NCBI RefSeq assembly: GCF_036365525.1
Contig: NC_090385.1
Span: forward strand, 59,952,611-60,016,610
From: Heterodontus francisci
Taxonomy: Eukaryota
DNA: 64,000 nucleotides
Direction: 5' to 3'
Shown here: positions 1-64,000 of the stretch, piece by piece
Numbering within the stretch: position 1 is the first letter of the stretch
How the letters are laid out: the number at the start of each line of letters is the position of its first letter
Notes under the pieces: generated by a model
Told to the model about the DNA's origin: nothing
Database searches by the model: none
Seen by the model: the letters and a program-made list of their open reading frames with translations, nothing else
Program-made: the position numbers and the translations under genes

Positions 1-1768
1 TGAAATACTCCAGCCCAGGCAACATCCTGGTGACTCTCCTCTGCACCCTCTCCAGTGCAGTCACATCCTTCCTATAGTGTGGCGACCAGAACTGTACACA
101 GTACTCCAGCTGTGGCCTAACAAGTGTTTTATACAGCTCAATCATAACCTCCCTGCTCTTATACTCTATGCCTTGGCTAATAAAGGCAAGTATCCCATAT
201 GCCTTCCTAACCACCTTATCTACCTGTGCTGCTGCTTTCGGTGATCTATGGACAAGTACACCAAGGTCCCTCTGTACTTCCTAGGATCCTACCACCCATT
301 GTATATTCCCTTGCCCTGTTAGTCCTCCCAAATTGCATCACCTCACGCTTCTCAGGATTAAATTCCATTTGCCACTGCTCTACCCATCTTACCAGCCCAT
401 CTATATCGTCCTCTAACCCAAGGCTTTCCTCCTCAATATTTACGACACCACCAATTTTCGTGTCATCTGCAGACTTACTGATCATACCTCCTATATTCAC
501 GTCTAAATCATTAATGTACACTACAAACAGGAAGGATCCCAGCACCAATCCTGATGGTACACCACTGGTAACAGGCTTCCAATTGCAAAAACAACCATCG
601 ACCATCACCCTCTGCCTCCTGCCACTGTCAATTTTGGATCCAGTTTGCCAAATTGCCCTAGATCCCATGGGCTCTTACCACCTTAACCAATCTCCCATGC
701 GGGACCTTATCAAAAGCCTTACTGAAGTCCATGTAGACTACATCAACTGCTTTACCTTCATCTGCACATCTAGTCACCACCTCGAAAAATTCAATCAAAT
801 TTGTTAGACATGATCTCCCCCTGACAAAGCCATGCTGACTATCCTTGACTAATCCCTGCGTCTCCAAGTGGAGATTAATCCTGTCCCTCAGAATATTTTA
901 GAATAGTTTTCCTGCCACTGATGTTGGACTCACCAGCCTGTAATTACCTGGTTTATCCCTGCTACCCTTCTTGAATAATGGTACCACATTCACTGTCCTC
1001 CAGTCCTCTGGCACCTCTCCTGCGGACAGGGAGGATTTGAAAATTTGTGTCAGAGCCCCTGCTATCTCCTCCCTTGCCTCACATAACAGCCTAGGATACA
1101 CCTCATCTGGGCCTGGGAATTTATCTACTTTTAAGCCCACTAAAACCACTAATACCTCCTCCCTTTCAATGTTAATTTGTTCGAATATATCACAATCTCC
1201 CTCCCTGATCTCTACACCTACATCATCCTTCCCCATAGTGAATACAGATGAAAAGTAATCATTTAAAACCTCACCCATGTCCTCCGGCTCCATACACAGA
1301 TTGCCACTGTGGTCCTTAATGGGCCCTACTCTTTCCCTGGTTATCCTCTTGCCCGCCAGTGCTTTTTGATGCCCCCTCTTCATTCTCCTAATTACTTTTT
1401 TTAAGTACCCCCCTACACTTTCTATACTCCTGTAGGGCTTCTGCTGTTTTTAGCCCCCTGAATCGTTATAAGCCTCCTTTTTTTTCCTTATCCAATCCTC
1501 TATATCCCTTGAGATCCAGGGTTCCCCGGACTTGTTGGTCCTACCTTTTATCTTTACAGGAGCATGTTGGCCCTGAACTCTCACTCATTCCTTTTTGAAT
1601 GACTCCCACTGGTCTGATGTAGACTTTCCTAGAAGTAGCTGTTCCCAGCCACTTTGGCCAGATTTTGTTTTATCATATTGAATCTGCCTTCCCCCAATTC
1701 AGTACCTTTATTTCTGGTCCGTCTTTGTCCTTTTCCATAACTACCTTAAATCTTACAGAGTTAGGTCA
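1..1768 (-). mobile_element. CR1 LINE ORF2 (reverse transcriptase) fragment, frameshifted, runs off window start
   Basis: Minus ORFs 898..1383, 658..867 and 246..668 give consecutive CR1 RT motifs ([61 protein letters not shown]). Same subfamily as 7995-11072. Confidence 0.95.
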
Positions 1769-1899
1769 TGGTTGATCTGACCGGTTCTATATCTTACCTA
1801 ACAAAAATCATCTCTTTGAGTTTAGAAATTTTCAATTGATCTTGCCTCAACAGCTTTGTGGGAGAAAGAGTTCCTGATTTCCACGATCTTCTTGAGGAA

Positions 1900-2575
1900 C
1901 AAAGAACAGTACAGCACAGGAACAGGCCATTCGGCCCTCCAAGCCTGCGCCGATCTTGATGCCTGCCTAAACTAAAACCTTCTGCACTTCCGGGGACCGT
2001 ATCCCTCTATTCCCATCCTATTCATGTATTTGTCAAGATGCCTCTTAAACGTCTCTATCGTACCTGCTTCCACCACCTCCCCCGGCAGCAAGTTCCAGGC
2101 ATTCACCACCCTCTGTGTAAAGAACTTGCCTCACACATCCCCTCTAAACTTTGCCCCTCTCACCTTAAACCTATGTCCCCTAGTAACTGACTCTTCCACC
2201 CTGGGAAAAAGCTTCTGACTATCCACTCTGTCCATGTCGCTCATAACTTTGTAAACCTCTATCATGTCGCCCCTCCACCTCCGTCGTTCCAGTGAAAACA
2301 GTCCGAGTTTATCCAACCTCTCCTCATAGCTAATGCCCTCCAGACCAGGCAATATCCTGGTAAACCTCTTCTGTACCCTCTCCAAAGCCTCCACGTCCTT
2401 CTGGTAGTGTGGCGACCAGAATTGCACGCAATATTCTAAGTGTGGCCTAACTAAAGTTCTGTACAGCTGCAGCATGACTTGCCAATTTATGTACTCTGTG
2501 CCCCGACCGATGAAGGCAAGCATGCCGTATGCTTTCTTGACTACCTTATCCACCTGCATTGCCACTTTCAGTGAC
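1900..2575 (-). mobile_element. Young 5'-truncated CR1 3' end with AGGAA target-site duplication
   Basis: ORF 2131..2682 contains LVRPHLEYCVQFWSPHYQKDVEALERVQKRFTR. (TTCTTTG)-type tail at the left end. AGGAA at 1895-1899 and 2576-2580. Confidence 0.9.
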
Positions 2576-2600
2576 AGGAAGTGCTTCCTGACATTACCCC

Positions 2601-3486
2601 TGTTATGATCCCTGTGGAGACCACCAACAAACCAAAAGAATCGAATCCATTGACTGACCCCAGTGTATGAAACATAAACCAAATAGATCAGATTTCACTT
2701 TTATAAATTTTACTTTAACACTCAAACCAAAATCAACATATTATACATGAACTAACATATCACGGCCAATTTATATCTTAAGGGTACATGTTAATTAGCA
2801 GATGTAACAAAGGTAATCCTTACTAATCCTCTGAAGAGGCTTATCCGCAAGAAGGTGCCGAGCAGTTTCATAGTACAACAAAATCAGGAATTTCTTAGCC
2901 TGTTTTCCAAGTCCTGTTCTCCAGGATGTAGATACGGAAGTAATGAGGTTCATCGATCGCGAGCGATGTAATCTGCCCTTTAAGGGTTCGGTCTTGTCAT
3001 CTCTCGAACACCCTCGGCCTCATACATCACTGTCCTGATGGCATGGTCTGCTGATAACTTATTAAGTCACTTATGACAGCTACTGTAAATCATTCACCAA
3101 TGATCAACCCTCAGTCCAGGCTTCTCTGCCTGCAGTCAAAACAATTATTTCAGCCTGCTGCTTTGTACTCTTGTTTCAATTCCAAGCAGCTTCTCTGGAA
3201 GCACAGAAATCTGCACCTCTCAGTTTCCCTCTTCGAACAACAACTCCTAGCTTTGCAGCTGGCTTCAACACACTACAGAGTTATCTTGTAAAACTGGAAC
3301 CTAAGTTCCAATCACATTTCTCTGGTTAAAAAAAACTTTGATTGTTTAACCTGCTTCTGACCTCCCAGAAACTTCGTTTTGTTTTCAAATCAGGGTTTGT
3401 CTCAAAAAAACACGCTGTTTATCCAAAGTCATAGCAGCCCAGGTCAGCTACACAGAATGCAGTCTGCACATGAGGACTCCATCACA
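2601..3486. mobile_element. Solo LTR (886 bp, TG...CA, 4-bp TSD CCCC)
   Basis: Starts TGTTATGA and ends CCATCACA (imperfect terminal inverted repeat). CCCC at 2597-2600 and 3487-3490. Removing it restores the host CR1. Confidence 0.8.
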
Positions 3487-4080
3487 CCCCTGGACAGCGC
3501 CTCTCTAATTTTAAGGTTAATGCTCCCTTCTTCTGGACTCACCCAGTAGAGGAAATAGTTTATCTTTGTCTACCCATCAAATCCTTTAATTAACTTGACT
3601 TCAATTAGATCACCTCATACTTCTATACTCAAGGGAATACAAACCTGGTCTATGCAACCTGTCCTCATAATTTAACTCGTTTAGCCTGGGTATCATCCTC
3701 GTGAATGTATGCTGCGACCCCCCCCCACCTACAAACCAAGGTCACTGTATCTTTCCTGCTGTTCTGTGCCGAGAGCTAAACACAGTACTCCAGTTGCAAT
3801 CTAACCAAAGCATTATACAATGGTAGTCTAACATGCACTACTTTGTATTCCAGCCCCTTGAGATAAAGGCTAAGATTCCATTAGTGTTTTAAATTATTTT
3901 TTATACTTGCCTACTAGCTTTTAGTGATAATTCTACAGGGACCCCTAAATCTCTCAGCTCCACCACAGTTCCTAGCCTTTTACCATTTAGAAAATACTCT
4001 GATCTATCTTTCTTAGATCGAAAGTGGATGACTTCACACTTTACCACATTGAAATCCATCTGCCACAGTTTTGCCTGCTC

Positions 4081-4130
4081 ACTTAATCTATCAATGTCCC
4101 TTTACACTTAATCTATCAATGTCCCTTTAC
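4081..4130. repeat. Perfect 25-bp tandem duplication
   Basis: acttaatctatcaatgtccctttac occurs twice, at 4081-4105 and 4106-4130. Confidence 0.95.
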
Positions 4131-4145
4131 AGCTTTTTGCTGTTA

Positions 4146-5000
4146 TCATAGAATGGTTACAACAGAGAGAAGGCCATTCGGCCTGTTGAGTCCATGCCTG
4201 CTCTCTGCAAAAGCAATGTATTTAGTCGCCCTCCTCTGCCCTTTCCCTGTAGCACTGCAGTTTTTTTTTTCTTGACATGCTTATATAATTCCCTTTTGAA
4301 AGCCAGAATTGAATCTACCTACATCACACTCTCAGGCAGTGCATTCCAGATCCTAACCGCTGGTTGAGTAAAAAAAGTTTGTTCTCATGTCGCCTTTGGT
4401 TCTTTTGCTAGTCACCTTAAATCTGTATCCTCTGGTTCTCGACCCTTCTGTCAATGAGAACAGTTTCTCTCTACTCTCTCTAGGGCCCTCATAATTTTGA
4501 ACACTTCTATCAAATATCCTCCCAACCTTCTCTTCTAAGATGAACAACCCCAGCTTCTCCATTCTATCCACATAACTGAAGTTCCTTGTCCCTGGAACCA
4601 TTGTTGTAAATCTTTTATGCACCCTTTCTCAAGCCCTCACCTTCCTAAAGTGCGTTGTCACAATACTCAAGTTGCGATCGAACCAATGTTTTATAAAGGT
4701 TGATCATGACTTCTTTGTTTTTGCATTATACACTGGTATCCCAAGTGTGACCTCATCACCAGCAAATATCAGCTCTGAAGGAACAGGAGAATTCCTTTAA
4801 GCCCCTTGGGCCTGCTCCAGCATTCAATTAGATCAGAGCTGATCTGCACCTCAAACCCACTTGCCCACCTTCTCTCCTATCCCTTGATACACTCAGCTAA
4901 CAACAATCTATCTCAGTCTTGAAAGCACCAATTGTCCTTATAAACACACCTTTTTAGGGGAGAGAGTTCCACGTTTCTACTGCCCTTTGTGTGGAAAAAA
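4146..5000 (-). mobile_element. Two degraded CR1 3'-end fragments (about 4146-4725 and 4780-5000)
   Basis: ORF 4353..4622 (KRFTTMVPG..SYVDRMEKLGLF..GSRTRGYRFKV) and typical atcatagaatggttaca...ggccattcggcc tail. Confidence 0.8.
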
Positions 5001-7994
5001 TGAGTTGTTTTTACCAGAAAGATTTGTCCTGTCAGCACAACAAATCTAAAAAGATTTGCAACTTAAGAAAAAAATAGACTATTAGGAAATGGCTGCTATA
5101 CCTTCTGTGCAATAATTTAATTCCTCCTAAGCAGTAGAGCTATAAATTACAACTATTATCCTGAGCTGTTCCTGAAGCTGCTTTCACGTTGATTAAAATT
5201 GTTGATTTACATCCACTTGCATTACTTTTGGTATTGTAACAGTATTTTTAAAAATGAGAATGAAAAATATTTATTAGCCTGACACACAGATGAAAGAGGC
5301 AAAAGCAAGTATGGAATCAGTGGGTTTCTAATTGATGCTAACTAAAACACAACAAATGGCCAATAAAAATGAATTACATATTCAGTTTCAGTTTACTATT
5401 TAGTTCTTATTTCTACTTAAGCAATCACCAGTATAATGCGATAAATACCCTTATTGGACCAAGATAACCGAGTCTTTCCATTTGAGAGTCTATGGCAAGA
5501 AAAGAAGCTGGCAGTAAATAAATGACCAAGTACAGAGGTACAAGGTTGAAGGGGTGGAAAAATTGAGTTTTATTAAAGGGAAATCTCTGATTCAACTCAT
5601 CTTGCTTTCCCTGCAATGAGGTTTTCCCAGTTTGCCCCTAAGTGGATCAAGCATAATCTGTTGAACAGTGTGTTCTATCTCAAGTAATAGGTTGAAGGCA
5701 GTCATCTGGCTGATGAAAAGAATCATGCTGCACGCTTTCAGGTTGATGGTGAAATTATTGCGAAGAAAGTTCCAAGAGAAAACACTAATGTTTAGATGAT
5801 AACCTGAATCTACTCTAACAACTCTCGATCTCCACTCCCAATGTAATCATCCTCTCTCCTGAAAGCGATGAGTCCTGTTGGATGGGGTGCAGTCCTTGGG
5901 CACCGGTAATCTCTGGTACATCACTGAAGTGACCAGGAGCTGTGAGTTCTGGTGGGCATTTTGATTGTTGACATTGGAATCATAGAATGGTTACAGCACA
6001 AAAGGAGGCCATTTGACCCATCATGTCTGTGCCAGCTCTCTGCAAGAACAACTCATCTAGTCCCACTCCCCTGCTTTTTCCCCACAGCCTTGCAAATTTT
6101 TCTCTTAAGATACTAATTCAGTTCTCTTTTGAAGGCCTTGATTCAGTTTGCCTCTACTATACTCGAGCAGTACATTCCAAATCCTAACTACTTACTCCAT
6201 TTAAAAAAAAGTTTTTCCTCATGTCATTGTTGCTCCTTTTGCCAGTTGCCATAAATCAATGTCCTCTGGTTCTGTATCCTTCAGCCAATGAGGACAGTTG
6301 TTCCCTATCTGTTCTGTCCAGACCCCTCATGATTTTGATCACTATCAAATCTCCTCTCTACCTTCTCTTAAAGGAGAACAGCCCCAGCTTCTCCATTCTA
6401 TCCACATAACTGAAATTCTTCATCCCTGGAACCATTCTCATGAATCCTTTCTGCACCCTCTCTCAAGCCTTCATATCCTTTCTAAAGTGTGGTGCCCAGA
6501 ACTGGACACAACACTCCAGTTGAGGCTGCACCAGTGTTTTTTACAGGTTTATCATAACTTCCTTGTTTTTGTACTCTACGCCTCAGTTTATAAAGCCCCA
6601 GGATCCCATATGCTTTATTCACTACTTTGACAACCTGCGCCACTACCTTCAATGATTTGTACACATATACCCCCAGGTCCCTGCACCCCTTTCAGAATTG
6701 TATCCTTTAATTTATATTATTGTCTATTCTCGTTTTTCCTACCAAAATGAAGCACTTCACACTTTTCTGCATTATTTTTCATCTGCCACTTGTCTGCCCA
6801 TTCCACCAGCCTGTCTGTGGCCTCTTGAAGTCTATCACTACCCTCCTCACAGTCCACAATACTTCCAAGTTTTGGGTCATTCGCAAATTTTGAAATTTTG
6901 CCCTGTGCACCCAGGTCTAGGTCATTAATATATATCAAGAAAAACAACGGTCCCAACAGCGATCCCTGGGGAACCCCACTATATGCGTTCCTTTAGTCGC
7001 AAAAACAACCATTCACAGCTAGTCTCTTTCCTGTCACTCAGACAGTTTCGGATCCATGCTGCTACTGTCCCATTTATTCCATGGGCTTTAACTATGCTGA
7101 TAAGCCTGTTACGTGGCACTTCAAATTTTTGGAAATCCATGTACACCACATCAACCGCATTATCCTCATCAATCCTCAGTTACCTCATCAAAAAACTCAA
7201 GCACGTTAGTTAAACATGATTTGCCCTTAATAAATCTGCGCTGGCTTTCCTTAATTAATGCACATTTGTCCAAGTTTAATTAATTTTGTCCTGAATTATT
7301 GTTTAAGAAAGTTTTCTCACCACTAAGGTTAAAATTACTGGCCTGTAGTTGCTAGGCTTGTCCTTGCACCTTTTTTTGATAAGGAAGTAATATTTGCAAT
7401 TCTTCTGCCCTCTGACACCTGTATCTGAGAAGAATGGCAAGATTATGGCCAGTGCCTCTGCAATTTCCACCCTAAGTATTCTTGTATGCATCTCTTCTGG
7501 TCCGGGTGACTTATCAAATTTTAAGTACAGCCAGCCTATCTGATACCACCTCGTTATCAATTTTTTACCCATCCAGTGTCTCAACTACCTCCTGTTTCAC
7601 CATGACTTGGGCAGTCTCTTCTTCCTTGGTAAAGACAGATGCAAAGTACTCATTTAATACCTCAGCCTCCATGCCTAAGTCCCCTTTTGGGTCCCTAATC
7701 AGCCCCACTCCTACTTTTACCACACTTTTACTATTTGTATGCCTGTAGATTCCCTTTTATGTTACCCGCGAGTCTCGGCTCTTATACTTTCTCTTTGATC
7801 CTCTTGTTTTTTTTTTACTTCCCCTCTGAATCTGTATTCAGCCTGTTTCTCAATTGTATTATCCACCTGACATCTGTCATATGCACCCTTTTTTCTGCTG
7901 CATCTTACTCTCCATCTCTTATGGCATCCAGGGAGCTCTGAATCTGTTTGCCCCACCTTTTCCCCTCTCGGGAATGTACCTTGACTATACCTGA

Positions 7995-10900
7995 GGTGTC
8001 TCTGAGTCATTGAGTCATAGCGCTTTACAGCACAGAAACAGGCTGTTCGGCCCAACGCGCCTGCGCCAACCATCAAGCACCCATCCTAAGTAATCCCATT
8101 TCCCTGCACTTGGCCCTTAGCCTTGTATGTTATGGCGTTTTAAGTGCTCATCTAAATACTTGAATGTCGTGAGTGTTCCTGCCTCTACCACCCCTTCAGG
8201 CTGTGTGTTCCAGATTTCAATCACCCTCTGGGTGAAAAAATCCGTCCTCAACTCCTCTCTAAACCTCCTGCCCCTATCTTAAATCTATGCCCCCTAGTTA
8301 TTGACCTCTCTGCTAAGGGAAAAAGTTTCTTCCTAGTTATCCTATCAGTGCACCTCATAATTTTGTATCTCTCAATCAGGTCCCCCCTCAGCCTTCTCTC
8401 CTCCAAGGAAAATAACCCCAGCCTATCCAGTCTGTCTTCATAACTGAAATGCTCCAGCCCAGGCAACATCCTGGTGAATCTCCTCTGCACCCTCTCCAGT
8501 GCAATCACATCCTTCCTATAGTGTGGTGACCAGAACTGTACACAGTACTCCAGCTGTGACCTAACCAGTGTTTTATACAGCTCCATCTTAACTTCCCTGC
8601 TCTTAGATTCTGTGCTTCGGCTAATAAAGGCAAGTATCCCATATGCCTTCCTAACCACCTTATCTATTGTGCTGCTGCCTTCAGTGATCTATGGACAAGC
8701 ACCCCAAGGTCCCTCTGACCCTCTGTACTCCCTAGGGTGCTACCATTCATTGTATATTCCATTTGCCACTTCTCTGCCCATCTTATCAGCCCATCTATAT
8801 CGCCCTGTAGTCTGAGGCTTTCCTCCTCACTATTTACGACACCACTAATTTTCGTGTCGTCTGCAAACTTACTGATCGTACCTGCTATATTCACGTCTAA
8901 ATCATTAATGTACACTACAAACAGTAAGGGTTCCAGCACCGATCCCTGCGGTACCCCACTGGTCACAGTCCTCCATTCACAAAAAACAACCCTTTACCAT
9001 CACCCTCTGCCTCCTTCCACTGAGCTAATTTTGAATCCAGTTTGCCAAATTACCCTGGATCCCATGGGCTTTTACTTTCTTAACCAATCTCCCATGCGGG
9101 ACCTTATCAAAAGCCTCACTGAAGTCCATGTAGACTACATCAACTGCTTTACCCTCATCTACAGCTCTAGTCATCTCCTTGAAAAATTCAATCAAATTTG
9201 TTAGACATCATCTCCCCCTGCATGCTATCCCTGATTAATCTCTGCCTCTCCAAGTGGAGATTAATCCTGTCCCTCAGAAATTTTTGCAATAATTTCCCTA
9301 CCACTGATGTTAGACACACCGGCCTGTAATTACCTGGTTTATCTCTGCCACCCTTCTTGAATAATGATACCACATTCGCTGTCCTCCAATCCTCTGGTAC
9401 CTCTTCTGTGGCCAGAGAGGATCTAAAAACTTGTGTCAGAGCCCCCGCTATCTCCTCCCTTGCCTCACCTAGCAGCCTGGGATACATCTCATCTGGGCCT
9501 GGGGATTTGTCCACCTTTAAGCCTGCTAATACAGCTAATACTTCCTCCTTTACAATGCTAATTTGATCAAGTATATCACAATCCCCTTCCCTGATCACTA
9601 CACCTACATCATTCCTCTCCATAGTGAACACAGATGAAAAGTAATCGTTCAAAACCTCACCTATGTCCTCCGGCTCCACACACAGATTGCCTCTTTAATC
9701 CCAAATGGGTCTCACATTTTCCCTGGTTATCCTTTTGCCCCTAACATACTTAGAAAACACCTTGGGATTTTCCTTTATCTTGTCTGCCAGTGATTTTTCA
9801 TGCCCCCTCTTTGCTCTCCTAATTACTTTTTTAAGTACTCCCCTACACTTTCGATACTCTTCCAGGGCCTCTGCAGTTTTCAGCACTCTGAATCTGCCAT
9901 CCACCTCCTTTTTTTCCCTTATCCAATCCTCTATATCCCTTGACATCCAGGGTTTCCTTGACCTGTTGGTCCTACTCTTCACTTTTACAGGAACATGCTG
10001 CACCTGAGCCCTCAATTTCCCTTCTAAATGACTGCCACTGGTCTGATATGGACTTTCCTCTTAGAAGCTGCTCCCAGTTCACTTTGGCCAGATCCTGTTT
10101 TATCATATTGAAATCTGCCTTCCCCCAATTCAGTTCTCTTATTTCCAGTCCCTCTATGTCCTTTTCCATAACAACCTTAAATCTTAGAGTTATGGTCACT
10201 GTCCCCGAAATACTCCCCCACTGCCACTTCTACCACTTGTCCGGCTTCATTCCCTAGGATTAAGTCCAGTACCGCCCCTCCTCTTGTAGGACTCTCTACG
10301 TGCTGGCTCAAAAAGCTCTCCTGAATGCACCTGAAGAATTTCTCCCCTGCTATTGCGCCCCTATTATTATTGCACCTCTCTGAGATTTGCCTACATATCT
10401 GCTCCTCTACCACTGCCTGACTGTTTGGAGGCCTGTAGTACACTCCCAGCCAAGTAATAGCCCCCTTTTTGTTTTTAAGTTCTACCCATATGGCCTCATT
10501 AGAGGAACCTTCTAAGATATCATCCCTCTTTACTGCAGTAATTGTCTCTTTAATCAACAGTGCACTGCCACCTCCTGCTTTACCCCCTCCCCTATCACAT
10601 CTGAAGATTCTATACCCTGGGATATTAAGCTGCTCGTCCTGTCCTTCCCTAAATCATGTCTCAGTGATGGCAATAATATCATACTCCCATGTGCTAATCA
10701 ATGCCCTCAATTCATCTGCCTTACTAGTAAGACTCCTTGCATTAAAATAGATACAATCCAGCCTTGCATTATTTGCCTGAGCCTTAACAGGTCTACATTT
10801 GCTCTGTCCTCCGGACTGACTTAGCTTCACATTTATATTTGATTGTACATCACCCCCTACTGTGCTTCCACTCTGTATCCCATCCCGCTGCCAAATTAGT

Positions 10901-11072
10901 TTAAACGACCCCCCCCCCCTCCCTCCCCACAGCATTAACAAACCTCCCAGCAAGGATGCTGGTCCCATTCTGGTTCAGGTGCAACCCGTCCATCTTATAC
11001 AGATCCCACCTTTGCCAGAAACAGGCCCAGTGATCCAAGAATCTAAAGCCTTCCCTCCTGCATCATCTCCCC
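7995..11072 (-). mobile_element. Nested CR1 (ORF1 3' end plus ORF2 with EN and RT, frameshifted)
   Basis: ORFs 10654..10968 (CIYFNARSL..IIAITET), 10177..10557 (GVYYRPPN), 9188..9679, 8664..8966 ([15 protein letters not shown]) and 8248..8658. Repeated tgagtcat tail at about 8003-8020. Confidence 0.95.
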
Positions 11073-11352
11073 AACCATCTCCTCTTTTAAAAGCAGCTCA
11101 TTGTTCAGTTACAGTTTCGCCTTTCAATCTTTTCATTCTGATTTACTTGGGTCAGATCTGTTCTCACTCCATTGAAGTTGGCCCTCCCCCAATTAATTAT
11201 CTTTACTCTGGATTGCTCCTTGTCCTTTTCCATTGCAAACCTAAACCCTATGACACTATGATCACTATCCCCTATTGTTACTTGATCCACTTGACACACC
11301 TCATTCCCCAGAACCAGATCCAGCAATGCCTCCTTTCTCATTAGACTGGATG

Positions 11353-12276
11353 TGTTACGACCGAGGTGGGAGGAGTGTACTGTCTTTTTCTCTAGTTCCA
11401 CTTCTGCACAGGTCACAACATATTTAAATGTTTACCCAGTTACCGATACAGCCAATTATATACTCATTTTTTTAAATCCCAGAATAAAATACACGAACCA
11501 GGTTTCTTTAATAAACAAAATTGTCAGTTTATGATAAAACAAGACTTATCCAGTAAAGATGCAAAGCATTAACACGGTTTGAAATATGAATGTAAATAGA
11601 TATTCTCTTTTGGATACCCAACATACACACACATACCCCAGTTAGATTAAATAAAAGTTTTCTCTGCAGAGATTTACTTCACAAAAAGACAAAAAAAAAA
11701 TACTTTGGCCAAATACTTGTTAATTCTTGAAGGAAACAGAGAAAATATGAAAGGAAATCAGTTGTCCTTTGGTCTGGCATCCAGGTACACAGAGACAGGT
11801 CACTGGGATCTTTTCAGAAACAGTTCGTTCTGGAGATGTTGAGAATTAGTCTGGTCGGCTTTCCAGGAGAAATGCGGCATCAGGGGTTTCAACTATCACT
11901 GGATTCACAGGGTTCTTTAGAGAGGTGGAGAAAAGATGAAGAGGTCTTCTCATTTAGCAGGCTGACCTCCAATTGCCTTCAAAACAGTCCACACCTCAAC
12001 AGCAAATCAAAACCTCTTGACCACCATAAATCTTGACATGTCACTTCTCTGTACACAACTCCCCTGGCCACCAAGGTTCCTGTTGTTTATTTAGCTGAAG
12101 GCATATGACATCCAGTAAAGGTTGTTCTTAAACACAAAGTTCAAGTGTCTTCCCAGTCACCCTTATATAAAGAAAAACACATCCATGGAATCTTTTCAGT
12201 TTTCCAAATGAACCAATGACCATAATCATTAACACAAGTCCTCAAAACATTTTAAGAACAGAGCACCTTCATAACA
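11353..12276. mobile_element. Solo-LTR-like element (TGTTACGA...TCATAACA)
   Basis: Terminal inverted repeat TGTTACGA/TCATAACA, imperfect 4-bp flanks GATG/AATG, non-coding, interrupts a CR1. Confidence 0.7.
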
Positions 12277-13674
12277 AATGGTACATCTAATGTTTCTTTG
12301 CTCTAACCGTTTAGATTCTGTCCTTGAACCCTCTAGGACATCCTCTCGCTCCAGCATTGTAATGTTCTCCTTAATCAATAGTGCCATCCCTCCTCCTTTC
12401 TTTCCTTCCCTATCTTTCTTGAGTGCCTTGTATCCAGGAATGTTTTGTATCCAATCCTGCCCTTTTTTGAGCTAGGTCTCAGTTATTGCTGCGACATCAT
12501 ATTTCCACATGGCTAGCTGTGCTAGCAGCTCACCAATCTTAGTTATCACACTCCACGCATTCATGTACATACACAGTAGACCTAATTTAGACCTTATTAC
12601 ATTCCCTCTTACACTGTCCCCACCTAATGCCTTACTATTTCCTACTCTAGTGCTATCTGTCTCTCCCAATTCTTTGTGCAACTTGGTTTTAGTCTCTAAA
12701 GTTATCCTGGGTGCCCACACCTCCGCCAAGTTAGTTTAAACCCTCCCCAGTAGCACGAGCAAATTCACCCCTCAAGGATATCGTTCCCAGCTCTATTCAG
12801 ATGCAACCCGTCCAGCCTATACATGTCCCATCTCCCCCAGAACAGATCCCAATGTCCCAGGAATCTAAAGCCCTCCCTCCTGCACCATCTCTCCAGCCAC
12901 TCTTTCATCTGCTCTGTCCTCCTATTTCGATACTCACTTGCGTGTGGTACTGAGAGTTACTACCTTTGAAGTCCTGCTTGCTAGTTTCTTTCCTACCTCA
13001 CCAAATTCTGCCTGCAGGGCCTTATCTCTCTTTCTACCTGTTATTAGTACCAATATGGGTCATGACTGCTGGCTGCTCACCTTTCCCGCTCAGAGTGCTC
13101 TGCTGCTACTCAGTGCCATACTGGATTCACGTCAGTGGCTGCAGAAATGCCTGCCTGTTGCCTTAACTATAGAATTACCTATCACTATTACTTTTCCAAT
13201 CTTCCTCCTGCACATCTGACCCTACCATGGTGTAGACTCTGGCTGCACACCCAGAGGAGCCATCACTCTCGCCAGTATTCAGAACGGAATGCTGGTTAGT
13301 GAGTGAGATGCACTCGGGACTCCTGCACTAACTGTCTGGTCCTTTTTGACTGCCTGGCAGTTACCCATTTCCTTTCTGCCAGCATACTCTTAAGCTGCAG
13401 GGTGACCACATCTATTAACATGCTATCCACAAAACTCTCAGCCACATGGATGGATCGCAGTGACGCCAATTGCTGCTCAAGCTCCGAAACCCAGAGCTCG
13501 CGGTGCTCCAGCTGACGACACTTCCTGCACATCTAGTTGTCCAGGACACGAGCAGCAACCTGGAGTTCTCACATGGAGCAGGATGTACACGCCACCATTT
13601 TGTGCTGCCCTGCCATGCCTCTATTTATGGACTATTAAACATACTACTAAAAACAAAAGGACTCACCAGCTGTT

Positions 13675-13830
13675 CCCGGCCTGCTTCACACTCCTTCCGG
13701 CTTGCGTAATAGTGATCCCAGCCTATTTCCCGCTGCTCCCGGCCTGCCTAATAGTGATCCCGGCCTGTTGCACGCTGCTCCCAGCCAGTATAATAGTGAT
13801 CCTGGTCTGCTTCACACTGCTTCGATCCCA
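13675..13830. repeat. About 42-bp degenerate tandem repeat (3-4 units) in the 5' UTR of the old CR1
   Basis: Unit approximately tcccggcctgcttcacactccttccggcttgcgtaatagtga. Seen as a 14-aa periodicity in ORF 13460..13852. Confidence 0.85.
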
Positions 13831-13989
13831 GTTTGCTTCATACTACTACTGAACTGCATTACAGTGAGCCAGACATGCCTCACACTCTTCCGATCCGAAT
13901 CAAGCTATTACCTCAGTCCACTTGATGCGCTTTTCAGAAGACAGAGAATAGCATTCAAGAGTTGAAACCCTAGTTCCATATTTTCAGCC

Positions 13990-14305
13990 TTTTGTTTTAT
14001 TCATTCAAGGGATGTGGGCATCACTGGCAAGGCCAGCATTTATTGCCCATCCCTAATTGCTTTTGAGGAGAAGATGATGGTGAGCCACCTTCTTGAACTG
14101 TTGCAATCCATGTGGGGAAGGTACTTCCACAGTGCTGTTAGGAATAAAGTTCCAGGATTTTGACCCAGATACAGTGAAGGAATGGAGGTGTAGTTACTAG
14201 TAAAGGTGGTGTGTGGCTTGGTGGGGAACCTGGAAGTGGTGGTGGTGTTTCCATACACTTGCTGCCCTTGCCCTTCTAGGTGGTAGAGGTCATAAGTTTG
14301 GGAGG
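13990..14305 (-). mobile_element. 3' fragment of the tRNA-headed CR1-group LINE family (see 40682-44279)
   Basis: Contains atttattgcccatccctaattgc...gttccaggattttgacccag, matching 40730-40980 and 57990-58280. Confidence 0.85.
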
Positions 14306-14689
14306 CATTTATGATCAGAAGGCTGGTCTGAATATATTTTTAAAAAGTGAGTAAGTACAAGAGCCAGTAGAGTTCTATTATCTCATTACTATTCCATTGA
14401 TATTGGCAGCTGGAAATGGGATTGGTTCTGAGGTTAGCTGCAATCTGTCCTCTGACACACAACTGTAAATCATGCCAAAACTAAGCCAGTTTTATGATTT
14501 TATCTCATGAGATTGGTTTTATACTGGTGCCTGTTTGATTGCATGACAGTATAAATATTTGATAGTTAATATTAATCAGTCCTTTCATTATAATTAGAGT
14601 ATTCTTCACGTGATTTATTTGAATCTGTTACGTTTCATGCATTTTATGCTCTATAATGTAATTTGTCTTAATATATTTGCTTTTTGCGC

Positions 14690-14965
14690 GTAGGCCTAAG
14701 CATGATAATATTGCCTATCCCTAGCTGCTGTTGGGCCATGAAGAGTCAACCACATAATGTGGGGCTGCAGTCGCATGTTGGTCAGGCAGGATAGGGTTGG
14801 CAGGTTGCCTTCCCCAAAAGGCATTACTGAGCCAGTTGGATTGTTACACCAATCCAGCTACTTTGTATCATTTTCTGGTGATGTTCCACAAATTAATTGA
14901 TTTCCTGAATTCACTGTATTAACGCACCACGATTTGAGCTCAACCAAAATCACTAGGCTACCATG
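14690..14965 (-). mobile_element. Degraded SINE sharing body and tail with the LINE at 40682-44279
   Basis: ttgcctatccctagctgc (LINE 3' tail) is joined directly to aagagtcaaccacat...ttccccaaaaggcattactgagccagttgg (LINE 5' UTR, compare 43988-44090). Confidence 0.65.
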
Positions 14966-15165
14966 CCCTTTTAAAATAATCACTAAAATTCTCATTTCAA
15001 GCAGCACTAGGAATATGCAGAAAAACTTGTACAAGCTGTCATTCTAAGTAGTGACATTGAATTTTTGTGTTTCTTTTCTTGTCTCTGGTATGATATTAAT
15101 GGAAATAGAAGGTTGTTTGCATCTTTTAACATTTTACCCTAAAATAGCATACTTTTAAATTACAG

Positions 15166-15251
15166 GTATAATTTCTACATTTCTTCATGTCCACCCATTT
15201 GGAGCCAGCATAGACTACATTTGTTCTTATCTACAGCGACTGGATGCCAAG
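15166..15251 (+). CDS. ENOX2: ENOX2 (ecto-NOX disulfide-thiol exchanger 2), penultimate coding exon
   Basis: ttacag| 86 nt |gtaaat. Translates (G)IISTFLHVHPFGASIDYICSYLQRLDAK. From recall, this matches ENOX2 GIISTFLHVHPFGASIEYICSYL rather than ENOX1 GANIEYLWSYM. Confidence 0.93.
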
Positions 15252-17171
15252 GTAAATTGAAAATGTTGTTTTCATTGGCTGGTTAGTGACCTAACATTGT
15301 TTGCATGAAGTTCTAATTTTGTTAAAGCATAAACAAGCCAATTCCTCCAAGAAAATGAGAATAACCATCACTGCTGATTCCTGTGGATATTACATTGGTT
15401 CTCAATGCATTAAATATCTTTGGTCAGATTATATACCCTAAGGTACTGTAGTTAGCTTAACCTGTGTAGCAAGTTTCTGCTTTGATACATTCTGTAAAAA
15501 TCTTGACTACCAATGAAATTCTTCTTCAAACCATAAGCAGTCTAATTTATACTGATAGTTTTATTGCCCACTTGGTGCTGATCAGAAAATGGTTTTATGA
15601 AATGAATATTTATTACAATAAAGGTTGGAATCACAAAATAAGACATTTATCAAAAATGCTGTGTTGGATGCATTAAGTCTCACTTTGAGAACTTAGCACC
15701 TATCATGTATTTTAGTACTTAATATTCTGTGTAGTTTGAGTGAAGGTGGGATTATAGCAAATTGCTCCAGTGAGCAAGTCACCATTGACACCTTTGCTTT
15801 TTAATTTGCAGCCACCGTTGTCACAGTGGACGTCAATGACTGAATGCTACATGTAGTTGTTGTTCAGTAGATTGCATGAAGATTAATAATGATGGCTTAA
15901 TCACTGTTGCCTTAACAAAAAATAATTTACAATTAAAGACGTGAGCTTTTGTATGCCGTGTACTTTGAATGTTACTTTGAGAAATCTAGTCTCTAGAGGT
16001 TTTTGAATGCAAGTATGTTTCCAAAAAAAGAGACTAGGTGCTAAGTCTAAACAGCCAAACTCCACAGTACAGCAGTTTTTACAGTCTAAAACAGCAAAGG
16101 GAGGTGGTGGTGGTGAGATTCAGTCCCCATATATCTTTAAAGAAAGTAAAAGCAGTGTCTGATCCAGGATACTGTCACGTAACATGGTTTGTTATGTTCA
16201 TATGACCCTTCCATTTGTTTAATGAAATAGTCTTACAAACTTCCATAACATGATGTCCTGAAGAATTAATCCTAACTGCAGAAGGGTTTTCCGTACTAAA
16301 AAATTGTACGCTGTCTCTAAGCAAGGTGGCATTTTCATGCTAATTAATGCTAACTTAAGGAAACTGTTCAATGATTGCCCGTTTGTAAAGTTTTTGGGTT
16401 AGTGATCTCTGCTTCCATTCTGCATTCTTGAATAAAATAATCTATAAGTTTGCAAATTTAGTCACTGCCATGTTCTAAGTTAGTTTGACTTTTCCCTTTT
16501 CACTTTAGAAAAGTGTGAGAGTTGGTGCTTTGACGTAAGTAAGGAGAAAGTGTTGACTCATAAGATGATTTTTGTCAGCTACTGCACTAAGAACTGAATT
16601 GAGGTTCATTTCATGCAATTTGGGAAAAAGAAAACATCTTCATCAGACTGGACTGATTTTAAATCCTGATCCCAAATTCTGAAGAATAGTCTCATATTCT
16701 TAAGGCCTTGCCACCTGATTTTTATCATATTATTCGAGATACTTTTCTTGGATTCAGCATCTCAGACCACTTCCATAGGGGAGTCTGCACTCCTTGTGGC
16801 CTGGAGACTGCCTGTACCTGCCTAATAGTTAGGTAATTGGTAGTGAGTCTAGCGGTTGAACAGAAATCCCTCATTTTGCAACTTACTGACTGTATCCTGA
16901 GTCAAGTGAGCTTTCTTTAGAAAGTTTCAGAATAAACACCCCACGAGACTATGGCTCAGTTATAAACTTGTAAGAAGATTTATTAGACTGAATAGGTAAG
17001 TAAACAGAAGCAATGAGACTGTAGATTTACAGAAGTTACAGGCTTAAATGTCCCTCAGAAGATAGATCCTGGAACAGTGACCTTAAATAGCAGCCATGTC
17101 ATCAGAGCTGTTAGACAGAAGCTAGGCCCATGAGGGGAAGCTCAGAATTAGGATGATGAGTCATCCATTGT

Positions 17172-17275
17172 GGAGTTCCGAAGAAGGGTCACTGACCCGA
17201 AACGTTAACTCTGCTTCTCTTTCCACAGATGCTGCCAGACCTGCTGAGTGAATCCAGCATTTGTTGTTTTTGTTT
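17172..17275 (+). mobile_element. Penelope-like terminal-repeat fragment carrying a minimal hammerhead ribozyme motif
   Basis: ggagtt-CCGAAGA-a-gggtc-act-gaccc-GAAA-cgtt-aactct, followed by gcttctctttccacagatgctgccagacctgctgagt. Related copies at 21478-21760, 29058-29160 and 40045-40175. Confidence 0.75.
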
Positions 17276-17693
17276 TTATATGTATCCTGGTCTCAGGTGA
17301 TTGAACAACATTGTCTGTTCTGTCATGGACCAGGAAGGCTTAGGAAAGGAATGAGGGAAAAAGTTTTTTATAGAAGGGATTTGGGGTGCAGTAGGTTGGA
17401 GGTCAGTCTGATGGGATGAAAGTCTCCTCAGACCTTTAATGTTACCTAGAATCTTTGTCTAGTTTGTGACCATCTCAATCCAGTTCTTCATTCAACTCTT
17501 GAATTCTTGGAAATACTTAAAATGTTGGAGATGTTTTGTGCTCAAGATGAAAGTTATCACTGCTGGACAACACTCTCTTCTGCTTTGAGTCTCAGGTTTA
17601 TGGAGACCTCTACATCATACTGTAAATTGCATTGCTTATTTCCACTTACCTCCCTTGAAACAAGCAACTATCATTTCTGTCTGTTCTCTGCAG

Positions 17694-17831
17694 ATTTCTC
17701 CTATCGAAGTAGAAAGCCTCATGACACGGCTACAACATGTGTTCCAGCAGGAGATAACTGGAGTTGGCGCAAGTTTGGAAAAACGGTGGAAATTTAGTGG
17801 CTTCGATGGAATCAAGGCCCTTCAGAACTAG
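17694..17831 (+). CDS. ENOX2: ENOX2 terminal coding exon
   Basis: tttctgtctgttctctgcag| ISPIEVESLMTRLQHVFQQEITGVGASLEKRWKFSGFDGIKALQN*. Phase 0, compatible with the previous exon. Matches the ENOX C-terminal motif F.QE.TGVGASLEKRWKF.GF.G. Confidence 0.95.
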   Translation: MSPIEVESLMTRLQHVFQQEITGVGASLEKRWKFSGFDGIKALQN

Positions 17832-18039
17832 CAACTCGGTGACTGTTCACAAGATCACTGGACTACTCCATACCCTTCAGTGCTGTTTCTGACTAAAGTA
17901 GATAGCAGAATTTTTTATTTGTAAGATTGGTTTCTAGTACTCTTAAAAATGAGAAATCCTCAGGCTTCAGCAGTATGAGCTGCACCTGGAAACAGGCTTA
18001 AAGAACATAATTTTGTTTATCAAACCCCAAATGTTGGGT

Positions 18040-18045
18040 AATAAA
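18040..18045 (+). promoter_or_regulatory. Candidate ENOX2 polyadenylation signal (others at 18383 and 20809)
   Basis: First AATAAA downstream of the ENOX2 stop. Usage cannot be determined from sequence. Confidence 0.3.
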
Positions 18046-18489
18046 CTGCTGTGCAATTATTGTTGGTGTAGAAAATGGAAACTTCCATGGCTGAAGAAGT
18101 AGAATGAATCACATTATTACAGAGGGGAAACTAGAAAGGCAACAACTTAAACAGTGAAAAATATACAGAGCATTCTTTTTCCCACACATGGTCTCACATT
18201 AATCAGACCACTGTGTCTCTCCTCTAGTCCAACTCAAAGTTATAAATTTAATACATCTATCAAGACATTTGTTATTCTTCTGTCATCACGGTGTATTTTT
18301 TCAAATTCCTAAAATATTTGTAGAAGCTTTGAACAGTCCAATTTCTCTCATAATGAAATGCTGATGGGAATCAAAAACCAGTAATAAAGATTGCACCCAT
18401 ACACCCACTCCCCCCACCCCCACCTTTAACAAAAAAAGTTTGCTGAGAAGCTACTGATTTATTTTATGCTCTGGCTCAATTCCACTGCA

Positions 18490-18860
18490 GATCTTTCCCG
18501 TTTTCTCATCTCATCTCTCCTGAAGGTAGTCACAAATAGTAAGGCATTGTTCCATGGACATTGGCAGTTCTACAATGCCCTCGATTAAGTGGCCATTCTT
18601 TTTGAAAGTTTGGATAGTGAGTTATGGCAGGCTATTTGAATGAAGTAGGTATCAGCACTGAGCTTGATTTTGTCCTTGCATATCATCCACAAAAGTGCAC
18701 TCCCTAATAGGGGTCACTGAATACTGATTGGGAGTGGGAACCTTGGCAGATTTTTGACAGAGGTCAGTTGCAGTTATCACTGGCCCAGCTGAGATCAGCT
18801 AATTCGATGCAGACCAACAATGGAACTTGGCACATTCTTGGGCTTAATTCCACATCACAT
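18490..18860 (-). mobile_element. Old tRNA-derived SINE (unassigned family)
   Basis: cagctgagatcagctaa core is the reverse complement of ttggttgatctcagctgg in the + copy at 20085-20290. Confidence 0.55.
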
Positions 18861-20084
18861 GGTAATAACCATCCACAAAACTATTTGGGTAATCTTCTGC
18901 AAATCCATCTTTGTCTACAGCTGAGTAAATTTTTTAAGCAGCACAAAGCAGACACAATTCCATTTCAGACCATTCTTTCATCCAGAAGCAGCAGGGTTTC
19001 GGACAGTTTGAAGTTTTATCACATAAAAGGCTGTAAGAAAAACTGGATTTTTCTATCCCCTTATCCTCTGTGGCAAATGGAGTGCACCAGTTTGCATGTC
19101 ATGCTATTTTTATAGGTATGCACTTGCCATATATAGATGGATCTAACAGGGGTTAATCTTAGCTAAATGCACCTTATTGGTACAAAATGTAACGGGAAAA
19201 AATGATCCATTCTCAAAATGTGTACAAGTCAAAATTGGGGCAGAATGTGCCAGTACTTGTGTTTGAAAAGGACAAATATGAGCATTGTAACATGTATTCA
19301 GGTCCAAAGTGCTGTATGTTTAAGTAAACAGATAATATTTAGTGACAGAAATTGTTTACATCACAAATCTCTGATAAGGAAACCTCCCTGTTATACTTCA
19401 GTTTCTTTATATCTCTTGGATTCGATCCAGTAGTACATTTAGGACAATACATCTAGTTTGTTCAGGCTATGCTACACTGTATTGATAAAAGATGTATTTT
19501 TTAGAGATAAATTATTTTTTACAAAGCTTTAATACTTGAGAGTTTACTTGTTTTTTGTGTCCCTATGAGTGAAGGACATGTTAGTTATATAATAAGCTGA
19601 GAATTTTCTGCTGTTTTATGTTTTATACCACCTGTATGTGATGGACAGTAGCATTCTACTGCTGCTGATCTGTGGGTTCAAACAAGCCTGATATGTTCAC
19701 TAATGCTTGTTTAAGTCTTAGTGTTTTTTTTTAAATAGTCCAAGTTGTATTATTCAGAGTAATAATTAACAAGTGCTAGTTTACATGGCATGTTACCTGA
19801 CAGGTGATGGTGAGTTGCTAATGTTGTTTCATGTGCTGTAGGCTCATAATTCATGAGTTTAGCACAAAATAATATCTGGAACTCAAGATTTCCAATAAGA
19901 TGTTCTATTTATTCTGTGGGCACAAATGATCCCTAGAATCTTAACACGTCTTCACCATTACGAACTATCTGAAGGACTAGTAACCTGTGAAGTGATCATT
20001 TACATATGTATTACTCAGTTGTGCAAAGTGAAAATCAAGTAAAGAGATTTGAAAATTTCTGTTAAGTGAATAGCTATAAGTTCC

Positions 20085-20290
20085 TTTAATAGTGCAGTGG
20101 ATATGGTTTAATACTGAACTATATAGACTAAAGAGTTTACAGGTTCGATCCTGATATGTGCTAAATTGGTTGATCTCAGCTGGTATCATAGGGCAGTACA
20201 TTTGGCTTTGATACCCCTGGGCTGGGAAGGGGGTAAAGATCAGCCTGCTCCTGATTGCTGCCTAGTTGCTTTTGCTGGAACATCTATGGG
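20085..20290 (+). mobile_element. Old tRNA-derived SINE head and body (probable tail at about 20690-20780)
   Basis: A-box-like tagtgcagtgg, B box ggttcgatcc, then gatctcagctgg core. Confidence 0.6.
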
Positions 20291-20479
20291 ACTACATTGA
20301 ATTAAATAAAAACTACAACACAAAAACAGGCTGTTCGTCCCAAGTGGTTTATATCAGTGCTTATACTCCAAACAAGCCTCCTCTCGCTCTAATTACCTGT
20401 TCCCACCCTGCTCCATATCCCTCTATTTGCTTCCATTTGCTTTCTGGGCGGTATTTATTGCTCAAAATTTTCACGAGCG

Positions 20480-20670
20480 TAAACAGATTACTGGCCATTT
20501 ATCTCATTGTTGTTGTGGAACCTTGCCGTGTGCAATTTACTTGCTGCACTTCCCTACATTATAACAATATCTGATGGATGTATAAAAAAATTACATTTCA
20601 AAATTACTTAATTGGCTATAAAGTGCTTCGGGCCATCTTGAGACCTTGAAAGGCACCATATCAATACTAA
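20480..20670 (+). mobile_element. DeuSINE-like (SacSINE1/AmnSINE1-type) 3' part; further pieces at 22850-22990 plus 23714-23750 and at 49521-49625
   Basis: aacagattactggccatttatctcattg...cctacattataaca...attggctataaagtgcttcggg...gaaaggcaccatat. The 49521 copy reads ttcctacattacaacaatgactacacttc...gtaaagcgctttgggac...gaaaggcactatataaatgcaag. Family assignment from recall. Confidence 0.65.
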
Positions 20671-21477
20671 TGCTTCTATTTTTGAAAAATGACTACTTGG
20701 ATGACACCAGAGACCTGCCGTTGGCAACAGACATTAGCAGGACTCTTCGTCTTCAAGAAAGAAAGGGGAGGAAATTAGAAAGAAGTTTTTTAATCAGCAA
20801 GTGAGCTGAATAAAACAATTTTCTTGATTATATCCATTGTATTCACTGCTCTGAACCAAATCATTTCATAGTTTATACCTATTAAATTTACCTCTTTTTT
20901 GATGAAATTCCGTAACTGAGATAATTATCTCCGTTTACAGCTGAGAGCTTGTGTTATGCGTTGGTTATTACTTCATCAATACCCTAAATGACACAAATTT
21001 ACAGATCCCTTACAACTGCAAAAAAATTGTATGACAGAAAATTACTAATTCTAATATTTTGGAGAATTTTGATAATTTTAGGAACACCTTGCATATAAAG
21101 GAGCACCTTGCATATAAAAAGAGAATGAAATTATCATTCATGCCCATGGAATAAAACCTAACTTGACTGACTTGGGATACTTTTGTTAACTAGGTATCCT
21201 TTATTTCTAGGCAATTCTACAATAACATTTTAAGCAGGGAGATGGATTGTATTTCTGAGTGCTCTATTATTTTGCAATATGTCCTAATGATTAGCAAGTT
21301 GTATTTCAGTCATGTTTTGTGATTTGTTAGAATGGATTTTTAAAAAGTTTTATAAAATTATTTTAAATGGCTGATAATTGTTTTGCATTTGATTGAAAAA
21401 TTAGTTCCTTACTACAACTGATTCCTGTTGTCAGAAATCCTGATAGAATAAGATCCAATCAATGCTCACGTTTAACA

Positions 21478-21760
21478 ACAAAAGCAAAATGGTGCGGATG
21501 CTGGAAATCTGCAGTAAAAAGAGAAAACACTTGAAATACTCAGCGGTTAGGCAGCATCTGTGGAGCGAGAAAGAGTTAATGTACTGGGAAAAGTTAGAAA
21601 TGTAAACGATTTTAAGCAAGTAAAAAGTGGGGGGTGGTGGTAGGGTGGGAAAATGAACAAAAGCGAAGGTCTGTGATAGGGTGCAACATTAACTCTGTTT
21701 CTCTTTCCACACTTGCTGCCTGACCTGCTGAGTGTTTCCAGCATTTTCTGTTTTTATTTT
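21478..21760. mobile_element. Penelope-like fragment with inverted arms
   Basis: 21510-21582 (..ctcagcggttaggcagcatctgtggagcgagaaagagttaatgt) is the approximate reverse complement of 21686-21760 (acattaactctgtttctctttccacacttgctgcctgacctgctgag..). Confidence 0.75.
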
Positions 21761-22990
21761 AGCTCATGTTTAACTCTCTGCTAACTGGCTTTCCACAAAT
21801 ATTATAGTCAGTGTATTGTTTGGAACACCTACATCTAACAGTTACACACAGGGCACAGAGAAAATCTCTTGTGATTCACTGACGAGATTAATTCAGATGA
21901 AAAAGGCCTAGGAACCATTTGATCTCACCCTTTTGAAAATCAACCTTGCTGGTTTGGGGGGGACATCTTTTTGATATGCACCAGAACAGACAGGCTGTTG
22001 GCTTAGTGTCTCTTCTGTAGATTGGTGCACCTGAGGATGTGTCGCTCAGTACTAGACTGGAATGGTATATACTCTAATGCTGAGCGAGAGACGGGAGTGC
22101 TATCAAGCTGGCACAGAATCCAACTATAGTAAAGTGAGGCATATTTACAAGCCAGTCTGTTTTTGAAAAGATGTATCTGAAATCATGCAATTGTTAAACC
22201 TGCAGTAGGTCACTCAACAATGAAAGGGTTGATTCAAGTAATTAATCTGAAAAAGGCATTTGCTTTAATTTAGGTCACCATGAAGTTAATTTTGAACAAA
22301 ATGAGCTGACATTGTACAGGTTAATCAGATGGTTGAGTGATTATCTTAAACCTGTAAGTTGTCTCATTAATGTGATGAAAGCTTTCTAATGGGTTACTTC
22401 AGTTAAAACAGATTGCGGTATCAAAATTTGGCTTTGCCAGTTAAAGTGGTTAAAATATAAAAATGCAGAGCTAATTAAATGCAAAACTGCTAAGTTGTCA
22501 ACTGCCTCTTGATACATTGCTGTTAAACATAATAAAAATTCTAAAACAAAACTTGTAAATGGTAATAGCCTGAAGACCAAGTCCATATTGCCTGGCTAGT
22601 TTCCTAATCATCTTGACTAATTTCTAGCACACTCATACTTTACATCCACACAGATGCAGGAACTATTTATTGGTTCAGGTATCTGCAAGGGAATTTTCCA
22701 ATAAGTTACTTTGTTGGAGGGGGAGGGGTGAAGAGGAGATGGCTAGGTGTGTACTCGCAATAGTGGATGGCACCTGAGGTAACAGCAACATTTGTTGCAT
22801 ATGATAACAGCACCAATCAATCTCAGGTGAGTTACAGCAACTAAAACCACCAATAAAAACAATTAACTGGTCATTTATACCATTGCTGCCCATAGAAACT
22901 TGTTCTGTCAATTTTGGCTGCTGCATTTGCCTGCATAACAACAAAAGTAATTCGTTAGCTGTGAAGCATTTTGAAACTTCATGACACAAA

Positions 22991-23713
22991 GGGCAGGATT
23001 TTTGTTCCTGGGTCCCCATCCCACCTTCGGGATGAAATGTGGGTCAGAAACCTCAATTGCCGGCGGTGGGACCCCAAGGGAAAATTTGGAGGAGGTGGGA
23101 AATTAAGTAGCCACCTCCAGGAGACCCATTTAGTTAAAGACAGCGGACAGGCTTCGAAGTCTGGAAGGTAGTCCAGCAGTCATAGATCAGCAACCCCACC
23201 GTCAGAGGTGGGCTGAAGTATGTAGAGAGGCACGAAGGTGCCTCCATTCCTGGTCACCAGCCACAAAAGGGGTAAATAAGAGGGCTAAAAGGACTAGAGC
23301 CATCAGACATGAATGGAAAATTCCCCCAGAGTAATGGCACTGCCCTGGTTGTGGCCAAATTTTGGAGCAGTGCCTTCCACGTTGAATGGCGCTTCTGGCT
23401 CCGATGTTGACCCAGCCTGTTGCTGGGAGACTGCCACTGTTTCATGGATGGTCTCTTGATGCAATGGGTACCCTGTGCACTGACTGGAAAATCCAGTTGG
23501 CATTGGAACAATGTCCTTGATTGTGTTCAAGGGGCTTCATTGGTTACCTGTCAAGCAGGTAACCATTCCCACCATAACCCTGACCCCTGGAAAATCCCAT
23601 GGAGGCAAGAGCCTGTCATGGAACCCGCCCAACAGGATTTCCCTCCTGTTTTCGGCCCCCCCACCACCCCTCGCCTCTAGATCTACCTTCACAGGCCATT
23701 GAAAATTCAGCCC
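22991..23713. mobile_element. PIF/Harbinger-type MITE inserted in a DeuSINE-like tail
   Basis: TIRs GGGCAGGATTTT / AAAATTCAGCCC, 3-bp TSD AAA. The SINE tail resumes after the element (aaaggtgctatac). Confidence 0.75.
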
Positions 23714-24489
23714 AAAAGGTGCTATACACCTGCAAATTTGTTCCTTCCTTAGAATAACTTGCCTCCTTAGAAACATAGGGATGCTAGATTTTTTTTAAAA
23801 AAAGACCAAGTTCCTACCATCCTGGTAGTTGCATGATGCATTCATAATGGAGGTGTTGATTAACTATGGTAATTAATTTCTTTCAATTAGTGTACAATAG
23901 ACCTAGATACTATTCTACTAGTTACATCCTCAAAAAATTTGATAGGCAGTCTGTGGAACCTGATGTTTGCAGAAAAGTAATTGACCGATTCTTTACTGAT
24001 TTAAAGGAGGAAGTTACTGAAACTGTAAGTACCACAGGGATACAGCTTTGGACAGCCATTGCAAACCCTTATTTTTTTGGTATGTCTTGGATCGGGGTGT
24101 CAAACACAATTTACAAAACACAAACACAAGTCTTATTTTGTGGCCATACGCCCTTCAGAGCATTGACTTTAATTCCTACTGTGGGAAAACATAAGAGGTA
24201 AGTATTTGACTGGAAGGATCAAGAAAGTAGGCTCCTACAGCTACATCTTTTAACAGAAGGTTGTGAAGCAGAGATGGAACTTTTCCAGGAAATTAAATCA
24301 ATAATTAAGTTAAAAACTGATTGTTTGAGTATTAGAGATATGGATCATTATAAGGCTGCATTTAAATAATGTTCAAATAACAATCAAGAATTGTTAGTCA
24401 GTGAGATCAGGTCACACAGCAGAATCCAGGAACCGAACCTGGAAATTTCTAATCTCAGTACCTTGCTACTTGATGCGTTTAAGTGTATA

Positions 24490-24845
24490 AGGCAATAAAT
24501 ATTACAAAGTATTGTGGCTAATTTTGAGAAATTGAATGTAGAAGCAGCCAGATAATTTATATGGTACCTTGCTTAGACCAAACTTGGAATACTGAGTGTG
24601 AAGTTCTGATTGACATACCATAAAAAGAATATTTTCTACTGCAGAAAATATTTGCAAGGATTTTAACCAGAACTGAAATGATTAAGCATCTGGAAAGATA
24701 GAGCAGGTTTGGGGTTCTTTAATCTGAAAAAGACTAAAAGGAGACCTGGCAGAGGCCTTTTAAAATTATGAAAGGGTTCAATAGGGTGCATATTGAGTAA
24801 ATAGAGTAGGAGGAAGCTCATGTAGAGTATAAACACTGGCATAGT
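24490..24845 (+). mobile_element. Old CR1 3' fragment
   Basis: cttgcttagaccaaacttggaatactg (LRPNLEY) and ggaggaagctcatgtagagtataaacactggcatag CR1-type tail. Confidence 0.65.
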
Positions 24846-25165
24846 CTCGGGAGAGACCACGGCTAAGGGAGTAAACCCTAACAGAAAATCCGGAGTGGAA
24901 CCCCGTAGGTGGTCATGTGTCACCTTTGGCATGTTTCCGGCAGTTCCTGCAGCCATACCGGTGCCAAACGTCGTGCTCTGCACTCCTTTGGACCCCACCA
25001 GAAAGGCCGAGAGGGGGGTTTTGACGCTTGGGCAACTCTCAACCTCCATACATTCGCCCAGGCATGCGCCATGGAGAGGTCACTCCATAGTTGCCTCACA
25101 GCGACTGACACCACTGACCACCTCTAGGCGCTTACCCATTGTCTCTCGAGACAAGGAGGCCAAAG
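24846..25165 (+). mobile_element. Non-autonomous RTE derivative (5' UTR-like part fused to RTE 3' tail), TSD ATAGT
   Basis: 3' end accactgaccacctctaggcgcttacccattgtctctcgagacaaggaggccaaag matches the tail of the RTE at 25924-25980. ATAGT at 24841-24845 and 25166-25170. Confidence 0.8.
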
Positions 25166-25923
25166 ATAGTGTGGGGACACCCTAGCTCCCCCAAGGGTAT
25201 AAAGGTTTGGGAACAATAGATCCAAAGTCATCTGTTCCATCCAACCATGCTACACATGCCATAATATCATGTGATTCCTATACTGTATCCCAAGTTATTT
25301 TCTAAACCTATCTAATTGAATCTGAATGAATCTCCACAATCTGCTTCTACATTCTCCCTAGGGAGTGTGTTGTATAGCTTTACCACTCATTCACTGAAAT
25401 AATATTTCCATTTGAATTTACCCCCCCAACCCCCCTTCCCCTTGCAAGTCTTGTCCTCTGGCTCTATTGTTCTGGGTAAAGTGAAATAGTTTGTCATAAT
25501 CTACATTATTTAGTTCCTTTAACATCATAAAAACAGCAAGCATATCTCTTTTCCAGTGTGAACATGCCTAATTTACATAATTGCTTGTCACAATCCAACC
25601 CCTCAGTCATTCTGCCCACCCTCTTATATATCTTTTCAATAGTGCACTATCCTTGAGTTTTGAAGTTTTTTGAAATATGAAGCTTGAAAGGCCAATATGG
25701 AGAATGTCAGCATGAGATTGTAAAAGTGTAGATTTGGGTTTCAGCTAGATGGGAATGAGGTAGGAATAAAGGTAAAAGTAAGCATTCATGATAGTGGCTA
25801 AAATATGGCATTTGAAATTCCTGGGTTGGGCAGGAGACAGGTTGCGAACTATCTGGTATAGCCTAAGCAAGTAAACAGGGAGGTATGTAAACATAGGATT
25901 ACATAGCCTCCTTTCCGTTTCCT

Positions 25924-28272
25924 ATTTTGCCTCCTTGTCGCAAGAGACAATGGGAAGTGCCGAGAGGTGGTCAGTGGTTTGTGAAGCAGCGCCTGGAGTG
26001 ACTATAAAGGCCAATTCGAGAGTAACAGACTCTTCTACAGGCGCTGCAGGTGAAGTTGGTTGTCGGGGCTGTTATACAGTTGGCTCGCTCCTTACACTTC
26101 TGTTTTTTATCCTGCTAACTGCTGAGTCTCTTCGACTCGCCTCTCTTCAGCCCCGCCTTTATAGCTGTCCACCACCTCTGGCGATCGCTGGCAACTGGCT
26201 CCCACAACTTGTGGTCAATGTCACAGGACTTCATGTCACGTTTGCAAACATTTTTAAAGTGGAGACATGGACGACCGGTGGGTCTGATACCAGTGACTAA
26301 CTCGCTGTACAATACGTCCTTGGGGATCCTGCCATCTTCCATGTGGCTCACATGGCCAAACCATCTCAAGCACCACTGACTGAGTAGGGCGTACATGCTG
26401 GGGATGTTGGCTGCCTCGAGGACTTCTGCGTTGGAGAGACGATCCTGCCACCTGATGCCAAGGATTCTCCGGAGACAGCGAAGATGGAATGCATTGAGAT
26501 GTTGCTCTTGGCTGACATACGTTGTCCAGGCCTCGCTGCTATAGAGCAAGGTACTGAGGACACAGGCTTGAAACGTTTGTGTTCCGTGTCAGTGGGCCAT
26601 TTTCCCACACCCTCTTGGCCAGTCTGGACATAGCAGCGGACGCCTTTCCCATGCGCTTGTTGATTTCTGCATTGTGAGACATTAGTGGTGATGGTCGAGC
26701 GTAGGTAGGCGAACTCTTGAACCACTTCCAGAGCGTGGTTGCCGATATTGATGGATGGAGCATTTCTGATATCCTGTCCCATGATGTTCGTTTTCTTGAA
26801 ACTGATGGTTAGGCCAAATTCGTTGCACGCAACCACAATCCTGTCGATGAGTCTCTGCAGACACTCTTGTGTGGGATGTTAATGCAGCATCGTCATCAAA
26901 GAGGAGTTCCCTGATGAGGACTTTCCGTACTTTGGTCTTCGCTCTAAGACAGGCAAGGTTGAACAATCTGCCCATCTGATCTTGTGTGGAGAAAAATTCC
27001 TTCTTCTGAAGACTTGAATGCATGTGAGAGCAGCAATGAGAAGAAAATCCCAAACAGTGTAGTTGTGAGAACACAGCCCTGTTTCACACCACTCAGAATG
27101 GGAAAGGGGTCTGATGAGGCACCATTATGCTGAATTGTGCCTTTCATATTGTCATGGAATGAGGTGATGATACTCAGTAGCTTTGGTGGGCATCCAATCT
27201 TTGCTAGTAGTCTGAAGAGACCCTGTCTGCTGACTAGGTCTATGAAAGCAACGTAGAGGGGCATCCGTTGTTCACGGCATTTCTCCTGTAGCCGGCGAAG
27301 GGAGAACAGCATGTCAATGGTGGATCTCTCTGCACGAAAGCCGCACTGTACTTCAGGGTAGACCCGCTCAGCCAGCTTCTGGAGTCTGTTTAAAACAACT
27401 CGAGCAAAGACATTCCCCACTGTGCTGAGCAGGGAGATTCCATGGTAGTTGTTGCAGTCACCACAGTCACCCTTGTTCTTATAGAGGGTGATGATATTGG
27501 CATCGCACATGTCCTGTGGTACTGCTCCCTCATTCCAGCACAGTCAAGCCAGTTCATGGTGTGCTGAGAGTATAGCAGACTTGGCATACTTGATTATTTC
27601 AGGGGTAATGCCGTCCTTTCCAGGAGCTTTTCCTCTGGCTAGAGAGTCAATGGCATCACTGAGTTCCGATTTTGTTGGCTGTACATCGAGCTCATCCATG
27701 ACTGGCAGAGACTGGGCCGCATTAAGGGCTGTATCATTGACATCATTTTCCCTGGAGTACAGTTCTAGGTAGTGCTCTACCCAGCGGTCCATTTGCTTGC
27801 ATTGGTCAGTGATCGTTTCCCCGATTTAGACTTGAGGGGGGGCGATCTTCTTGATGGTTGGCCCAAAAGCTCTCTTAATGCCGTCATACATTTCTCTGAT
27901 GTTTCCGGTGTCGGAGGCCAGCTGAATACGACTGCATAGATGTAGACAGTAATTGTTTGCACAGCGCCTGGCTGTTCTTTGCGCAGTGCTTCTGGCGGCT
28001 TTAAGTGCTAAGGATGTTAACTCGCTGGGGGCTTTCTTGTCGTTCAGCAGTGCAGTGTGCTTGGCGGCTGTAACTGGTTCCATCTTTTCAAAGTGAGACC
28101 AGTCTGCATTCTGCTCAAATTTGCCAAAGGTGGTCATTGCTGAGTCATAGATGGCGTCTCTGATGTGGGCCCACATGGTCTCTGCATCCCCTGCAGGAGT
28201 GTTTTGAAGGGCTTTTTCAAGCGAATTGAGAAACTTTTGTGACAGCTGTGGGTAAGAAATTCTGGTAGTGTT
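25924..28272 (-). mobile_element. RTE-clade LINE (BovB-like), 5'-truncated, frameshifted
   Basis: ORFs 26944..27510 (LYKNKGD..YHGISLLS..QCGFRAERSTIDMLF..GVKQGCVL), 26682..27074 (ELLFDDDAAL) and 26115..26549 (LRWFGHVSHMEDGRIPKDVLYSEL..RPTGRP). Confidence 0.93.
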
Positions 28273-28424
28273 AATTACATAACCTATATGGCACAGAATC
28301 AGGTCATTCGACCCATCCCGTTCATGCCACCGTTTATGTTCCATTTATCTTATGTTTTCTTATCTAAATCTATCATCGTAACCCTCTATTCCCTCCTCCC
28401 TCATTTGCTTGTCTAGCTTCCCCT

Positions 28425-29345
28425 AAAATGGTTGGTTGGTTGGCATCCTTCCATCTACGAAAGATGATGGACACACAGCAAACATTCCATTTAGGTGGGG
28501 TGTCTTCTCTTGGTGCACCTTTGCTGATGGCCGTGAAGGCCAATCCTAGAGAGGCAGGTTCTGCCATATGTACCACATGTGAATCTGCCAAGTGACCAGA
28601 GTTGTTTTCAGCGTTGGCACCTGTTGCCAAGCTGCTGTAGCCACAGGTCATCGTGGTAGTGCATGCCAGTCCACAGGATATGTCGCCATTTCCCTCTTTC
28701 AGCAGCTAGTGACTCCTGGGTGCGATAGTTGACATTTCGGGCCTTCACTTGCAAGCATCCTTGAAACATAGATTTGAGCCCCTCCACTGATCGTCTGGCC
28801 CCAGTTACCTCACCATACAGAAACTCCTTGGGTATGCGACTGTCTTCTATCCTGCTAAGGTGTCCGATCCACTGAAGCCACCTCTGTTTGATTAGTGCCA
28901 ACACACTTGGGAGCTCTGCCTTTGAGAGGACTGCCACATTTGTGATTTTGTCCTGCCAGGATATACCATAATGCACTGCAAACAGCAAAGATAGAAATTA
29001 TTGAGCTGCTTTTCCTGGTAGCTGTAGCTCACTCATGTTTCACAGCCATACAACAAGGTACTGAGAACAGGTCATAGACCTGAAACATTAACTCTGTTTC
29101 TCTCTCCACAGATGCTGCGAGATGTGCTGAGTATTTCCCGCACTTTCTGTTTTTATTACTGAAAACACGGGCCTCATAAACCAGCAGCTTGCTCCTAAGG
29201 GTCAGCTTGGTGTTATCCCATGCGCGTTTCGTGAATTGGCCGAAGGTGATAGCTGCTTTCCCTATGCGTGTATCGAGCGCTGCATCAAGGGACAAATTGT
29301 CTCACCATGGAGCCAAGATAGCAGAATTTGCTAACCACTTCCATA
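28425..29345 (-). mobile_element. Older RTE 3' fragment containing a Penelope-like insert (29058-29160)
   Basis: ORFs 28608..28988 (WLQWIGHLSRIEDSRIPKEFLYGE) and 29029..29295 (RIGKAAITFGQF). The insert is flanked by tactgagaaca / tactgaaaaca. Confidence 0.85.
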
Positions 29346-29359
29346 AATAACACCCCTAA

Positions 29360-29900
29360 ATGAATCTATACAATTTGCTTCAAACACTCCCGGTGGGAGC
29401 AAGTTTCATGTTCTCACCACTCTTTGGGTAAAGAAGTTTTTCTGAATTTCTTATTTGATTTCTTGGTGACTATCTTATATTGATGGCCTCAAGTTATGCT
29501 CTTCCCCACAAGTGGGAACATTCTCTATTCACTCTATCAAAAGCTTTCCTAATTTTAAAGACCTCTATTAGGTCACCCCTTAGCCTTTTTTCAAGAGAAA
29601 AGAGACCCAGCCTGTCCATCCTTTCCTGATGTGTATACCCACACATTTCTGGTATCATCCTTGTAAATCTTCTCTGCACCCTCTCCAGTACCTGTATATC
29701 CTTTTTATAAGATAGCAACCAGAACTACATGCAGTGCTCTAAGTGCAGTCTAGCCAAGGTTTGATACAGCTTTAGCATAACTTCCTTACTTTTCAATTTT
29801 ATCCCTCTAGAGATAAAGCTGGGTGCTTGGCTGGCTTTTTTTATGGCCTTGCTAACCTATGGCACAGCTTTTAGTGATTATATTTGTGCTCTGAGATCCC
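29360..29900 (-). mobile_element. CR1 3' fragment
   Basis: ORF 29494..29718: KKDIQVLERVQRRFTRMIP..LGLFSLEKRLRGDLIEVFK. Confidence 0.9.
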
Positions 29901-29959
29901 TTTGGCCCCACTAACAGTGCAAGGGCAAAGACTTTTTGGTGGGGCAAAAAACAATCGCT

Positions 29960-30450
29960 TTCATCTTCCCAGTGTTCAGTCGGATGACATTTTGGCTTCT
30001 CCCCAACTTGATGTTAGCTAGTTATTCTGACAACATAAAAATATTTATGTTGAGGGAAGTGGCAAAGATGTAGAACTAAATGTCACCGTATAAGTACAGA
30101 AACTGACCCTATGCCAATGGATGATAGACAACAGTTAGATATGGAAAGGGAGAGTGCAAAGGATGGCATCCTAAGTACACCAGAGGTAGCCTTGTGGAGT
30201 GAGGGAGAAGCTATTTTTGGAGATGATCTGTCTGCATTTGGGACAGGTATGAATGTAGTAATCATGCAAAAGCAGATCCTTGAGGGTGGACAATGGAGAA
30301 GAGGCATGATCGTCTATGATGAGCACCACAGTGGGATTCAGCAAAGATATTGTGTCATGATTACAGAGGTTGTCACCGGTGAATTTTGCCAGGGTGGTCT
30401 CAATGCTATGAGTGGATGAGAAGCCATACTGAAAGGATTAAAAGGGGGAT
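29960..30450 (-). mobile_element. Highly degraded L2-like RT remnant
   Basis: gatgtagaactaaatgtcaccgtataag reads LYGDI*FYI on the minus strand (degenerate YADDxQLY). ggatggcatcctaagtacaccag is a degenerate SGVPQGS-like segment. Confidence 0.45.
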
Positions 30451-32475
30451 ATGTGCAAGGGGTGAATGCAAAGTTAGAGGGCACCAATGTCAGCAGTTAC
30501 TTAAAGGGCCAGACTTCCTCAATAATTTTGCTGCAGTCAAGGTTGACTGCTGTTCAAATATTGTAGAGACAGCTGCAGGGCCCAGAGCCTCTAGTTTTGT
30601 GGGTTCTTATGTTGAAATGCTGTTGCAGATATTTATGTCCAGGAAGGAAGGCCTTCTTCAGACCTGACAAAAGCAGAACAGCAGTTGGTCAGTGTGCAAC
30701 CTGTTTGTCAAAGAAGGTTGAATGATTTTGCCAGGTCCTGAAAAGTAAGAGAAATCAGCTGCAATTTCCAGGAATGTACGAAACCTGTCTGCCGCTTACA
30801 ATTATTTTCCCTCACACTGTGCAAAAGTGCTTGACTTGCTTACTATCACAGCCCATTATGTAGCACAGCGCCCTTTACAGACTGAACCTTCAGGGATCAC
30901 ACCTGTTGCAGGTTGACATCTTAGTTTAACTACATTTCAAATGATGAAAAGATATTTCTCACTTTTTGTGTTATTTTCCCAGGGAAAGACTGTTACAGCA
31001 GCTGGAGAGATTGGCAATTCCTCAAACCAAAAACCTCTTGCTCACCAATGATGTGAGAGCTTTGCAGATCCTGAAAAGGAAGGTTATAGAGGGTATCATA
31101 AGTGGGAGGTAGAAAGGCATGTACCAATTTAGGGTGCAAAATGACATTCTGCTTTTTCTAGTGTGCTCTACATTACATGGCATACCATGAAACCATGCCA
31201 TTCCTTACTGTTGTATGAGCTCCACTTCTCAGGAAACCTTTTTAACCATTTTTGTCTTCCTATTAGATCTGCCTCACTAAGAGCAAGAAGCTCCTCAGCA
31301 CCTGGAAATGCCAACGAGCAACATTGTTTATTCTATCCCTCCCTAGTACCAGGTCAAAGACATCCACCCTGAGGTAGTGAAAAGTGCACTGGGTCATAAG
31401 AAGCATAAGTGAGAAGGAAGGTGGTTGCTCATCTAGAGATAGATGTTGCTGGGCAGATGGTTAGGAGGCTACCCCTTGGCTAAAAAGCCTGCATATCTGC
31501 AGATCACTGGTTCTGTGTTTGAGAAGACTGCTTGCATACAATCAAGCATTTGTGCAAACATTGGGGAACATATCAGATGGTGCATTGCAAATCTCAGCTC
31601 AGGTGAAGGTCAAGATCCACTAGTAGCATGCACAGTACAATGCAGGATGATTTTAATAGTACTACACTATGGAATATGTGACAACACTGCAGTATCTAAA
31701 GTGTAAGGCCTAATGCAAAGCATCCTTTCACCCCCCCCCCCAACCCCAACCATGATGGAAGCCCTAAAGGCAATCTGCACCTCCTAGCTAATGAATTACT
31801 TTGGAAATGTAGTCATTGTTGTTATGCTTGAGGTGCCAGGTTGGAGAGGGACGCTGAGAAAACAATTGCAGATAATCCTGACACAGGGATCCATTTATCT
31901 CAGTGGTACATGAGGTCTGATTTGCCTAAGTCAATGGCCATGCAGACCTGGTGCCTATTACTGTTACTGTGCTTTTGGATTGAATGCCTTGGCTTGGCCC
32001 CTCCTTCAAGTAAACTACTAAATAACCCCATCAGTGTGTTGAGTTGAGAGTTCATGAATACTGTAAGTGAAACTATTTTTTAAACATCTTCCCTACCATG
32101 TCAAAATAATAAAATACAATATCAAGCTAAATCGTGCAAAATGAAATGCTTTACACTCTGTGTGATCGCTAAGGTCAGTCAGAAGTTGCAGATATTTTGA
32201 TTCCTGTGTCAATGATGTATTTTCAATTGCTGTGGAATTTCTCAGTGAATTCCAAATGATTGTCACAGAAATCTCCATGTGTGATATTGTAACACTCAAA
32301 GTGTGATGGCGACAGGCATGCATGTACTTTTAAAAAAAAATCATATCATAGCTTACCGATTTGGAGGATATGCTATTTTACAATAGTTGGGGTTTGTACA
32401 GCATAAGTTTTGTCATTGACTAAATAAGTCAAATTCCATTTTAATCACATTGTATTCTGTGATGTTTTACAATAA

Positions 32476-35464
32476 TGGGAACCGGAGCTACGGATCAGTG
32501 GATGGGGTAGCTGTTGAACAGGCAGATACCGAGTGCAGAGAGTCTGTGAGGAAGGTTAGACAGTTGACAGGGCAAAGTTGCAGCCAGTATGATGGGTTGA
32601 AGTGTGTCTATTTTAACACAAGAAGTGTCAGGAATAAGGGTGATGAACCTAGAGCATGGATCAGTACTTGGAGCTACGATGTTGTGGCCATTACGGAGAC
32701 GTGGATATCACAGGGGCAGGAATGGATGTTGGATGTTCTGGGGTTTAGATGTTTCAAAAGGAATAGGGAGGGAGGTAAAAGAGGTGGGGGAGTGGCATTG
32801 ATAATCAGGGATAGTATCACAGCTGCAGAAAGGGAGGTCGTCGAGGAGGGTTTGTCTACTGAGTCAGTATGGGTGGAAGTCAGAAACAGGAAAGGAGCAG
32901 TCACTTTGTTGGGAGTTTTCTATAGACCCCCCAATAGCAACAGAGACACGGAGGAACAGATTGGGAGGCAGATTTTGGAAAGGTGCGGAAGTAACAGGGT
33001 TGTTGTCATGGGTGACTTCAACTTCCCTAATATTGATTGGAACCTCCTTAGTGCAAATAGTTTGGATGGAGCAGATTTTGTCAGGTGTGTCCAGGAAGGT
33101 TTCCTGACTCAATATGTAGATAGGCCGACTAGAGGGGAGACTATGTTGGACTTGGTACTTGGCAACGAACCAGGCCAGGTGGCAGATCTATCGGTGGGAG
33201 AGCATTTCGGTGATCGTGATCACAACTCCCTGACCTTTACTATAGTCATGGAGAGGGACAGGAGCAGACGGGATGGGAAAATATTTAATTGGGGGAGGGG
33301 GAATTACAATGCTATTAGGCAGGAACTGGGGAGCATAAATTGGGAACAGATGTTCTCGGGGAAATGCACGACAGAAATGTGGAGGTTGTTTAGAGAGCAC
33401 TTGCTGCGACTGCTGGAGAGGTTTGTCCCGATGAGGCAGGGAAGGGATGGTAGGGTGAAGGAACCTTGGATGACGAGATGTGGAACAGCTAGTCAAGAGG
33501 AAGAAGGAAGCTTACTTAAGGTTGAGGAAGCAAGGATCAGACAGGGCTCTAGAGGGTTACAAGGTAGCCAGGAAGGAACTGAAGAATGGACTTCGGAGAG
33601 CGAGAAGGGGACATGAAAAAGTCTTGGCGGGTAGGATTAAGGAAAATCCCAAGGCGTTCTACACTTATGTGAGGAACAAGAGGATAGCCAGAGTGAGGGT
33701 AGGGCCGATCAGGGATAGTGGAGGGAACTTGTGCCTGTAGTCGGAGGAGGTAGGGGAGGTCCTAAATGAATACTTTGCTTCAGTATTCACTAGTGAGAGG
33801 GACCTGGTCGTTTGTGAGGACAGCGTGGAACAGGCTGATATGTTCGAACAGGTTGAGGTTAAGAGGGAGGATGTGCTGGAAATTTTGAATGATATGAGGA
33901 CAGATAAGTCCCCGGGGCCAGACGGGATATACCCAAGGATATTACGGGAAGTGAGGGAAGAGATTGCTGCGTCTTTGGCGATGATCTTTGCGTCTTCACT
34001 GTCCACTGGAGTAGTACCAGATGATTGGAGGGTGGCAAATGTTGTTCCCTTGTTCAAGAAAGGGAATAGGGATAACCCTGGGAATTATAGACCAGTCAGT
34101 CTTACGTCGGTAGTGGGAAAATTATTGGAGAGGATTCTGAGAGACAGGATTTATGATTATTTGGAAAAGCATGGTTTGATTAGAGACAGTCAGCATGGCT
34201 TTGTGAGGGGCAGGTCATGCCTCACAAGCCTTATTGAATTCTTTGAAGATGTGACAAAACACATTGATGAAGGAAGAGCAGTGGATGTGGTGTATATGGA
34301 TTTTAACAAGGTGTTTGATAAGGTTCCCCATGGTAGGCTCATTCAGAAAGTAAGGAGGCATGGGATTCAGAGAAAGTTGGCTGTCTGGATACAAAATTGG
34401 CTGGCCCATAGAAGTCAGAGGGTGGTAGTAGATGGAAAGTATTCAGCATGGAGCTCGGTGACCAGTGGTGTTCCACAAGGATCTGTTCTGGGACCTCTGC
34501 TCTTCGTGATTTTTATAAATGACTTGGATGAGGAAGTGGAAGGCTGAGTTAGCAAGTTTGCCGATGACACGAAGGTTGCTGGAGTTGTGGATAGTGTGGA
34601 AGGCTATTGTAGGTTGTAACGGGACATTGACAGGATGCAGAGCTGGGCTGAGAAGTGGCAGGTGGAGTTCAACCTGGAAAAGTGTGAAGTGATTCATTTT
34701 GGAAGGTCGAATTTGAATGCCGAATACAGACTTAAAGACAGGATTCTTGGTAGTGTGGAGGAACAGAGGGATCTTGGGGTCCATGTCCATAGATCGCTCA
34801 AAGTTGCCACCCAAGTTGATAGGGTTGTTAAGAAGGCGTATGGTGTGTTGGCTTTCATTAACAGGGAGATTGAGTTTAAGAGCCGCGAGGTTATGCTGCA
34901 GCTCTATAAGGCCCTGGTTCGACCACACTTGGAATATTGTGTTCAGTTCTGGTCGCCTCATTATAGGAAGGATGTGGAAGCTTTAGAGAGGGTGCAGAGG
35001 AGATTTACCAGGATGCTGCCTGGACTGGAGGGCATGTCCTACGAAGAAAGATTGAGGGAGCTGGGGCTTTTCTCACTGGAGCGAAGAAGGATGAGAGGTG
35101 ACTTGATAGAGGGGTACAAGATGATGAGAGGCATAGATAGAGTGGATAGCCAGAGACTTTTTCCCAGGGTGGAAAGGGCTATCACCAGGGGGCATAATGT
35201 TAAGGTAATTGGAGGAAGGTTTCGGGGAGATGTCAGAGGTAGGTTCTTTACACAGAGAGTGGTTGGTGCATGGAATGCGCTGCCAGCAGTGGTAGTAGAA
35301 GCAGATACGTTAGGGGCATTTAAGCGACTCTTAGATAGGTACATGGATGGTAGTAGAATGAAGGATAGGTAGTTAGTTTGATCTTAGAGTAGGTTAAAGG
35401 TTCGGCACAACACCATGGGCCGAAGGGCCTGTACTGTGCTGTACTGTTCTATGTTCTATGTTCT
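32476..35464 (+). mobile_element. Young CR1 with nearly complete ORF2 (EN and RT, few disruptions), truncated just after the ORF1/ORF2 junction
   Basis: ORFs 32450..33616 (CVYFNTRS, AITETW, YRPPN, MGDFNFP), 33825..34547 and 34635..35372. (TTCTATG)n tail. Probable TSD AATAA at 32471-32475 and 35465-35469. Confidence 0.97.
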
Positions 35465-35671
35465 AATAAGAGGTTCTGGATTTTACATCATTTTTGTGGA
35501 GGTTATGGGATTTAGCAGTACCAAGAGGTGGGGTGGGGCAGGGGGGCGGGAACTTCTGGGTAGATTTGTTCAGACTCTTGATTTGTTGCTGTTTTGCATT
35601 TCGAGCCAGTCATATGAGCCAAATGTGTGGGCATTAGTACACACTGATATGCCAGATATGTTCTTTATAAT

Positions 35672-36312
35672 GGCCGAGTTTTACGGTGGTAACGATGGTG
35701 AAATTTAAACTGACAGCAAATTCGGGAGTCTGCAGATATGCAGAATAATGTGGAAATCCAGGAGTTGCTGTCAGTGAGTCTGCACCCCTCCATCAAGTGC
35801 ATTATAGAGGTTGTCACAGCCTGCAATCTCCATTACAACTTCAATTTCTACCCTATTAGTCTCATTATAAAAACCCTTGAGAATGTTACACCTTGTTGAA
35901 TGAAGTGTCACTGTGTTTTTAACATCTTACTAATTTCATATTTACTGCAAAAGACCCTTACTGGCCCTGAAAAGCTGATTCTATATTTGTGGAATATCAA
36001 ATTTCCCCATAAATAATAAAAAACTCCATTCTTTTTAAAGATTGTTTATCTTTATCTTTGGCTTAAGATAGAAGTGAAGGATATTAAATGTTTTTAATTT
36101 CCTGGTTTGCTCTCTGTATGAATATTTCAATGTGACTCACTGCTTACCGGCTTGCTGACATCATTGCTGCTGCACACCAACACATCTCCTGACTTGGCGC
36201 CAGATTTAAACTGCCATCAGGAAAGGGGAAAACATGCCACAGAGACTGCTGGATCTTTGTAGGCAGCTATCTTTGAGGTCAGCAGTGAGCTTTGTGCTTC
36301 ACCATCCAGGCC
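35672..36312. mobile_element. Probable PIF/Harbinger-type MITE
   Basis: Termini GGCCGAG... / ...CCAGGCC with a 3-bp TSD AAT on both sides. Non-coding interior. Confidence 0.5.
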
Positions 36313-39300
36313 AATATTAATGGCATTGATCCTGTGGCATTATTCACAGTAAGGTGGGTGATCTGGCAGTCCTGGGGAGGGGTGGATTGGAGAATATGGC
36401 AGCATGGCAGAGGGTGAGATATTATGATTTGATAGTAAGGAGGGATAAAAAGATCTCTGTCAAAACTCTGACAGAGCTGCATCATTAAAACTTAATGTAA
36501 AAATAGTTATTTTGAAATTTTAGTGTAAACAACAGAAATCACAGATGGACCACAGTGGCAGAAGTAACATTGATGGTAATGAGAAGGAAGGAAGGTGCAA
36601 GTTCAACAAAAAAAAACCAAGTTGGATTGCAATTAAAGTGAGTTGCAAGTTAATTTTTGTTGCTTAATTTAAAGTTTTACTTACTGTTGCACTTGCAAAT
36701 CCTGACCTATTTGCACATTTCTATCCTTTTTCTGTGTTTGAGATTGCCGGCATTGATTTTTCATTTCATCCAATTTAAATTTACATGTGCATATACATAC
36801 TCAACAGTTTTGTCTCCATTTATTTTCAGCCTGCAATACAAGTGTATGTATATTTTATGTTACTTGCTTATTGTTGAGCCAACAGCACCCTGCCATTAGA
36901 GAACTGTATAATTGGCAAATCAGTGCAACTGTGATCAATAATCTTCTCCAGAAAATAGATTTTTATTCAGAATTAATTCCACAAACAAATTTCTTCCTTC
37001 TGATCTGTATTTCATAAACTTGCACAACAGTTACTTTTTAGAATTGGTCTGAGAAACTCAACCATGATTCCTTAATGGTGGTTTAAGGGTTTTTAAATCT
37101 AAATGTTGAGCAGAAAAATTATATGTGTAACCTTGGACACACTTTGACAGATGACCACCTCAAGATATAACATAATACACATTTAATGACTGATACCATT
37201 TCATGGAGTAGAATAACTGTAATACACTGTACAATAAAGTACGCAATTTCTGCGAGCTTAATTAAATAATTACAACACAATTATTAATCCATCATGCATC
37301 GATAACATGAAAAAAGCCACAAAACTTGGCCAAGTGAAAATAGACCCGCACAAAATAAAACATTTGGAATTCTCTCAATATTTATCTTAGTAAACAAATT
37401 TCAGTGTTCTGCTCATTTTTTTAATGCCACAAGAAGTTATGTACAGCAACTCAAACACCACATGACATCCTTTGCCTTAAAGTTGCCCTCCATACCTTTA
37501 GGTACGCTCAGACATCTGTTGGATTATTGCTATCTACATAAGGTGAAGGGTGTTTAACTTGCAACCCCATTGAATTGTCTCTGAACTGGTTCCATTTCTA
37601 AAGTAAATTCATGGACTTCTTGTAAGGAAAACTTGGGAAGAATAGCCTTTAATATATATATATTTTTTTAAAGATAATTTATGAGCTCCACTTCAACCAC
37701 AAGTTTGTGGCAGAGAATTCCATATTTCAACCACCTTCTGTGGAAATTCTTGAAACTCAGCCCTCTTGAACTCTATCTAACTCTAGAGCTTTTTTTTTTA
37801 ATCTGAGCATGAAATATAACTTCAAGACCCCTACTCCTCTTTATAATATGCTGATTTAATTATCTAAAGAAGGGTAAGCAGTCTGCACAGGAGTCCACGT
37901 CAATAGTCATGCTTGCAACATACTGATAACCAGGAGTACAACTGCCTGCTGTTCTCCATCACATCACTGAATATTTTCCCGTTGTGCTTATTCTCATTGC
38001 TCAATCTTTCCCTCCCCATGAAGACCTCAGCTGTGCCCTTGATAATGTATAGGATGACAAGGTATTGTTTTTTGCATTAAAACCCATGATCTGATGAGGG
38101 GTAAGTAATGTAACAGAAATTTAAATCTGATTAAAAACAGTAGAACTATTCACTTAAACTATGTTCTTTGATCGCAAGTTCTTCAATAAATGATAGCTGG
38201 ATGTGAGATTTTAAGTTTTAATTTGATTTAACTCATGTTTATCTCCTTTTCCTGGATAAACAATTCTGCCCTAAACCAAAAAGATGGGTGCCAATTTCGA
38301 TTGGTTAAATGGACCATGACAACTGTATTATATTGTGAACCTCTATTCTGCAAGCCACACATCAACAATCCAGGGAACTGAAATAATATTAGTGAGGCAA
38401 AACAGTACCTGGTTGATTTTTTTACCCCCCTCAAATTACTTGCATCCAGTTTCTATGTTGTCGCGTAGAACACCAGAGGTGGCTTCTTCTAGTACACTGC
38501 ACAGTTGGTGTTGTATACTGCAATTTATTGCATGGCAAATTTTCTTTATTGTAATCTCACATGTTACCTGCTTTCATTAACTGCAATAAGATAGATGCAG
38601 GGTTAGGTGTGTGATCAGGGCCTTAATTTTGAGATTTGATTTACTGATGACGCACATTTATTGAAAACTTTGATTCCTTGATATTTTGCGAGATACAAAG
38701 GTGAATGGAAAAATAGACTTCTCTTTTTAAAATCAGACTTTCAATTCTTGCTTTTCATTCTAAAATTTTCTCATGATATGGCTCAGAAACTGAACTGTAC
38801 AGGTGGTAACCCTACCTGCATGGCTCCACACTCACCTAAACTTCACTCTTTCCAAGTAACCATTTCTGAAATTCCTACTGGCTACTTCTTTTGGTAACTA
38901 CACTAATTTTAAGAACAAAGTTCCTTTTAATGTGGATATAACCTATTGTGTCTACACAGAAAGTAAGTGTAAATGTAAAGACTACACCTTAACTCCAACA
39001 AAATAAAGAAAGTTAGCTGTGTAATACAATATACCATAAGAAAAGAGCAATGCATAGCAAGAGTGCCCTCTGATGTTCTGCATGACAGTCAACAGATTCT
39101 CAGTCACATTAGACAACCTGCTGATTACAGTTAATCATTTAGGGTTTAATTGAATCATCATCCGGGTGCCTGTGGTGCAGAGAAATGATCTGCTACTATT
39201 TCCTACATATCTAATTACTTGGAATAAATTGCAAGCTCCTGCTGCTTGCCAGCTGCATCAAAGACAAGGTGCCCAGTGCTGCCCCCCCAGCAGAAAATGT

Positions 39301-40044
39301 GACAAATAAATACAAATCTGCTATAAATCAGAATTTCCAGCTGTTATTCATTTGTTGTTCTTCCATATATGACTAGAACTAGCTAACACACTATGTGGAA
39401 AGACTACTTAGTAATTTATTTTTGTAACATGGAGTAAAAGAAGCAGCAGTAAAGCACCTAGAAGTTCAAAAAAATATCTTAACAGAGAGGTAGCTGCGAA
39501 GTTTAAAAGCTCGCTTAGCACATAGAACAGAATACATTACTGCAGGATAAGCAGTTTGTGTAATTGAGTTGTAATGTAGTGAATAAGGCACCTTGAAAAG
39601 TCTGCCAGAAGGTGGCCTTTGATGGCCAAAGTGAAAGTTTGAAAGACAAAAGAGTGATTAAAGATGCAACTTCTCCTTTGCAATTTTCATCTAAAACCAG
39701 ACAGATAGTGGGTGAGAACAGACTGATAAGGGAAGAGTATGTGCAGAATAACTTGAGTTTTGGTCAGTCTGGAAGCAATGGAAAATTACTGAAGGGGGAA
39801 GTACCATGTGAGGTCAGGTGGCAGAAAGAAGCCATTCAAGGAAAAGGAGGCAAATTCAAGTCTACTAAGTGTAGAAAAGAGTATAAAAGGAGACCTTGTG
39901 AGCTTTGAAAATCAGTACAATGTTGGAATGCATGCTTACATTAATGTGCTGTTATACCTGCTTTGCTTGAAAATTGCTTTCTTTGCTGAAGGAAGAAATA
40001 AAGGTATTGAACCTCAGAATTGACTATTTTTGGCACGAAAGTAA

Positions 40045-40175
40045 AAAGAAAACATCAAAATACTACGGATGCTGGAAATCTGAAATAAAAACAAAGTGCT
40101 GGAAATACTCAGATCTGGCAGCATCTTGTGGAGCGAGAAACAGAGTTAGCGTTTCAGGTTTGTGACCTTTCATCA
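40045..40175 (-). mobile_element. Penelope-like terminal fragment with a degenerate hammerhead core
   Basis: Minus strand reads tTGATGA-a-aggt-cacaa-acct-GAAA-cgct-aactctg. Confidence 0.7.
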
Positions 40176-40681
40176 AAAAAGAAAACATCCATCTTTTTAC
40201 CAGCATCGAGGTGAGCCACCACGACCTGAAGTTGTAGTTTTTTGTTTTGAAAACCAGGGAGTTGTTGGCATTAGACTGGAACAAACCCTCATCCATCAAG
40301 AACTCAACTGCGAGCGAGCTCTGGGACAGGAGGTAGACTTTTTCCACCATTGTCAACTTATGGTGTCAATTACAGTGGAGAGCACAGGATAAAGAGCCGA
40401 TATACGTGTGAGTAGTGCTTAATTTATTATGGGATTAGAACAGATACAAAATTATATGGTGGTCTAACGTGACAGTGGAGAGCCATTGTACATGCCATAT
40501 AAACCTCAACCCTTACAGGCATCATGGAAAATGAGGGTTGTTGTAGGGAAAAAATGTAGGGGATACTGATCAACTCCAAAAAAAGCCGAACTCAAGGGGA
40601 AAGATGGATCTCTTGGAATTAAGCTGAGACCTTGATCCCAAACGAGACTAGAATTTTCTATAAAAATAGCACCTTTGGCAC

Positions 40682-43600
40682 TTTTTTTTTTATTCGTTCA
40701 TGGGATGTGGGCATCGCTGGCCAGGCCAGCATTTATTGCCCATCCCTAATTGCCCTTGAGAAGGTGGCGGTGAACTGCCTTCTTGAACCATTGCAGTCCA
40801 TGTTGCGTAGGTACACCCACAGTGCTGTTAGGAAGGGAGTTCCAGGATTTTGACCCAGTGACAGTGAAGGAACAGCGATATAGTTCCAAGTCAGGATGTG
40901 TGTGACTTGGAGGGGAACTTGCAGGTGGTGGTGTTCCCATGCATTTGCTGCCCTTGTTCTTCTAGTTGATAGAGGTCGCGGGTTTGGAAGGTGCTGTCTA
41001 AGAAGCCTTAGTGCATTGCTGCAGTGCATCTTGTAGATGATACAGACTGCTAACACTGTGCGTTGGTGGTGGAGGGAGTGAATGTTTGTGGATGGTGTGC
41101 CAATCAAGCGGGCTGCTTTGTCATGGATGGTGTCGAGCTTCTTGAGTGTTGTTGAAACTGCACCCATCCAGGCAAGTGGAGAGTATTCCATCACACTCCT
41201 GACTTGTGCCTTGCAGATGGTGAACAATGTTACGACCAGGTGAGAAATGTGTCTGGGGGTCCCTCTCAGCCTTCACCTGGTCTTACCGAAACAACGTTTT
41301 ATTTTTAACACACTAGTTTTTTAGCTCCCCCTCGGTGAATCCTTGTTCACCGCTTTTCAATTATAAGGCAAAGGTTTAAAGAAGAAAAGTTGAAAATTTA
41401 TTAAACTTGAACTTAAACTCTAATTCGGTTGGCGCCTACGGATACACAACGCGCTCACGCTAGCATACATATGTGATACACACATGCAAATAGAAACAGA
41501 AAACAGCAGAAGAAAAATAAAGTGGAAAAGTTTAAGTAAACATCTGAAGAGGTTTGCGACGGTTCTTCAAGCTCACTGTAGAGTCCTTGATTGTAGGTAG
41601 ATCTTGCTTTTCGTTGAGGCCCAGTATTCTTCTTAAATCTTGTTCACTGTAGGAGACTTTTCTCCCTTGGGGTTCATGTGTCTTCAGTGGATTCAGAGGC
41701 TTGTGAGAAAGAGATGGGAGAGATCTTCTCGGTCTGAGAGCAAACAGTCTTTCAGTCAAGCTGTACAATTCAGAAAAAAACAGGTTGCTAAGCAGGCTAG
41801 TCATGTGATCAGCTGGTCTGACCACATCTATTTGTGGATTCTCTGGTCTTAGCCGACCCTGGAATGTCTCCTCTTATACACAATGTCTGGTGCTCAAAGT
41901 CCATTGTGGGTTAAATTGGATAAGGGAAGTAACCCATTTATCTCCACAAGCACTGTCTGTTAATATGCAAATATGAATGGTGCTGAACATTGTGCAATCA
42001 TCAGCGAACATCCACACTTCTGACCTTATGATTGAAGCAAGTTCATTGAAGAAGCAGCTGAAGATGGTTGGACCTAGGACACTACCATGAGGAACTCCTG
42101 CAGCGATGTCCTGGTGCTGAGATAATTGACCTCCAACAACCACAACCACCTTCCTTTGTGCTAGGTATGACTCTAACCAACGGAGAGTTTTTCCTCGATT
42201 CCCATTGACTCCAGTTTTGCTAGGGCTCCTTGGTGCCATGCTCAGTCAAATGCTGCCTTGATGTCAAGGGCAATCACTCTCACTTCACTTCACCTCTTGA
42301 GTACAGCTCTTTTATCCATGTTTGGACCAAGGCTATAATGAGGTCAGGAGCTGAGTGGCCCTGGCGGAACCCAAACTGAGCATCACTGAGTAAGTTATTG
42401 CTAAGCAAGTGCCACTTGATAGGACTTTTCACAACACCTTCCATAACTTTACAGATGATTGAGAGTGGACTGATGGGGCGCTAATTGGCTGGGTTGGTCT
42501 TGTCCTGCATTTTGTGTACAGGAAATACCTGGGCAATTTTCCACATTGTCAGGTAGACGCCAGTGTTGTAGCTGTACTGGAACTGCGGCAAGTGCTGGAG
42601 CACAGGTCTTCAGTTGTTTCTTGATATCACGCAGAGCAAATCAAATTGGCTGAAGACTGGCATCTATGGTGCTGGGGACTTCAGGAGGAGGCTGAGATGG
42701 ATCATCTACTCTGCACTTCTGGCTGAGATTGTTGCAAATGCTTCAGCCTTATCTTTTGCACTGATATGCTGGGCACCCCCATCATTGAGGATGGGGATAT
42801 TTGTGGAGCCACCTCCTCCAGTTAGTTGTTTAATTGTCCGCCACCATTCACGACTGGATGTGGAAGGACTGCAGAGCCTAGATCTGATTCATTGGTTATG
42901 GGATTGCTTAGCTCTATCGCATGCTGCTTACGCAGTTTGGCATGCAAGTAGTTCTGGGTTTTAGCTTCACCAGGTTGATGCCTCATGCCTGGCCTGCCCT
43001 CCAGTACTCTTCATTGAACCAGGGTTGGTCCCCTGCCTTAATGGTAATGGTAGAGTGGGGAATTTGCCAGGCCATGAGATTACAAATTGTGGTTGAGTAC
43101 AATTCTGCTGCTGCTGATGGCCCACAGTGCCTCATGGATGGCCAGCTTTGCATTGCTAGATCTGTTCGAAATCTATCCCATTTAGCATGGTGGTAGTGCC
43201 ACACAACACAATGGAGGATATTCTCAAGGTGAAGACGGGACATTGTCTCCACAAGGACTGTGCAGTGGTCACTCCTACCAATACTGTCATGGACAAATGC
43301 ATATGTGGCTGGCAGATTGGTGAGGACGACGTCAAGTCAGTTTTTCCCTCTTGTTGGTTCCCTCACCACCTGCCGCAGACCCAGTCTAGCAGCTATGTCT
43401 TTAGGGCTCAGTCAGTAGTGGTGCTACTGAGACATTCTTGGTGATGGACATTGAAGTCCCCCACCCAGAGTACATTCTGTTCCCTTGCCACTCTCAGTGC
43501 TTCCTCCAAGTGGTGTTCAACATGGAGGAGTACTGATTCATCAGCTGAGTTGGGGGGGTGGGGAGGGGGGTGGGGGTGCGGGTAGTAGGTGGTAATCAGC

Positions 43601-44279
43601 AGGTTTCCTTGCTCATGTTTGACCTGATGCCATGAGACTTCACGGGCTCTGGAGTCAATGTTGAGGATCCCAGGGCAACTCTCTCCCAACTGTATACCAC
43701 TGTCCCGCCACCTCTGCTGGGTCTGTCCTGCTGGTGGGACAGGACATACCCACGGATGGTGATGCTGGTACATTGTCTGTAAGGTATGACTGTGTCAGGC
43801 TGTTGCTTGACTAGTCTGTGGGACAGCTCTCACAACTTCGGCACAAGCCCCCAGATGTTAGTAAGGGGCACATTGCAGGGTCGGATTTGCCGTCGTTTCC
43901 GATGCCTAGGTAGATGCCGGGCAATCCTTTTGGTTTCATTCCTTATTGACTTTGTACTGGCTTGCTAGGCCATTTCAAAGGGCATGTAAGAGTCAATCAC
44001 ATTGCTGTGGGTCTGGAGTTCCATGTAGGCCTGACCAGGTAAGGACAGTAGATTTCCTTCCCTTAGGGCATGAGTGAACCAGATGGGGTTTTTTTCAACA
44101 ATCAACAATGGTTTCATGGCCATCGTTAAACTAGATTTTTTTTTTAAATTCCAGATTTTTATTAATTGAATTCAAATTCCACCTCATGCCATGGTGGAAT
44201 TTGATCCCATGTCCCCAGAACAGTACCCTGGGTCTCTGGGTTACTAGTCCAGTGACAATACCACTACGTCATTGCCTCC
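40682..44279 (-). mobile_element. Full-length single-ORF (APE endonuclease plus RT) CR1-group LINE with tRNA-like 5' head, degraded, interrupted by an LTR-like insert
   Basis: EN start LTNIWGLVPKL..RLVKQQPD (about 43790-43865), VLWVGDFNVHHQE (43408..43773), AGVPHGSVLGPTIF..FADDCT (41874..42239), KAQVRSVMEYSPLAW (40733..41227). ATGAACGAAT-polyA tail. A box 44261-44271, B box 44196-44207. Confidence 0.9.
41228..41972. mobile_element. Truncated LTR-like insert
   Basis: Begins TGTTACGACC like the 11353 element, with a similar AT-rich and CA-rich layout. No CA terminus or TSD seen, and adjacent LINE sequence is missing. Confidence 0.6.
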
Positions 44280-44699
44280 TCAAGCTTACAAGCAAGCTAT
44301 CGATGTGGAGGGGTGGGGCAAGGCAGGGCAGGGGCACACACTTAATATGTTGAGAGTTCCCACTTAACTAAGCCTACATGGGACCTGGCTTAAGTCTGGA
44401 GGTTGGTATGCCCAGTGAGATTGAGTGTCCTCCAGAAGGGCACAGGCAGCTCTCACTGGGAGGTGTCCAAGATGTTAGAGCCTGGACTAGGATCGCAAAT
44501 ATTTTTAATGAAAAATATCACATGGGGGGATGAGGGTGGTTAAGAAGTCTCTCAGAATGGGCAAGGGAGAATGGGCTCAGATAGTTACTAGAATTACATG
44601 TGGATTTTCAGGCCCTTAACGTATTATTGAAAGTACTTGGTCAATGTCCATTTAAAAAGTTATATAATTCCATGACTTCTTAAAAAACACTTCATAGTA

Positions 44700-47392
44700 T
44701 GCACAGTACTCAACCCATGTACTGAATACACCACTCTGCTCAAACACAAGTGGCATGATGTTGCAGGCCTTTGCGATGATGTCTTCGTTCATGGAAACAG
44801 TGGCCACTGCGTGGAGCATCAAATGCAGTAGTCAAACGTGCAGGCCTTCACCAGTCTCCTCCATATTTGTGAATCAGGCATTGTTGTTATATGTTCCATC
44901 GTCTAGGTGAACATAGTCACACACTGGAGAGTTTCTAATTTTCTATTTGTGCTTGAAGAATCCTTATTTGCCATAGTTTAGTGTTGCCCAAGAGCTTTAT
45001 GGATATTGATCTGTGTCTCATCTTTCACAAGCGTTTGTGACTTCTTGTGAACGCCATTCAGCTTTCCAAGCTTCATCAGGATCGAAGTTGTATTGTTGAA
45101 GGTTAAACACATGGGTCCAAAAGGCCTTGTGTGACTTCAAGTGCTATTGAAACACATTGTTGAGGTCCTGGTAGATGGGGTGGCATTTGTTTTCAGTGAT
45201 TTGCTGGATTTTCTGGAGGGTTGCAGCATCGCAGTGAATGGATGGGGAAGCGATGTGTAACAGCATGGCCAGTCAGGGTATTGAGTTCGATTTGAGGGTT
45301 CCAGTGATACACTCCATTGTCGTGTTCAATTGGACATTGACAAGTTGAGTGTGGCTACTTCTGGTCCATACCGGTGCACAATACTTGGCTATGGAGCACA
45401 GAAGTCACTTTCATGGTGTACTTAACATTTCTGTTATCAAGATGGAATGCAGTAACTGTTGTTTGGTGGGGTATTTGGCTTAAGCTTCCATTTCCAGAAA
45501 TATTCCTCCATGGTGTTTAGGTCCCTGTTCAAAGTGGATTCAATGTCTTTGAATGTGGCTGCTTGCACTGCGATGGCAAGGTCATCTGTATATGCTGTAC
45601 ATCTCTGATGTCTGAAGCACTGATGCTGATGCTCTCTCCAGCTTGTGCTTGCCAACTTCTCGACCAGTTTGACCCTTGTCAGTGTCTTGGCGCCAGTCTT
45701 TTTCGGGTGGTCATGGAAGGTTAGTGTGTGGTCCATCTTCACTCCAAGATAGTTTGAAGTGGGCTCATGTGTCTCAGTATTGCCACAGAAGTCACTTTCA
45801 TGGTGTACTTAACATTTCTGTTATCAAGATGGAATGCAGTAACTGTTGTTTGGCTTAAGCTTCCATTTCCAGAAATATTCCTCCATGGTGTTTAGGTCCC
45901 TGTTCAAAGTGGATTCAATGTCTTTGAATGTGGCTGCTTGCACTGCGATGGCAAGGTCATCTGTATATGCAAATGTGTGTGCCTTTGTTAGCAGCATGTC
46001 ACGTGTGAAGATATTGAAGAGCCTTGGTAGGAGTACTGACCCTTACGGCAGCCCGTTGTTGAGGAACCAGAATAAGCTGGCTTTGTCGCTCAAATGGATC
46101 CTATTGATCAGTATCATCCATAATCAGGTGGAGTGTTTTGAGGCCGGGGATGATCCTTGCGAGCTTCAGCATCAGTCCTTTTATCTAAACTGTGTCGTAG
46201 ACCAACAACAGGTCTATAAAGGCTGTGTTGGTCTTTCATTTCTTCTGGAATCTGGCCTCTGTGTTGCAAGAGCCAAAACTTGGTGGCAGCAACTGCAATT
46301 GGGCTGGAATCCCGCATGTACTTTGGGAATCCCTGATTTACCAAGAGGGCTGATTTTCCAAAGGACAATATGTTCCAGGAGTTTATGTGTTGTACACGGG
46401 ACTGATATTGGCCTATAGCTTCCCAGGTTGTCGGTTGGCTTGCCCGGGTTGAGTAAGGCAATGATCATCACCTGCTGCTATGCATTTGGGATTCATCTGG
46501 ATTCCATGGTATTAATGTAACATTTTGTCAGCCACTGAAGTTAATGAATTTTGGGGGGGGTGAGGGGGGTAGATCTCCAATGGCCACTTTCCCGTTCTTC
46601 ATTGTGACTAAACCTTCCTTTGCTGCATCTGTGCTGATGGCAGTGGGGTATTGTGAAGAGGTTGAGATTGTTTTCTGGTGTAGTTGACGATGGATCTTCA
46701 CTTGGTGTTTTTGTCAAGCAGTCATTTTGCACTCAGCATGCTTTTGGAGGCTATGGAGTTGGGCTGGACTTTTGAGGTCTGATAATCCATCATATTAAAT
46801 TGCTCCAAGACATTATAGTAGGGCCCAGGCATGGCGACTAGAGAGTGTGAAGTCCAGAACTTCAACATACTCAATCCACTGCTGTCATCTGGCTGAGTCT
46901 TGAAAATCTAGCAGGGCCTTTGTAATCTGTGGGCTGCCTAACTGATTGTCCTCCTGGAGCAGTTCTTGGGATCTACTTCATTCCAGAAGAAGGGGTGTAT
47001 TCTTCCTGGAAGCCCTGAGGGATGGTGGTCTTGCAGCATTCTGGTGTCACAGGGATTCAGATCACCACTTTTTTGGCAGCCTCCCTCCATAGCAGTCCCA
47101 AGCAGCTTTGGCTCAGTTCCACTGTGGGATTTGTTTTGACAAAATCACATGGAGTGCATGGCAGCGTGGGTGATGGGATGACGTTGGCTGTTGGGGAATT
47201 CAGAAAATGTTTTGTGGGGTGCATGAAGTGTGCTCCAGCTTTGATTTTTGGAAACAATAGTGAGGTCTGGGTTGAAGTCACATTGCTATTGAGCAGAGGG
47301 GAAAGTTTCTCACTGTTTGGGATCAAAGACCAGTTGGAGATCTTCCATGGACATCAAATCTGCAAGGTCTTCGTCATTGGCTTCATAGCCCG
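44700..47392 (-). mobile_element. Vingi/Ingi-clade LINE remnant with an internal duplication
   Basis: IIALLNPGKPTDNLGSYRPISV..HKLLEHIV (46214..46471) and YTDDLAIAVQAATFKDIESTLNRDLNTMEEYFWKWKLKPN (45437..45742). Clade assignment from recalled motifs. Confidence 0.7.
45397..45970. repeat. Near-identical direct repeat of about 190 bp (45397-45595 and 45784-45970)
   Basis: cacagaagtcactttcatggtg...ggtcatctgtatatgc occurs twice. The first copy has an extra 12 nt (tggggtatttgg). Confidence 0.95.
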
Positions 47393-50300
47393 TGATCATA
47401 GGATGACGGTAAACAGAAGGCGGCCATTTGGCCCTTCGGGCCTGTACAGGCTCTTTGAAAGTGCTATCCAATTAGTCCCACAACCCTGCCCTTTCCCCAT
47501 AGCACATTATTTTTCCTAGGATCTGAGAAGAGCTATTCCAGTCATTAGAATTGGACCCATATGTTCCCTCAAAGTAACTAACATGTTTAATCAATTTAAT
47601 TTCAGTAAAATATGCAGCCACAATCTGTAAATGGGCATGTGCCTTATTAGCCAGGGAGCTGATCTCTCAAGATTACTCTATTCAATTAAATTACCATCCA
47701 TAGTAAATATCTCCCAGGTACAGGAACAGCCACTTATCTAACATTTATTTTTGTTAGATTATTCCACAGCTTCCAATAATCTAACAGTCCTGTTGTCTTT
47801 CTTTACTGTTCTTTTTAGCTGTGTACTGTGATACTTTTATTATTCATGACTGTAGATACCATCTTTGTCTGTATGATTAATCAGGCTCTACTGTGGAATT
47901 CTCAGGACTATTACAATATATCAGCAGTGGAAATACAGCAAATAATGTAATACACTTAACCAAAGGGAATCCAATGTTTTCTCTGGAATTAAGCCAATGC
48001 TCTTTATACACCTTTCATGCTCCTGGCAATAGAACACACAAATGACTTATGCAATTGCAGTACTTGCCTTTTTATTCAGAGATTAAATATGCAGGGTGAA
48101 ATGATGAAAATACTTAAAAGTTGAATAAAAGTGAAAATATAATTACCAAACATTATTATACAATATGTGTGTAACAACTTAGAAAGCCTACAATTTCAAC
48201 AAACGTCTTATAATATTGTAAGGAGAGAAGGAGAACAAAAAGCACCTGAAAGCTAGATTCCATATCCTTAACATAAACATATTTACAATTAATTGGATTT
48301 TACAAAGTATATACCCAAGATACATGGTCCAATTTAGGATAAGTGCAGATAATCCCACCCGTGAGATACACTCTCTCTCTGGCTATCATGGTGTAATATG
48401 AGATTTCCTATCAAATGTACAGTCTTCATTCTTTAAATGTAGTTCAACCTCCAGTAGAATTGCCACCATCCAATGATAGAAGTATAATTCTGGCACTGAT
48501 CCTTTAAGAAATTTATGTCAGTGTGCAATCATCTTGCTTTGGTGGTGCTCTTCACTCATTGTACACAAGGTCTCTGTTTTGATTTGCCTTATCTGTTTAA
48601 AGAACCAAGTATGTAATCAAAAAAACCTAAGTAGGTAAATGGAATATAAAAGGTTCCCAGAAAGCAGCTGCAAGTGGAACCAGAGAAGAGAACCATAGAA
48701 CAGAGAGAGAAGGAGCTTTGTTTGTGGAGGTGAATCAATATTGAAAGCAGGAGGAAGACAATACCAACAGTACATAATTTAGCATCCTCTATCAGGCACT
48801 CAACCTCTAAACACAAATAGTTACAGTAAAGAGTGCGGGGATGGGACCAAATATCAAGGCTTGCTTGGAACAAAGCAGTTCCAAAGTGCTTTTCAGCTCA
48901 GTGGTTAACAAAACAATAGTGCTGAGTAAATTGCCCTCAGTATTCTTACTTCTCTACAAAAAGCTGAAGCTCTGATCATCAGCAAACCGGTACTTCATTT
49001 CAATGGATGGTTGATGAAATTGCAGGTAATGTTTTGGAACAGATTTCCCGAGGTAAACTAAAATGATGATTTTTATTAAGAACAATAGACGAGATTTTAT
49101 GATTGCCACACCCCACCCCCCACCGAATACCAAATAAAATTAGGTAAGCATGCTAAAAGGCACAACATTCATTAATCCATGTACTGAAAAGTGGGTTGGG
49201 GAGTAATCCTGTTCAAGTAAGAAAATTAAGCTTGTGAGAAAGCATAGGTTCAAACAATTCAACCTCTATTTACTCAGACCAGGATTTGAATCATAGGTAG
49301 AAGTTAATTGGCAAATGAGTCTGCTAATGCCCTTCATGAACCTCAACATAAATTGGAAGTTCCCAACTAAAATTTCTCAAAGACATTTGATAAACCAAGA
49401 ATCTACCTGTACAGTTGGCAGCTTAGGTGAGAGATCCTTATTAATAGCATCAAGATAGATTAGTTGGGATGATACAGTTTATTAGACTAGTTAAGATGAT
49501 ACACCTTAATGTAGGATTAGATTCCTACATTACAACAATGACTACACTTCAGAGGTACTTCATTGGTTGTAAAGCGCTTTGGGACATCGTGAGGTTGTGA
49601 AAGGCACTATATAAATGCAAGTTCTTTGTACTCTTGCCACAGAAAACAAATTGCTTTCACACCATTACAAACACTCTTTAGTTCAACTGAATTAAAATTT
49701 GATACTTTGCTTAAGCTTGGCCTTTGAATTGGAGATTGCCATTTTGGAGTCTTATCTACCTTGCTCTTTGTTAATGCATTCTGGTTAAATGGAGTTTGCA
49801 GGGGTTCATGTTCGTAGTAAAAATGTCAGAGAAACTTGTTTTCATGAGTAAGAGGTTATCAAAATTACTGTGATTTCCACCACACAAATATGGTCATTGA
49901 TGCTGCCCACAGTAGCTTAGGATAAAACTGCACTTATGGCCCCGATATTAGCCCAGAGGCAGGAATGGAGCATGGGGGATGGCACGATGTAATGGGTGAT
50001 GGGGAAACATGGGTTTCACGCCTTCATTGTGTGGAAATGGAGGTGACGCTAAGCCGCATGAAGTGTTCCCAGTACTTAAAAGGTCCTGTGCAGTACTGAA
50101 AATGAGGCAGAAGTATCTTGATAGAGGAAAAGAACAACTGCAAAATGTGGAGAGGGATGGGCACCCCCTCCACCTGTCCAAGTCAGTTGTGGGAGTGTGA
50201 TGATGAAGTCATGGATTCAATGCTATACACAGTTCAATGAACCTCATTAGGTCAGCAGGCAGCAATATTTACCCAAATCCTGCACTATACTCCTTCTGAC

Positions 50301-51404
50301 TCTCTAATCAATCCTATTCCATTCACAACATTCCCCATCCTCACATCATTTCCATCAGCACCATTTGAACTGGTTTGATGTCTCTTTCATCATCACTTCA
50401 CTTGTTCAGCCTCCAGGCCCCCACCCCCATTACTGTCAGTAACCCCAAGCCTCTCTCATCTGACCTTATTCTCCTCCACCCACTATCATTACACATCCTG
50501 AAATGACACCATGCCAATTTTCTCAAAGGCATGCCATTCCACTCCTTACGCCTAATTTTCACTTTCACCATATGCAGTGCATATGGATGTATACATTCCT
50601 GAGAGTCACTCTAGTCTGTCAGACCCTGCAGAGGAAGAAAGCACAAAATGCCAGCGAGAGGGCCAAAACAGATCAAGTGTTGCATCTATCAAAACTTCCA
50701 AAGTACCATCACTAAATCTTACCACTTTCTTCTCACGATCCTCCCCCCCCCCCCCCCCGCCACCTGTAGCATACGCAGATTTCTCAGATGAACCGATACC
50801 ATACCAGCATAGACCTGTTAGGCTAAAGGGCCTGGTTCTATGCTGTAAATTCTATCAGGATACATGCAGTGCAGATACCAGCACATCAGTTAGGCCTCTT
50901 GGATAGATGTACAGGACCTGGTGACTCGGAGTGGAAGTGAGCAGCAACAGACAGTCATGTCAGGGACAGCTGTGGAGTACATTCTCTCAACCTTTCCTCC
51001 AAAAGGACAGAGATGCAGACCCTGGGGCCAACAATGAAAAGATTGCTGGAGGCACAGCAGTAACTGTATAAGGTATTGGCAGACCCAGCACGTGCACTGT
51101 TCACAATGCCAGAGAAAATGGAGGAATCTAATTCCACCATATGTGGAGTAAGTTCATAGGGTTTCTCCACTTCACAATGAACCATGGAATAGGAGTCCAC
51201 TTTTATGTAAACTGTAGCCGGGCGCTCACAAGTCGCTCCTAGCCGTCGTCGTGGTCTGCCTGCAGGCTCATACAGTCTGTGGATCCTGGGCACGAGTGGC
51301 TGTTCCAGATTCAACACGTTGAATTAGAATTAGAATTAGAACATTACAGCGCAGTACAGGCCCTTCGGCCCTCGATGTTGCGCCGACCTGTGAAACCATC
51401 TGAC

Positions 51405-54288
51405 CTACACTATTCCATTTTCATCCATATGTCTATCCAATGACCACTTAAATGCCCTTAAAGTTGGCGAATCTACTACTGCTGCAGGCAGGGCGTTCCA
51501 CGCCCTTACTACTCTCTGAGTAAAGAAACTACCTCTCACATCTGTCCTATATCTATCACCCCTCAACTTGAAGCTATGTCCCCTCGTGTTTGCCATCACC
51601 ATCCGAGGAAAAAGACGCTCACTATCCACCCTATCTAACCCTCTGATTATCTTATATGTCTCTATTAAGTCACCTCTCCTCCTCCTTCTCTCCAACGAAA
51701 ACAACCTCAAGTCCCTCAGCCTTTCCTCGTAAGACCTTCCCTCCATACCAGGCAACATCCTAGTAAATCTCCTCTGCACCCTTTCCAAAGCTTCCACATC
51801 CTTCCTATAATGCGGTGACCAGAACTGCACGCAATACTCCAGGTGCGGTCTCACCAGAGTTTTGTACAGCTGCAGCATGACCTCGTGGCTCCGAAACTCG
51901 ATCCCCCTACTAAAAAGCTAACACACCATATGCCTTCTTAACAGCCCTATTAACCTGGGTAGCAACCTTCAGGGATTTATGCACCTGGACACCAAGATCT
52001 CTCTGTTCATCTACACTACCAAGAATCTTCCCATTAGCCCAGTACTCTGCATTCCTGTTACTCCTTCCAAAGTGAATCACCTCACACTTTTCCGCATTAA
52101 ACTCCATTTGCCATCTCTCAGCCCAGCTCTGCAGCCTATCTATGTCCCTCTGTACCCGACAACATCCTTCGGCACTATCCACAACTCCACCGACCTTAGT
52201 GTCATCTGCAAATTTATTAACCCACCCTTCTACACCCTCTTCCAGGTCATTTATAAAAATGACAAATAGCAGTGGCCCCAAAACAGATCCTTGCGGTACA
52301 CCACTAGTAACTAAACTCCAGGATGAACATTTGCCATCAACCACCACCCTCTGTCTTGTTTCAGCTAGCCAATTTCTGATCCAAAGCTCTAAATCACCTT
52401 CAACCCCATACTTGCGTATTTTCTGCAATAGCCTACCGTGGGGAACCTTATCAAACGCCTTACTGAAATCCATATACACCACATCCACTGCTTTACCCTC
52501 ATCCACCTGTTTGGTCACCTTCTCGAAAAACTCAATAAGGTTTGTGAGGCACGACCTACCCGTCACAAAACCGTGCTGACTATCTCTAATGAACTTATTC
52601 TTTTCAAGATGATTATAAATCCTGTCTCTTATAACCTTTTCCAACATTTTACCCACAACCGAAGTAAGGCTCACAGGTCTATAATTACCAGGGCTGTCTC
52701 TACTCCCCTTCTTGAACAAGGGGACAACATTTGCTATCCTCCAGTCTTCCGGCACTATTCCTGTCGACAATGACGACATAAAGATCAAGGACAAAGGCTC
52801 TGCAATCTCCTCCCTAGCTTCCCAGAGAATCCGAGGATAAATCCCATCTGGCCCAGGGGACTTATCTATTTTCACACTTTCCAAAATTGATAACACCTCC
52901 TCCTTGTGAACCTCAATCCCATCTAGCCTAGTAGCCTGAATCTCAGTATTCTCAACAACATTTTCTTTCTCTACTGTAAATACTGACGCAAAATATTCAC
53001 TTAACACTTCCCCTATCTCCTCTGATTCCACACACAACTTCCCACTACTATCCTTGATTGGCCCTAATCTAACTCTAGTCATTCTTTTATTCCTGATATA
53101 CCTATAGAAAGCCTTAGGGTTTTCCCTGATCCGATCCACCAATGACTTCTCGTGTCCTCTCCTTGCTCTTCTTAGCTCTCCCTTTAGATCCTTCCTGGCT
53201 AGCTTGTAGCTCTCAAGCGCCCTAACTGAGCCTTCACGTCTCATCCTAACATAAGCCTTCTTCTTCCTCTTGACAAGCGCTTCAACTTCTTTAGTAAACC
53301 ACGGCTCCCTCGCTCGACAACTTCCTCCCTGCCTCACAGGTACATACTTATCAAGGACACACAGTAGCTGCTCCTTGAATAAGCTCCACATTTCAATTGT
53401 TCCCATCCCCTGCAGTTTCCTTCCCCATCCTACGCATCCTAAATCTTGCCTAATCGCGTCATAATTTCCTTTCCCCTTGCTATAATTCTTGCCCTGCGGT
53501 ATATACCTGTCCCTGCCCATCGCTAAGGTAAACCTAACCGAATTGTGATCACTATCACCAAAGTGCTCACCTACATCTAAATCTAACACCTGGCCGGGTT
53601 CATTTCCCAGTACCAAATCCAATGTGGCATCGCCCCTGGTTGGCCTGTCTACATACTGTGTCAGAAAACCCTCCTGCACACACTGGACAAAAACTGACCC
53701 ATCTAAAGTACTCGAACTATAGTATTTCCAGTCGATATTTGGAAAGTTAAAGTCCCCCATAACAACTACCCTGTTACTCTCGCCCCTGTCGAGAATCATC
53801 TTCGCTATCCTTTCCTCTACATCTCTGGAACTATTCGGAGGTCTATAAAAGACTCCCAACAGGGTAACCTCACCTCTCCTGTTTCTAACCTCGGCCCATA
53901 CTACCTCAGTAGACGAGTCCTCAAACGTCCTTTCTGTCGCTGTAATACTCTCCTTGATTAACAATGCCACACCCCCCCCCTCTTTTATCATCTTCTCTGT
54001 TCTTACTGAAACATCTAAATCCCGGAATCTGCAACATCCATTCCTGCCCCTGCTCTACCCATGTCTCCGAAATGGCCACTACATCGAGATCCCAGGTACC
54101 AACCCATGCTGCAAGCTCACCCACCTTATTCCAGATGCTCCTGGCGTTGAAGTAGACACACTTTAAACCAGGTTCTTGCTTGCCAGTGCCCTCTTGCGTC
54201 CTTGCAACCATATCCCTGACCTCACTACTCTCAACATCCTGTACACTGGCACTACAATTTAGGTTCCCATTCCCCTGCTGAATTAGTT
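51405..54288 (-). pseudogene. CR1 ORF2 (APE endonuclease plus reverse transcriptase), two frameshifts (about 53975 and 51912)
   Basis: [71 protein letters not shown]. One uninterrupted piece of 693 aa. Confidence 0.95.
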
Positions 54289-55217
54289 TAAACCCCCCCG
54301 AAGAGCACTAGCAAATCTCCCCCCCAGGATATTGGTACCCCTCTGGTTCAGGTGAAGACCATCCTGTTTGTAGAGGTCCCACCTACCCCAGAAAGAGCCC
54401 CAATTATCCAGGAAACCAAAACCCTCCCTCCTGCACCATCCTGCAGCCACGTGTTCAACTCCTCTCTCTCCCTATTCCTCGCTTCGCTATCACGTGGCAT
54501 GGGCAACAACCCAGAGATAACAACTCTGTTTGTTCTCGCTCTAAGCTTCCACCCTAGCTCCCTGAATTTCTGTCTTAAATCCCCATCTCTCTTCCTACCT
54601 ATGTCGTTGGTGCCTATGTGGACCACGACTTGGGGCCGCTCCCCCTCCCCCTTAAGGATCCCAAAAACACGATCCAAGACATCACGAACCCTGGCACCTG
54701 GGAGGCAACATACCAACCATGAGTCTCTCTCGTTCCCACAGAACCTCCTATCTGTTCCCCTAACTATGGAGTCCCCAATGACTAAAGTTCTGCTCCTCTT
54801 CCCCCTTCCCTTCTGAGCAACAGGGACAGTCTCTGTGCCAGATACCTGTACCCCATTGCTTACCCCTGGTAAGTCGTCCCCCGCAACAGTATCCAAAACG
54901 GTATACCTGTTGTTGAGGGAAACGGCCACAGGGGCTCCCTGCACTGCCTGCTGGTTCCCTTTCCTTCCCCTGACGGTAACCCATCTACCTACTTCTTTTA
55001 CCTGAGGTGTGACTACCTCCCCATAACTCCTCTCAATAACCTCCTCCGCCTCCCGAATGATCCGAAGTTCATCCAGCTCCAGCTCCAGTTCCCTAACGCG
55101 GTTCTCGAGGAGCTGGAGTTGGGTGCACTTCCCACAGATGCAGTCAGCAGGGACACTCTTGGCGACCCTTACCTCCCACATTCTGCAGGAGGAACATACA
55201 ACTGCCTTAACCTCCAT
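54283..55217 (-). pseudogene. CR1 ORF1 (zinc finger/leucine zipper plus SGNH esterase domain), one frameshift near 54440
   Basis: MEVKAVVCSSCRMWE..CICGKC..LQLLENRVRELELELDEL, VIGDSIVRG, VVHIGTNDIG. Natural end FASALRGGLN* with stop at 54283-54285. Confidence 0.92.
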
Positions 55218-55412
55218 TCCCACTATTCCAAATTCCCAACAAATCTACTGAAAAACCAAAAACAAAAAGTAAAAACTTGTTAGGTTAGCAATCCAACGGA
55301 CAGAACTTCTTAAATAAAAAGCTTACCTTATCAACACACCAGAGTCCTTTTTTTTGGTTAGAGGAGGAGGGTGGGTGGGAGACACTACACGTGTAGTGTC
55401 TCGGGTGCAGCC

Positions 55413-55744
55413 ACCACACAAATATATACTTTTTACTTACCCAGCAGTCCCCTGGTCCTCTGAAAACAAAAGGGAATTCACTTTTAAACTTACACTGAAA
55501 TTGACTTCACAGCTGTAAGCCCGCTCACGCACCTCCGTTACTATCAAAGCTGCAGTCACCAAAACTAAAAGAAAGAGATTTTAAACCACACAAATATATA
55601 CTTTTTACTTACCCAGCAGTCCCCTGGTCCTCCGAAAACAAAAGGGAATTCACTTTTAAACTTACACAGAAATTGACTTCACAGCTGTAAGCCCGCTCAC
55701 GCACCTCCGTTACTATCAAAGCTGCAGTCACCGAAACTAAAAGA
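55413..55744. repeat. 172-bp tandem monomers (1.9 copies, 3 mismatches) at the CR1 5' end
   Basis: accacacaaatatatactttttacttacccagc...aactaaaaga at 55413-55584 and 55585-55744. Confidence 0.95.
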
Positions 55745-57126
55745 CTCAGCAGTTCCAAAGCTTCACTGATTATCTCCATTCTGCTCTCCCACAGACAGAT
55801 AGGACTGATGTCCAGCTACTTCAGGGGCCGATGGCAAAACAGGTGAGGCAAGTGCAGGCCTCTCTCAGGACATCTACATATCTCATACATTTCCACTCCA
55901 TCAACCAATACCTGATCTGGTGCTTCATGATTAACAGGCTGGCTGCCGGTTGTGTGGGGAAGCCTGCGGCATAAGGCCATTGCCATGGAGTAAAGAGTGA
56001 GGAAGAAATCGCAGTTGGGGTGGGGGAAGTGGGGGAGAAAAGAACAAGGTGGGGGTGTGTGTTGAAATCAGGGCGAGTTAGCAATGTGAAGCTGGAAGCG
56101 GGTAAACTTGTTGGGTCGGGTGGAGACATTCTTGCTCCTCTGGGGCCACAAACAGTACTGTAAATGAGCTTACCTTATGGATCTGGCCCTGCTCCTTTTA
56201 CCTACCAGGTTTCCCAAGGCCCCAAAATGGCTTAAAAATAATCAGTTTGTAAAAACAGAGGCACACAACCTGCTGGAAAGCTTCTGCTGACTGACCTGCC
56301 TCCTGGGAGTGGGTTGTCCATTAAAGCCAGAAATAGCCGGGTTCGCAGTGGGTTGCAGTTGGGTTTGAAAATTTTCAAATTTTAACTCATCACCTGACCC
56401 AAATTCACTTGTTTTGGGGAGTAAAATTATCCTCTTAGTATTATCACTTGCTTAGCCATTTTAAATTGTACTACAGACAACTTGCCTATCTACTAAAGGT
56501 AAAGGACAGAGTTGATAACCTCCAAGTACGTTTAATCCAACTTGAGCTGTAAAATGCATATTCTAAATGTTTTGCCTAACAAGTCCTTGTGCAGCTTCTA
56601 AGAGTAAGTACTCTTGTGTCTTTCTTCCAACTTGCTGCTCTCAATTTCTTTAAATATGCAGAGTATAAATGAATCTCAGAGCTAGAAATCTAAACAAGTT
56701 CATTGCAAAGTTAATATATACTAAATATACTTATAAGTTTGAACAATACCAATAGGTTTCTTCAGATGGCAAATGAAGTCTTGGAAAGGTGAAAGCTGTT
56801 TCATAAAAAGGCAATGAATGGTATTAAGGTGCCATGTTTGTAACAGCCACAAATAAAAATGAAATCCACCTTTTTAATATCACTTTTACAACCCAATCCT
56901 ATAAATATAATTATCAGTAATGGAATTTATCTCACCTCTGAAAAAGCAAAACACTATTTACTTAAGTAGTCTGCCTCCTCCTCTTGTATGCAATGGAAAG
57001 CTATTAAGCATTCTCTTCTATTTACTTCTTCAGGTTACAGTTGCCTTTATCCACTGTCCCATTGTTCAATAAGGATATATTAGAGCAAAAAGAGTGAAAT
57101 ACAAGTGACATGCGTCAAACAATAAA

Positions 57127-57216
57127 TTAGTACAAGCTTGTCTTTTTCATGATTCGAAGGAATTCTTGTTCGTTCACTTCTCCATCTCCATCTCGATCGG
57201 CTTCATCAATCATTTC
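57127..57216 (-). CDS. CETN2: Centrin (most likely centrin-2) terminal coding exon, EF-hand 4
   Basis: Minus strand ttttatgtttttccctgtccatag| EMIDEADRDGDGEVNEQEFLRIMKKTSLY*. Canonical centrin-1/2 C-terminus. Intron-containing and linked to ENOX2, so CETN2 rather than the mammalian retrogene CETN1. Upstream exons not found in the window. Confidence 0.92.
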   Translation of the reverse strand, partial: EMIDEADRDGDGEVNEQEFLRIMKKTSLY

Positions 57217-57525
57217 CTATGGACAGGGAAAAACATAAAACAGACATTCAAAAACAATGCCAAAGAAATATGCTTTGTTGCAATTTTTACTATTATTGTA
57301 AATGTAAAATTATATGCGAAGGTCTCTGTTCTTAGAATAGAAATAAAGAAGGAGTTGAAAAGTTAAAATTAATTCTAAAAAGTATCAATTTTTATCAATA
57401 AGAATCCTTAAAATGGAGATAACAAAGTGTTCCAACCCCCCAGAGTCCCGAAATGCCCAACTGCAGTACAAGTTGTTCTTCCTATTAAATATTAAGTAGA
57501 GTTTGCTGCTAAAAGTTCCTAATCA

Positions 57526-58287
57526 AGTCCCAGGCAATGACCATCTCCAACAAGAGAGAATCTAACCAGCTCCCCTTGACATTCAACGGCATTACCATCG
57601 CTGAATCCCCCACTATCAACATCCTAGGGGCTACCATTGACCAGAAACTGAACTGGAGAAGCCATATAAATACTGTGGCTACAAGAGCAGGTCAGAGGCT
57701 TGGAATCCTGTGGCAAGTAACTCACCTCCTGACTCCCCAAAGCCTGTCCACCATCTACAAGGCACAAGTCAGGAGTGTGATGGAATACTCTCCACTTGCC
57801 TGGATGGGTGCAGCTCCAACAACACTCAAGAAGCTCGACACCATCCAGGACAAAGCAGCCCGCTTGATTGGCACACCATCCACAAACATTCACTCCCTCC
57901 ACCACCGACGCACAGTGGCAGCAGTGTGTACCATCTACAAGATGCACTGCAACAACGCACCAAGGCTCCTTAGACAGCACCTTCCAAACTCATTACCTCT
58001 ACCACCACGAAGGACAAGAGCAGCAGGTGCATGGGAACATCACCACCTGCAAGTTCCCCTCCAAGTCACACACCATATTGACTTGAAACTAAATCGCTGT
58101 TCCTTCACTGTCGCTGGGTCAAAATCCTGGAACTCCCTTCCTAACAGCGCTGTGGGTATACCTACCCTACATGGACTGCAGCGGTTCAAGAAGGCAGCTC
58201 ACCACTACCTTCTCAAGGGCAATTAGGGATGGGCAATAAATGCTGGCACAGCCAGTGATGCCCACTTCCCATGAATGAATAAAAAAA
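57526..58287 (+). mobile_element. Young 5'-truncated copy of the tRNA-headed LINE family, in the last CETN2 intron
   Basis: Intact 229-aa ORF 57537..58226 (ILGATIDQKLNW..KAQVRSVMEYSPLAW..LHHRRTVAAVCTIYKMH). ATGAATGAAT-A7 tail. Confidence 0.93.
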
Positions 58288-58984
58288 TATATATTTTTCA
58301 TGAGACTGATTTCATATCCCATTTTTCTCTGTACAGATACAGCTGGTCATATGTCTTTCAGTGCTAACAGCTGGCAGGCAATGGGTTATGCCTCCATCTT
58401 TGCTGAGCTTCTGCTAATTTTTAGGAAATGTTAACTGTAACCTAATAGCTGTTGCACCAATTCTCCCTCTTTGCTTTGCGAGGTCCCTGATTCCATTCAG
58501 TATCTCCTCACAGTAGTATGGCTATTAGAACTTTGAGACAGGTGACAGGAGGGTAAAATCAACATGCGTCCCTCCACCGTTGGAAAGTCTTTCTCTTAGA
58601 TCCCCACAAGTTGGCACTAGTACCGGTGGTGAACTGGGTCTTATAAATACCTGAGTGGCTTTCTTTAATAGCGGTGATTAAAAACCTGTAAATGGCCTTA
58701 GGCCTTCTGATTTTGCTTAACAGATTTATCTTGATGTGATGATTTGTTCATAAAGATATGGTTCCTTATGCCTATCCTGGTTTTTTTTTCTTACTTGAAA
58801 AGGCAGCATCAGTGTCAATGACTTGAGTCGTTGATATGAATTCACTGATATGAATTCTTTAGAATCTACTCTTAGTTCCCATTTTTGAAAATTTAAGCTG
58901 CAAAGATGGTGGCTTAGAGTGAGAGTGTCATGTGGATGTATAATGTTGAGCGTTTAAAAAAAAAAAAAGGCTTTCTGCATTCTT

Positions 58985-60350
58985 TATAACATTTGGAGGA
59001 GAGGGGGACAGTACCTTAAGGGAGAGAAAACCACTAATATCAACTAACATGAGGGCCAGGAAGGGAAGTTGGGTAGTCAGCAGTTTAGTAGGAATAGAGT
59101 TTGGAGAGCAAGAGGTGCGTCTCATCAACAAGATGACCTCGAAAAGGCAGGAGGGGAGATAGGAGAGAAACAGGAGGGGAAAAAAAGTGAATTCTGGGCT
59201 AGGGCGGGAAGGACCTTCGAGGAGGTTTGTCCCAGTGATCTGGGGGAATGTGAGGGAAGCAGCAGAGAGGCAGCTGAATAGATGGTCTCAATCTTTGTAA
59301 CAAAGAAGTTAATCAACTCCTCACACTTGTTGGAAGGTGAGGGCAGAGGAGACAGGAGGGTGGTTTAGGAAGACGGTTCATGGTGAAGAGAAGCTGGGTG
59401 TTTTTTTTTTGTTCCTGGCTAATCTTTGAATAGTAGGCAGTTTTAACGATGGAGAGCAAGAGCCGTTAACGCTTTATGTGACTAAGTCAGATCTAGCGAT
59501 GAATGGTTAAACCAGTTGTCCGCCAAAGACATTCAAATCTGTGTCCCTTTGACTTAAGGAAGTGGAGATGGGGCCAGGCATATACCAGGGAAACTACTAG
59601 GGTGACAATGTAATGGGTTTAATAGGGACAAGGAAAAAGATGGAGTGGGTGAGATTTAGGGGGCAGGAGAATATGAGTAGAGAGCAATATAAGGAGATAA
59701 TCAGTAATTGTCTTATCAGTGGCAGTTACAATGGGAGTAGCGAGGCCCCATGAGATAACAAGATCAAGGGGGTAGCCATGAATATGAGTAGGACAGTTTA
59801 TAAGGAGGGAGAGATTTAGGGAGGATGGAGGGCAACAAAGCCAGAGGAGAGAGCAAGAGGAGTTGATATGGAGGTTGAAATCTCTTAGTGCAAAGGCAGA
59901 GGGAGGAAAGCATAGAAGATATCTCAGTAAGAAACATGATGTGATACTTAGGTTGGCAGTACAGAACAAGGATTTTGATAGAAAGAGATGTGACGGGTGC
60001 AATAAGGTGAAATGCTCAAAAGTAGAAATTGCCAGAGGAGTAGGGAGACAGACCAAGGTGTGATTTTCAGGTAAGGGCTACACCAACACCATTGCAGTTT
60101 GAGCAGGGCAAATGGTAGAAAATATTGCCAGGATGAGAAGCTTCATTAAGGGGAAAGATAGGGAAAGGCCCTCGACCACGTCTCCATCAGGGACAAGATG
60201 ACAATGTGATAATCCACAATAAGGCCTTGGATGGTGAAGTCTTTTTTCACAAGACAGCATACATTCTGGAGGGAGATGCAAAGAGGGGCGATGATGGCCG
60301 ATCCACTAGCAGAGTACAAAAGGTCAGAGCTGGGAGTGATGAGAGTGATA
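58985..60350 (-). mobile_element. Old L2 LINE remnant (EN to start of RT)
   Basis: TSCSPNSIPTKLLTTQLPFL (58928..59131), INFFVTKIETI, ALRDFNLHIN..PTHIHGYPLDLVIS (59619..60056). Confidence 0.8.
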
Positions 60351-60351
60351 G

Positions 60352-63300
60352 GAAGGAACATAAGGACATCAAAAATAGGAGCAGGAGTAGGCCATTCAGC
60401 CCCTCAAACCTACTCCACTATTCAATGGGATAATGCCCAATATGATATGATTAACTCCACTTTCCTGCCTGCCTCCATAACCCTGAACTCCTTTGTCAAT
60501 CAAAAATCTGTCTGACTCCGCCTCCACTGCTCGCTGGAAAAGAGAATTCCAAACAATAACGACCCTCAGAGAAGAAATTCCTCCTTATCTCAGCCTTAAA
60601 TGGGAGAACCCTTATTTTGAAACTGTGCCCCCTAGTTCTAGATCCCCCTATGAGGGTGAACATCCTTTCAGCATCTACCCTGTCAAGCCCCCTCAGAATC
60701 TTTTACATTTCAGTAAGATCACCTCTTAATCTTCTAAACTCCAGTAAGTATAGGCACAACCTACTCAACCTTTCCTCATTGGACAAACCCTGCATCCCAG
60801 GAATCAGCCTAGTGAACCTTCTCTGAACTGCTTTTAATGCAAGTTTGTTGCCAAGAAGACCAAAACTGTACACAATACTCTCGATGCAGTCTCACCAATG
60901 CCCTGTACGGTTGTAGCAAGACTTTCCTACTTTTAAATTCCATCCACCTTGCAATAAAGGACAACATTCCATTTGCCTTCCTATTTTTACCTGCATGCTG
61001 ACTTCTTGTGATTCATGCACAAGGACACCCAGGTCCCTCTGCACCACAGCATTCTGCAGTCTCTCTCTATTTGAATAATATGCTTTTCTATTCTTCCTGT
61101 CAAAGTGGACAACCTCACACTTTCCCACATTATATTCCATCTGTCAAGTTTTTGACACTCACTTAACCTATCTATATACCTTTGCAGAATCTTTGTATCT
61201 TCCTCACAACTTGCTTTCCTACCTATTTTCATATTGTCAGCAAATTTTGCTACAATACATTCAGTCCCTTCATCCAAGTAATTAATATAGATCGTAAATG
61301 GTTGAGACCTCTAATAAATTTGTCAAACATGATTTCATTTTCACAAAACATGCTGACTCTGCCTGATTCTATGTGATTTTCTAGATGTCCTGCTACTACC
61401 ACTTTAATAATGAATTCTAGCATTTTCCCAGTGACAGACATTAGGCTAACTGGGCTACAGTTTTCTGCCTTCTGTCTCCCTCCTTTCTTGAACAGAGGTG
61501 TCACATTTGGAGTTTTCCAATCTGCTGGGACCTTTCCAGAATCTAGGGAATTTTGGAATATTACAACCAATACATTCACTGTGGCTGCAGCCACTTCCCT
61601 TAAGACTCTCAGATGCAGGCCATCAGGTCTAGGAGACTTGTCAGCCTTTAGTACCATTACTATTCTTATTACTTTTTCTCTAGTGATGGTGATTGTTTTA
61701 ACTTCCACTCTCCCTTTTGCCTCCTGAATTTCTACTATTCTTGGGATGCTTTTTGTGTTTTCTACTAAGAAGGCAGATACAAAATACTTGTTCAAAGCCT
61801 CTGCCATTTCCTTGTTTCCCATTATTAATTCTCCAGTCTCACCCTCTAAGGACCAATGCTCATTCTATTCTTTTTCTTTTTACATATTTGTAGAAGCTTT
61901 TACTGTCTGTTTTTATATTTCTTGCTGGTTTTCTCTCATACTCCAATTTCTTTTTTTTTCCCCAGTCATCCTTTGCTTGTTTCTAAAAGTTTCCCAATCA
62001 TCCGGTCTATCACTAATCTTCTCAGCATTGTACGCCTTTTCTTTCAATTTGATACCACCCTTAACTTCCTTAGTTAGCCCTAGATGGTGCATCCTTCTGC
62101 TGGAGTCTTTCTTCCTCAATGGAATACATCTTTGTTGAGAGTTATGAAAGATCTCCTTAAATGTCTGCCGCTGTTTCCCTACCATCTTATCTTTTAATCC
62201 ATTTTCCCAGTCCACTTTAGCCAATTCTGTCTTCATAACCTTGTACTTGCCTTGGTTTACATTTAAGACACTAATTATGGACCCACATTTCTCACCCTCA
62301 AATTGAATGTGAAATTCTATCATGTTCTGGTCACTCTTGCCTAGAGGATCCTTTACTATGAGGTCTTTAATTAATCCTGTCTCATTACACATTACCAGGT
62401 CCAAAATACCCTGGTCTCTGGTAGGTTCTAGAACAGAGTTGTCTAGCATATGGGCGGCAGGCCAGGATCCAGCTCGCCAAATGTTTCCATCCGGCCGGCG
62501 GGTGTAAACTGTCCCTGGGGCTGTTCCTCATCCTCACCGTGACTGGAGAGGAGAAATTTCCCATTGTCAGACTGGCTTTTAAACTATTGCGCTGTCAGTT
62601 TCACAGGTGACAGCTGCTGACATTAGGAACAGCCGTTTCCCAACAGACTCGGGGTTTTCCGACAGGTTCTGACTTTTTTTTTCCAAAAAAATGGTGGAGA
62701 GGGTCAGAGAGAATGGGAAGAAGGAGACAGACTGACGGGGGAGGGGGGGGTGGGAGAGTCAAAGGGTCACTTACTTATGGCCCAGAAAGAGGCCATACTG
62801 TCCATCAAGCCCATGCCAGCACTCCATGGAGCTATGCAACCAGTCCCACACCTTGGCTCGATCCCCATAGCCCTGCAAATCTATTTCTCTCAGGTGGCCA
62901 TCCAACCTCCTGTTGAAGTAATTGATTATCTTCATTTCCATCACCATTATGCGCAGCGAGTTCCAGGTCATTACCACCCGCTACGTAAAACATTGCTTCC
63001 TCATATTCCTCCTGCATCCTTTGCACAGACATTTCAATATGTGTCCCCGAGGCCTAGAGGGGAGGGAGGAGACACACACAGACACAGACACACAGTGCGG
63101 GGAGAGGGGGGAGCGAGATCAAGGTCTCTCCTGAAAGATGGACATCTATCCAGAATACTCTGCATCGCTACATCAAGTATGCGGGCAGAGATTGATTACC
63201 TATGCAAGCAAAAACAATGCCAGGTATGTCACTAAATCAGTTTTCAATATAGTGAATGCCGTGAGCATTCAGAAAAAAAAAGAGCCTTTAATTCTGACGT

Positions 63301-64000
63301 CTTACCACTTTTGTACACTATCCTTTCCTGTCACACTCTGGTTCTCATTACCCTGCACTATTTCCTTGCATTTTAACTTTCCAAATCTCCCCTCACGTGA
63401 GCCCTCCATCCCACCCCACTATTTAGTTTAAAGCCCTCTCTACTGCCCTAATTATATGATTCCCAGCTCTAGTCTACTCTAGTCCCAGCGCAGTTCAGAT
63501 GAAGGCCGTCCTAATGGTACAGCTCCCTCTTTCCCAGTACTGGTGTCAGTGCCCCATGAATCAAAATCCACTTCTCCCACACCAATCTTACAACCATACA
63601 TTCAACTCTCTAATCTTGTTTACCCCATGCCAAGTTATTTGTGGCTCAGGTAGCAATGCAGAGATTATTGCCTTTGCGGTTCTGCTTTTTAATTTAGTCC
63701 CAGCTGCTCATACTCCCTCAGCAGATCCTCTTTCTTAGTCCCATCTATGTCGTTGGCATCCATATGGACCATGACAACTAGATCCTTCCCCCTCCCACTC
63801 CAAGTTCTGATCCAGCACTGAGATGTCCTTAACCCTGGCAACAGGCAGGCAACACAGCTGCAGAGAACTGTATCTATCCCCCTAACTATACTTACCCCTA
63901 CTACAACTACATTTCTTTTAACTCTCCACTCCCCCACCCCTACTTGAAAGGTCCCCTGCACAACGGTGCTGTAGTCAGTTTGCTCATCCTCCTTTCAGTT
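60352..64000 (-). mobile_element. Old CR1 (3' tail to ORF1), interrupted at about 62445-63150 by a GC-rich insert and another CR1 3' end; runs off window end
   Basis: ORFs 60987..61277 (KFADNMKIG), 61250..61822 (DKSPRPD, VPADWK), 61913..62449 (EPTRDQGILDLV) and ORF1 esterase 63689..63961 (VVGVSIVRG, VHMDANDI). Confidence 0.85.

Follow-up and report, generated by a model that had tools for sequence, protein, structure and literature searches.

Non-LTR retrotransposons, LINEs among them, are described as Pol II transcripts (PMC5786205, PMC10886601), and SINEs are stated to be unable to encode protein (PMC5786205). In the SINE/LINE pairs Bov-tA/Bov-B, SINE2-1_ACar/Vingi-2 and SINE2_Gav/RTE-11, a head derived from tRNA and a middle part are joined to the partner LINE's tail; this LINE is itself described without a tRNA head; the text of PMC5786205 reports only RTE and Vingi elements as LINE donors for such SINEs and treats tRNA heads as additions to non-coding, deleted LINEs. 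CR1/Zenon LINEs are ~3.3 kb long, with one endonuclease–RT ORF and an A-tail, and their internally deleted partner, Persaeus, is reported in the text of PMC6740152 to have neither tRNA homology nor a Pol III promoter.

We analysed a 64,000-nucleotide stretch of the Heterodontus francisci genome (hereafter the window) that carries a copy of a 3.3-kb LINE with a tRNA-Thr-like head, a middle domain, an endonuclease–RT frame and an A-tail. The size, single ORF and A-tail of this element are those of the Zenon LINEs, and its ~390-nt deletion form, a SINE with the same head, middle domain and tail, is an internally deleted partner as Persaeus is; unlike Persaeus, the family is tRNA-headed. This SINE form also has the plan of the SINEs paired with RTE and Vingi elements, but here the coding LINE bears the head too. 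Thr-like, tRNA-derived heads are likewise described for MetaSINEs (PMC4824008). Compared by eye with the supplement alignments of that paper, the element shows no 66-nt Meta domain immediately behind its tRNA part, and we rejected this identity; the middle domain is unlike the bivalve Meta, Deu or V sequences of the same supplement. The shark SINEs HE1 and SacSINE1, compared by their descriptions, have tRNA-derived heads as well (PMC5499810, PMC3747384). T+ SINEs (Can, B2) share with the element AATAAA, a variable T run and an A-tail, but in the text of PMC9599045 they are non-coding and found only in placental mammals, and the commonest T run here is a single base.

The literature found, which lies outside Repbase, Dfam, subscription papers, figures and some supplements, contains no Pol III-transcribed or tRNA-headed coding LINE; the consulted parts of PMC11481361, PMC4758252, PMC4824008, PMC5499810, PMC4494074, PMC6740152, PMC3747384 and PMC8501958 mention no such element. 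The family may be listed in Repbase, Dfam or elsewhere under a plain CR1 or SINE name. Judged by its sequence, the tRNA-headed LINE appears to combine LINE-like copying with a SINE-like promoter layout; it would be classed neither as a SINE, because it is coding and 3.3 kb long, nor as a canonical CR1, because it has no ORF1. The SINE2 definition (non-coding, shorter than about 700 nt) takes in the ~390-nt form and leaves out the LINE.

Architecture of the element and inheritance of its head

In the original prediction, the window copy opens at its 5' end with a tRNA-like head that carries A and B boxes, with the endonuclease ~400 nt further on and no room for ORF1. Both boxes were found (Table 1), and the endonuclease TNIWG codons start at 43862, 418 nt from the element start. 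The longest frame in the first 440 nt has 46 codons, which confirms the ORF1-less state and departs from the canonical vertebrate CR1/L2 layout. A perfect 12-bp hairpin had been described over the B box; the box is there, although decayed, but the perfect hairpin needs changes private to the window copy and is therefore copy-specific. Other copies carry GGTTC(G/A)AATC or GGTTTGAATC, the canonical box with CpG decay, and the young subfamilies retain the canonical box. ARAGORN called no tRNA in the window at default settings and tRNA-Thr(AGT) in three of five subfamily consensuses only at an 80% threshold. Boxes were not significantly better conserved than spacers (0/22 versus 7/52, P 0.10; 3/22 versus 12/52, P 0.53).

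Table 1. Coordinates of the tRNA-headed LINE and related features in the window, with loci of the SINE form
Feature	Position	Strand	Remark
tRNA-headed LINE copy, whole	40682..44280	-	decayed; 85% to family consensus over 5' 1.7 kb
tRNA-derived head	44186..44280	-	tRNA-Thr-like
A box	44261..44271	-	box match in head
B box	44196..44207	-	decayed in window copy, canonical in family
Middle domain	43960..44102	-	conserved, shared with SINE form
In-frame ATG-GCC-TAG	43965..43973	-	context GAAATGG; directly 5' of open endonuclease–RT frame
Out-of-frame ATG	43937..43939	-	opens overlapping 46-codon frame
Single endonuclease and reverse transcriptase frame	40749..43964	-	broken in window copy by stops, deletions and insert
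Later unrelated insertion, ~750-nt LTR-like repeat	41228..41972	+	begins TGT on +
3' tail	40682..40748	-	common to SINE form; contains AATAAA (40737), short repeats of TGAA type and an A-tail
Sister copy, 5'-truncated	57526..58287	+	91% identical; 237-codon open frame
Older 3' fragment of the family	13990..14305	-	81% identical
SINE-form loci	L062, L064, L065, L067, L069, L123, L227, L221-L249		

The window copy belongs to subfamily D of the grouping used here, the third group in a five-group ladder. The LTR-like insert stands in place of ~320 nt of LINE. This repeat has 40 genome matches at 68–86% with ends in common, and its other end was cut by the same deletion that took the LINE sequence. 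Many copies of subfamilies C and D have a recurrent poly-C expansion at a single site in the endonuclease (43550-43586, minus strand, in the window). Also in the window is a young CR1 copy whose open frame spans 714 codons (51910-54054, minus strand); it served as a control, and an ORF1-like frame lies upstream of it at 54348-55244.

Searches of 6.0 Gb of genome sequence bore on whether the head is a fixed part of full-length copies, as had been proposed. A query of head plus endonuclease, which is biased towards this outcome, returned 39 other loci, of which 34 run on into the LINE body and five are short head-plus-tail SINEs. An unbiased query with the endonuclease sequence alone, from which 29 non-self matches were taken of 39 listed, had the tRNA part upstream in 24 of the 29 (23 of 28 distinct loci, L076 and L077 being duplicates), with a later insertion between head and endonuclease in two of the 24. 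The other five end inside the head or linker, and none of the 29 has an alternative 5' start. Among 20 loci picked for long open frames from 150 RT-end matches, six extend into the tRNA part, the other 14 being truncated. Full copies, LINE and SINE alike, begin at a short G run 10 nt 5' of the A box, and the first position is G in 29 of 34 of them, whereas the flanks are mixed and unrelated. No regular target-site duplications were seen in the copies examined.

The head is thus a fixed, co-evolving part of the LINE family. That it might instead be foreign to the element, as a chance neighbour, a SINE used as an insertion target or a repeated 5' chimera, is suggested by the abundance of the SINE form and by the Tx1 LINEs, which target small-RNA genes according to the text of PMC4494074. 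We nevertheless consider this very improbable and in effect refuted by the seamless junction in 24 of 29 unbiased loci, by the lack of heads upstream of truncated copies and of any SINE remainder behind the 3' tail of LINE copies, and by subfamily variants common to head and ORF. We likewise rejected a LINE that targets SINEs or tRNA genes for its insertion, as no shared target lies on both sides, truncated copies included; upstream of 19 truncated copies, we found no common junction sequence, only scattered short matches.

The consensus of 29 copies is 3.3 kb long and has one frame of 975 codons from stop to stop, and natural copies match PF14529/PF03372 (APE endonuclease) and PF00078 (RT) in one frame. 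Copies are 5'-truncated with a common 3' end and tail, as in an autonomous APE-type LINE. The 76 distinct copies that have both head and endonuclease fall into a five-subfamily ladder (6, 11, 17, 22 and 20 copies), along which head and ORF were inherited together: their distances at shared variable sites gave a Mantel rho of 0.80, compared with 0.29 for the best of 999 permutations. Between the oldest consensus, made from six copies, and a young consensus, 48 ORF codons differ synonymously and 33 non-synonymously, against a neutral expectation of roughly 1:3. From this excess of synonymous change over the subfamilies, we infer that the head-bearing lineage long coded for a working protein. The middle domain differs at only 6 of 155 positions between the oldest and youngest subfamilies. 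DNA queries for diverged sister families mostly brought back the young family.

The SINE form is abundant and shows no fewer than three deletion junctions among 26 copies (consensus 321>3222, 324>~3205 and 336>~3152), which occur in old and young head types. An old SINE remnant at 14734-14854 (minus strand) of the window is 76% identical to the middle domain of the family.

Among named proteins, the nearest comes from the shark Heptranchias perlo (81%); RT relatives at 31–50% are single-ORF elements of invertebrate type. A tree of 182 RT domains, built with no named references, placed the tRNA-headed LINE apart from the window CR1 and grouped it with unnamed invertebrate-type single-ORF elements, two clusters of which include Penaeus members. 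By its motifs, the element may belong to Zenon. As these sequences indicate, lack of ORF1 is a trait of the clade, headless relatives being single-ORF too. No heads were found in distant relatives among 80 metagenome loci, many of which come without their 5' end. Bacterial and viral collections gave no matches in motif scans, and the ESM Atlas returned generic RT clusters.

Depletion of T clusters in the sense strand

The sense strand had been predicted to be free of TTTT despite frequent AAAA. Outside the insert, the window copy (2305 + 545 nt) has no T run of at least four bases and 15 A runs of that length, and the sister copy holds up equally well, with no TTT in 762 nt and all four of its ORF Phe codons TTC. 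Local controls had 10, 15, 11 and 4 T4 runs in CR1 stretches and 4 in an RTE stretch. The ordinary CR1 of the window, put forward as an internal control, does have many T4 runs, but its higher content of T and Phe makes it a poor control. The absence of TTTT from the window copy compares with 5.2 expected from mononucleotide shuffles (P 0.006) and 3.3 from dinucleotide shuffles (P 0.04). The concern that a consensus might contain T4 runs was not realized: there are none in the family consensus or in the 5' 1.7 kb of the five subfamily consensuses. The zero in the family consensus compares with 1.6 expected from dinucleotide shuffles (P 0.18) and 2.1–3.1 from codon models (P 0.03–0.09). Zero TTTT taken alone is marginal, only modestly beyond chance. 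The predicted depletion under codon-preserving shuffles stands for T clusters, whereas the TTTT count is weaker than was claimed.

T clusters were clearly depleted. Under synonymous shuffles of the consensus ORF, we observed 4 TTT versus 13.2 expected and a single window with four T in five bases versus 10.9 (P 0.002 for each). A-rich windows (51 versus 55.6) and pyrimidine tracts (8 versus 4.6) were not depleted. The T-cluster depletion repeats in two natural, unedited ORFs (P 0.01–0.03), and the local CR1 and RTE controls were near expectation. Across those metagenome loci (65 of 80) whose frame runs to at least 400 codons, the observed/expected ratio of TTT was 0.95 ± 0.10 with a minimum of 0.73, compared with 0.30 for the tRNA-headed LINE. 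The closest headless relative with DNA (L140, 42%) has 7 T4 runs versus 7.8 expected.

The dinucleotides TT, TA and CG are likewise depleted in the ORF of the tRNA-headed LINE, and TTT under dinucleotide shuffles was 6 versus 11.6 expected (P 0.017). Given the low TT, TA and CG, part of the T signal may be a general sequence bias. Phe makes up 1.8% of the protein, under all 118 homologs (minimum 1.9%, median 4.4%); with relatives down to 1.9%, low Phe appears to be partly a clade trait. Two of the 65 homologous ORFs, L170 (0 versus 5.7 expected) and L172, have no T4 and no head in their contig. L170:1-3018, a metagenome contig from a distant single-ORF relative, has no T4 in 3 kb, and its 5' end is missing; it could represent a second lineage with T depletion or, given 65 tests, a chance result. 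Of the 42 T4 runs seen in copies, 10 lie in a hot spot at consensus ~1140, which was dropped as independent evidence because the same change creates a stop.

Translation start and polymerase of the tRNA-headed LINE

The ORF has no AUG of its own: no ATG precedes the first strand of the endonuclease in the open frame of any of the five subfamily consensuses. Most full-length homologs start with a Met a short distance ahead of the endonuclease, in many cases behind a basic arm, and in this the invertebrate relatives differ from the tRNA-headed LINE. L140 has an ATG just before the endonuclease. (At L140:690-740, an out-of-frame ATG frame ends just before the in-frame ATG.) In all five consensuses, the frame is open for 45 codons further upstream, across the segment that varies most, and one subfamily has a 3-nt deletion that leaves it intact. 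This extension encodes an Arg-rich stretch and is closed upstream by the TAG of ATG-GCC-TAG-CAA, a layout that the window copy shows directly. Of 76 copies, 62 retain the ATG, 53 the TAG and 55 a TTG five codons on, although the motif lies in a middle domain conserved as a whole, so conservation cannot single it out. We infer that translation starts by UAG readthrough or by a near-cognate restart.

The ten AUGs within the first 440 nt are a problem for any scanning model. An out-of-frame ATG 89 nt before the TNI codon occurs in 33 of 57 copies, but initiation there followed by a -1 frameshift is disfavoured, as this ATG is absent in all six copies of the oldest subfamily and, past it, what differs between subfamilies is synonymous when read in the endonuclease frame. 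In-frame ATGs in 16 of 67 single copies are at scattered positions and were attributed to decay. Rfam returned nothing at threshold for the element, its sole match being the T-arm to tmRNA, and a look for ribozyme and IRES motifs was negative, with folding z-scores of -1.6 to +0.4. The RNAalifold covariation term was +0.19 (14 rows, one of them, L239, on the wrong strand), which lends no support to a structure.

The 3' end consists of AATAAA, which is present twice, short TGAA repeats and then T(k)A(n). Over 75 ends, k was 1 in 32, 0 in 14, 2–3 in 15 and at least 4 in 11, with three unscored, and these counts did not support a fixed 3' terminator. The T/A boundary inside the head drifts similarly, with at least three T in 14 of 76 copies. 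The modal 3' end, with AATAAA and no terminator, suits Pol II as well. For T+ SINEs, the text of PMC9599045 describes Pol III transcripts that can be polyadenylated, terminators that are shortened and T runs that lengthen with age; 3' T-run counts therefore do not discriminate. In public RNA data, contigs covered all 30 bins of the element in four of four runs (three coded organisms and one metatranscriptome), and one run had 35 loose contig ends at the element start, although assembled contigs show neither start, strand nor cap.

We put at roughly 0.55 the probability that Pol III, directed by the internal A and B boxes, transcribes the LINE end to end and that the RNA is translated independently of a cap and copied in cis. 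TFIIIC and Pol III would start at the tRNA-derived head, read 3.3 kb with no terminator intervening and end at whichever T run comes first, within the tail or beyond it. Translation of this uncapped RNA would begin in the conserved middle domain, most probably at the in-frame AUG with readthrough of the UAG two codons later or, alternatively, at the near-cognate UUG five codons on, so that the product would carry at its N terminus an Arg-rich arm resembling the basic arms of relatives. It would then attach to the 3' tail, and the RNA would be inserted by target-primed reverse transcription. Against this reading count the marginal T4 zero, the accompanying depletion of TT, TA and CG, the two T4-free homologous ORFs, the partly clade-wide low Phe, box conservation not significantly above that of spacers, the modal 3' end, the negative IRES and ribozyme results and the ten early AUGs. 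An already single-ORF LINE of the CR1 group may have gained the SINE-type head once, by a template switch, and the SINEs would be its internal-deletion partners. In R2, translation is by a non-AUG or IRES route. R2, a Pol I co-transcript cut by a ribozyme (PMC5786205), resembles what is proposed here as an autonomous non-LTR element with a non-Pol II polymerase and uncapped RNA; it differs in being site-specific, in having no promoter of its own and another endonuclease, and in its ribozyme, as none was found in the tRNA-headed LINE.

The element could instead be a Pol II LINE whose 5' UTR is a captured SINE; the head would then act as a Pol II promoter or be a passenger, and the T depletion would reflect composition or another constraint. 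This would agree with the general description of LINEs as Pol II transcripts and with 5' UTR swaps, which are common in LINEs according to the text of PMC4758252, as well as with the two AATAAA motifs, the strong AUG context and the joint depletion of TT, TA and CG. We think it unlikely, as the element starts exactly as the SINE form does, 10 nt 5' of the A box, keeps a canonical B box in its young subfamilies and shows a depletion that is limited to T clusters, spares pyrimidine tracts and A clusters and lies far outside 65 relatives. Less probable still is a division of labour in which Pol III makes the full-length template RNA while capped read-through transcripts made by Pol II, from the same copy or from others, supply the protein. 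It would explain head and T depletion without translation of an uncapped RNA, and no IRES-like structure was found; yet the synonymous-rich ORF change of a head-bearing lineage through five subfamilies implies selection in cis, and the ORF is without its own AUG whichever polymerase is used. Returning to end-to-end transcription by Pol III, its fullest form would be a self-sufficient "protein-coding SINE", one Pol III RNA translated without a cap and without an ORF AUG, kept in sharks through several subfamilies and spawning SINEs by deletion, with the middle domain as its translation element. We hold this larger picture tentatively, at somewhat less than even odds.

The divide between SINEs and LINEs assigns Pol III to short non-coding elements and Pol II to coding ones. 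Even if transcribed by Pol II, a LINE with a SINE 5' end and a lost start codon has no counterpart in the parts of the literature searched. A headed, T-depleted coding LINE lends itself naturally to testing whether Pol III is able to produce a 3.3-kb messenger and how such a messenger is translated. It also offers a direct route to the birth of SINEs, by deletion within a head-bearing LINE, and a candidate function for the conserved SINE middle domain. If it is true that Pol III transcribes the element and that the resulting RNA is translated, this would be categorically new.
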